A stretch of DNA of 64,000 nucleotides from Bugula neritina (taxonomy: Eukaryota > Animalia > Bryozoa), in assembly GCA_964035545.1 (NCBI GenBank), contig OZ037769.1, forward strand, positions 12,678,633-12,742,632. Direction: 5' to 3'. The position numbers were made by a program, and so were the translations under genes. The notes below the pieces were generated by a model. That model was not told where the DNA came from and did not search any database. It saw only the letters and a program-made list of their open reading frames with translations. Numbering within the stretch: position 1 is the first letter of the stretch; each line of letters begins with the position of its first letter. Shown here piece after piece: positions 1 to 64,000 of the stretch.

Positions 1-264
1 AAATAAATCCTTTAAAAATGGCTAAAACCTATCCACCTTTTTATGCATGCATACTTCATTTTTTGCTATTTTATAGTTGCTCTTCTTTATTGAAATATAT
101 GTTTATGCTGTTATGTATAATGTAGTATAATTATATATTGTATCATAAAAGTATATGTTGTATATTGTTAGTATATTATACTTTATATTTGTTCAAGCTC
201 ATTTTATTATAAAGTTATTATACAGTTAACACCATGCATGTCATTCTGTTTCTTAATTGATCAG

Positions 265-2007
265 GCAGAGCTTAGTAGAAGTTCCAAAGAGGAGGTATCT
301 GGGTATCTAGCAGGGACATACAACTCCCTCAGTAATTGTGAGTTGACAGTCAAAGTATTCATTCTATATAATCAACTGTAGCATTATGGAGTTATATTCT
401 CCTTAAGTGATCAGTTTTATTAATAAATGTTCGGAATCACTGCTGGATAAAATTCATTTCCTTCTATCTCAGTCATTATCTAGTGATCAGAGGCGATGCT
501 AAAGAATTATACCTGACACTAAGACTATCAGCTAGACTATTGGTGATGTCAGACATAGCATTTAGTCATAAGTTGCGTTTATACCCTCACGATTTTCAGT
601 CAGAAATTCAATTTGGCCGTGTTGAATTTTTTTCCGAGTTGCATTGCATTGTAAAAGCCACGGCCGAGTTCAGGATAATACTCAAAAGGAGTAATAACTC
701 CTTGTAAACATCGTTATTTAATTATGACTTTGGCGATTAGATGACGTACTTAAATGTTGATAATTATATCACCTACGCCTTCTCAATTATCGCTTTTATG
801 CTGTCAACTTTACTAATTCATGATGTTTTCAAAGGGCATCAACAAGTGATTAGGCGAATCAGATTTTACTTTTAGAAAGTAAGGTTTCTCATCAATATGA
901 TTTCAATGATTTTCAGTTTGACTATAAAGGACAAGCATTGTGAACTGAAACTCGGTACTTTATTCAGTAGAGGTATAAACGCAACTATAGTTACTCTTAT
1001 GCAATAAAAACTATTTCAGGTCATGTCACTAGCATGGCTTGAGGTGAATTTCATTGTCAATTTTACATACTTTTATCATTGACAGTTCTTAGAAAGTAGT
1101 ATATTTAAAAAATTGTGTGTAATTATACCTATTCTTTTAGTGGTGCCAAAACATCGTTCAATATTATACCGTCATATGTTGCTTGCAATTTAATTATTGG
1201 TTACTGATATTATTGTGTAACTGAACTGATTTTTGTTTTTGTTTTTCTGAATTTAGTACTGAATGTGATTCAAGTCTTTGATAAGTCAGAACCTCATACA
1301 AGACAGAGAGTGTTGCAGAGTGGTCTGAAACTGGTCGGGTGGTTCCACAGCCACCCTAACAAAACATACTATCCCTCAGTCTATGATGTGGAGTGTCACA
1401 TGAACTATCAACTGAGACTGAGAGAACAGCCGATAGTTTCGTGTATCATAGGTGATTGCTAGTAGCTAGTAGTAATTGTACTGACTCTTAGTAGTTAGTA
1501 GCTAGTAGCTAGTAGTTACTATACTGACTCCTAGTAGCTAGTAGCTAGTAGTCACCAGTCTAATGAATAATTTTAGTAACCAATACCAATAAAGCGAGAG
1601 AGATTAGTTTCTTTTCATATAGATTTTTTCTTTTGATAGCAGACAAATCTAAATTTAGTAAGAGAGAACTAAGAATTTAACGCCAGTATTCCTATGACTA
1701 AGTATAAGGTTTTTACATTCAGTTCAACATAGTTAGACACATTTAAGGGTATTGTAGTGATGCATACATCATGAGGTCCGCAAAGTTGTTTAGTTTATCT
1801 CATTCTACTTTTCCTTTCAGTATATGCATTTGGTTACAAGCAAGTTTTTTATTTATTTTAATTTTGTGTTTTGCAGGAAAAAAGCACGAAGATGATGACA
1901 GTTCTCTATCTATGTTATGTTACACAGTTTCCCCTCCTAAACTGGTTAGTACCCTCCTCTATACACTATACATTATATTATATTATATATATATATTATA
2001 TTTATAA

Positions 2008-2055
<48 letters not shown>

Positions 2056-3209
2056 ATATTATATTATATATGTTGATAGGATTTCATTGGCATTTTCATC
2101 ACTACGCACTAATGTATCTATTTTAATATTATATTATGTTGACTACACAGTATTGAGTCACCTGTATAGTAAATCTTATATATCTGTAAAGTTAGCTGTA
2201 TATATAATAATTGTTCTGAGCAGACTAGTTGAGTGGTCACTTTCTGGTATAGTTTTATTAGCAACTTTTATGTTGTCTGTAACAGAAGTTTTCTGAGAGA
2301 TTTGGCTATATTTCTGACAAGTGCGGTAAACCAAAGCTGGTGCAGTGGAAGCTAGACTCATCTGATAGTTCTCAGTTTTCCCAGGTAGGTACATCGTTGT
2401 GTATATTATGTAATGGTTAACTATATATAGCAACATAGCAGCAGTACCTTCTTGCAATCTCAGTAAGGATTTGTCAGCCCTGTTTTGGTTAACACTCGAT
2501 GTAATTATGGTAAATAATGATTTATCATAAGACCAATACCTTTTCGTAATGCTCAATGTTTGTATATAACTTGATGCATTAAACCAACACACCAATTGGA
2601 TTGTGACTATTTTCAAGCCAGTGAGGATTTGTCACCTCATTTCTGATGGACAACTCCTTAAAATATCTGTAGATCTGTGACATACAGTAAAAATATTACA
2701 ATCTTTTTCTATCATTTTGTCTCTACATATTTCTGGTATAGTTTGAATGTAATTTTACTTAGTGAAAAATAATTGCCCCCACTGGGAATCGAACCCAAGA
2801 CCTCTGGCTTGCAAGCAAGTGTGCTAACCATTACACCACGGTGTAGTGTTATGTTCACCCGGTGGTCCCTGTGGTGTAATGGTTAGCACACTTGCTTGCA
2901 AGCCACAGGTCTTGGGTTCATCTCCCAGTGGGGGCAATTATTTTTTACTAAATATTAGTAATTTTTCATACATGGTAGTTTAATCTGGCCGCAATAACTT
3001 TTACGAGTCTAGTGTAGCCAAAGTTGCTTGAAACGTACTTTTTCTTTCCTACTACTTGCTTACCTAATAGGGCTAACAACTACTAAACTATTTATCAGAT
3101 TAGCTGTATTGAATTTTCACCACAGTTTAAGATTCGTTATTGATAATGTATCACATGTTTACAGGAGTGGATGAAGGGGTTTTTATCTAATATAGTGAAA
3201 GAGAATTGA
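265..3209 (+). CDS. MPND: MPN+/JAMM-domain metalloprotease, MPND-like (3' part; 5' exons probably upstream of the window)
   Basis: Exons 265-337, 1257-1451, 1877-1944, 2286-2384 and 3165-3209 join in frame across GT-AG introns: ...SKEEVSGYLAGTYNSLSNLLNVIQVFDKSEPHTRQRVLQSGLKLVGWFHSHPNKTYYPSVYDVECHMNYQLRLREQPIVSCIIG... The JAMM motif E...H-S-H-x7-S-x2-D is intact, and EVxGYL and YQLRL resemble MPND. The last exon and the orthology are less certain. Confidence 0.8.
1460..1552. repeat. (TAGTAGC)n-based tandem repeat
   Basis: Repeated TAGTAGC units with a duplicated TACTGACTC.TAGTAG block. Confidence 0.75.
2759..2951. repeat. Head-to-head inverted dimer of a tRNA-derived sequence (SINE-like family A)
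   Basis: Arms 2759-2839 and 2871-2951 (81 nt each, 5 mismatches) around a 31-nt spacer. Each arm has box A TGGTGTAATGG, box B (GGTTCGATTCC / GGTTCATCTCC) and a T-run. Confidence 0.85.
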
Positions 3210-3723
3210 TGGAATCAACATAACAGTTTATCTTCACCACAGAATTCTATTCAGTATCTCCTAGTACTACCAGATGTTCAGTATTAAACAACGACTGTCA
3301 GAGAATGTCTCAACTATGCAAATTGACATTCCCTCACTGTGGTAACTAATGTAAATATATAACATATATTGTAAATGTCTACTACATTATGTGCATTTTT
3401 GTATATAATACTTGTATGTTAACCTTTTTACAATGCATTACATATCTGAAAAGTCCTACTCCACTCCAATATAATTGATACTATTTTTATTTTATATCTT
3501 TAATGCAATTCTAACACATTTTGATCGCCATAAAATACTTATACACATTTTGTGCAATAATTATAAACCATACAGTGCTTATTTCAACAGCAATACTGTA
3601 TTAATAGAAAATAAAATAACATAACTTAATACATTGAAAATTTATCAGTCATCTCTTACGACATAGAATGCTTGGAAGTGCAAGAATTATTTCTATTATA
3701 TTCTCTATAAGTAGGCGTGTGAC

Positions 3724-3880
3724 ATAGTTGCTACCCCTCTTTTACACTGATACTTCTACAGTTGCTACCCCTCTTTTACAGCTATGTTTTTTATAGTAAC
3801 TATCCTATTTACAGTTATATTTTTATAGTTACTACCCCCATTCTTGAACTGTATTATCATAGTTACTACCCCTATTCTAC
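3724..3880. repeat. ~33-bp minisatellite, about 5 units
   Basis: Units of the form ATAGTT(G/A)CTACCCCTCTTTTACA...; the last unit overlaps the F-box stop codon. Confidence 0.75.
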
Positions 3881-6800
3881 CACTATATCAGGGTGTTGCT
3901 CTACGTCAATCACAGGTACGTAGTTTCCATCAGATACAGTTATAACGTCTGCGGTGAACTGAAAGTCCAGGTTTAGAGATTCTATTAGCTCTAAATACTT
4001 CCCCTTTATGTTATCTAGAATTTCTTGCGTGTCGGCATTTGGTACCCCCGACAATGTGATGTACAATGACTGAAGATCTGCAAGTAGAAAGGTCAAGGTT
4101 TTATCTTGAGAGCAAATTGCACATAAAATACCGATTTGCAAACGCTGAAAATGTAATGCGGCCATTTTGCTGTTCGCTGTACTACATGTCATCCCTCATC
4201 GGCAAAGATCTGCTAATCCAGCAAGCCACAATGATAAATGCATACACCTAGCAGCTGGCACAAATGTAAAACCAGTGACTTAGATTCTATACCTATCACT
4301 ATAACTAAGGGTCGATTCACAATCCCTCGTTGTGGTTTGAAGTTTCACACTACAGAATCTTTTAAATTCCAGCTGTGAAACCTTTTAAAACAATGAAAAA
4401 AGTTATCAAAGTTTACCATAATAATATTTATTTACCGATTTTACTTAGCCTGGTTAATGTGAGCCTGAAATAGGTGTATATGCTGTTTTTTTTTTAATTT
4501 TTTGTTTAAATTTAAAGTTTAAACCAAGTACAACTTTGTAAATTTGACTCACATATTTTCCCCTCTTGCTGCAAGTGGCAGATGCTGTCCACTGTGGAAG
4601 TATCTAAGGAGGCATTAATATCCAAGTGATGCAACTCCTTACACGCCTCCACCATCTGTAGGAGCTGCCGATCAATCAGCTCGATGTCGTTCTCTATTTC
4701 CAAGGTGAATGTTTCTGTAAAATCAATCAGTAACTTGTTATTTAACATAGTGTATAGTAAAAGGATTTACTGGTGGTTAAAAGGGAGCAGCCGTGGCCTA
4801 GGGGTTAGAGTGTTTGCCTAGTAAGCATGACAAAGGCAATTGGTGATGTTAAGAAGAACATCCAGCCATAATTGCTCCTGTACTCCATCTGAATATAACC
4901 TTAGCCCAAATTAACAAAAAAACTTTCTCACAGGGATGGCCACTATAAACTTGTGTGAGTTTTTTTATTTGCTGGTGATTAGAGCACTGACTTAGTAAAC
5001 ACAAGGCCAGTGGTTTGATCCCCAGTAAAGACTGCAGGTGATGTTAGGAAGAGCATTCATTCATAATTGCTCCTGTGTCACACAGGAATAAATCCTTAGC
5101 CCATTTAAAAACAACCTTTCCATCAGGGGTTTTCACAGGAATGGTGATTATAATCCCATGTGAGGTTTTTATAGTAAAATAACCTGTTTGTGTAACCACA
5201 AAACGGTAGTGTTATATAGCTATAGTATAGAATTCATAATAAAATAAATAATTTTTTTTCAATTATCTTTTAATTGTTTTAGTAATAATAGATATATGCT
5301 ACTAGATGCTACTTTTTATACTTGAATAAGTTACACGCATAAGTACACAACAAACTGACCAATAGTTTTAGAGAAATGATTAGCTATGTGATTCAATGTA
5401 TATCCAACCCTCCAATCATCTTCTTCCACATATCCAGACCAGATGTACAGACCTCTCACAGGAATTTGAGGTGTCAGAATGTGAGCTATGTCAGTGTATG
5501 CAGGTACCTGGTCAAATTCAAAGTTCACCTGCAAGCACATTGCAACATATGCTATGCAGACTATAGTTACAACTATGTATGACTGCTATATACTCTGGTG
5601 TCTATTATAAGAGACCACTCTTATACAAGCATGAATGAAATGATATAAAATCTACAATATAACATAACATGTATAAACATGTCTAAACTTGAATCAAGTC
5701 GAATTCGTTTTAGGCAGGTATGCTGTAACTATAACTATAATACGAAAGATATTGCTGTGTAGGTCTCTTTTCTATAAAGAGCTTAAACCTCTAGAAAATC
5801 ATTAACAATTGTAGATAGCTACAATGTAGCAGGCTAAATATTGCTACTGGGCCAATGCCTATACTGGATAGATAAAAGTTACATGCGGTATTTGGTAACA
5901 ACTAGTTCTTTGTTTGTTGTGTTTACACAGTTATTTTAATTTGCTCTTTTAGCAATTATGCACATTATGTTATTAGTTTATTACTATATTTAAATTGTTT
6001 TGCTGTGGTAATAACGATGCATGTACAAAGATTTCTTTCATGTTGACAAATTATAAGGTATGCATTGGTTATCTACAATGCTTAAACAGAGTCAACATGC
6101 ATAAACACATAAACAATGTTAGTGATGTAGATTAATTGGACCCAAGGCCATATTAAGCTTTCAACACAATATAACACCATTATACAAACAGAATTCACAT
6201 AATATACTTACTTATCAAAACAGGAAATGAAGTCATCAAACAGAAAATATTTGTCTGCAGTAAAATACTAACCTCAATATTGGGACAGTTTGCCTTCAAC
6301 ATATTCCAAGAGTTTCCTGGTATCCTGTGATAGTGAGGGTCATTCTTATACACTTTTATTGAAAGTATTCGCAGCTTTTTATGTTTTGCAATTGATTCAA
6401 CAATTCCTTCATTTAAACCATTATAGTTTATGTATAAATCTACAAGTAAATATATATACTAGTATTATATTATACTACTACAGTGTTACATATATTATAT
6501 ATCATACTAGTGCAAAAGGATATTATATTATTATACCACTATATAATATTTTACATTATACTGTTATGGTATTATATGTATTATATAATACTATGATAAA
6601 ATTATACCAGTATTATATAATATTATACTAGTATCATATATAATATATATGGTACTAGTATAATAATATAATATAATACTAGTATAACAATAATATAATA
6701 TAATATTATTATATCATCATACTAGGATTATATTTTATATTATGTTGTACTAGTAATATTTATATTATTTTATTATATAGTGCTATGTAATATGATGTTA

Positions 6801-9800
6801 TTATGATGAGTAGAAAGCTGTGAGCTCACTTGAAAGATTAGTAAATTTGTCCATTACGTCAATATATCGCTGTACTCGAAATGTGGTCGCTCTGGATAGG
6901 AAGAAGTCTTCAATGTTCAATGTTCTTATTACATCCCCAGAATGCTTTGCAGCACATTCTAGAATACGACAACCTTGTGGAAGTGCTATCTGCAATTTTG
7001 GAAGTAACTTCTTGGTTATTTGAGATGATATAATAATAGAAATCACTATTCCACCCACTAGCCATGTCATTAGAAAGTGTATTATGACAACTAGCAGTTC
7101 CTGCAAGAATTTATCTGACTATTCACCGTGTAGAGATTAATAACATAGGATCATGTGCGATACTATGCATGTATTTCTTAGTTTACCTGGCCGCTGTTCA
7201 TAACAAACACCTGTAACCGCTTCTGCTGCTCTAGGAAGTTAGATATGGAAGTTAGGAGTTTTTCCCTCCTGCTTTCAAATCTCCAGTATCTGTCCAGCTC
7301 CATATAGTGCATTCTGAACACTTTCACTTGGGACTGAGTCTAAGCAATAGATTTTAGACAGCATAATTATCTGACCTCCATTGATTGTCTTAAATTACTA
7401 CTTCACAATCATATATTTATTATAAACATGTTTGTGGCAACATCAGTTTAGATAACACAGCTAGATAGCATGACAAAGCTACATATAGTTATAACTTTAG
7501 TGATTATATCATTTAAAAATAACATCATTTCGATTCAGTTTCAGTTTTAAGTTTAAAAAACAGCTGAAGGTTAAGTTTCCTTTTACATTGTCATTTAGCT
7601 TTGTTTTTGTAGTCATACCTTAAGATGGCTAAATATTTTAGTGAGTCCGTTATGTATCTTTGTGCTGATTATGTAAGAAGGTCTCCTCCATGTAATCACA
7701 ACATTCTGGATATGTTTGGCGTGAGACTGAAACAGTAGGTATACACAAAGCTACAGACTAAATTAACACAGAATATTATACATTCATGTTGTGATGCTAA
7801 TGTTGCATAATATTAATGCTTTCTATAACAACAGTGCTTAATCAATTTAATTAATTTTAGTTTCGCTGTCGACATGACTTCAACTTTATACAACTAAATT
7901 TGTTTTATAACAATTCTAATTTTTGTTAAGATAGCTACATTTATCAATGTATTTTTAGGTTTAATTAGATTTGACATGATTAATTAGTAAAGCTTAGATG
8001 GTGACAATTCTGACAAAAACAAGTAAACATTTGACCATGTAAGTTGTAAGCCATACAAACACCCTTTAAAGTAATCAAATAATTGACAAAATCTGGATTT
8101 GCAAAATATTTAGTGATTACCATAATTTAGTAATAATTAGGTTAACTTTCACTGCCATTATTGTGTATTATACAATACTGAAGATCACTAACTTTAGTGT
8201 ATAGAATAGTTGGTTTTTCTACAGATTTAAAAGCTGACAACTCCAACTGCAGATTTCTCCACAGACAAGCTGAATGAATCATCTTAGACCAAGATTTACA
8301 ACTACATGCCATATTCAGACGGGACGCGTTGTCCAGCTTCAGCATAATTCGAACTACCAATGGCTACAAACATATTTAAGGAATAATAAGTGAGTTGAAT
8401 AAAATATATATTTATTATATTGCTTCTATTCAAATAGTAGTTACCAAATATATAAAAATATCTGCATGGTGAACTCAGGAAATTATCATTTTAAGTAAGA
8501 CTTACACAGTTAGAATATGTTGCCATCAATACTATAAATTAGATATGTGTATATAGTTTTAACAACCATGCAATGCTATTTAACAAAAAAATATAATTGC
8601 ACCTTTTAGGGCAAAAAAAACATGCCAGATTAAGTAATACCTATCACATATATAATTGTTGTAATTTGTTCATTATGTAAAAGTAACGGCTCACTATAAT
8701 ACTAAATATATAACATAAATGTTTTTTTGTGTATTTGCAAACTCTTGCTTATCTGATAATACATTATTAGATTATTCATATTTCCTTATTAGCACAAATA
8801 TAACAACAGCATCTCAACACAGCAAACTTCTAATACCACTCGCAGTTTAGAATGGCTTTTACACTGTTATAAAACAATAACTGAAAGTGCTTGTGTATGC
8901 CAGACATATCAGCTGTATAGTATATGCTTAGCTCACCATCGGCAATCTGCACCACAGACTGTCTGAGTTGTCATCTACAGAAGTATTTTCACTCGTATCT
9001 CTTTCGTTTTCTAAGCACAACTTTTTGTTTGTAGCTCGAGTTACGGCCTTAGAGGTTGATGTGCTAGACGCTGCTTCTCCACTTTCAGGATATTTTCTCT
9101 TCCTTGTTTAACATTCAAACACAATTTTAATTGCACATGATGTGAGCATGGACTGATTGACAGAGAAAGTTAATAAAAGCAGTTAGGATATTCAATTATA
9201 TATCTTAAAAATAATTTCTTTTATCTAAAAATACAATATGAAACAAGCTGAGTTTTTAAATTAATAATTTCACATTGATCCTCACTTCATGAAACATCAA
9301 CTATAGTTGCTGCTATACTAGTAATGACAATAATACTTGCTGCATGGAAAACACATTGAAACACAACAAATTGTAAATATCATAGTTTATCATGGAGCGC
9401 TGTAGCTGTCTATAGTGATCTAGCCGTGATCATATACACTATTTTTGTATATATAGACATCTTTATTTAAATAAGTTTATAGTCACTAATATCCATGCGA
9501 GAGCCCCTGCATGAAAAAGTTTTTTGTAAAGTGGGCTACAGGACTTATTCATATGTGACACAGGAGCAATTATGGCTGCAGATGCTCTTCCTAACATCAC
9601 CAATGAAGGATGTAATTTATCGGATGACTTTGTATTTACTAAGTTAGTGCTTTAATCATTAGACCACAAGGGCTCCCTTATTTATTTAAATAAAATTTAT
9701 TATAAATATTTTTCACTCACTTGGGATAAATCACTATGACACTTTCTGAATCAGAGTCTGTGTTTATTTCTACAATTTCTGTCTGGTTGTTAATGACAAT

Positions 9801-9899
9801 ACACTTGTAGGTCCGCCTGCTTCCTATCACCTCCATACCCTCTCCTTGTGTATTATATTCTAAGCTGCTAGAGTTGTCTGCTTCTTGCTCACTGACCAT
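3872..9899 (-). CDS. F-box protein with LRR-like C-terminus (FBXO39/FBXO33/FBXL3-like architecture), about 545 aa
   Basis: Ten coding exons join in frame: 9899-9721, 9102-8937, 8363-8193, 7726-7619, 7339-7187, 6989-6830, 6439-6273, 5528-5360, 4714-4553, 4077-3872. F-box motif LWCRLPMPLVVRIMLKLDNASRLNMACSCKSWSKMIHSACLWRNLQLEL, followed by LRR-like segments (IRTLNIEDFF, NLYINYNGL, LRILSIKV, CKELHHLDI, LQSLYITL). Confidence 0.88.
4784..5170 (+). mobile_element. Two tandem copies of tRNA-headed SINE family B
   Basis: Copies at about 4784-4966 and 4971-5170 share the GGTGATGTTAGGAAGAGCATCC..CATAATTGCTCCTGT core and CACAGGGATGG..ACTATAAACTTG..TGAGTTTTT tail with the copy at 18153. Confidence 0.8.
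9470..9677 (-). mobile_element. SINE family B copy
   Basis: Reverse complement of the same core (CACAGGAGCAATTATGGCTG..GATGCTCTTCCTAACATCACCAATG) and head (TAGACCACAAGGGCTCCC). Confidence 0.75.
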
Positions 9900-11574
9900 G
9901 ATTACTTTTAAAAAAGGATGAGAAGATAAATCTAAAAGCAGATAATGATGATGTCATCACTTTTGGCCTTAATGTGAACTAAATAACAAGTAAAAAGTTA
10001 TTAAAATTATTTGCTCACTTAATTTATCTTCTAATTGGTGTTAGGTAGATGTTGGTTAATAGATTGAGTTTATGGATACATTGGCGCTTTGCTGATCATA
10101 TGGTATTGACTGTCAATAACATCTCATCTCCTTTATATGGTACATGTTCCAAGAATAGAGATATTATAATTTTTATTTGTCAACTTATTACGAATGTTGA
10201 CTAACACAGTTTATACTAACTTTTCACACTTTTCTTATGATTTAGCTGTGAAGTTCCACTTATAATGGCTTCACACATACCCATGACTTCAACTAAATCT
10301 ATCTCAAAATGAAATTTGTTTCAACTTGAACATATATCTGGCTGAAGCTTATTTATTGTGTTAATAATTTAATCTTAATTCAAGAGAATGCAAGCGATAT
10401 ATTGAATCAATGAAGCTTTTTTAGGTTGAAATGACTTTTCTTCCATTAGAACTGTGGCAATGAGCTTCGAACTAACATGTCTATAGTAATATGAAAATAA
10501 GAAAAGTTATTTTTTGCTAAAAGTACGAAAAGAATTCATTGTAGAAAACTCACACCTTCATTACTAAACATGGTGCACTTGTATTTTCATATTTACTTTT
10601 GAACAGGTGGAGTTTTAGATCAGCCTAGTTATTATAATATTTGTGATTGGGAAACTATAAATGTTGTTCGATAAATTTGTTGATTAAGAAATCAAAATAA
10701 GCTCATGAGCTTGAGTGTTTAACACTAACATATCTTTCAATAAATGATTAAACAGCCTTGTAAGAAGCTTCTTCATATACCCAATAGGAAGTAATAACCA
10801 AAGTTTCAATTGAGTATAGAATGTTTTAAAACTACTACAAACAAAATACAGTGAATTTCTTATTTCTATAAGTTTTATTGCAAAATAAACCTTTACTTAT
10901 ACAATATTTCTTTAATAGAAGCAGTTGCATCTTTTAGCTGTCATAATTAGGTTGAAAATTCTAATTGGAATTTTCTGGCAAAATATTTGTAATGAAACAA
11001 ATTGAGTGCTATAAATAAAATACATATACAGTTTGTTCGAGTTTCATAAATACTGTTGACGGAAAATGTAAAAAAAATAAACCAAAGGAGAGATTTATAA
11101 ATCTGCTAACTGTTATATAAAATTATTTAAAACTCTTAGCACAAAAGCTGGCTACAATGTCCAAATAAATAATTAGAAATAAATTAAAACTGTAAATTGA
11201 TTGTCATAGGAGACAAATTTAGATGTGACTTTGTGATTACCTAATTGACATATAACCACAACATCATTATATATGAAAAATAATATAACAATATAATAAT
11301 TTATTGAAAGCTTTCCTATTGCCTACAGATCATAGCATGGATCACTTAATATTGACTTTAAACTTTCTAATATTTGCTTTTCATTTAGCCTTAATTCTTA
11401 CTGCCTCATTTGGGTACCATAATCAAAGTCCCACAAAATCTGGTAGTACTTTGGCTTAGCCCTTGCGCGATCAAAGGGACATAAATGTCCTTTCAATTAG
11501 TGACTCTGTCCAGAAACGATTATTACACCTGTTTCATTGCTTCTGTAGCAGTCTCAGCTGATCTAGCAACGGGA

Positions 11575-14500
11575 CTATATGGTAAGCAAACTATCTAAAG
11601 AAGAGTATCCTGTACTAGTAGATGACACCATGCTGCCATTCAACTGTGTGCTGCTGCCGTCATGCCGCAGAGGTCCGGGAATACGTGTAGGTGTAGAGGA
11701 GTTGGAATGTCGCCGATCTTTACGTGGGGAGGCTTGAAACGAAGTTCTTCTAGGCTTGTCCTCTGAACAGGAAGGTCCAGGTGTGCTGGGTCGTGAATAA
11801 GACCGAGACCTAGCAGTGTTGGGTAAAGACATGTGTCTATTTCTAGGCAGAGACATGGTCTTGCCTGGAGATGCCCGAGAGGAAGAACTGTCTCTAGATT
11901 CGGAACGTCTGCTTGACATTGTACGACTGCGGGACTGGCTCCGTGGCCGAGAAGAATGAGGATTTTGACCCTGCAAACTGTCTTTCCACTTTTTCCTGAG
12001 ATCATATGATGGACTTTTGGAACGTTCTAGAAGGCTCTTACATGAAGCAGTGCCAAGACTGTGCCGGGGTTTTCCAAGGCTCTAAAGTCATATAACAGTA
12101 CATACAAAGTGTTGTTTATTAAAGAGTTAATTTATCACACAATCACTTCATTTCCTAGCTTTGCAACATCTAAATGATGGAAAAAGTTGCATCAAATAAA
12201 ACCGCAACCATAAGTTAATGCAAACTGCAACTACAAATTCATTCATTTGAACAATGTGAAGCTATGGAGGCACAGTGAATATAACAATGGAACTATAGAA
12301 GTACATGCAAACATGAAGCTGTCAAATACTGCTACCAGTTACTGCCAATATTTACATACATCTAAAAATATAAAGAGTAACAATCTCAACAGTGTCCGCT
12401 CTTCAACAACTTCAATCTAAATTTGTACATAAATGAGGATATTTGAAAGGAAATTATTAATTTTGACGTGCTCTCTAATATACTTGATAGAACAATTAGT
12501 CTGAGTACAACAAAAAGTTACCTGTTTAGATTGTTTTAAAAATGATTTGTTAGTTTTGTTTGGAGGAATGTTTAAGGATGGGGATGAGTCATGGGAGTCA
12601 TCAATCACGTGTCGCCCAGTGTCATCTCTAGTAATTAGTAAGTCACTGCTGAGAAGATCAGTGGAACCTGATCTGCTACTGTAACACATAGAAAGCACTT
12701 GACATCAAGTGTCATATAAGCTGCTATATATTGTGTAAGACTGAAATCTTATTTAACTTGCAGGAGAATAAAGCTCAAACCAAATCTATTAAACTTCCAA
12801 AAGGTTTAAAAGTCCCACTTTATCAGCCCTTATTTGTAAATTAAAAACTGGGACTCACACCGTGTCAAGTTTGTAAACCGTAGATTAACATATTATAAAA
12901 TATAAAGAAACAAAGGTGCTTAGAAAATATTATATTAATCAAGTATTGTTAAACCCTACATATATATAGTGCGTAGAAATACCACTCTCACTGTCCTATA
13001 ACACCAGATTCATTTTCCTGAGACACATGTTTTTAATATGTTTTTTTGTTAAGAAAATGTGAGATGATTTTTGTATCTCCCATGCAAGAGAGTAAGTAAT
13101 GTTACCTTTCTCAGTATCAATGATTTGCTTCAGAATTCAGTTTCTTATCTACTTGCAGACTCACCTTTTAGTCTTTAAAGGTGTTGACGAGGCATCAGGG
13201 GATTCTAGAGAGGCCACACTCTTTGAACGAACTAGCAATGACTTCTCTCTAAACAAATGGTTTTTATTATCACATTTATAGATGCTGTATATATTTGAGC
13301 TACACGTAATGATGTAAAGGCGTGTTACCTTCTTCATGGACTATACTAATATAACTAAATAAATAATGTTATGTTGATGAACTGACTATAATTTTCTATA
13401 GACATCAATGTAAAGAGCTTTAATACTGTAAAAGTGTTAATATTCTAATAGCACAGATAACAGACGTAATAATATATTCAACAAAAAATATGTAAAGTAT
13501 ATTCTTGCTTTTTAATATATGCATTGTAAAAAATAAATGAACCTCGAAACAAAAATTATTTTTATGGTATGCTAGATGATTTATAATATAGCATTAAATA
13601 AATAATGATTTTTATTATGTGCATATATTATGATATACTAAATAATGTAGCAAAACAGTTATTCAGATTAAAATATTTGTAAAAACAGCTAATTTATATT
13701 ATTAGTAAATTTCCGCAGTATGTTTGAAAGCTTTTAATTTTTTTATTGTTTAAATATGCTCTATAAACTACAAGATGCTGAAAAGGGCAGTACAGTTTGA
13801 CATTAAATCTAAATTCAGATATATTTGCTGTAACAATGCCATAGCCAGCCATATTACATTTAAGTTTTATGGTACACAACATGGAATGACTAAATTAAAG
13901 TCAATTGTGTACTACATACCTTTTATCAGATGGACGGTCTTTATGGTTAGAAACTAAAGATTTTTGGCTTGAGGAATTTAGACTGGAGGGTTTTGAATTT
14001 GAAGATTTGCGTGCCCTTGGCGCAGTTGTGTTGTGAGTTTCTATAACCAAAACAAAACTCAACATTTTATAATCTATATTACAATAAGATATGTGCTAAT
14101 ATGCAACAGTTAAAAATAAGTATTATATTACACTATATTTTGGATGCAGAATAATTACTAGTGGAACAAAAGTGATGTAATTTATTTTTGCTTCTATTTG
14201 AAGTTATATTTCCAGTATAATTTATTTGAGCAGGATAAAAGAAATAAAGATAAAACTATTAAATTCAGTTTTGCCAAAGATTATTAGAAAATCAATTCAA
14301 AATAAATATGTGAACTGATTACATAATGCGTTCAATTCCTTTTTATAATATATACTTCAGGAATAGTACAGCTCATAAACTTTAGCCTTAGACTCTAGAG
14401 AAAGAAGTTTGAAACCAAGTTTTAAATATATTTGAACATTTAGATAAAAATGTCAGCATCTATCAGCGTGAGAACCTACACTAGCATTCATATAAGCACT

Positions 14501-17500
14501 ATACTTACTGCAACAGCGACATGGGTCATGTTTATCCAGGTAATGCTCTAAGGTATCCCAGCCTCCTCCAACTCTAATCATCACATGATTGCGTAATATC
14601 TGCAAGTATAAAGGTCATATAGGTCTATTTATAGCAATTAAACAGAAGGCATATATATTCTATTTCAAGCGCATTTGGGCCATGGTAAGTCCATTTTTCT
14701 CGATTTTACTAAAGCAGTTGCATATACTCTATAAAAACCTCTAAATCATTGCATAATTATTGCTTTTCTCTTTAAAAATACCTTACAAACACAATTATTT
14801 AAAATTTAAATTCCTTGGGTAAAAATTGTTTGAAACCTTTAATTTTTCTTAGACAGGCTTGAGAACTGCAGAAAATGTGCAGATATGTTGGAGCTATTGC
14901 ATCTTTTGTAATTTTGCAGGGAGGGGTACGTTATGTCATAACTTTCTGAAACTAAACCAGGACAACTTAGTTTATTGCTTGTTCTAGATTTGTCACAGTA
15001 TAACTAACTATGATCATCAGAATAAAGGTTACTATATGAAAGGCCTATATATTATGCTAAATGTATAATTGATCATAATTGATCCCTAATATTCATAATA
15101 AGTATAATAATATACATATAAAATAATGTTTTTGGTGTTGTGATGTTTGGAATGGTTATATTTAAACCTATTTTATATACGCATAAAATATTAATTAATC
15201 ATTCATTGCCTTATATTAATCTGATGGTAAATGACAGAACTTTTACGTTGGACTAGTTTACGTACTAATTATTTCAACACAAGTAAAGCTAACTCCTTCG
15301 CCCAACTGATATAATAATTAGAAGTTGTCTTCTCTACATCTGACTACCCTTATGATATAGCAATGTGCCAATAAGTCACATTCTTGCCAGCTTTAAGGAC
15401 TGATTGAGATGATAAATGTATAGATTATTCAGTGAGTCACGTTTCGTAGTGATAGTTGTATTATTTTTGTCATAATAGCTATAGCTTTACAGTTGATACA
15501 TGAGCAAATGACTCAATGCATATACAGCTATTGATGGGTGTTTGTGTCAGACTAACATTGTATTATTATCTAGATTTGTCTATTTAACGATTTAACTATT
15601 GCTAGTTTTTACGCCACCCTGTACACACTTTAAATGATATTTTATTTCAAACAATCCTACAGAGTTCTGACTTTTCCAATTTTGTTCATATCTACTTCTT
15701 AAGACCAGTATTTACATTGAATTTCACAACATGCTTCCATGTTTATGATATTTAATAAATAAATAAATCAATCAATCAATCCATCAATCAATCAGTTAAT
15801 CTTTTAGCTAGTTGTCAAGCAAAACCAATGCCTTCAAATAAACGTTCAATAGCAGCAGAACATAATTTGAAATGATGTGATTAGCATCACTAAAATATGC
15901 ATTGAATTTTGTATAAATGCTCAAAAAGTGACATAACACTAAACCCAAGTTATATAGGGTTTTGGCAGGTAGCCAAGTTTAAAGTAGAATTGGTGACTAA
16001 AGGAAGCTGACTTACTCTAACGAAAACAACATTCTGTGTGAAGCCAATCCTGTACTTGCCTCTCGAAACGTTTACCAGAGGAAACTGCTTTGGACATGTG
16101 CATCTCTGTACAACACTCTGAACCTGCAACCACAGAGGAGAATGGTGGTAGCAGAACTATCATATACAACACAATGGTTGTAGTTGAACTATATACAAGG
16201 CAATGGTGGGGGTAGAACTATATACAAGACAATGGTGGTAGTAGAACTGTAGAGAACAATGGTGGTGGTAGTAGAACTATACAGGATAATGGTGGTGATG
16301 GAACCACAGAACCAGATTATTCATTGTTATGTAACATAGTATCGAGTGGACTATAACAATGTACTATGTAAATACTAAACACAATAAAACAATAAACCAT
16401 AGTGCGTCCTATATTATGTATCCAAACAGAATAAAGCAACATATTGCACTATTTTTGAGTTGGAGACTTTTTTACAGCCTGAAAATACCAACTCTTGCAT
16501 AACCAAAGTAAGTTTTCCACTTCAGGGTTTTCTACTTAAAAACTTATTTACCTTCAGCCATTGCAAAAAATGCTACTAGTAATTGAGCACAGAAAACTTA
16601 TATGCATTTCTGCAGAACTTCTCATAATATGTCTGGTAATATGACGGAGTTGAAGGTAAGCAGTGTGTTGAAAGCTACATGTTGTAACTTTAAAAAGTTT
16701 TTGTAACTGTACTCAAATTTTGCAGGTGTTATCAATGAGTTTCTGTCAGTAAATTCTCCGTATTGAGTACAATTACATTCACGGTGTTTGAGAAACCAAG
16801 TGTAGTGGTTGATAAGATCTTTATAGCTTCTATTTTTGTATTTGCAAATATGATTTGTAACATTTTTATACTCGATTGACCCACAGTATTTGCACAACAC
16901 TTGATTAAGATAATTGTTTAATAAGGTTTGCTCAAATTAACTTGAGTGACAGGTTTTAAAAACAGGATTGATTAAGCACAAGATAATATTTACTGTTGAA
17001 AAATGTTGATGCTATTTAAAAGAACAATTAAATTTAGTTTCTACCAATACTTTAGCATTCAACCATGTGCATAGTATTATATTAGAGCAAACCATGTCTG
17101 CATGTTTTTATGCACTAAGCCATTGCCAAACCATGACTGCTAAGAGAAACATGCTTTGATTTTTATCATTGTAAGACACCATAATTAACTCTTGCTAGGC
17201 TTAGCAGCACCCCATACATGCATGAAATACTAGACTAAGAACAGCTGTATATGATTGTAACATAATGCACTTTTCAAAATGAATTTAACATACATGCACG
17301 AGTTTAACTAGAGTCAAAGTTGACTATGTGAAGTGTTAGTTCTATGCCCTCAAATAATAAGGTGGCGAGTGAATAGTATACAAACACATGGAGCCTCATA
17401 TTTCTAAGAACTAAGGCTATTGAACTTATATTTAAGACGCTCAAATTTTTTACTCATTTCACAATTGAATGTAACTAATAAACAAACCGAAAGTAAGAAA

Positions 17501-20500
17501 TATTATAATTCTAAAAACACAGCTATATTTACCTGACAACTAAATTGCTAAAATTGAATAATGATGATTAATATTTATCACATTACTAAAGTATCTTTAA
17601 AATTTATCCTAAGACTAAATACAAATATATGCAAATTTAAGAGACCATGAGCTGATAGGGTAAATCTTGTGTAACTATTGTAATCTAGTTACTCTGTGCA
17701 TATCTTGTTAAAGCATCAAAGAATGTCCAAAGGTTTTATACATATTTTTTACAATTGAGTTATAGCTTTGCTAACTGGTTAGTGCTCTTTAAATGTCTCG
17801 TATGCATACAGTTTGATATTTCATATTAATCAATCAGAAAAGAAATGCATATATTATTTGTGTTAACAGGCAAGCCTCTACCATTAGATAATTCAGTTAA
17901 TACGCTATTTGCAGCCTATATAGACGCTAGAATTGTTAGCAAGGCCAAGATAGCCTCAAGGGAAGGATATCATCAATAAATTTAGGGCGTCTCATGAGTT
18001 CCAACTGACTTTGCAAATTGTAAAGCTGCCCTAAATAAATTTGGGCATTAATATAATAATTATAAGTCGTAAGTGGTAATATACATTTTGGAGTTGTGGT
18101 AACATTAAATTGCGGAATAATCTAGAAGCATTTAACGTTACTTTTTTTTCAAGGAGCAGCCGTGGTCTAGAGGTTAAAGCCTTTGCTTAGTGAACACGAA
18201 GTTATGGGTTTGAACCCTGGCAAAGGCCATTGGTGATGTTAGGAAGAGCATCCGCCATCCAGTCATAATTGCTCCTGTGCTTCATCTGAACAAGCCCTTA
18301 GCCCGCTTTAACAAAAACCCCTTCCATCAGGGGTTTCTCACAGGGATAGCGACTATAAACTTGCGTGACTTTTATTTAAAGTTACTTTTCTTAGAAAACT
18401 TATAATTGCAGCAGAGGCACTGACTTTTTATTATTCATTCAAAATTGTCTAATGTTCCCCTTTCGCTTTTTATGTTTGATTGATTGGATAGTTTTTTGAT
18501 GCATTAATGAATTTCTTGTCTGCTTTTAGCCAACTGACATACCCATTCATCCAAACTAGCTTTGTCACTGTCAGTGTCACTAATCATGGCCGTTGTGTCA
18601 GCAATTAAACTTCCTTCACTGTTTCTTCTTCCTTCCTCTCTCTTCATCTTCTGCTCCATTTCATCAATCTCCTGCTCGAACTGAACTAGCATAGGGGCAA
18701 GCATGCCATACCTGGCTCCTCGCCTGGCTACCTGGCAATGAACCACAACATCTGACATGAGGAGAGGGTTACCTTGACCTTCACCTTACCGCCAAATTAC
18801 TTTAATATTACAGGAAAATCTTGTTGAATTCATATTAACTGAAGCCTATGATGAAGTCCCAGTAGTTTGATTGCCCTAATTGTTCAACATTATAGACAAG
18901 CAGTTTTCTACTTATAAACTGAAGTTATATACTATAATATACTTAAAGTCGCTGTAGTATTTACAATCCTTTAAAATCTTCCCCGTGAAACCATTAAAGC
19001 TATAAAACATGGAGTTTATTTCAGTGGCTAAAAAAGCTGTAGGCCAGAAAATCCTGCTACATTTCTGACTAAGGTATTGGTTGACCACCCTAAATTTGAA
19101 TAAAGGCTGCGAGAACACTGGTTATACAAAAAAGGGGATTTAGTATTATACTGCAATAAAAGACTGGTACAATGATAAATCTAAATATAGCAAGCATTTG
19201 CTATTTATATGTAAGATAAAACTGCAATACATCATCATGCAGTGTTACAGGTATACAGGTGTTGTTGTACATAATAATATCTATATATATAATATCTTGT
19301 ATGACTCATCATCTAGATTTGCAAAATCCAAGCTTACTTTGTAATTTATATGCCTTGCATAGCTGCAGAAAATATCAATAAATGATGTTATATAAAACAT
19401 GATCATGTTACCCTTGGGATTACATTCAATTACATTAATCTATAATATTAATATATTAAATATAACTGCCATGACTCATCACAAGTCTAACTCATGCATA
19501 CAACTGTTTGATATAAAAGCTATTCAGGATTTAACAAGTAGATGTAGATTATGGATGCTAAGCGACACACTAGCCTAGACATTAATGTCTAGTTTATGCT
19601 TAAACATTGTCTCCTAAAGTTATGGGCAATTATTACATTGGAAAAGAGTTTCTCTTATTGGAACTACGCAACAGAACCTATAGTTCAACTGTTATTATAA
19701 GTAAAGTAAGATTAGTGTTGTCACTGCAGGACAATTTAATGGGGGAAAAGCCGTTTTATTTAAAACTGCTACAAATTGCCCTTATTACACAACATAAAAC
19801 ATATTTTACTACAACTCTTTTGGATTATAAACTATTTGATACAAGCCACAACCAAAGAATTGCTCTATAAGCAGCTCCTAGTAAAGAACTGGTAAAGAAC
19901 TGCTTCAGTTTGGGGTTCTCAAGTTTGAAGTTAGGTCCTTCAACTTCAAACTTGAGAACCCCAAGCTACTGCACTCAATCACCCCAACTCTAAGCTGCTT
20001 ATAGAACAATTCGTAGCCAAAACAGCTAAACAAAGTCTGTGGTACATCTCTTTCAACCAAAAATATGAGTTTACTAAAATTGATAAAAAAAATCTATTTC
20101 GGAAAGCCTTTTGCACACTGCACTAACTGCAGTCCTTACTACCCAGTTCTAGACACGTACTAATGTATTGCACTGTCATGCTTGATTAATGGTTTACTTA
20201 TTCAATAAAATTTATTGATTGCAGTTTTAAAATGCTGTAGATCTACCGGTTAGACTGTTCCTTGACTATAAAACACAATTCAGTTAGTCCAACATAATAA
20301 TTGATAGTTATTTTATTATTTTATTGTGTTAGAAAACATGCAAATATAGATATCAAAACATGAATAAGCGCTTATATTTTTAAGTAATTTTATTGCTTTT
20401 ATTTAAAGAGAAACCAAACTTTTACTTTTACTCTTGCTATGCACTACGGATCACAGATTTATAAAGAACAGCCTTAAAGCTACTACTATTACTAAATGAA

Positions 20501-23420
20501 TTTTCACTCAGTATGTTTTAGTAGATATTTAAGTGCTGTAATTACGAGAGTCGCCTATAGTTCCTAGTATTTCAGACAACATTCAGAGGGTTTGTAAAGC
20601 ATTCCTCTGTAACTTAGCTGTTTGGATTGACTGCTATTGAAGTAGAATGAGATCTTCATTGTGATACTAACAATTAAGTATATCTTGATGGCACGTATCA
20701 ATAGATTATGCCATTTTATTAGCTAAAGGAGCATTTTGATATTGTGTTGGCTGCTTAATAGTTATTTGGAAAGTAATGATATTAACTATAATAATTTTAA
20801 ACATAAAAAAGCTTGTTTTAAAATCTGCCAGTATATATGAAACCTAAAACATCAAGGTCTAAAAATTAAACATGTTGAGAAATTTAAAATAAAGCATGAT
20901 TTCAAAAAATGTTTAAAAGATTTGATAATGATTTTTGAATTGGACTGTGCATGTTTAAAGAGCCTTTGAAAACAAGCTTGCATTTTACAAAACCCAAACT
21001 AGGTTACAAGTTGTAGCCTTAGCCTATAAATTCACAGATATGAGCAACTATTTGATGAGCCCTGAGATGTCTCCCCATACCTAGCCTACCTCGAGTAAAC
21101 ACAGAACTACATTCTTCTCATTCTTCATCATAACCAGGTCATCAGACTCAAAGAGCAACACGTCATTCACTCCCAGATGGTTCTTAACCCAGTTGATAAA
21201 GTTGGCCAAATTATCCCTTGCTTGAAAACTGCCGGCTTTTGCTCCAGTCCTACAAATATATTTCGTGTGATTACATAATTACAATTACTTACACTAATTC
21301 AATATTTTAAAAACATGACATTTTACTTTTTTGTGCCGTATTTTAAAAACTAATATATAGGTCTAGCCCTTAAAAATAAAAAAGGAAATTTATTAATTAG
21401 AGTCATTTAAGTTAACAAAAGCCAGCTTAATAACTCAAAATATAGCTTTAAGTGAAATAAAGGTGCATGAAGATGAAGGCTGATGAGTTTTCTTTCTGAA
21501 GTTGACAGCTACAGTGACTAGACATAATAAAATTTCTATAGATGCATCTGGCCAGTTTTATTTGTAAAATACAGTAAGTATTGGATTATAAGGGAGTTTT
21601 ATTTTATGGACAGTAAGCATTGTGAATTACTATAGTCATAGCTAGACTGCACCTCTAATGCAGCTTTTTAACAGCAAGAATTTCTACTGGACCATCATTG
21701 TTTTGAATTCGTGAGTTAAACAGAAGGGGTATTAATTGGGCTTCTAAGTTAATTCTAAAGTGAGAAATTTATATAAATGCAGGGCTGATTACAGGTGATT
21801 TGAAAACAAAGGTGTATGCTTGTATTTCTTATCAAAGCATCAGTCTTTTGTGCTAGTTCTAATGCCAATGCTGAATATATGGGAAGTTGTGTAAGCAAAC
21901 ACAAAACTTCTTTTAAGCGAGTCTTATTTATAGTTCTATTAATTTTATTTTAGGTACAGTAGGCAGAGGCCTAAAAGTAGCAGCTCTGCAGGCCCTCAGG
22001 GGTAGTCTACTAAACTTGAGGGTAAAAATGCCTGCGTAAGTTTTTAGGGATTGATTTTAATTTAATGGATGAAAAGAATAATAATCCATGCAGCATGTTT
22101 GTAACCAATTATAAAATGATAGGTTGTGCTTCTATTAATGGAAAATTTGCTTTTAAATTAGCTACAACTAATTCGCTATGCTAAAGTATGTATAATTTAT
22201 GATAATTTTAGAGAGTAGAGTGCAAGCAGCCTATATATAGAGGCCAAACACTCGTAACATGAATGTAATCAGGGCTGCTATTGAAACTAAGAATTGTTTA
22301 GCCACTCTACTCCGCCAAACCCAGGGCCAGCAGCGTGATAAGTTAAAGTCAGATTCATTTTAAGCCCTAAGAATGACACTAATGCAAAAGTTCCATTAAT
22401 TTAAATTTCGGCAGACTACTGCATTTTATCAAATAGCTGTTTGGACTCTAGTTGTTACATAATCCGATACGTCTGCAGAATAAACTACAGAGACAAAGTA
22501 CATGCTACTACTGCTATTCGTGCAGTATCATAGTCTATTAACTGCTTTACTAGACAAGCCAGCAGACTTTGTTTATGCTAACTTGAACAACATACACCCC
22601 ACATGTTGATACTATATCGTGAACCTTGACTTTTTCAACCCTTGTTTATGTACCTTAACATGATTTGGCTGGCATTGGCTTAGAAAGAATGTAGAATTGG
22701 CAATACATATATTCCAAAATCTTCACAAGTATGTGATGTCAAAGCTGCAGCTTCGGCAGCAGTGCCACTGCCATTTAGTAATAAAGTTGTAGTATAGTTG
22801 ATATAGCAATGGCTGTCGCTGAGATCAAAAGATTGATTGATACAGAATTGTCTTCATTGAAGGACATCTTCAGTAAATTAAAGAAGGTCAACAACCAAGT
22901 CACATTATGATGAGTGGTTTAATGATTTTAGTAAAATTCTAAACTCATTTGCCTAAGTTCTTTAGATCAAGCACTTTTCAAGGGGAGGAGTTTTGATGAT
23001 CTATTTCTGTACCTATTATAATGGAATAACACTAAGTTTATAAACATCTGTGCTGCCGTTAGACTTTAGACAACCAACAAACCTGTAAGCAATGTTTGGT
23101 ATCTGCTTCCCTGTGTCTCCAGCAGCCTCTATGTATGATTTCACATTATTTGCGTGCAGACAAAGAAAGCTGCCATCTTGAAGATTGTCAAGCAGATTGT
23201 CAGCGGTGAGATTTGTGCTGTAGAGGTCATTGAACCAGACAGCGAGGTCTTCTCTCATGGCGTACAGATACGCATCTCGGCTGTGATACGGCCTCACAGA
23301 GCTTTTCTTATCCAGGCGGTGCAGACTGTGCGTGGGAGATATTGGACTATGTGGAGAAGGGGGAGAACTGACTGTAGAGCTCAGCGACTCACAATCAATG
23401 CTATCTAATGGTGTAGTCAT
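11575..23420 (-). CDS. GAS2L: GAS2-like protein (calponin-homology + GAR domain, Ser/Arg-rich tail)
   Basis: Nine coding exons: 23420-23083, 21249-21090, 18731-18543, 16123-16016, 14599-14509, 14040-13920, 13248-13165, ~12680-12522, 12081-11575. CH domain ([17 protein letters not shown]...[15 protein letters not shown]...LFESDDLV...[32 protein letters not shown]), GAR domain ([20 protein letters not shown]...[33 protein letters not shown]) and a TRIP (SxIP-like) motif near the C-terminus. Confidence 0.95.
16140..16305. repeat. ~30-bp minisatellite, about 6 units
   Basis: Repeated AATGGTGGTAGTAGAACTATATACAAGAC-like units next to the GAR-exon acceptor. Confidence 0.8.
18153..18377 (+). mobile_element. 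SINE family B, near full-length copy (about 225 bp)
   Basis: tRNA-like head GGAGCAGCCGTGGTCTAGAGGTTAAAGC...GGGTTTGAACCC (boxes A and B), shared core and T-rich tail; GTTACTTTT on both flanks may be a target-site duplication. Confidence 0.85.
19857..20012. repeat. Nested inverted repeat (foldback / MITE-like) in a GAS2-like intron
   Basis: Outer 20-bp arms GAATTGCTCTATAAGCAGCT / AGCTGCTTATAGAACAATTC (1 mismatch); inner perfect 23-bp arms 19910-19932 and 19942-19964 with a 9-nt loop. Confidence 0.85.
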
Positions 23421-24698
23421 TGATCTCTTCAGTGCTTCTCTGATTACATCACATCTTAGTCAGCTGCATGCAAGCCTTGCAGTTACTATTAATACATCAA
23501 AGGAAGGGGATGATTACTGTAGATCTCATAGCTAAGACATGATTCATAGTATCCTACTACGTCATCACGCAGTTATAAACTAATTACATATAATATAAAC
23601 TATGAACTAACATTGCCCATGCTTTAAGTAGAGGTGTGCTGATTACAAAATTAGCATTAGTTTAAGTATGAACCAGTGAATTGATGATAGTAAAACTGAC
23701 AAATATAAGTTGATTACTATCTTTGGTGGTGAAAAACAAATACGTTAAAATATCTATAGAGCGGTTAGTGGAAAGCAGTTGAACACTAGTTAGCTGTTAC
23801 TAATAAAGCAAGCTTAAGATATCAAAAACTAACGGGATAGTCAAGAGGGATAGAATCACATGCGTGGTTATTTCTCTACTTCTTATTGATCTGGAGTTAA
23901 GCAGTAACCGATTTGCCCAAGTTACTGCAGCATATTCATGGAGAGTGCCAGTAAATGATGTCAAAATAATGTTAATCAATCTTCATAAAATGCATTTGAT
24001 ATCCCAGTTGACTTGAGGGATGAAAGGCTATGCATGGCAGTAAGTGTTGATAAACCCGGACTAAACTTAGTATAGCAGTGTACACAGCTACTGTAAGACT
24101 AGGACTATATATAAGATATATCAGCCCGATATTGAATATGGTTATATAACTATAACTATAAGGACTATGAATGTAAAGGCACATTGATTAGTATACCAGA
24201 TAGATATTTTGATGTCTTTTTACACATTTCTGAGCACTTAACCACAATTTAATGAGACATCCTGCTTTTTGGGTGCGTAAATGCTGTAAACTTGCTCTCC
24301 ATTAGTGTGGGTTTATTTGAAACCATAGATTAAAAGCCAGATAAATCTATCATTATGTGGTTGCTGGTGTGGTTTACACCATTCTAATTTTTTATCTTTG
24401 TAACTGAAACTTCACTAATAATCCTAATAACTTGACCTGAAACTCATATCAACAAGAAGATAGATCGTAATAGGAACTTCAAACAAGAGTGTGATGATAG
24501 CGTATATAATGCTAAAAAACCTTAATTTAACATCATGCAATTTTTGCCAACTTGAAAACCTGTCATTTGATAATAATATAATCATCGCTCTTCTAAAGCT
24601 TACCTTAGACCGAGTTTCTGCCAGCCTATTGATACTTCTCTAGTTAATGTATCCTGCTGATTTTACCTGCAGATTCAAAAACTGAATAACTGACTCAC

Positions 24699-24960
24699 AG
24701 AGGCTTCCCTTAACAATTAAAGCTGGGTTTGTGTTGGTATAGCGTAAGGCTGCGCGGCTAACGGTCTCCTATAAGCCATGTCTGTTGGCGTAATGCACTT
24801 ATCAGTATTATACATCGCCGTAAAATAATATTATATCTAATCAATGACGAATCCACGCTCGAGCAGCCTTGCAACTGTAACCGCGGCTCGATACGGCTAT
24901 GCTACTGTAAAGTCCCTATTTTAGCCACTTTCCAAAGAATCGCGGTAGGATTGTAGGTTA
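24699..24960 (-). promoter_or_regulatory. Probable promoter / non-coding first exon of the GAS2-like gene
   Basis: Locally CpG-rich patch in otherwise CpG-poor DNA, ending at a minus-strand GTGAGT donor (24698-24693). A CAG acceptor lies about 45 nt upstream of the ATG at 23420. Confidence 0.4.
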
Positions 24961-27900
24961 CCATGCAAACCATGCTTGAAACTTGCAGTAATATTGAGAA
25001 AATGCAAGAAGTGCCCCAAAATCAATAGAAATTAATTTCTCAGCACATTTTTCTAAATGTTAAGTTTTTGCTATATTATCTAAAATATGACAAAAAACTG
25101 TTTTTGCTGAAAGCAGAATAAATTGAATAAAATAAACTATCCCAGCAAGCTATTTTTAGATCAAAAGTTAGAACAGCACTAGCAGCGTAGCATCAGCATG
25201 TGTAGCAATGGTGCTGTTTAAGAATTATTATTTTAACAAGAAAAAAAAGCATTTTGTTTCTGGTGGGCACTTGTAATGGTATGCGTGATGGTGTGTGACA
25301 GGGTGGTGCTGACTTGTAATGTATTACATGCTGATTTATTTGGTACAACTACTATGAATATAAAATGATAATAACACTTTGGAATCTAGCAACTAACTGA
25401 CTGTTTAGCAATAACTACACAAGCATGATATATAGATGCTGACTATGACAATAATAAGAAAATGCATGATTCACGTAGAAGTCATATATCTACTAATTAT
25501 ATAGCTAATAAGACATGAACTCTATTTGACATAACATCACTTTAAGTTGGAATTGTTATGCACATTATTCTAAAGCTTTTTTTAGATACTAGTAATAAAA
25601 ATAGCTAATACAAAGTTCTGGTTGTTGTGTATTCACTCATCTAGACTGTTTTTACCAAATTAAAATTTCTAGTTTTTAAATTGTAAATAGAAAACCAGCA
25701 GCTTGTTATTTAACAAGCCAAGCTGCATGGCTTTGTTGAAGCTGTTTCGTTGTATTGATACCTTTTACCATTATTATCGCTATTTGATAGGCAACCAACA
25801 GTTCAGTTTTGCTCAGTTATACAATACAGATGTACGTGCAGTTTAAGAATGCAAGCTAGTCAACAGAATTTATATTCATTATACTCTTATATAATCATAT
25901 AATCATACAGGCCACTTTCCACAAATAGTGCATTAGCTTTCTATTGTATGGTATATTATCAAGGACTTACAGTAGACTATTGAAGTTTCATCAACACATG
26001 AAGAGAAGACAATTTACAGATACTTCTTTGAAATGATCCTCTTGTATAATCTAAAATCTACTCTCTAAAAAATGGCTGCACCGAAAATGAAATAAAACCA
26101 ACTATATTGCATTATATTAAACCAGTACTCTTTAAAATTAAACCTGAACACATAATTATGCATTCAGATGCTAGCTATCACTTTACTAGTTTGTTAGAAG
26201 CATGCAGGTGTGACTAGTGAGTGATGCCAACCAAAACAAAAATAATATAGTCATATATATTGTGTCTATATATTGTCTATTAGTTATTTATTTAAGAAAT
26301 TCATATATAACATCAAATAAAACAAGTTGACATAAAAACCTTGAATTATTATGAACAGAACTTTGACAGAATAATAATTTGCACTGGAATTAGGCTTTTC
26401 TGTAACTTGAGGTCAAATCAATACAATAATATGCTGCCTTTAATATGTATTACACATAAAATATGCATAATATGATGAAGCGTCAATAGCAAAGTATGCA
26501 GTAACTCAAATTTTGTGGAAAGAATTCAAACTTATAAATATTGAGACTTGTGACTTTGCAAGTTCTAGCAATTATAGTTTCTATACATCCTACATGCATG
26601 TTATTTTATTGATATTTGCTACACTCTTACTGACAAGCCATTGTCTATTGTTATGTAATCAATGATTAAAGGATCAAAGAGCTGTTTATAGCTAATTTGT
26701 CTACGTGCTACTTAATATTATAAGGGACTAATAGCTAATGAGTACCCATGCGCATGACTTTCTGTTGTTTCTAGTTGTTCTACTGGAAAATATGAAATCA
26801 GATAATGAAGTCTGATAATCTGTCTGCCCATCACTATAATATATTATGCTCTTTGAGATTGTCATTTGAAAACCCAACACCTTCTACCCAGAGCTAGCAT
26901 GTGACCTAAGCTTGATGGAAATAAACAAAATACTTGTGCAAAATGAGAAGGAATTATATTTCACTGTAGTATTAAAAAGCAATTAAGAAGTTTAATTTAG
27001 TTTTCCAGTGATAAAAAAGACAACTCCCCTTTAAAGAGAGCTTTTTTATGATAATGGTTCAATATTGATGATCAACATAACGTATAGCAGCACCAAAATC
27101 TTAAGCTTCTTCTGCATTTGTCAAGATAATCTTACACCTACGAGTTGTATCACGTATAACCTATATAGACTGTGCTAGAAGCCGTACATTATACACCATA
27201 ATAATATATGCTGCATATGTCTATTTATTAATAACATCTTAATGGAATGTTTTGGTACAAGCAATCATTAGCTGTTTTGATAAGGCACATTTAAAATTTT
27301 TATAACATTACTTGACGCATGAAAAAGATTTTGGCAGACTATTTTATTATTTTGTTTGTCAATTTATTTTTCAAACAGCTGCACCAAACAAAGTAGAGTA
27401 CTTTGGCCGCTAGTGGTTTATTCAATTCAAGATTTATTGTCACATTTTCTACGACTATAGTGTAAGTGTCCACACAGCCAATGAGGTGAATAAAGGTTTA
27501 TAAGCCTATAAATAGCTAGTAGCAAGTACACTACAGCATACAGAGCAATATGTAAGTTAATTTCTGAGAGTTGATGGAGGGAAAGGAAGTGAATGTAACA
27601 ATCTAACAATTGTTGCAGCATAATAAATGCAGTTTTGAAGCTATTGCCAAACGCTATACTGCTTCCGATATTTTTTGCACTGCACATTTCAAGTATGAAT
27701 TATCACATAAATTTAATTTATATTCATATGCATTGTTCAAGTAATTTTCCAAAAAAACTTTTGGTTTACAGAAAATATCACTATTGTGTTGTAAACATGA
27801 GATTGTCTATTAATAATATAAGATACACCTATTCATATGAAATGAGAAGACAACTTTAGTTTGTGACACTAGTTCAAACTAGATTTGCATAATTCTTTTC

Positions 27901-29453
27901 ACATAACTATATATCTATCAAATATATATTATATGGAAACATGCATTCATGCAAAATTCAAATTATTTCTATAAAAAACTTTGCTAGTTTCACTACAAAA
28001 ATTGAAAACTTCGCTTTGATTTACAAGTTAGTAAATGTGTATATACAGTATGTTATTTATTTATTTAGAGGTGCAGTGCTAGCTTAGACCTATTAGGAAA
28101 TACCGGGCTGTTTTTTGGGGCTTAAGTTAATAATGAGGAAAATGTCCTTGTTGATTCACTAAATTTAAACTAATAGGTTATAGCTGAAACTAGTGATTAT
28201 TTAATAAATAAATATCAACATGCAATTATAGTCTTAGAAGATAAAAATAAAATAAAACTGTGAATATTTGGCAAAACTTAACAAGTTTTAAAATTAACAA
28301 CTTATAACTGTGAAGTAACAGTATAATGTAACAGATATAACATTACATTACATTATATAATAGCAGTATATAGCAACTAATTATTGCAGTATAATAAAAA
28401 ATTATGACAGCGTTAGCTATATTTCATTTATAAACACAAGCTGTATTTATATGTAATTACTACAAATTTAATGTAGTGCATATAATATATTATAATCAGT
28501 GATAATAATATTGCAAAATTGTTTCAACTCTCCAACAGTTTATAAAGGGCAAATCAAAAAAGAGCAAGAATATGCCATATGTATATTATATTTTTGATTA
28601 TATATCACACCAGTATAGTATGTACAATATTAAAATAAGATTGTTATGTAAAATATAATATGTAAAATAATATCAAAATATGCCTGTACACAGTAAACAT
28701 ATTATTCGCAATGTAAATTTTATAAAAAAACACAAAATTATTTCATAATTATACTATACTATTACTTTAGCTAAAAAGTCCTTCAAATATTATATTAAAA
28801 AGTATAGTACTATATATTAGAATATAATACACAATAATGGTGATCATAATAATTGAAAATGATTTAAAAAATACCAAATAAGCAAATATGTGCCCAGATA
28901 TTCTTGCACAACGCAGTAAAGAACATAAATGTAAAAGACATGTAATTAACAAGTTATCTTTCATAGAACTTCATTAGTATCGCTTTTTAAAAATATTAAT
29001 TGACAAACAATTCAAAATAAATAAATTTATGTTATTTATTTAACAATGCTGTAAAACTGCTTTTTGTGACTTTATAATATAGAACAGAACAGATAAATGC
29101 TAAACCAGATTTTTGAAGTGATATAATCACGAGTGCTCTTTCAAACTTGCCAATTAATTACTTATTTTTTTGCAGTATAATTACAGTTTTACCAGCAAAT
29201 ATATTTAAATACAATGCTATAACATGTATACCTTATTTGCAGCTGAATGCACACTGTTCTCAAAAACAGAACATTATAATGAAAGTGTCTCACTGTAGTA
29301 AAAAAACAATGTAGGTTTGAAAACTTCCAATTTTACATATTAAGACCCTATTTACATCCTTATCTGTAACTGGACAAAATTTAATGCTATCCGTTTGATT
29401 TTTAAGCATTTCAGCATATGATACAACTATGAGCTGCTTCGATTGGTAACTTC

Positions 29454-32400
29454 TCAGTAATAAACACTTTGGTCGCCATATTTGTTGGTATAGGTTGACA
29501 TAAACTCATTTGGGCTGGGTTTCAGTGAGCTGGAAGAATTTCCTGGTTTTAATTCCTTGCCAGTAAGGACTTTCAGTCCGGAGGGGTTGGTGCTGTACTT
29601 CACTTGTGGTACGGGCTCGGCGTGACTGATGTTTCGGTTCAACATGGGAGACATGGTGTTGTAACGAGAACTATTGCTGCCGTCAGCATTCTAAAGTAGA
29701 GAGCAAAGATTGTTTGACATTACTACTTAGCATTGTGGGAAAAGAGAGGCCATATATGGTAAAGTCTTGATCATGCACCTTCTTTCAATAATTCAATTTG
29801 ATTTGGGGACACAAATTTACTTAAAACAATATTTTATGTTAAATATGCAGAAAAAATAGAAAGCTTTTGATAGCTTGTAATATTAATCATTAAAACTACC
29901 TATAAAACAGCTAGATTAAAATTGTATGGTTTTCACCACGCTAGAGTGCTATGCTATAAGTACGGATAATTATGACTATTCTGCGCAATTTCAGAAACCG
30001 AAACGATTCAAATTATGGATACAAAGCTTAGTGCAAATGTTAGTTTACCTGTTTTTATAAATCTAAATAGAACTTTGGTATTGCTGAATTTTTCAACCAA
30101 TTAAAAAATGAATAAAGTGGAAACATACCAGGTGATTGAAATCGTTAGTTGGCAAGCTGTTAGGTGAACTGTTATTTCTACTCCGAGATCTATTAGATTT
30201 GACTTCTGCGTAAAGTGGATTGCTCACTTCTTCATTTACACCCAGAGTGTTTAGAGAAATGTGGTTACCAATAGGTTCTCTAAAATATATCCTTAAAATC
30301 TTTAAACATACATCAACCATTGCTATGTCCACAAAACTTACATCTTCTTGTTTGTAGTATTTCTGCTTAAATTACAATAGTAACTCGCAAGCCTGTAAGC
30401 ACCTGAAAGTTATTAGTTCATGAAAACATTACCAGTTATTGCTAGCTGTTGACACAGCAATAGTAGTCAACTAAATTAGTTTCTATGCTACATTATATAT
30501 CGACACACCGTACAGTTTATATTGGAATTATCCTCTCTTGCTTAACAAGCCAAAACAAAATTAATCAAACTCACCTTGACCTAGGCTTGCTCAACAAGTC
30601 AGTCTGATCGTGTGGCAGTGTAGGGGATGACTCATATCTTAGCCGAGCGGGCTTCATTGACAAATTTCCTGTCCTATAAAATCAAGTCCCATGAGATCTG
30701 AATAAGCTTACAGATGAATATTATTACTTTTAGTAAACTATTTAATTTTTTGATTAACAGTCAAACTCATGTTAGTTTAAAGTTTCCATCCCTGAGAGAA
30801 CCTATATATAGGAAGTGTCCGTGGTCTAGGGGTTAGAGCGTTCGCTTAGCAAACACGAAGTCATGGGTTCGAACCTCGACAAAAGCTATTGGTGGTGTTA
30901 GGTTAAGAGCATCCAGTCATGACTGTTCCTGTGGTCCATCTGAATAAGTCCCTAATTCGATTTAACAAAAACCCTTTCTATCAGAGGTTTCTCATAGGGA
31001 TAGTGACTATAAACTTGCGCAAGTTTTTTTATCTCTGAGAAAACCTTTGAGGATATTGGTTTTTAGGCGGATCTATAATGCCTTTTACAATGCTGGAAAA
31101 TGGTGAAAGGGCTTGTACTGTGACACAGGAGCAACTATATTCAGATGCTCTTTCTGAATAAACAAGTGACCTGGACTCAAATCCTGGTCACACTATAAGG
31201 TCTGAGGTCTAACCACTAGGCCACCACCATTGATTATCGCTATAGAGTATTTTCACTTGTGTTGGAGATTGCACAACTGCAAAGTAGAAAGACGTGTCAC
31301 TTACTTGACATCATAAAGGCCGTTCTGGGGGCTACTTTCAAAATCTCCCAATTCTCCGCCATCAACAAACAAGCCGCTGTCATTGCTACAGTGTGATGAC
31401 CCTTCGTTCTTCTTTGCTGACTTTTCTGGCAAAAGGTTAATCTTAGTCCGACTTAGCCTTTAAATAAAAGATCAAAATAATCATATTGATTTGATTAAAG
31501 CGACATAATTATGTTTAAATATGATTTTCAATAATATAATTCTATTAATTTGGTCACATGTGAGGTGCTTAAATTTGCTTAATTGAATTAGTTACTAATT
31601 ATTAAACCAAAGAAAAATTATGTCTTTAAAAAAATATTTCTCAAAAACAAATAGCATCTTTAAAATAAAGGCATATGCAAATTAAAATGATCATCTCAGA
31701 AGAAAGAGAAAACCAGGGAAAGAACATAAACAGAAGAAAATATACAAATGTCTTAGGTTAGTTTAGGTAAAAGACACTAAGAATGTAACATTTAAATTTT
31801 ATAATACAGAATGTTTACCTCCGTTTGCTATTTCTGTGAAAACATAAACCAACTGTCAGAACTATAAGAACTACTAGAGATATGGCAACTCCAAGGGCAA
31901 TGTACACGTACGTCATGTAACCTGGTAGAACACAAAACAACACTAATCTTAGGTTAGTGACATTTTCACTTCAAAATTTAACAAGCTTTTGTTGATTTAT
32001 TGTATATAGTTAAAATACAAATTTCAAATATTTCAAAATTTCAACTTTGAAAGGTCAATACTTAAACTAGTTACCGATACTTTGTTGTGTAGAGCCTAAC
32101 TCCTTTTCACATAGTGGAATACTCCACAGCCCTGATTTAGTGCATATAGACTGCACTGTATTCATTTTGTTTCCGGAAAGACATTCATAAGTAGAGATGT
32201 CATACAGACTCGTTCCGTTATGCAATAGGAGTATCGCATTGCTATAGTTTCCTGGTATACCACAGTCTATGATTTCTACAAACAGAAAGATACCAGATTT
32301 TGCATGAGATCTCATACTATAGACCATAGATAGGCTGCAGAATATTTACTGTCTAAAATGTTTGCTATAAATATGTGTTTTCCCCGAAATGGAAACTTGT

Positions 32401-35400
32401 TTTTATAGCATCACTGTTTTGTGTTGTAGTTATATTCAGAAGCTGTAAAGTTGAAACTAAAATTTCATGTAAAAACAAAGAGCTTATACATTAAAAAGCA
32501 GAACATGTATAAACAAGATATGCAAAAAGCAAACAGTCCTTGACTGTATTTTAGCAGTACATTGTTAGTGTTCTGATATTTTACTATATATAGCTGTTGT
32601 AATATGCTAAGCTTTACCTGAAGTTTGGTTTGTGCTTGATTTTTCTACAAAAACAAAATAGATCACAATATAATATTTGATGTCAAATTAAATATATTAA
32701 TTTATAGCAAGCTAAATTTTATTTTTAAAAAACTGCTTATGTAATCTATTTGATGACTTAACTTGCTATTTATTCTATTGCAGCACAAAACAAAGGCTAG
32801 TTACTTTATACCAATATACAATGTGTAGCAAAAAATTGTTCAATTTCTGGCATTCCTTTAGATTTCAAACAGGATGTTTGTTTTAGACTTTAGAGTTTAG
32901 AGTATAGAGCTATTCTCAGTTTGAATGCTTCAACAAGCTTAACTATAAAGACCTGCAGGAATAAATTACTAGTACTGATCTTCAATAACAGAAGTATAAC
33001 TTAAATTTAATTTAAAAGTTAGCAAGAATTTTACAAGTAAAAAGTATATATTATATTTTACATAAAACTTAATTAGCTATTTAATGCAAGACCTGCAATA
33101 CAGAGTGTTTATGATAATATATAGAGTATAATGCAGTGTTTCCTAATGGCTATCAAAATTGGCAATAAAAATGAAAGATCCTTTGCAAATAATGGCTTAT
33201 TAATCATAGGTTTTCAACAAGACAATAGAATATGACTTATGGCCAGCTGTGAAAACAAAAATAGGTAATCCTAAGAATGATGACCAAATTATGGTATCAA
33301 TTGTATAGCAATTCTACTCAAAAACAATTACATTGGTTAGATCTAAATAGAAAATTTACACAAATATACTTTAGTAGAAAGAAAACTAGAGTCAAGACAA
33401 TAGCTGTTGACCTATAAATTACTTTAGTGCATGTCTTTAATGTTGAGGTATGCATGAACAGCTTGAACAAAGCTGCTGCCTTCTAACTAGCGAAAATAAA
33501 ACACTTTTCTTCCCAAAAAGAGATCACAATCATACACAATCTAATATAGTTTTCTTTTGCTCCGACCAACTGCAGCGTGTTGAAAAATTTTTAATTTTAG
33601 ACTAGAATCATTTAATATTAATTCAGGTTATGCTTTTATGTTTTCATAACTGAAAATTTCTTTGCTTTATACAATACATAATTTTGGTTACACAACTAGA
33701 AACAAACTTGCAAAAAACGTGCAGGTGCAACGGGACTTTACATTTTGGTTCCTGCTATAATGATGTCATTTTGTGTTCATTCTATTTTTACAAAGCAGAT
33801 GCCAACACCTTCCAATGATAAAACAATGATGTACTAGCATAAATTCTGGATACCTATTGTAGGGAGTCATCAAACAACATATTATGGGGTTTACTAAAAG
33901 GGCAAATAGCAAATGGCAATCTCTAGCCAACAAAGATTGTATAACTCTTTGATGATCTACTGTTATACACCAAACTTAAGCTGTTGTTGGGCAAATTTAT
34001 GCATATGTTAGTTCAAGAGAGGTGTATGGTATTTTACTTTTCGAACTGGTATTAGACCAAAGATATAACTATCAAGGTCAATGATGTATGTGTTCTAGCT
34101 AAGCTGGTGTGTAGTAGGCCTAGTATAAAGTAAAGGTAGGCATTGTTATTATGCTGGTTATAAAGGGTTGTAACTCATTCATGCAAACAGAAATTTACAC
34201 CATTGAATATGGCACTCTACAGTAACTTTAACAACATAAATTTTCACCTCGCTTGCCCATATAATTAGAACCTTTTCATTTGAATTCTAGAATTTAGACT
34301 TATGAAAACCTGCTTAAAACAGCAATTACAATAACCCTTGGAGTAATTTTAAAAGTGTTGTCAAAAAGAAAGTATTTGAAGGACAAAAAAGAGCTAAAAT
34401 TCAAATTTCCTCTAATTATCTACAAATATTTTATAAGAAATAAGTTTATATTAATTCTATTAAGCATTAAAAGTAGAACAATTGAATTATTTTCAGATCA
34501 TTTGCTACACCTTTTTTTTCTAAAAGGATCTTATTGCTCGCTAGCTTGTAACAACCAATGAAACAGTTCACTAAACATTCAATTTTGTGGACTATTCTAT
34601 TTTTAGGATTATTTCATTTTTCAGTTAACTTACTGAAACACTGTGGCAGGCTAGACCAGGTGCCATTGATCTGACAGGTAATGCTGCTTTGTCCCTTTTC
34701 ATAGCCTTCCAAGCATACGTATGTGCGAGTAGTGTTTATAGCATCGTCATGGTTACCATCACAGTCAGTGCATGCAGATCCCGGAGAAGAGGGGAGGAGA
34801 TTCAGATGACACCTGTCAGCTGAAAACATACAGTCAAGTGGCTGTTGAGCTTTTCAAGTGTTTTAGGTATATATTAATTTTCTTTTGGTAACCATATTAT
34901 TATATACTTGAGATAGGATTCCATTAAAGTGTTAGTAGCTTAGATGTCTTCTGTTGATAAAATAAGTTTTAGCAAACGTTTTTAATCAAAATTGAACCAA
35001 TATAATGTGTCTTTAAACATAGAGAAAAAGTGTTGGTTGGAGTTGTCTGCTTAGTAAGCAATTCTAAATACTAGAATATAATATCGAGGAGCACCCGCTG
35101 GCAAAATTCACAGGAAATAAATCTTTAGAAACATGCTTTCACTTTAATCTTTTTAGTTTGAATGACAGGGCGTTTTACTTAATGTACCAACATGGTTTCA
35201 TAGCTATATTAAAGCTACCAGCTAAATTGCAATCCCTAGCAGAACAACCAAACATAAACAATTTTTGGCATGGCAAGCCTTAACCAAGCAGTTTTACTAA
35301 ATCGATGGCAGAGTTGTTGCGTAATGACAGGTTGGCAGAATGCTAGTGGTGCTGTATCATGCAGTCATGTGCATTGTTAAGGATGTGTTACCACTTATAT

Positions 35401-38400
35401 AGTGCAGTAAATTGAGTATTATCAGTTTAAAGTTAGCAGCATATATTATATAGATGCTGTTTAAATATACTAAAATTCTATAAATAATTTAATAATATAT
35501 GCATGATGTTTAAAATTTGAAATTGAGCAGTTATTATATAAATATCTGCTCACAACCTTATGCTTTAAGTAATGCTTTTAAATTTCAACTTATATATAAG
35601 GTTGTCACATTACATAAGATTTTTAAAGCATAACCCTAGGAACAGACTTACAGCTAATATTAATCTCGGCAATCGTTGATGCGTGGATTCTATTGTTACC
35701 TTACATAAACTTTCATATATGCAGCACGGGCGTATATGCGTGTACTCAACGAAAAACGTAACTTTTTCTCCAAGTAATATGCTACGAAAAATATTTGCCT
35801 AAGCTTTTCATGATGGCTTTGAACTCAACATTTCAATGAGTTGATGTCTTTCTTTTAGGAATGCTGGTATTTCTTGGGTACAATTTCTTGCAGCCATGCG
35901 TCTGTAAGAGTTGTGTAATCTATCAAACTGCCGAGTCAGCTGAAGACATGGGGACTAGGGTGGCTTATTGGCTGCCCTCATAACATAGCTTTTATAGGCA
36001 GCAGCAGCTATGCTTTGCTGTATGCTACGCTGAGCAACATCATACTATTGAAGATATTATAGTTATGCTACAGACTATTATTTATATACTAATTATCACA
36101 TGCATGGAACGGTAAATCATGTTCAATTAGGCTTGTTTGCAAAGTCCAAATACCATTACTATACCACTCATTTTATTCAGAGACTAGTTTTACTGTATTT
36201 TGCAAGAGTGTTGATATCTACTGTATGCACTCTTATAACTTTATATATAGTGGGTTGTTTATTTATGATCACAACCACAGCATGGAAAATAACAGCACAA
36301 GGAAAACAGTTCTGCTAGTTCATACACAAAGAGTGTTGCAATATATACTCAAAAGCATCTGATACTGAACTATATTATTGTAAAAAGTTTATGAACAGCC
36401 TAGAACATTCCAAGTGTCTAGAATCTAGAGTTTAGAAGATACTAAAAAGTTTGCAATAAACTGCGATTTTCTTTCTTACTACTCAGTTAACTGTGTTGGT
36501 GTGGGAGACTGTTCAAATTGTGTAGGCAGATGATTTAAGGTCATAACTGTCAGTTCAAAGATCTAAGTGCAGTCAGACAAAGTGATGGTCGCACGTGGGA
36601 TTCAGGATGTTTTGCAACTCTCAATTTATTTGTTTGGGGATTTCATTGGAGCCAGCATAAAACCTCGTCACAGGAAAGCAGTAGTGAGTAATCATTTCTA
36701 ATTTATATGCCTATGGTTTTTATAGTAACTGCTGTGTATTTTTACAGTTAGGTTCTACCTTTATAATGTGTTTGTTTAGAGCAGTTATTGGAATTAGAAA
36801 GTCTAGGATGAGTCATTAAATGACGGCTGCAGCTGCTGAGCAGAGATTTTTCATTGTGAAATCAAAGAAACTGATTTCATAACAGTGACAGCTTTCACAG
36901 CTCTTATACTTAGTTTCTAGTGCTTTAGAAATTTATTAGGAAACCCCATTGCAAGGGTTCAGACTAACATCATTATTTGCAATAAGTAAAACACAGTCTA
37001 CTTTCTGTGAGTAAAATAAGTTAGCAAAACTGAAACATTTTGTAACCTACTCCTAATAAGATGAAGTGACTAAATTTACTATGTTTACTAAAACTTTAGA
37101 ATAAACTTTGATATCAATTCAAGCTACTTAGCTTGCATTTTAAAAGAACTCACCTTGACATACCGGCATTGGTGACCAAGTCCCATCTTCTCTACATGTT
37201 ACTAATGGATCCCCGATTAACTTGAAACCGTAGTTACAGGTGAAGTTCCATTTGGAGCCATAGACTTGGTTCTCTCCAGGTGTTGGGCTGTAGGGAGAGC
37301 TCGTGATGTCATACTTAGCATTGGCCACATTCGGCTGGTTCATACATCGAGTAACTAAAAATAAGTTTATCAATGTATTGTCATAAGTATTATTCAACGA
37401 TTTAGTTTACAGTAAGCTTACTGCCTATAAAAAGTGGTTGAGTGTTGGGCAAGCATAATGTGATAATCGTAAAAAACTTTTAGTGGAAAGAATTTTGGTA
37501 AGACATTAGGCTAACAGTCTCTGTGCTTGAATACTACTGACAAGAGAGGCAATAGCTGTCACATTTTATTTCTAGCTTATTATTATCGATTAAACTGCAT
37601 AACTAGAGAGCATAGAAGTTATAAGGCTTGTGTGAAAGATTTGCCTCCAACAGGAATTGAACAGCAGACCTCAAACTTGCAAACTGGTATGCTAATCATT
37701 ACACTGTGGGGGCTACAAACTAGTTAGGGACATTCTGTTACACACCCCATCTGCCTTCTATGGCTACCAGAGGGCCATCTTAACATGATTATATAAACTT
37801 GAAAAGAAATTTAAGGAACTAACTTTCACAGGCTGGTGCACTAGACCAAGATCCACTAGCAAGGCATGTAAGGACACTGGGACCATTTATCTGAAAGCCT
37901 CTGGCACATTTGACAGTACGAGTAGATTCAAATAAGATCCCATCTCCATCAAGAGTAGCCTCTCCTTGAATAGCTGGAGGTTCTCCACAACTCTTCTCTG
38001 TCAAAACATTTTTGACATCAGAATAATGTATTGATGGTAAATCTATTTATTAAAAGTTTACTCTCTTTAGAAACAGAAGGAAGCAATGAGTGTTGGTCAA
38101 TCACAGCAAACTGAAAAATGGCTGACATGCATTAATGGGCAAAAAAGGTTATCTGGAAAAATTGTCAAGTTCATTTCAAAAAAGTTATTGCAGAAAGTTC
38201 CTCATTGTTACAGAAGCTGTTATACTCCATCTTTACTCACTGGTACAGTTTGGAGAAAAACCTTCAAATACTGAGCCTTGGCCATGAATCCCAAGACAGG
38301 TACGGTTTCTGTAGCCAAGAGAAGTGAACTCATATCCCGGGTCACATCTGTAAGAGATTTGGTCTCCTTCTTTGTACGGATCATCTATGTTATATGGACT

Positions 38401-39426
38401 GAAATCACCATTCTCTATATCCGGTGGTCTGGAGCACTTTATTTCTGGAAAAAGCAACAAATTATGCATAGAATATATATTACTATATAAATACATAAAT
38501 TTAGCTTAAAAATATTTCAGAGTTTGACTTCAACATACTTTGCTTGGACTTCCTAAGCATGTAAGTGGTTTCATAATGTAAAGAACAGGTATAAAACGCT
38601 GCCTGACTAATTATCTTCAAATATCTTTGTATCTGGAGGCAGTTCGGCACTTTGTGGTTTGACATTACCATTTGATGGGTTGTGCAGAAAAGAAGCATAA
38701 AGTGGCCAACTATGCCAAACTTTGTATTCTAACTTGTGCAACTTGTTACTAGTGTCAGTAGGTCAGTAGTGTTATTAGTGACAATGCTAATAGCACAGTG
38801 CTAGTATATAGTGACAGTAGTATTAGTATGTAATATTAGTAGTGTTATAGTATGTAGTGTTGGTACTTGGTAGTGTATTAAATTTTATGTTATTATGATA
38901 TTAGGTGTTCAGCACCCAACTTCTAGAACAATACTTACTAAAAATATACTACATAGAGTGATACAAATGCCTGCTTGTCCACTTGCCCACGTGTGTGAGT
39001 TACGTGCATATGCAAATTAGAAAAAACAACAAAAATATAAATATATTTGTGCAAACTTTTTTGTAACTGTGTGCATATTTACTAATTTATAATCATCAGA
39101 AAAGTCATGAATAATCATAGTAACTCACTTGAACAGCCAACCCCTTCTTCTCGCCAACTTCCTATCCAATTCTCACTATCTGCAGTTATCAAACATTCAT
39201 TTTCTATGAAGGTGTAGTTTTGTTTTATCATGTAGCCCTCACGACACTGGACTCTAACAACATAAGAAGGGTCGGTGGTAGGGTCACCTCTCACTAGTGT
39301 GGTCGACAGTTTGTTCTTCTTATTGGGGTTCGAAGACAGAGTTCTGGTTGAGCAACCTTTTGCTGAAAAATATTAAGGATACAATGAAGAGCCAGCTCTA
39401 TAATTATTGATTATATATATTATATA

Positions 39427-39481
<55 letters not shown>

Positions 39482-42400
39482 ATATTATATATATATATAT
39501 ATATATAAAATAGCATTTTTAAAATAATAAAAAATAAATATATTGTAGAAAAGGAAACTACTTCATCTATATCTGGATATCTAAAGTTTATATCGCCTTC
39601 CATTATTGCCGCCTTAGCATATTAGCATTTTAGTGCCATCACGTTATTTTCGAAATACGCCTTTCGCTGAAAATCCAGCACCCAATGCTGGTACTGGTAA
39701 GCATGGTTAGGAGTTGACAGTTGACACATTGGAGGAAGCAACATTTGAAAATAAAACTCGTTCAGCAGAGTAATTTTACTCTAACCTTGAGCCTACGGCT
39801 ACTGCATGGAGTTTCAAGTTGTGAAAAAGTTACTATTTTGTATGAACAGTGGTACAAGTATAACAACAGAGATATGTTGTTCATGTCACAGAGGAAGTGG
39901 CTAACTGCTGACTCAGCAACAGAAAACATATTGCTGCCACTCATACTGCATAATCAAAATCAGCAATCTATTAGTTTATGAGATGTTAAGTGACTGTTAA
40001 TTGCAAATGAATTTGCCGTAATTTCCAAATAATTAGTTTGAGGTCAACTGTCTCCAAATGTTGTCAGTATGCCACTGGTCTGTTATCTAAAGATCTTAGA
40101 TGTTTTTTATGACACTGACATAACATGTGAATGCTGCTCTGTCAGCATGTGTATCTAATATTTATTATTATAGAACATCATGGGGCCAGTAGAAGGATTC
40201 TTTCATATTACTGTGTGGGCCATTTATGCAGCCTGCCAACGTTTTCAGTGACTCATGGCAGGTTCATTGCAAATAATTTAGAAATAGAATTATGGTGAGA
40301 TGTAACAGAAGTAAAGGAATGTTTCTGCTTTTTTCTCAAAATCACAGGCATAAAGACATAAAACATTTGAAAACATGTCTTCCAACAATTAATTCTTTGT
40401 TCTAAATGCTAATTAGTTACATTCACTGCACACATTATCTTACAATGCTAACTGTAGTATGGTTATATTCAACTAGCATAGAATCCAATTCAATATTGTT
40501 GCAAGTTTTTCCATCACATATAATCTTAAAGGTAGGGAAAGCTTGTGCTCATCAAAAACAAAGCATAAAATTGAAGTTGAGTCTAGTATAAATGATTGAC
40601 TTTGAAGCCATCAAAATAAAGCTATTACTAATCAACAGCATGTAAGGATAAAAAATTTCAATTCTCGGAACACTGCCCACTGCAACTCAACATTTTTGAG
40701 TGCTAATAAGTTTCTGCAAACAGTTTGTAGTAACTATAGTAAAATTTAAAATCTAACGAAAAACCTAACATTATAGTTGTAATCATGTTTCTTTGCACAG
40801 ACTTCTACATTTGAAATTGTTTAGCTTTTTGCATCGAAGAAGAAGTTAGTTTTGTTCTCTAGCATCAAAGTTTTGAACCTAAGGACTGTGATTGAAGGAT
40901 AAAGGAAGACATGGCATGTGGAATCAGCCAATTAGATTAGGCTTCAGTAAAACCAAAACCAAAAGTCCCTAACTACAAAGCTTTATAACTGAAGTGTATT
41001 TGCATTATTATTGTTGTACATCATCAATATTATTATTATCTATTTTGTAACAAGTACATCCATGTTAAACAATACTTTTTCATAAATATTTGTAACCATT
41101 TTTTCCGATAAAAAAATTGCTGGTGAAAACAAGAGCACAAACAAGAATGACATGTTATATTTTATGTGCATTTTTGCCAGATAAACAATGCTGCATTAGG
41201 TTATGTTCAATATTTTGAAAAATAAATGAACGGTTAAATATTTTGAATAAAACTATGGATTTAACAGTCTAAAGCAATGCAAAGATTGCAGGCAACATCT
41301 AAAGCTGTATGAACCTGGATCAAAGAGTTCTTTGTCTATCAAATATCCATCTTTAGCTAGTCTCATGTAAAAAATTTTGACGAGAATCACCATCATGTTT
41401 TTAAAATCATATTTTCTCAAGGAAATATATGTTAACTGTAATGATCAATGAAATGTCTCTTGCAGAGCCACGTACAGTAGTCAAACTCCTCTCTTTACAG
41501 AACAATGTGCACTCAAAAAAGTAAAAGGATTTCCTGCCAAACTATTACAATTACTAGTCATAATATAAACTGTCAATCTTTCATTATGTACCCATTTTAG
41601 CAACCTTTGTTACTCACAGTGTTTATTTATACAAGCAAGTAGAACATTATTGCACAAAAGTTTCAAGTCTGTAATGTCTGTATTTGACCTTAGAAGACTG
41701 TTGAAAATTTTGTTTTTGAGATATTGCTATTTATTTATCCATTCACCACAATGTTTTAGACCCAACCAGATAAGGTTCTGGCTATTACAGTACGTAATTA
41801 CATCACTTTTAGTTATCTACTGCCACAGATCTTTGGTCATGTATTCAATAATTCCAACAGACTTATTTACAAATATACTTATGTACACCATCAGGTCACG
41901 AAGACCTTTCTATCGGCCACAGACTGATCATCTAGAAGAGCTAATGCAGCCTGTACCTCAGTGACCCAAACAGTGATTAAATCAAAACTGACAAGCTTAG
42001 TGCAATGATGATATGAAATACAGGAAACTTGGTATTGTTGAACATCATTGTATGGGCAATCCAGCAACCAATGGAAAAGAACTCACTCAAAGGGAATGGT
42101 AAAACAATTGGCCATGTTTGTTTGAACTTTTGCTTTTCAAAGAACATTTTCTCTTTCATGATTCTAAAACTATTTCGCCCCTTCAATATTTAAAAAAGTA
42201 ACTAACCTTCTGCATACTAATCATGTATCAGAATATAGTATAATTTTTGAACTAGTTGAAAAAAGCATTTCCGATGTTGTATAATGTATAGTAAACTTGG
42301 TCATCGAAATATGAAGTTGTTTCAAAAAGAAAGGATGTAGGTAAATAAGTATATTTACTCATTACAGTTGACTTTCTATGTGTGTGGTTGTGTGTGTTTA

Positions 42401-45400
42401 AAACTGCATACAATCAGAACTAGCTATAATTAGTAACTCAAGAGTTGTATATAGACACAAACACTCACTGTGGACGTTGAGAGAAAACTCAATGTTCCCC
42501 TTGTATTCTATTTGCACTGAGCTATTCGCTGATGCAAACAGCTGCTGGCCAGCAACATCATTGCATATGCATTCAGTTCTTGTGTCATCTAAAACAGAAA
42601 TTTACACTTATAAATAACAAATATTGAAATTGTGCAGCATAAATAAACTGTTGAGGAAATGTTTCTACAAGGTAAAGCAGATTCAGCTTCAAGTTGTGTT
42701 CTTAGCGCAGTTATTTCTCATTTAGCTATGTTTTTATTGGTCCTGGAATATATCTATTCTTATGAATGCCTGTATAAAAATAATGAGTGTTTTAAAAAGA
42801 TACAACTAAAATAACATTTCTCTGAGCTACCTATAGACACATGATATCACTCACTGCCACACATTGCTTGAAAACATCACATATTTGTCAGCGCTAAAGC
42901 ATCTTACACCAAAAACAAAATCGAATAAGGAAAACACAATTTATCTTTTAATATAATATGAAGCAAGTGTTGACAATTCTCATAACGATACGAGTGTGTG
43001 AGTAAAAAAATTGTTTATTTATACTTTAAATAGCATAATATATAGAATGATAACTACACAACCTCAAAATTTATTGAATGCTTTCGCTTACTCTGTTTAT
43101 CAACTTTCTTGTTGAGTACTAAAAGTTGAGGTCTTTGCGTCAGCATGAATATAAACAAACAAATTATTTGTATCAATGTGTGTCCTCAAAGATAAGATTT
43201 TGTTGTAACTAAATTAGACAGTATAGATTTGATTTCCCAACCTTTGATTGATAAATAAATTCCTACTGGGTCTAGCTGCCATAAACAAACAATGTTGGGG
43301 ATTTGTTTTGTTTATATTGCTTCTGCTAATTTTAGAGTTCTACTAATAGCTATATGATAAATTAACTAAATTAAGAATTTATTATTTACATGCCTACCAG
43401 ACTATGACAGCCAGGTTATTATTATACAATAGTAAGAGAGTGGGTAGTTAGTATAATGTATAGTACCTAATGAGGATGGGAGAACTTATACTATTATTCT
43501 ACAGTAGTGAGGGAGAGAGTATAATAGGGCTATTATTCTACAGTAGTGAGGGAGGGAGAAATAAGGCTATGATTCTACAGTAGTGAGGGAGAAATAAGGC
43601 TATTATTCTACAGTAGTGAGGGAGAGAGAAATTAGGCTATTGCAGAGACTAGTCTATATAATACAGCAGTTGAAAAGGGAAATTAGTCAGTCTATTATAC
43701 AGCAGTAAGAGAGGGAGCCATTAGGCTACATAATTATTCAGCAATGAGGGAGGGGTAGGTGCATAAACTGTATTTTTAAGGCTAACTTTAACTCTAGCCC
43801 AATAACTCCAAACCAATAAAAACATGCTAAATAAGCAACATATATACTCTTTGTTCTGAAGGAAGTATAGGAAGAAGAGAGAGAAAGAAGGAAAGTGTTT
43901 TATTCAAGCCAATTCTAATCTTGGAACTGCTATCTTATTACTCTTGTATGTTTTGGTTGCCAACTATTTTGGAGCTTCCTGCGTTACAGTTGCCATTGAA
44001 ACTATAGTTGGAGAAATGATTTTTCCTACTAAAGTGTGAAGTTACACGGCATATAAAATAGTTTAGTACACAAGTCATCATGCGGTTTCTAACACCTTAT
44101 GTAAACCTCAGTTTGATGAAATAAGTCCACTTTTTAAATCCATAGAGCCAACACACTACGTTTTTGAGGTACAAATCGTAACACTAATTAAGAAATTTTT
44201 ACAATATGCTGGGCAAATATAACTAGGACTTATATATCTAGGTGTTTGCTATTTACACAAAGCTGGCTATGGAAGGCAACTTTTAAACACGCCCAACCCA
44301 TAAAATGCTATACCACACTTTTATGAAGCCATCACCAGAGTAATAAGATTTGAAAATAATACCCAATACTTTGTATTTCATACTATTACCAACCTGTGAA
44401 ACTGATAAAATCTCCGGCATTGCATGGATTCCCACATACACCTGGATCAAACAGAATGCCTTTGTTTATGATAATAGCTAGTCCAGGTTCCGCTTCCAAA
44501 GTCATATTGCACTTTCTCAGGCTACCAGACCCGTCTTTAAATGAGAGAACTTGGCTATTATTCTCCTGTATTACATACTTGTTGCAGCCATCTTTGCACA
44601 TGTCAATGTAGGTGGACACAGGGTCAACTGTGCACAGAACATCACCTGTAAATATGAATATACATAAATGGGACTCTTGTCTTTCTAAAAATCTTTGTTA
44701 TCATATTGCTAATATAAAAAAACTATAATTCAACTAATAATGAGTAAATAAAGCTCTCACTTCCGAGCTTGTCACTGCTTTTGAAGCCTAAAAATAATCT
44801 GCTTTAATAAATTGAATTTTCAAGCATACTTGATGATATTATATTAAGCATGAATTCAAAATTAACTCAAAAAGCCTATAAATACTTAGTGTTCTAACAC
44901 ATATTGTATATATACTTGATCTGCAAAGGGGCATATGATGCAACAACTGGAGATGGTAATCTCAACTTTCCTAAAGATTCTTTCTCAATATTCAGACAGA
45001 CATTTGTCTCAGCAGCATGGCAATTAATGTGAATCACAGTTCCCCACCATAAACTGATCTGGGAACATTGCCGACACTATTTCTTATATTTAGTCAGCCA
45101 GGCCCTGTTAATGTCATCTTTGACAGTTTATTACAAAAAACCAATTTGGCAATTTCGTAAAACTAAAAAGCTGTTCAGCAGACTTTTTAAAAGCAGCCAC
45201 CAACCAGTTAACTTATATACCAGTCCTACTACTGGGCTAAACATGTTGACAAAATAATTCATAGCGTAATGAAATCTCATTATATTGATATTCTGCTTCT
45301 AATAAAGTTGGGCAGACATTCAGTGCAGTGAATCTAAACAACAGCTCCTTGTACAATATGTCTGCCAACAGTACAGACAGTATACAACTAACTAAAAGTT

Positions 45401-45750
45401 AAAGCATTCTACCAAAAGTCTAGTGACATTGAATTTCAAAAAGAGATCTATGCACAAACTCAACGCTGGTCTTACTATAAGCAAGTTTGCAACTTTTGCA
45501 AAGTTTGCAACAATATTATAATTATTATAATTAATATATTTGTTCAGAAAATTAAAGCAAACATTTTCACTTTCTGAATAAGTAATATTTTCAAGTTTCA
45601 TTTTGATTATATTTTCCTCCAATGCGCAAAAGGAAAATCAGTAGTTAAATAAAATCTTTTTTCAAAAGGAAAGTTCATTATTGACTTACCCAAGGCTGAT
45701 GTAGATTTTAATGCCAGCAAAATGACAAATACTAAAGAGTAATAAGCCAT
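29454..45750 (-). CDS. Type I membrane protein: signal peptide, degenerate CUB-like domain, six Sushi/CCP modules, TM helix, Tyr-motif cytoplasmic tail
   Basis: Fifteen coding exons in frame: 45750-45690 (MAYYSLVFVILLALKSTSAL), 44787-44761, 44645-44394, 42588-42469, CCP exons 39362-39129, 38444-38241, 37997-37824, 37354-37154, 34819-34634, 32275-32075 (all phase 1-1, C..C..GY/GF..C..W..C pattern, some divergent), TM exon 31921-31819 (YVYIALGVAISLVVLIVLTVGLCF), then 31457-31305, 30673-30575, 30279-30129, 29690-29454. Confidence 0.9.
30811..31029 (+). mobile_element. SINE family B, full-length copy
   Basis: CCGTGGTCTAGGGGTTAGAGCGTTCGCTTAGCAAACACGAAGTCATGGGTTCGAACCTC head, then the same core and tail as the copy at 18153. 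Confidence 0.85.
31120..31227 (-). mobile_element. Partial SINE family B-related copy, inverted relative to 30811-31029
   Basis: GTGACACAGGAGCAACTAT..GATGCTCTTTCT and CTAACCACTAGGCCAC are reverse complements of the core and head. Confidence 0.55.
37625..37712 (-). repeat. Diverged single copy of tRNA-derived family A
   Basis: Reverse complement CAGTGTAATGATTAGCATACCAGTTTGCAAGTTTGAGGTCTGCTGTTCAATTCCTGTTGGAGGCAA aligns to the arms at 2759-2951. Confidence 0.6.
39411..39506. repeat. Interrupted (TA)n microsatellite
   Basis: Direct reading. Confidence 0.9.
43410..43756. repeat. ~36-bp minisatellite
   Basis: Repeated GGCTATTATTCTACAGTAGTGAGGGAGAGAGAAATA units with decayed flanking units. Confidence 0.85.
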
Positions 45751-46730
45751 GTTTCTTAGAGATTTTCCTGCTTCTCCTAATCTGTTTGTAAGTAAACCCT
45801 CCAAGTCAGCAACTAGTTGGTGAAATGAGTCAGAGAAGAGGCAGCATTAGAGTACAGTCAGACAGTCCGGCCCCACTAATGTGAGGAATAAGTGCTGTTA
45901 CAGTCAGCTTTATTCACAAATAATTAAATGTTACTAATTATTAATAGGCTAACTGAAATATAATTGCAATTAGCTAAAGAGCAGTACACACTAAAACACT
46001 ATTAGCCCAAAACCTCCTTCTAGCAATTATTACAAATGACAGTGCAGCCTGTGTGAACGTTTCAGCTACAGACGAAGTACTATGAATGATATTCTGCTGT
46101 TAGAAACCATCAGATGTTGAAATCATTTGTTACGCATTGTATCCTCGAATAATTTCTCTCTAGAGGGTTAAAGGTCACCGTGCAGTGCTCTGTGATAATA
46201 GGTTTTAGGAAATTATACTGGTTGGTGATGGATATAATTATTGCATTAGAGAGCATTGCTACTGTTTATACCCACAGTTTTATATCTCGCGGTGAATATT
46301 GTTCTAACTTCTAAACATCAAACGTTTAGCCTCTACTTTATGGTTTGCCAATAAAAATACATTGTAAGAGAAAACTAATATTTTACACCTGCTATCATAA
46401 ATATTAGCTTTAGCCAGAATTCTAAGCAGTTACAAGAAGCAAAGGTTGAGGCTGGTTAGCAGATGCCCATGTGCTTAAAATTCAAGCCTTAAATAATGAG
46501 AATATAAATATGTAATGCTTCATTATAGCTGACTTTGAAGAAGACAAAGAATCTAACTATTTGATATTATTGGTTAGCTGCAAATTTCACGCCCATGCCA
46601 CACATGTAGAGCACCTACATGTCACCTGCACCTGCAGTTCTATAGTTACATTTATTCAGCCAGCTGTGTGACAGCTCATATCTGTCCTCAGATGGTATAT
46701 GATTTGCTATATGAACTGTTATTAACTTTC

Positions 46731-47034
46731 ACCCCTCATTCACACTTACCGGTGCCGTAGGCGGTAACATAAAATATTAGCCGTTTTTAATGTGTCCGAG
46801 CTGAAGTTTTTAATGTCCGCTATTAGGTACGATCTATGACACTTCATTGAACAATTATATCCAATGAGTTGACGCAAAAATTTTTTCGTCCAATAGGAGC
46901 CCGCAGCAACTTATTTGAATCAAGCAGTGTTTGATTCTACCGTACCGCAACGCAGTACAGGAAGCTCAGACATTTGTAAAAATGGCTGATATCTGCTGTT
47001 ACGGTGTATGATACGGTAAGTGTGAATAGGGGGC
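46731..47034. mobile_element. MITE with ~37-bp imperfect TIRs, PIF/Harbinger-like ends
   Basis: Left end ACCCCTCATTCACACTTACCGGTGCCGTAGGCGGTAACA; reverse complement of right end GCCCCCTATTCACACTTACCGTATCATACACCGTAACA. No coding capacity. Confidence 0.7.
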
Positions 47035-47929
47035 AAATATTAAACAAAGTTCACCGAGCCAGTATTTTATAATTTGTGATACAGGGACAGGCAACTACTA
47101 TGAATTTGATGCTGGTACAAATGCTTGCAATCACTTAGGTCTTATAGCACAACCATCACAAATAAATAACAAATGTTGTCTTCTCTTTGCCCAGAACCTA
47201 CAAATAAAATAAAAAAGTTGTCTCTTCTTTTACTGCTCATAATTCTAAGCTTTGATGTTTATAAAGCAGATATGGAAGTAGTTGTTTCTACTGCTTGCAG
47301 TTATTAACAACAGTTATCACAGCCATCCAGTTTCACTGTTAGTATTTAATATTAGGTTAAAAGATATTTATTGGCACTGACACCATCATAAATGATTTCA
47401 ACATGTTTATTATTAAATATATTAATATAAACCAATAGTCCAATTTTCTATTAATGATAATCGAACTTTATTATGCCACATGATAAAATCAGTTAATCTA
47501 TTGTATTTTTGACACTATCAACTGGCCTGGAAATGGCCATATTATTTTAATTGATAACAATTCATCTGAACACCATAATTTGTTATCTTTTGATTTGAAA
47601 TTTCTGAGCTTCAAATTTTAATATTGTTTTGATACATTATGCCAATGTAGTTGCAGTTTGCATTGTTGTTGCCATGTTTGAAAATTAGCAAGACAAAAGA
47701 CTTGTCTAGCAAATCGCAAACTTTGTATTATAGGTATACATCGTATACACCGTAAATTCTTAAGCATTAATAGCGTAATATTATTCTATTTATAAAGTTG
47801 AAGTCAATTCACATACTATAAGCTACATCTGCATATATACCGGTGAGCTATAAATGTCATCTGTACCATGATGCAGTCACCAAGCAATGAATTGTATACA
47901 TGCAGTATGTAGCTATGAGTTTGCTCAGT

Positions 47930-48026
47930 AGTCCATCTGGTGTAATGGTTTGCAGGCTATTATAGCTTGCAAGCCAGAGGTCTGTGTTTTGAATCCCAGT
48001 GGTGGTAGGGGGATTAGTTTACACAG
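47930..48026 (+). repeat. Diverged single copy of tRNA-derived family A
   Basis: TGGTGTAATGGTTTGCA...GCTTGCAAGCCAGAGGTCTGTGTTTTGAATCCCAGTGG matches the arm at 2871-2951. Confidence 0.65.
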
Positions 48027-48162
48027 CATGTAGCTCAAGACTTTGGAAAATAAATATCATGTTGCTGACCTACATGCATTTATAATTTTTGGTCCCTGTA
48101 GGCAGAAAATATAGCAGTTTGATGTATGCAATAAAATACAAATAATTGAACACCATTGATTA

Positions 48163-48431
48163 TTGCAAAGAGACACGAAAGGTGTAGTATATAGGTGGGA
48201 GGCGTCCTTTCAGCGTTTGCAATGAAATATCACTGCTTCCGTAGTTTCTTTATACTTAGTCAGTTAGACTGAAAGTGAGTATGGGTCGAGGCAGTGATGA
48301 ACCGCTCTGAAGACAGTGTCAGGCGCAGAGTTTGACTGGGGTGGTACATCTGTTAAAAGGTAATGCATTAAGTGTCCCAAGGTGAACTCAGCAAGGACAG
48401 AAGCCTCCTGTAGAGCAAAAGTGCGAAAGCT
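48163..48431 (+). pseudogene. Decayed 28S rRNA fragment
   Basis: Conserved LSU blocks are recognisable: AGAGACACGAAAGGTGTAG..AGGTGGGAG, TGAAATATCACT, GACAGTGTCAGG..GAGTTTGACTGGGGTGGTACATCTGTTAAAAGGTAA, GTGTCCCAAGGTGAACTCAG..GGACAGAAGCCTCC.GTAGAGCAAAAG. The piece is isolated and carries many substitutions. Confidence 0.85.
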
Positions 48432-50125
48432 GATGCAGTATTTTTTGTTAATCTATTTTCAAGACAATCATAAAAGCACAGTTTTTGGCTATACATATTA
48501 AATTGGATTTAATTATAGCTGATTATTAACTTTCTAGCTATCTTATTTTTTATCTTTTAGCTGGCTCCCTCCCAGTATAGCTACAGTGAACTGTCTCTTT
48601 ATAAGCTATTCTAATTCTTTGTTTTAACGTTCAGCCTTATTTCCTTCATATCATCCCCACCTTTAGATATTAGCCTTATAGCTCCTGTATATCTTTCACT
48701 GCTTTCATGGACCTTTTGGTGAGTTGTCCTCTCTCAACTTAATCTACATAAACATTTTTCCCCATAATTCTCACAACATTTTCTCAGCACATGACGATAC
48801 CACTGATCAGTTTAGCCTTCATTTCAATCCTTTCTGCATCTGCGGTTCATAACTGGTGCACTCACTTCTAATCTTGTCCATTCCTATTAGTCTGAGAACT
48901 CATAGCTCCGCCTCCAAAAATTTGCTTCCTGTCTCCCAGATAGCCTCACTGTCTCTAAACTCTACATTGCAGACAGCTTTCTAGCTGCTGTACTGCATAG
49001 CCCAGCCAGCACACTCTTGTCAATGCTTGAGACTTTTTGCTGTCAACTTCAGCTGGCCCAGACCTTTCTTTACCTCCCAACCACAATAGCATCTTTCAAC
49101 CAGATCAGCATATAAACATCAACATTTAATTCAATAAATATTTACTATTGTTGTGGCTATAATGAAAGGTTGCAAGTCTTTGTACAACTTGTAAGTCTAT
49201 GGCATTGCTCCTAGCAGCTGCATGGAGTATCATTTAGTAATGCAATGTTATGTTGTCCTGCAGTAGGATCAATCTTCTTTTCCACATGTACTACACGATA
49301 TTTTATTTAGCACTAGTACATCATGCATATTGTGTCCAATAGTGATGAATTTTGTATAATAAACGGTAACAGCCAGTGGATGATTTGCCTAGGCATGCAC
49401 AGGTAACTCCACCTATTTATATAGCCGGTAATACAAAGAGTTGATGGGCAAAGTGACGTCAATGTAACTTTTGACCTTCACACTGGAGACATCATTATAG
49501 TCAGTAATCTCATGTCTATAAGACTGATAATATGCCATTGTACTGTAGGAGGTGGAGTAGGAGACAACAATTAATCATCTCCTACTGAACATGTTTGATA
49601 AAGCTCAATACTAGTTATAGAAAATCCATTTAAGCCGATGAACAAGATTATCTCATGGAAGATATTTACATTCTATAATCTGAAGTGAAGGATTGTAGCT
49701 TATAGAAAATATTCAAAGTAAGTTAGTAACATGGTCATATATATAAAAATTTCTACTTGCATGTGTGCAAAAATTCATTCACTAGTGCTGAAGTGGTACC
49801 TGCTTTCTACCTTTGTCTCAGTGTCCAGTGTCTCAGGATTTTCGTGCTGTTTAATTCTTCAAATTATAATTTTTTAAATTTACAATTGTTTGAACACCTT
49901 TATTGTTATGCTCAAGCTTGCATAACAAACTGTTTTTTCCAATAAAGTATAGATATAATATATAATGTATGCACTGAAAGTGGTGTGCTAAAACAGCAGC
50001 TTGCTATATATTCACTACCAATGCAGCCATCCTTATAGGCACTGCCTTCCTTCAATAGCAGATGCAATGATATTAAAAAGCTTATAACAAATAATTATAT
50101 ATAAAGCTGATCAACCCCTAAGAAT

Positions 50126-50830
50126 GTCAGCAATCCCTCGTGTGACGAGTATGATGTCTGCTTGCAAGCCCTTATGTTCATTTGTATTTTCTGACCGCAA
50201 AGAGGTGAACCCGCTGGACGCGGTAATAAAGCCAGGTTGAGTTGGGAGCAGACTATGTTTGGGGCACCTTTTTTAGCCCTCTCCTCTGATTGAGGTGAAC
50301 AGAGTGGGTCCTAAAAAGGACTGCTCAGTCATAGAGATCAATACCGAACAACCATACTGCTCCCTGTCCTAAGTTGAGTGACTGATAAATCTCTACCTAC
50401 GTGCTGGTTTGTAACTGGAAACTTCCAGGCTTCACTTCCCTGTTTCCGTCGCTACGCCCCAATCGCCGCAGGGCTTGAGGAGGGTTGCAAGCAAAAGCTG
50501 TGCGTGGTATAGAGCATTGTCGCACGAAACGATACTCTGTAAGCTTGGCTAGGCATGTATGAATCCAGTGGCAAGAGAGCCTCGACGACTGGAAAACATG
50601 CCTAGTTGCAGTGAATGGCCGTTGATTCATGGAATTCATTCGCCCTTTCAGTTTCCTGACGAGTGTTCACAGACCCGTTGCATTTGTATAGGGACCACCT
50701 CCCATAGCCTTTGTGTTTATTTGGAACACATCCCGCAAGGCAGCGGGTGTACACTGGTTTAGTCGCCAGCGGCTCGACCATGAACAGGTGGTACTGGATT
50801 ACATGGTAGTCAGTGTTTGAAAGGAGGACA
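50126..50830 (-). mobile_element. Non-autonomous, internally deleted RTE derivative (5' UTR plus ORF start fused to a 3' tail)
   Basis: GC-rich block of about 700 bp. The minus strand reads as an RTE-like 5' UTR (GACTGAGCAGTCCTTTTTAGGACCCACTCTGTTCACCTC), an ORF start LCGQKIQMNIRA, then an RTE-type terminal hairpin ATCATACTCGTCACACGAGGGATTGC. Confidence 0.6.
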
Positions 50831-51805
50831 ACTTCTCAATTCTATCTAAACTATTGGGCACCTGCATAACAAAGACTGTATTGCAAATTATAATAGCTAT
50901 TAAAGTTTACTAAGCCTGAAATTACACATTAATAACAGCTATTTCTTTAATTTTGCATAGTAGCAAAATTTGCTATTTTATGCTGGTAGTGAAGTATTAG
51001 TACCGCGAAGGTATTGAAAATTCAACTACCTACATTTTAGCAGCTTTAAGCACAGTTAAGAAAAAACTGTAAAAATAAAATATATATTATATATATTATT
51101 TTAAATTTCAACTAGTTTTAAACGAAATTTTGACTATAGGCAAAAAATAACAAAAATGCACTGCTTGTAAGCCAGTTACATTGCTCACACAAACACATGG
51201 GACACCCTGCATGTAAACTTGACAAGTTTTCACATATTATAAACCAAAAAAGCTCCAAATTTGCACTAGTTCAATTTTTGTAGTTATTGGTATTCTATAG
51301 CTACTCATTCATGTCATCATTTCTAGGCTGATTAATGAAGAATTATGGGTCTGCTGTGTTTGGAGTTATGGCATCATAGATTTTATAGTGCTGATGAAAG
51401 CTATGTGATAGAATGCACAAAAGAATACTTAAGGAGTGAACCTGGTAAAGTGGTTTAATATTACAGTAACAGTATAGTAATGTTCTGAAGCATGTATGCA
51501 TAGAACCTGCATAATATATTATATTATATAATACGCACTGTATATATACAATAAGTTGCCTTTAGTCTTGTATATGCAACTTGTATATATAATGCTTATG
51601 ACTCATCACTGACAATAACTTAAATTTTATAGCAGCTGAGCTTACTTTGCAAAGACATTTATTACTTCCATCTTGTTTTTTTATATATGAAGGATTTTCC
51701 GTTTCCTACTTGACTCGTTTCCTTGGCTTAACCAGCTATAAACTTACTAATGTGATGGGACTTTGTTTATTAGAATCTCCCGTTGAGCAGCAAATCATGC
51801 TTACT

Positions 51806-51905
<100 letters not shown>

Positions 51906-52738
51906 TACATAAGTCATCATATGCATGCATGATGTAGAGGAAAACAAAATTAAATCACTTGCATATAATCAGTTGAAGTACGATTTAGAAAAAAATATTT
52001 GCCACTAAAACATTGTATACATATTTGTTGCTACTACTAGTTATATTCAATTATTTTTGCAATAGAAACAATTTTGATACAATATATATTTTTAAAACTT
52101 TACAATTTAGCATTCTAGGTTGGCAAATTGTAATTTAAAGAGATGAGAATTATGTTTAGAAACCGTGCAATGTCTTTATTAATTTTTTTTTCTATAAATA
52201 CATACATTTTTATAGCGATATAATGACATAATACTGCATGGAGTGTTAAATCAAACAGCTCACAATAATAAAAATTGTAGGTATTTGCCTAATGAAATAA
52301 AATTTCTATATCTTATATATTTGTTTATACTAGGGGTGATAAAGAAAAAGTATTATAAGTGAGACATAATATAATGCAGACATTAATAATTTGGCGGAAG
52401 ATTATGCAATACCTATTTTACATAGCTATTTAGGATAATCTCGTCCACTGTAGGAGTCACATTTCCACAAGCCGTCCTCTTATAATCAGATGTGAGTTTT
52501 AATGCTCTGTACATCGCCTGATTGGCTGAATTTCTATTTTGTTCAAACTAAGATTACAAGAATCCTGCTTATTGTGAAGGTTTGGATAATTATTTGTCAC
52601 TTTACCAAAATTCTACAGACTTATGCTCATTATTCAACTCTCTGTAGTACAGATTAAGGAACAATGCTACTAGGGATAAAGAAACCACAAGTTGCCACCA
52701 ATAAAGATTATACTTGATATCATCTCCTGCAGTCTACG

Positions 52739-52837
52739 TATATAAGGAGTTTGACTGTAAACAACAACCCATTCCACCACTTGATGAATTCTGGTTAGCT
52801 ACAATTCTGCTGCTTTATATACACCAACTATAATACA
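52739..52837 (+). promoter_or_regulatory. Putative TATA box and non-coding first exon of the matrixin gene
   Basis: TATATAAG at 52739-52746, an Inr-like CCATT about 30 nt downstream, a GTAAGT donor at 52838, and a CAG acceptor immediately before the ATG at 53393. Confidence 0.45.
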
Positions 52838-53065
52838 GTAAGTATATTAGACATAGCATATAATGTTTTTGTTTTATAATTGATATAAAAATATTTATAA
52901 AAATACTACATGTTAAAAAAATTAATAAACATTTTTCATTATATAATTTGATTATAATCTATATATATACAACTATAGTCTTGCAGTCATTGTGCATAAG
53001 AAGCTATTAAATGGCTTTTCAAAAATGCTGTTATAAGATAAGCTAGTTCTAATATGTAACAAGTT

Positions 53066-53111
53066 ACTAAAATTACGACAGTTAGCTGCAGCTAACTGTC
53101 GTAATTTTAGT
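53066..53111. repeat. Perfect 46-bp palindrome with no spacer
   Basis: ACTAAAATTACGACAGTTAGCTG|CAGCTAACTGTCGTAATTTTAGT. Confidence 0.95.
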
Positions 53112-53392
53112 CAAATTATGACTGATTCAGTTTGTTAAATACGCACATGTCATTTTTTAACTGCATGAGATAAACATTGAGGTAAATTCATGCAAATTGT
53201 TACAATGAAATTATAGACTGATATTGGATAATATTATATAATAAACACTCTAGCTTATTTTTGTACTATAACTACTACAAGAAGTATTGCTTTATAATGC
53301 TAGTTATAGTATGCTTCAAGATTAGCATCAACATATTGTCAGTACAATGAAATTACTATTTACTAATTAGTAAATTTAAACATTACCTACAG

Positions 53393-56153
53393 ATGGCCAA
53401 GCTGTGTAGAGCATCAGTTTTCCTGCTAATTGGAGTCACAGTGGGGCTATCTGGAGTTTTCTCCTCGCCACTGGAAATTTCTGCTGCTGGGGTAAGCACA
53501 GTCATTTAATTCACAGTAAGCGCAATAGTCTAGAGTTCAGTGGTTACATTAATAATAATTGGCTGAATAGAGTTTTTGGAGTTGTCTTCTTTTATTGTAG
53601 CTTTGTAACAGAAGATAATATTTTACAAGAATTATTACAAGGCCTTCTAAAGACTGCTCAAATATGCTGATCTAGCTATTAAAATAGTATTTTTAGTGTA
53701 TTGAAATAACATGAAAACAACTTTAGTATAGATTTATAACTTATATTGTTATTATAGTTCTCATTACATATTATTATTTCTAATTTGAAAAAAAATGCAA
53801 ATATTCTTTTAAACAGCCTAAATAAAACATAATCTATTTTAGGAAACTTCGATGTTGGCTGGGCATCGGATGGAAAAAAGATGGGTCAGATTTGGAAGTC
53901 AAATATGGAAGCACATGCCCGTCACAATAAACTTTAAAGAATATTTAGCAGTTTTCTCCCCCTGGCAGCAGCTTAAAGTACTCCATGAATGCACTAAGGT
54001 ATTGTAGACTTATAAGTCTTATATATTTTCAACAAACCTTTGTTATAAGCAGCTAAGTGGGTCACCCTGACATATAACTGCAGCAAAAATGGGTCTTGGC
54101 CAACATAAAGGACAAAAACACAGCAAGCATCCCCTATACAGTGTCAGAGTTATGCTGCTATAATAGTATTTATATGTTTGTTGTATTATAGCGCATTGTC
54201 AAGACACACAGTCTATTATTTTGATGTTTTTTGCTATCTTTCACTTTTACAGGATTAAAACAATTGAGATTTTCTTATTAATTTTGCTTTAAAAGTATTG
54301 AAAACATTGAAAAATACTTTCTTTTAAATGGAAAGCCGAAGCGTGTTATGCCTGTTTTATAAAATTTGATGAACCAGGGGTGCAATCTCAAAAAAAAGTA
54401 TTTTTTTTAAATAGATATTTAAAGAATATATAAAATGTATGTAAAAATATTTCATTTGGAATCAGAATGAGGTGTTGAGTGATACAAATATAAATACAAA
54501 GTTACAGATTGCTTTTTATTATATCAACAATCATTAGCTAAAAATTTGTTAAATGTATAAATGCATTTGGTATAATGTCCATGTACAATGAAAAGTTTTG
54601 ACGTTTTAGTTTTGCAATTACTTGCTTGGCTGTTTGTCAAAACGCTACTAATTGTTTAGTATGTTTGATTGTTTACTGTCAATAATTATGCTGCATGGAC
54701 TGTTGTAGAGTTTCACCATTGAAGGCAAGCTGTGGTTTAAAATCTTGCAAAGTGATGTTAAAGCAGATATCTCCATATACTTTGAACACTTTGATGGACG
54801 CAGGAGATACGGCATGTATGGCAGTGGTATGGAGCCTCAACCTGGAAAAACCTCCTGGGTTCGCCTTGAAAAAGAAGAAAACTGGAAGTTAAGAAAGTCA
54901 TCAAAACCAACAGGACAGCAAGGTAGAGACATGTTTTATCTACTGTGCCCATTAATGTATTTATATATTTTCTCCATATGTTAAAAGCCCTCATACACAT
55001 TAATTAAAAATTAACCAGAAAAGTTGACATGTTTTTCTACTACACTGAGAAGTGAATATACATACCTGAGTGTCATATAAGAATTAATATAATAGAATAT
55101 AATATGCTGAGTAGGCCTATAATTATTGTATATTATAGTTGAGAAAATATGCTCCAAATAGCTCCACATGTAGAAAATTATTTTAATTGTGATTTTGAAA
55201 CAATAACAATCTTATACTTATAAATAACTGAGTTTTTCAATAAAATAGGTTTTAGGAAAAGTGAAAATATGTATTTGTGCATTTGAAATAACATTAGAAA
55301 TTCTAACAAGCGCATTGTTTATATTTTTTGCGTATACTGACAGTTTTTGACGGACTATACAAAGTTAAATCAAGAATTATACACCAAGCTAAATGCATTA
55401 TAGTTACCCTATAGAGTTGTCTTCTTTTATTACATGTTACTTTACTAAATACTGCACTATATATATACTCATGCAGGTAAACCAGTGTCATTCAAATTTA
55501 CCCTGTGCCACGAAATAGGCCATGCACTGGGACTAGACCATGTTAAAGACAGAAACAGCATTATGTATGCTTTCAATGAAGATCAAAATGACGATAAAAT
55601 TGATGAAGACACTCGTACTGGTTTGCAAAAACTGTATGGAGCTCAAAATCCTATTGTAAGTTTAAACTTTATGACTGAAAATGTATTATACTGTTTAGTT
55701 AAGCTTGATTACAAAACCATATAAAATAAGTTACGGTAAATGTGTCACAAAAACAATCTAACACGGTCGCATAATGTTGGCTCGCTGTTGATGCCTATTA
55801 ATGAGTGTGTATAGATGTATAAGTGTGTGAGTGTGTGAGTGTGTGAGTGTGTGAGTGTGTGAGTGTGTGAGTGTGTGTATGAGTGTATGAGTGTGTGAGT
55901 GTGTGTGTGAGTGTGTGTGTGAGTGTGTGAGTGTGTAAGTGTGTGAGTGTGTGAGTGTGTGAGTGTGTGAGTGTGTGTGTGAGTGTGTGAGTGTGTGTGT
56001 GTGAGTGTGTGTGGGTGTGCGTTTGCTTCCGTATTTGTGTTTGTATTGTACTCAAAAGCAGTTGAATAAGACATTATCACTCAGTTTTCTTGTAAAATCT
56101 AATTATTATGAGGTTGATTGTAAATTATCTGCGTTTTTTAGATTCGTGGATAG
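53393..56153 (+). CDS. Minimal secreted matrixin (peptidase M10 / MMP-like zinc protease), 219 aa
   Basis: Exons 53393-53491, 53843-53998, 54709-54922, 55477-55655 and 56142-56153 total 660 nt in frame. Signal peptide MAKLCRASVFLLIGVTVGLSGVFS; RMEKR followed by WVRFGSQIWKHMPVTINF; ADISIYF..FDG; HEIGHALGLDH zinc motif; SIMY Met-turn; GLQKLYG. Confidence 0.88.
55822..56019. repeat. (GT)n / (GAGTGTGT)n compound microsatellite in the last matrixin intron
   Basis: Direct reading. Confidence 0.95.
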
Positions 56154-56585
56154 ATCCATTCAACTGAAGGAAAAATAAATCTACCAGGAAAATAATTTGA
56201 AACACTTGCATTCTAACATACTTCATATTTTCCTATATAAATTGGCAAAAGTATACAATCAATCAAATATTTTTTTATATTTTACAATATAAACTTGTAA
56301 ATGCATGTCTATAAAGCAGTTCAAGTAGATACATGTTTGTTAGTTTTCTGTTTACACAAAACTGTATAAAACTTATTGTGATGTTATATATACTAATTAA
56401 TTATGTCAATTATATTAATTAATAAAGTATTATTTGGTTCATAATATAAATTTAGTATATGATACTATAATAATACTGTCATACTGTCAATACAAATTGA
56501 TGATGAATATGTCTCATTCATTTAATAAACTGCATTTATGCTGCATAATATTATTTTGATATCAAGTTAGTATCCTATATATTGT

Positions 56586-58750
<2,165 letters not shown>

Positions 58751-59099
58751 TAGCCACTTTTATTTTTGTTGGAGCCTTACATAAGCTGAAAATAAAGCTT
58801 TTCCCAACTGCACTATAGCTTTTTCACATATATATCACCTTAGCTATGCCAGCTATATTATGCTTTTCCACATTCATTATTGCTAATACACAACAGCTAA
58901 CCTTTTTTACTACTATAAAAACCCAGCATTTTTCACTTATCCACACTTGCTCTCACACTTGTAACTTGCAGCTTATACTTATGATATAACCTTTTTTTTC
59001 ACAATGCTATTTTCTTTCAGTCTGCGACGATAAATATTTATTCCCATGCACATAAAACACAAAACTTTTGTTCTCCCTATGTTAATCTTGCACATTATT

Positions 59100-59612
<513 letters not shown>

Positions 59613-60682
59613 ATATATTATATGAAGAACACACTCAAAAATGCACCCATGCATTATACACGAATGTACACAAGGAACCTAAAATAGTAATGACTTAAAA
59701 CATTATATTTTAAAGTTTAAAGTGATCTAAACAAAAATGGTTGACTTTAATCATTAAGTGCTGCCACTGCTAAAAGGCCAGGCTACATTCGTTACATTTG
59801 CTGCCAGTAATAGCCCTATATTCATTATTGTAGTCTTTGTATTTGATTATGTTTGTCTCACAAATTAATTATATGTTTCAAGTGGTCTTCTGTAACTTAT
59901 GGTAACTCATCAGCAATATAGAGCAGGCACCTATTTTAGTAGACAACCTCAAGTTTTTGAAATGAAACGCACAAACTGCAGTTTAAGAATTTGCATGCAC
60001 CTGTGTGAGGAATTACTATTTATAGGTACATATCTAATATAAAAAATATTGTATTTAATGTTATCCATTTGTATGCAGTTGTTTTTGTTAAACATTGCAT
60101 GATAAAATAGTGGATTATTTAGGCAAACAGTGCATATATTATTGTAACTTGTGTGGTAAATTAGTTTGTATGCTTAATCTATTCATTTATAATTATCATA
60201 ACTATTAGTGATTTTAATTTTAAACTATACTTAAACTAAATGTTGTTGTAAGAAACAGAAAAGATTTTTAAAATTTTGCTTTGATTATGGTGTACAAAGT
60301 AGCAATTAATTTTCAACTAAACACGTAAATTGTTTTTATGGAAGTTACAAGCATGTATTTTAGGACTATAAGGTAACAAAGGTTTTTTGCAAGGTCACAA
60401 TTTTTAAAAATTCTGATGATGATGATTATTATTTTAAAGCAATGATATGAAATACCAAGTGCATGCAAGCAAAACGGGGAAAAAATAATAAAACCATACA
60501 TGTCATGACTATTAAACTAACAAAATAGTTTTTAAATAAATTTTATGACTTTATGGCTTTGCTAAATATCTGGTAAAAAGATTACATCACTCTTGTAACT
60601 ATTTCGGTAGTGTTTATCATTTATATGGGTTTGATATAAACTTGTTTGTTTGTGGTTTCCTTGGCTGAGGCTACCTCCATAA

Positions 60683-63162
60683 CTATATTTTCTTGCTTGA
60701 GGGTGGTAGAGTTTGCTTAACTTTTTTTTGCCACTTTACACTCCGCCCGCCATTCTGACTGCTAGGCTGCCATCGAGGCTTTACTTGAGGAGCAGTTCTC
60801 TTTGGCCCTCCACTGTTTCTGTAACCATTTTTGTGACTGGCATAAGGAATTACCTTTCTTGGTGGACCTCCTCGACGAGATTTGTAAACTCTGTTTCCAC
60901 TATTGGATACTCGAGGAGTTGGTTGACAATTCTGGTTTTTCAATACAGGACTGTTGTCTCCAAATACCTGAATTACTTTATCAACACTTTTTCTGCAAAT
61001 AGTTTGATTATTAAGCGAGCTATATTGAGGCGTTTCCAATCTTGCTTCACCTTTGTCACCATTAAAAAGAATGTAATAATTGTTTGGGAATTTCTGGCAT
61101 GTTTCCTTTTTTATTCCATCTAGCCTGATAGCATCAGCAAACTCCTTACAAGCTTTGGCAATGACTTTCCTACGTGTATTGCCTTCAACTTTTGGCTTAA
61201 CTTTGTTGTACAGCACATCAGGCGACTCTCCTCTTTCTAATTCTCTATTATAAAATGTCTTGTAAAGATAATACTTGACAACATCAAACTCCACCGCTGC
61301 TTTTTTTCTATCGTTGGCATGTTCTGGAAATAGTAAACTGTTTCGAGCAAGGCAGTCGATGAATAATTGTGCTGCAGAGTATTTATCATTGTCTTTTTTA
61401 GTGACACGAGGTCTTGAAAATTGTATGGCAATGGGGTTTTTAAAGAAATGATGTTTAGAAAAGTGCAAACGCGAGCCAGCTAAGTTTAGCCTGTCAGAGC
61501 TCTCATCATATCTGTAACATGGAATTCCAGCCATTTCCAGATACAACTCAGATACAGGAACTACCGTCTTCTTACCTTTATGCTCCTCTTCATACATTAC
61601 AATGAATCTGTTGTTATTTTTATTGTTTCTGGCCACAAAGTTAGCCATTTCACCAGCACACTCTACATATATTGAGTCTCCATATTTAGGCTTTTGGTTC
61701 TGGGAACACGGAATATAAGTAGAATAAATCAGAATAACTTTCCCTTTGTTAGCCGGGTTTTTCATCAGATTATTTGGAACTTTTTTGTTGGTTTTAGTGT
61801 CTATAATGGTTTCATCATCTCTGTACAGCATCTGTATCTCTGTGTGCACTTCTAACTGAGGTTTTAGCAAAGCATCAATTCTTGTTCTTGTTGGCAGCTC
61901 ACATATTTTATTTAAACATCTCGGTGAACAGTTTGTTGCGTCACCTTTTACGTAATTTTTATAAAGATTGGTTTTAGGGTCAACATTATATTTCAATTTA
62001 AGTCTTCCGTGTGAATCTCTTTCAACATCTAAGGGAGTTGCCAGTACCCATTGATTAATTTTTCCAGTAGCGACCTGGTCTTTAAATGTTTTGAAGTGTT
62101 TAAAAGCTGTTTTGAGTTGGTTCTTAACCAAAGGCGTGTCCAGCTGGGCAAAAAGCTGATTAACTCGATCGGCATGTGTTTCCAGCCTAGCTGGAGCAGA
62201 ATTTGGTTTGGGTGGTTTTGGCTTTGGAAGACCAGGATTTTTCAGTGGTTTTATGATTGGTTTGACATCTTGATGATTTACTACTGAGACATGGGGAGAC
62301 TTCTGTGGATCTGAAAGATGGGGAGAGTGATGTGGATTATTATGGGATTCAGGATGAGGAACTCCCTTCTGCTTTATGTTGGAGTGAACTGGCATAGAAT
62401 TTGGTTTTTCTTTGCCTGCCTGGCTTGAATAAACTTCCAAGACTATGAGTAAACATATTACCTGAAACAGAAAAAAAGAACCTACACTTTATAGTAAGCT
62501 AATATTTTGACTAATTTGGCAGAACCCAGATATAGATGTATATACGTAGATAAAAGTTACAATTGCTTTTGAGGAATAGGGTCACTACCTTAGTATGCAT
62601 CAGCAAATTATGACCTCAGAACTTCTAAACATTTACTACACGGGTAAATTTATGTATTGATTCTATTTATGCGTAGCAAAAAAAACTGAGAGGGCGGTCT
62701 GCAACATTTAAGTGAACTGTCATTGTCATATAAGCTAGATAAATACATACTGATCGTAATGGAAAAGTCAACGGTTTTCATATCTCAATTTATGAAAAAA
62801 TTAAAAGAAAACTTAAGAGAATAAAGCAAAAGTCGAAAAAACCTTAATTATTCAGTTGTATTTGTTAAAATTTCATTAATTTAGGATTGTTGAAATGATT
62901 TCCCTTAAAGAACATAATAAAATGAAATAGCTGGAAACTTTAAAAATGCTGTTATGAAAATATCTGCTGTTTCAATAAAAAATACAGTCGACAAAGATTT
63001 TAGATATTTCAACAGCTGCCTAATATATTATAGAGGTATAAACACTTCACCTAAGAAGAATTTATATTGAAGTGCTAATACTTACGCCCATTAACATGTT
63101 GAAATATAAACTTATACTGCAAAACAAAATAATATACTTACAGAAAATTTCTTGGCTGCCAT
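60683..63162 (-). CDS. Secreted Zn-dependent deaminase-fold protein (SNAD / AID-APOBEC-like), 599 aa
   Basis: Exon 1 (63162-63142, ATG GCA GCC AAG AAA TTT TCT, then GTAAGT) splices in phase 0 to the TTTCAG acceptor and exon 2 (62461-60683), giving MAAKKFSVICLLIVLEVYSSQAG... (signal peptide). Motifs: NQWVLA, NYVKG, H-T-E (61846-61838), VILIYSTYIPC (Cys at 61708-61706) x15 C (61660-61658), FIVMY, LEMAGI. Confidence 0.78.
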
Positions 63163-63615
63163 TTTGAGCTTCAGAAAGCAAGCACCACAAATTGAAAGTG
63201 TAGTGCATGTTGGTACAATAATTCCATTTCTTTAAATAGTAAATTTTTGGATGTGGAATTATTATGCGTAGCATTTTGCATCTCAAAACTGAAGCACTGC
63301 AAGCGTTTGTTTTGTTTTGTTAAATTGTTATGCTCACAGCAATGCTATAATAATTTCTCATAAACTTACATAAGTTTGAACAAGCTGAATATACCCTTAT
63401 TTTTATGAAAAATGCTTATTTCAAGCTGTTTTAAAATGCATGCAGTTATTGGTTTATAGATTACAACGTTTAATATAATTATGCCTAGCTTTTTCATGAA
63501 TTTATAAATTTAAAAAAAAACACATTAACAAAGCTCTAAAATGTTAGATTAGTCATTTTTGATATATTTTATACTCTTAAAGCAGTCATAAGATAGGGGC
63601 TGATGCCATTTTAAT

Positions 63616-63851
63616 AAAGACTCAACCAATTGCTTATAATCACCATCCTTGTGAGAAAACCTCTGGTAGAAAGGGTTTTCGTTAAATCGGGCTAAGGACT
63701 TATTCATATGTGACACGTACAGGAGCAATTAAATGACTGGATGCTCTTCCTAACATCACTAATGGCTTTTGTTGGGCTTAAACCCATGCATGACTTTGTG
63801 CTTATATACGTACTTGGCTAATGCTTCAAATCCTAGACCATGACTGCTCCC
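63616..63851 (-). mobile_element. SINE family B copy upstream of the deaminase gene
   Basis: Reverse complement of the full head, core and tail (CAGGAGCAATTAAATGACTGGATGCTCTTCCTAACATCAC...CCTAGACCATGACTGCTCCC). Confidence 0.8.
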
Positions 63852-64000
63852 TCTAATGCTATCTTGATTTCTCACCTTTCTCCACCATTTCCTGATCCGG
63901 TGGCAAACCTGATGCCATTTTAATGCATATATGTTATTATTGTGATCAAATACACAGAACAAATTCACTGAACTAGTATTATATTGTATGTATAAGAAAA

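Follow-up and report, generated by a model that had tools for sequence, protein, structure and literature searches.

To our knowledge, secreted AID/APOBEC-like deaminases (AADs) have been described only from vertebrates (SNAD1–3), sponges (SNAD4) and slime moulds. In SNAD1 and SNAD2, a signal peptide at the N-terminus precedes a deaminase domain that bears HxE and PC...C motifs, and both occur in lineage-specific expansions arranged as tandem arrays. SNAD1–3 are described as vertebrate-only (PMC5889660), and biochemical activity is known for no SNAD (PMC11004436). The classical AAD motif reads HxE-x25-30-PC-x2-4-C (PMC11004436), and Krishnan et al. regard bacterial polymorphic-toxin deaminases as the ancestral source of AADs (PMC5889660). 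Here we analyse a gene from a bugulid bryozoan, located on the minus strand of a 64,000-nucleotide stretch of genomic DNA (the window, in whose positions all coordinates are given; Table 1). The gene is intact, transcribed and made of two exons, and its product is predicted from its reading frame to be a secretory-pathway protein of roughly 600 residues. The best reading, which we consider likely to be right, is that it represents a new lophotrochozoan clade of secreted AADs whose mechanism would include nucleic-acid deamination.

The mechanically called open reading frame (60683..62440, minus strand) begins at a TTG. As a preliminary description of this DNA had proposed, the frame is open upstream of that codon as far as a TTTCAG acceptor, so that exon 2 begins at 62461. 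The short upstream exon that it had placed at 63162-63142 is indeed found there, reading ATGGCAGCCAAGAAATTTTCT; a GTAAGT donor follows at 63141-63136 and the junction is in frame (MAAKKFS + VICLLIVLEVYSSQAG). RNA evidence came from a related Bugula lineage (about 86% DNA identity), the RNA label being the one given by the run's record. RNA-Seq contigs of this relative (runs X1 and X2, 80-95% alike) cover the exon 2 region from 60554 to 62460, and one contig from X2 joins 62460 to 63144 with 3 letters between, skipping 62461-63143 and reaching 29 letters past the splice, onto 63144-63172. This joint matches removal of the intron 62462-63141. In the B. neritina genome, the 21-nt exon recurs at the corresponding locus (L015) as MATKKVF followed by GTAAGT; the acceptor there is TTTTAG, and the junction letters of this locus agree with the 3 letters between the joint ends of the contig. 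Orthologue transcripts thus use the predicted first exon. At about 62836-62885 the intron also includes a short repeat of high copy number (repeat depth 5526 versus about 110).

Table 1. Features of the bryozoan gene in window coordinates; residues are numbered from the start of exon 2.
Feature	Position	Strand	Details
Exon 1, coding part	63142..63162	-	21 nt, phase 0; ATG + 6 codons = MAAKKFS; read in the sequence
Intron, 680 nt	62462..63141	-	GTAAGT...pyrimidine tract...TTTCAG; read in the sequence
Exon 2	60683..62461	-	592 codons + TAG stop at 60685-60683
Signal peptide, remainder (predicted)	62414..62461	-	Exon-2 residues 1-16; hydrophobic core VICLLIVLEVY, c-region SSQAG
Pro/His/Lys-rich low-complexity linker	62180..62413	-	Residues 17-94; 17 Pro, 8 His, pI 10.1
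Deaminase domain	61472..62179	-	Residues 95-330; helix-4 division, AID/APOBEC-like by model and motifs
HTE	61838..61846	-	His206, predicted Zn ligand; Glu208, predicted proton shuttle
Pro251-Cys252	61706..61711	-	Predicted first Zn-ligand Cys, end of strand 3
Loop-5 insert, 15 residues between both Cys	61661..61705	-	SQNQKPKYGDSIYVE
Cys268	61658..61660	-	Predicted second Zn-ligand Cys, N-terminus of helix 3
Conserved C-terminal helical domain	60917..61471	-	Residues 331-515; alignments A2, A3
Strongly basic low-complexity tail	60686..60916	-	Residues 516-592; 20 K+R, 0 D+E, pI 12.0; R/G/P/K-rich

Is the product secreted? Exon 1 would form the Met and basic n-region of a signal peptide whose hydrophobic core is given by the start of exon 2. 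The call is based on n/h/c-region composition and hydropathy: averaged over 9 residues, Kyte-Doolittle hydropathy is highest (3.4) at SVICLLIVL and drops below 0 past SSQAG, near which (SSQA/G) signal peptidase would probably cut; the predicted h-region includes a Glu. The joined exons were used for this hydropathy profile and for a scan of candidate exons only, all searches and folding being done on the exons separately. An intracellular protein with its true start elsewhere is what the public B. neritina annotation implies, since GenBank KAF6021720.1 begins at an internal Met (MPARFD) without a signal peptide; such a reading could also appeal to the compositional nature of our call and to two further in-frame ATG mini-exon candidates that a script scan found upstream. 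We consider it very improbable, because the RNA-Seq contig of the relative joins exactly the predicted exons, because exon 1, donor and acceptor are conserved between two genomes, and because the internal Met is preceded by an open, conserved frame that encodes hydrophobic sequence. Hydrophobic N-termini are moreover common across the family, such leaders starting all paralogues and the distant members. The predicted signal peptide was missed both by prokaryote-style ORF calls and by the public annotation because an intron splits it after seven codons. We rejected bacterial contamination or recent transfer because a spliceosomal intron interrupts the gene, the flanking DNA is eukaryotic with a GC content of 33%, and a second bryozoan assembly contains orthologues.

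The AlphaFold model of the deaminase domain (pLDDT 84.3, pTM 0.89) and three kinds of structure search returned the deaminase fold proposed at the outset. An exhaustive VIA search of 48,161 PDB representatives gave Z>=5 for 37 chains, and 37/37 belong to the deaminase superfamily; in a separate VIA comparison, Z against APOBEC3A (A3A) was 9.5 with 142-147 residues aligned, spanning the whole A3A domain and model residues 31-239. With Foldseek, the first 38 PDB hits, and also most of the top 50, were APOBEC3 or AID, at a probability of about 1.0 and with marginal E-values of 1e-3 or worse (best 1.5e-3). The best named match in a shape search of the ESM Atlas was a chordate SNAD1/SNAD2 cluster (TM 0.67, 172 residues, rmsd 3.2). 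In the model, helix 113-119 has HTE at its N-terminus, PC closes strand 148-155 and helix 174-185 starts with the second Cys; the motifs fall on the canonical secondary-structure elements. By DSSP, a helix (207-216) separates strand 191-198 (strand 4) from strand 221-225 (strand 5), and the best structural matches are members of the helix-4 division. As judged from this model, the domain has the three-layer alpha/beta/alpha core and cytidine-deaminase-like fold of the deaminase superfamily and falls in the helix-4 (TadA/ADAR/AID-APOBEC) division.

All motifs listed in the preliminary description are present in the order given there, namely NQWVLA, NYVKG, HTE, VILIYSTYIPC (ending in Cys252), ECAGEM (with Cys268), FIVMY and LEMAGI, and Cys268 stands exactly 15 residues after Cys252. 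The His and both Cys are kept in 30/30 homologue rows, the Glu and the Pro of PC each in 29/30, and this conservation reaches down to 20% identity. What had been called an unusual PC-x15-C site does have a spacer of 15, but this is the long end of a loop-5 insert of 9-15 residues found across the family: the spacer is 15 in the studied gene, its orthologue and the neighbouring copy L009, while paralogues of the array have 13 residues there and distant members have 9-11. The classical spacing is not followed upstream either, 42 residues separating Glu208 from Pro251. Two further positions (core numbering) are conserved at >=90%, namely Tyr196, where strand 4 ends, and Asn75. They may correspond to the loop-7 aromatic and the loop-3 Asn of AADs, residues that touch the target cytosine in A3A (Tyr130 and Asn57; PMC5889660).

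Non-enzymatic roles on a deaminase scaffold have been proposed for APOBEC2 or APOBEC4. A catalytically dead protein that binds nucleic acid or another ligand could be suspected here as well, given that the 15-residue insert and the 42-residue HxE-PC spacing are off the canonical pattern (PMC11004436), that the insert is poorly modelled (model residues 161-170, pLDDT 59) and that activity is demonstrated for no secreted AAD. We regard this as very unlikely. The His, both Cys and the Glu are retained family-wide, with the Glu lost in a single row (P0025); dN/dS relative to B. neritina is lowest in the deaminase domain (0.28, compared with 0.57 for the C-terminal domain, 0.79 for the basic tail and 1.10 for the linker); and loop-5 inserts are already known in some other AAD clades that retain the Zn-ligand cysteines (PMC5889660). 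The intact frame and the dN/dS of the deaminase domain likewise led us to reject a pseudogene.

By sequence, the assignment stays below threshold. None of the Pfam AID/APOBEC models reached its gathering score: the studied gene matched SNAD1 best (E 0.055), scoring 13.8 bits where 25 are required, and other family members reached <=17.4 bits for SNAD4, NAD1, NAD2, APOBEC_N or APOBEC4. Across 21 family members, however weak the scores, the deaminase hits were only to AID/APOBEC-clan models (SNAD1, SNAD4, NAD1, NAD2, APOBEC_N and APOBEC4). Language-model neighbours were all AID/APOBEC-like, with the distant member P0026 placed next to SNAD1/2 clusters at 0.91. Profile searches of PDB sequences with alignments A1, A2 and A4 found no deaminase (the only hits, to TRAPPC4 at E 1.3, were taken as chance), and searching again by word index with the domain profile A4 added no relatives. 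The Pfam SNAD1 model gave no match in the six-frame genome, which is uninformative since the control was likewise silent. Relatives probably exist in Mollusca, as indicated by ESM Atlas cluster labels only; the contigs found to encode the distant members P0016 and P0026 are metagenomic. Our literature searches found no report of a bryozoan AID/APOBEC.

What might the enzyme act on? On a rival reading, the secreted enzyme would not be a nucleic-acid editor but would deaminate free nucleotides, nucleosides or some small metabolite, with chemistry like that of dCMP, RibD/Rib2 or guanine deaminases; conditioning of the extracellular nucleotide pool and metabolite detoxification are examples of what it might do. 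The structure scores leave room for it: in the wide VIA search AID (Z 8.4) is level with the Rib2 deaminase (8.4), a phage dCMP deaminase (8.2) and RibD (8.0), RibD otherwise reaches Z 9.0 alongside the 9.5 of APOBEC3A, and the ESM Atlas search also returned a dCMP_cyt_deam_1 cluster (TM 0.60). Even with this tie, seen by geometry alone, of AID with Rib2 and dCMP deaminase, we rate a free-nucleotide substrate as quite unlikely. No family member matches a dCMP or CDA Pfam family, even at E<=1-10, whereas several match the AID/APOBEC clan; Foldseek, which weighs 3Di together with sequence, fills its first 38 places with APOBEC3/AID; and the best named shape match is to SNAD1/2. A very basic tail and a lineage-specific expansion, furthermore, typify nucleic-acid-directed effectors and not metabolic enzymes.

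The protein is, as had been noted, about twice the size of a bare deaminase domain, and the extra length comes from a conserved helical domain together with two lineage-specific low-complexity segments. The helical domain is well modelled (pLDDT 81.7) and conserves Cys370, Cys438, Cys489 and Cys512. It resembles no known fold in the databases searched: the best Foldseek hits had E 0.85 in the PDB and E 1.1 in BFVD, Pfam gave none, and the best Z of the wide VIA search (4.9, for a sperm axoneme protein and the FADD death domain) is at background level. The Pro/His/Lys linker is confined to the studied gene and its counterpart in B. neritina, apart from a portion also present in L009, and basic RG tails are seen again in some paralogues (e.g., the C-terminus of L001).

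A genome search gave 13 matches, most of them in one array at C5:14.06-14.11 Mb. There is a lineage-specific expansion of about ten copies on this contig (C5), and a quick tree places the duplications before the split from the B. neritina lineage.

How does the family relate to the known secreted deaminases? The predicted order of signal peptide and deaminase domain with HxE and PC...C, the expansion in tandem array, the top named hit by shape, the strongest of the weak Pfam hits and the language-model neighbours of P0026 all recall SNAD1/SNAD2. Several features set it apart: (i) the Pfam score is below the cut-off, as given above; (ii) the C...CxxC...C cluster after strand 5 is missing, and Cys315 is not conserved; and (iii) the family has the loop-5 insert and a helical C-terminal domain of about 185 residues, both absent from descriptions of SNAD1/2. 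The model has strands 44-54 and 60-64 joined by a short turn and, past strand 5, one extra strand (230-233) followed by helices. In contrast to the vertebrate-only SNAD1–3, the family occurs in Bryozoa and probably in Mollusca. The preliminary description had proposed a secreted AID/APOBEC-like deaminase, possibly of an uncharacterised clade, and had pointed to SNADs as the branch with signal peptides; Foldseek, the shape search and the weak Pfam hits favour the AID/APOBEC likeness, but the VIA scores tie with other deaminases, SNAD1/2 features are absent and the sequence assignment is sub-threshold. The studied gene is not SNAD1/2 as defined and belongs to a separate clade. Like it, the sponge SNAD4 proteins (PF18750) and the dictyosteliid secreted AADs are non-vertebrate and show lineage-specific expansion; they have signal peptides, as is predicted for the studied gene, and the dictyosteliid proteins also have a distinct Cys-containing C-terminal domain; SNAD4 drew weak hits from several family members (E 0.005-0.05), all below cut-off (<=17.4 versus 27 bits). 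APOBEC3A/B/G/F/H and AID share the fold and the order of elements, with HxE on helix 2 and PC...C on loop 5/helix 3, but are intracellular, have PC-x2-4-C, lack a signal peptide and the helical C-terminal domain, and are only 12-15% identical to the studied gene in sequence; in the bryozoan protein, the extra domain seems to take the place of their helices 5 and 6 or to absorb them.

What would the mechanism be? After removal of the signal peptide, the mature protein would consist of a disordered Pro/His/Lys-rich linker, a zinc deaminase domain, a tightly packed family-specific helical domain and a very basic tail. The deaminase domain appears closest to AID/APOBEC-like deaminases, especially the secreted SNAD1/2 branch. 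Zinc would be held by His206, Cys252 and Cys268, with Glu208 as the proton shuttle, and the insert between the Cys ligands would enlarge loop 5; in APOBEC3A, loop 5 is among the loops that contact the base beside the target. Most likely, the enzyme would deaminate cytosine hydrolytically in single-stranded DNA or RNA, either within the secretory or vesicular compartment or extracellularly, and polyanions or the target would be bound by the basic tail, perhaps together with the helical domain. The expansion of the family would fit an effector of defence or competition.

A more specific proposal, which we consider unlikely, is that a secreted protostome AAD branch provides a delivered toxin or antiviral mutator, the helical domain and polybasic tail mediating its binding to foreign cells or virions and its entry into them. 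Possible targets of such a toxin are larval settlers, competitors in fouling, microbes and viruses, and the enlarged loop 5 might then confer an unusual target context, or possibly a substrate other than cytosine in single-stranded DNA. Bacterial polymorphic-toxin deaminases (DddA and T6SS cytidine deaminase toxins) are comparable as exported effectors against other cells, export being a prediction in our case. Their structural likeness is much weaker (Z 4.3-4.8 for DddA, DddB and a P. syringae toxin) and, unlike them, the studied gene is eukaryotic, with a spliceosomal intron, a predicted ER signal peptide and no immunity partner. If the proposal were true, the protein would be a eukaryotic counterpart of these bacterial toxins and would provide base editing with a new scaffold.

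On the reading that we prefer, a new lophotrochozoan clade of secreted AADs, the family would offer natural variants for biochemistry, with loop-5 inserts of 9, 13 and 15 residues, basic tails present or absent, and an extra domain. A well-conserved, transcribed and expanded bryozoan family, probably with relatives in molluscs, would close the gap that protostomes leave in the distribution of secreted deaminases and would support their origin in early metazoans.

The preliminary description read the minus strand at 60683-63162 as a two-exon gene, and every element of that reading is present in the sequence. The mechanical ORF list gives a 585-aa ORF starting at a TTG; upstream of it the frame stays open up to a pyrimidine tract and TTTCAG, which would place the start of exon 2 at 62461. 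The candidate first exon, ATGGCAGCCAAGAAATTTTCT, is followed by GTAAGT, and its length of 21 nt sets the encoded MAAKKFS in frame with VICLLIVLEVYSSQAG. Splicing yields an N-terminus in which a basic n-region (KK), a hydrophobic core (9-residue Kyte-Doolittle mean up to 3.4) and a small-residue c-region (SSQAG) follow one another; it can with good reason be taken as a predicted signal peptide, the more so because all paralogues and the distant full-length relatives carry hydrophobic leaders. Exons were joined only for the hydropathy profile and the candidate-exon scan; searches and folds handled them separately.

Is the first exon used? The locus is covered by three public runs, one of DNA (X3, which is likely to be the source sample) and two of RNA-Seq from a 'symbiont metagenome' study (X1 and X2), whose contigs are 80-95% alike to this locus and thus come from a relative. 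One X2 contig runs over 61039-62460, has three further letters (TAA, plus strand) and resumes with 29 letters from 63144 onward; this joint corresponds to removal of intron 62462-63141 if the relative differs at three junction bases. At locus L015 of a B. neritina genome (record VXIV02002973.1), CTCAAAATGGCAACCAAGAAAGTTTTT, coding MATKKVF, is followed by GTAAGT, and downstream TTTTAG precedes ATAATATGTTTGCTC; the junction letters, TT joined to A, are the reverse complement of the contig's TAA. Thus, mini-exon, donor and acceptor are conserved between two genomes (86% identical here) and used in RNA, so the predicted splice does occur, in the orthologue at least. In the public annotation, where the orthologue is KAF6021720.1 ('hypothetical protein EB796_019972'), translation begins only at an internal Met (MPARFD); this leaves out the 21-nt exon and the hydrophobic leader of the gene at 10001-11746 of L015, so that the family is annotated as a non-secreted 'hypothetical protein'. 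Our locus is about 86% identical in DNA to GCA_010799875.2, the assembly named B. neritina (dS about 0.18), which reflects either different lineages of the species complex or genes without strict orthology. Some 50 nt of the intron recur in numerous contigs whose flanks differ, in each of the three runs (in X3, summed depth 5526 vs about 110); they make up a short high-copy repeat that probably belongs to a mobile element.

The motifs from which a deaminase had been proposed were all found, in the proposed order, among them HTE (His206-Glu208, exon-2 numbering), PC (Pro251-Cys252) and EC (Glu267-Cys268), with exactly 15 residues between Cys252 and Cys268. A homology search returned a B. neritina protein 83% identical, a group of 370-660 aa at 30-40% identity (one also from B. 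neritina, KAF6033823.1) and a distant tier at 19-23% (P0014-P0026); none of these homologues carries a precomputed Pfam domain. In Pfam scans, the only deaminase families touched were those of the AID/APOBEC clan, and every score was sub-threshold. The protein itself gave a single weak match, to SNAD1 (residues 204-321; 13.8 bits, where the cut-off is 25; E 0.055), and 21 family proteins scanned singly touched, among deaminase families, SNAD1, SNAD4, NAD1, NAD2, APOBEC_N and APOBEC4, always under threshold and never a dCMP- or CDA-type family. A few positions never vary across a 30-row alignment, among them the His and the two Cys; the Glu is kept in 29 rows.

Structure comparison recovered the deaminase fold that had been claimed. 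AlphaFold modelled residues 95-520 with confidence (pLDDT 84.3, pTM 0.89). In Foldseek against the PDB, APOBEC3 or AID filled each of the first 38 places and most of the top 50 (probability about 1.0, best E 1.5e-3); VIA-align scored APOBEC3A at Z 9.5, the 142-147 aligned residues spanning its entire domain, and all 37 chains reaching Z of at least 5 among 48,161 representatives compared exhaustively belong to the deaminase superfamily. The best named shape match in the ESM Atlas was a chordate SNAD1/SNAD2 cluster (TM 0.67 by target, 172 residues, rmsd 3.2 A), and a molluscan cluster of a 427-aa 'hypothetical protein' matched over residues 1-335. Language-model neighbours were AID/APOBEC-like throughout, the distant member P0026 reaching SNAD1/2 clusters at 0.91. 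In model numbering, helix 113-119 has HTE at its N-terminus, strand 148-155 has PC at its end, and helix 174-185 has the second Cys at its N-terminus; the model thereby places the motifs where the deaminase fold requires them. Helix 207-216, between strands 4 and 5, is the mark of the helix-4 division.

The gene is intact, spliced, conserved and, in the orthologue, expressed, and its product has a deaminase fold with conserved catalytic residues. What would it do? The protein would enter the ER through its split signal peptide and hold zinc by His206, Cys252 and Cys268, with Glu208 as putative proton shuttle. Its substrate would be cytosine in single-stranded nucleic acid, as suggested by the affinities to AID/APOBEC-like deaminases (AADs), by the polybasic tail, and by Tyr196 and Asn75 (core numbering), which are conserved and could be the loop-7 aromatic and the loop-3 Asn of AADs (PMC5889660). 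By geometry alone, AID is level with the helix-4 enzymes Rib2 and dCMP deaminase, so that a small-molecule substrate keeps some weight, albeit as an improbable alternative to nucleic acid. Expansion and fast evolution suggest that this presumed nucleic-acid deaminase could act as an extracellular or vesicular effector in defence or competition; activity has so far been demonstrated for no secreted AAD (SNAD) (PMC11004436).

The spacer between the cysteines had been called unusual. The 15 residues are exact, and shared by the orthologue and the neighbouring copy L009, but array paralogues have 13 and the distant tier 9-11, so the long loop-5 insert (modelled with low confidence, pLDDT 59) is a family trait rather than a peculiarity of this gene. 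Restricted to this sub-lineage is a 12-residue loop-4 insert (DDETIIDTKTNK...), which brings the HxE-to-PC distance to 42 residues; restricted to this gene lineage are two low-complexity segments: 78 residues rich in Pro, His and Lys that follow the leader as a linker, and a tail of 77 residues (20 Lys+Arg, none acidic, pI 12). A mostly helical C-terminal domain (residues 331-515; conserved Cys370, Cys438, Cys489 and Cys512) persists down to the distant tier. The two-domain pTM of 0.89 suggests that the deaminase domain and this one are packed together; when modelled by itself (pLDDT 81.7), the helical domain has no match in PDB, BFVD or Pfam. Against the B. neritina gene, dN/dS was 0.28 in the deaminase domain, 0.57 in the helical domain, 0.79 in the tail and 1.10 in the linker, values that are rough, as only one pair (dS about 0.18) was compared. 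Shortly after the HxE codons, a segment spanning the PC and loop-5 codons is represented in X3 by two contigs, equally long and equally deep, of which one is identical and the other has 11 differences (4.6%); this may reflect allelic divergence or a collapsed close paralogue.

The family profile found 13 places in the 216-Mb assembly. In the array, each of L005 and L008 is interrupted by a single in-frame TAA close to its 3' end, a further copy is broken into the pieces L010-L012, and several copies end in basic RG-rich tails. All array exon-2 frames start mid-leader, suggesting the same split signal peptide, and a candidate 21-nt first exon was found for L007. L013, an isolated deaminase-core match on a different contig, may be a more divergent member or a fragment. 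A quick maximum-likelihood tree grouped our gene with L009 and the homologue P0001 (SH-aLRT 99), sister to array-type copies inside a bugulid clade (100). Sequences of this genome and B. neritina-like sequences form one-to-one pairs, which dates the duplications to before that split. A retroelement copy, matching reverse transcriptase, lies next to the gene, 2 kb downstream.

Coordinates of the deaminase gene, its family copies and neighbouring features
Feature	Location	Strand	Detail
This gene	60683-63162 of the window (G000:C5:12678633-12742632)	minus	family profile match
Exon 1	63162-63142	minus	21 nt; MAAKKFS
TTG start of listed ORF	62440	minus	
Intron repeat	~62836-62885		
Segment with two X3 contigs	61591-61828		
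RVT_1 match	57101-58618	minus	E 6e-32; 505-aa open frame
L009	~17 kb from this gene		69% identical; family profile match
L001-L005, L007, L008, L010-L012	G000:C5:14.06-14.11 Mb		tandem array, eight to nine copies
L013	G000:C2:32909516-32909773		profile positions 123-220, E 2.7e-9; in 197-aa open frame

The protein most resembles secreted AADs and would work like them. Because, compared with SNAD1/2, it is without the CxxC cluster after strand 5, scores below the Pfam threshold and carries an extra domain, it falls outside SNAD1/2 as defined. In the account of Krishnan et al. (PMC5889660), SNAD1-3 are confined to vertebrates and SNAD4 to sponges, bryozoans being absent from their list, and the literature searched contained no report of an AAD from any bryozoan. 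The preliminary interpretation as a whole is supported, qualified as to SNAD1/2 membership, sub-threshold profiles, substrate and spacer. The family is best read as a new clade within a known kind, which may be either sister to SNADs or an independently secreted offshoot of classical invertebrate AADs. To deaminase and invertebrate-immunity specialists, it offers for biochemical work a protostome family of predicted secreted AADs, with an accessory domain that is new and loop-5 inserts whose length varies naturally.
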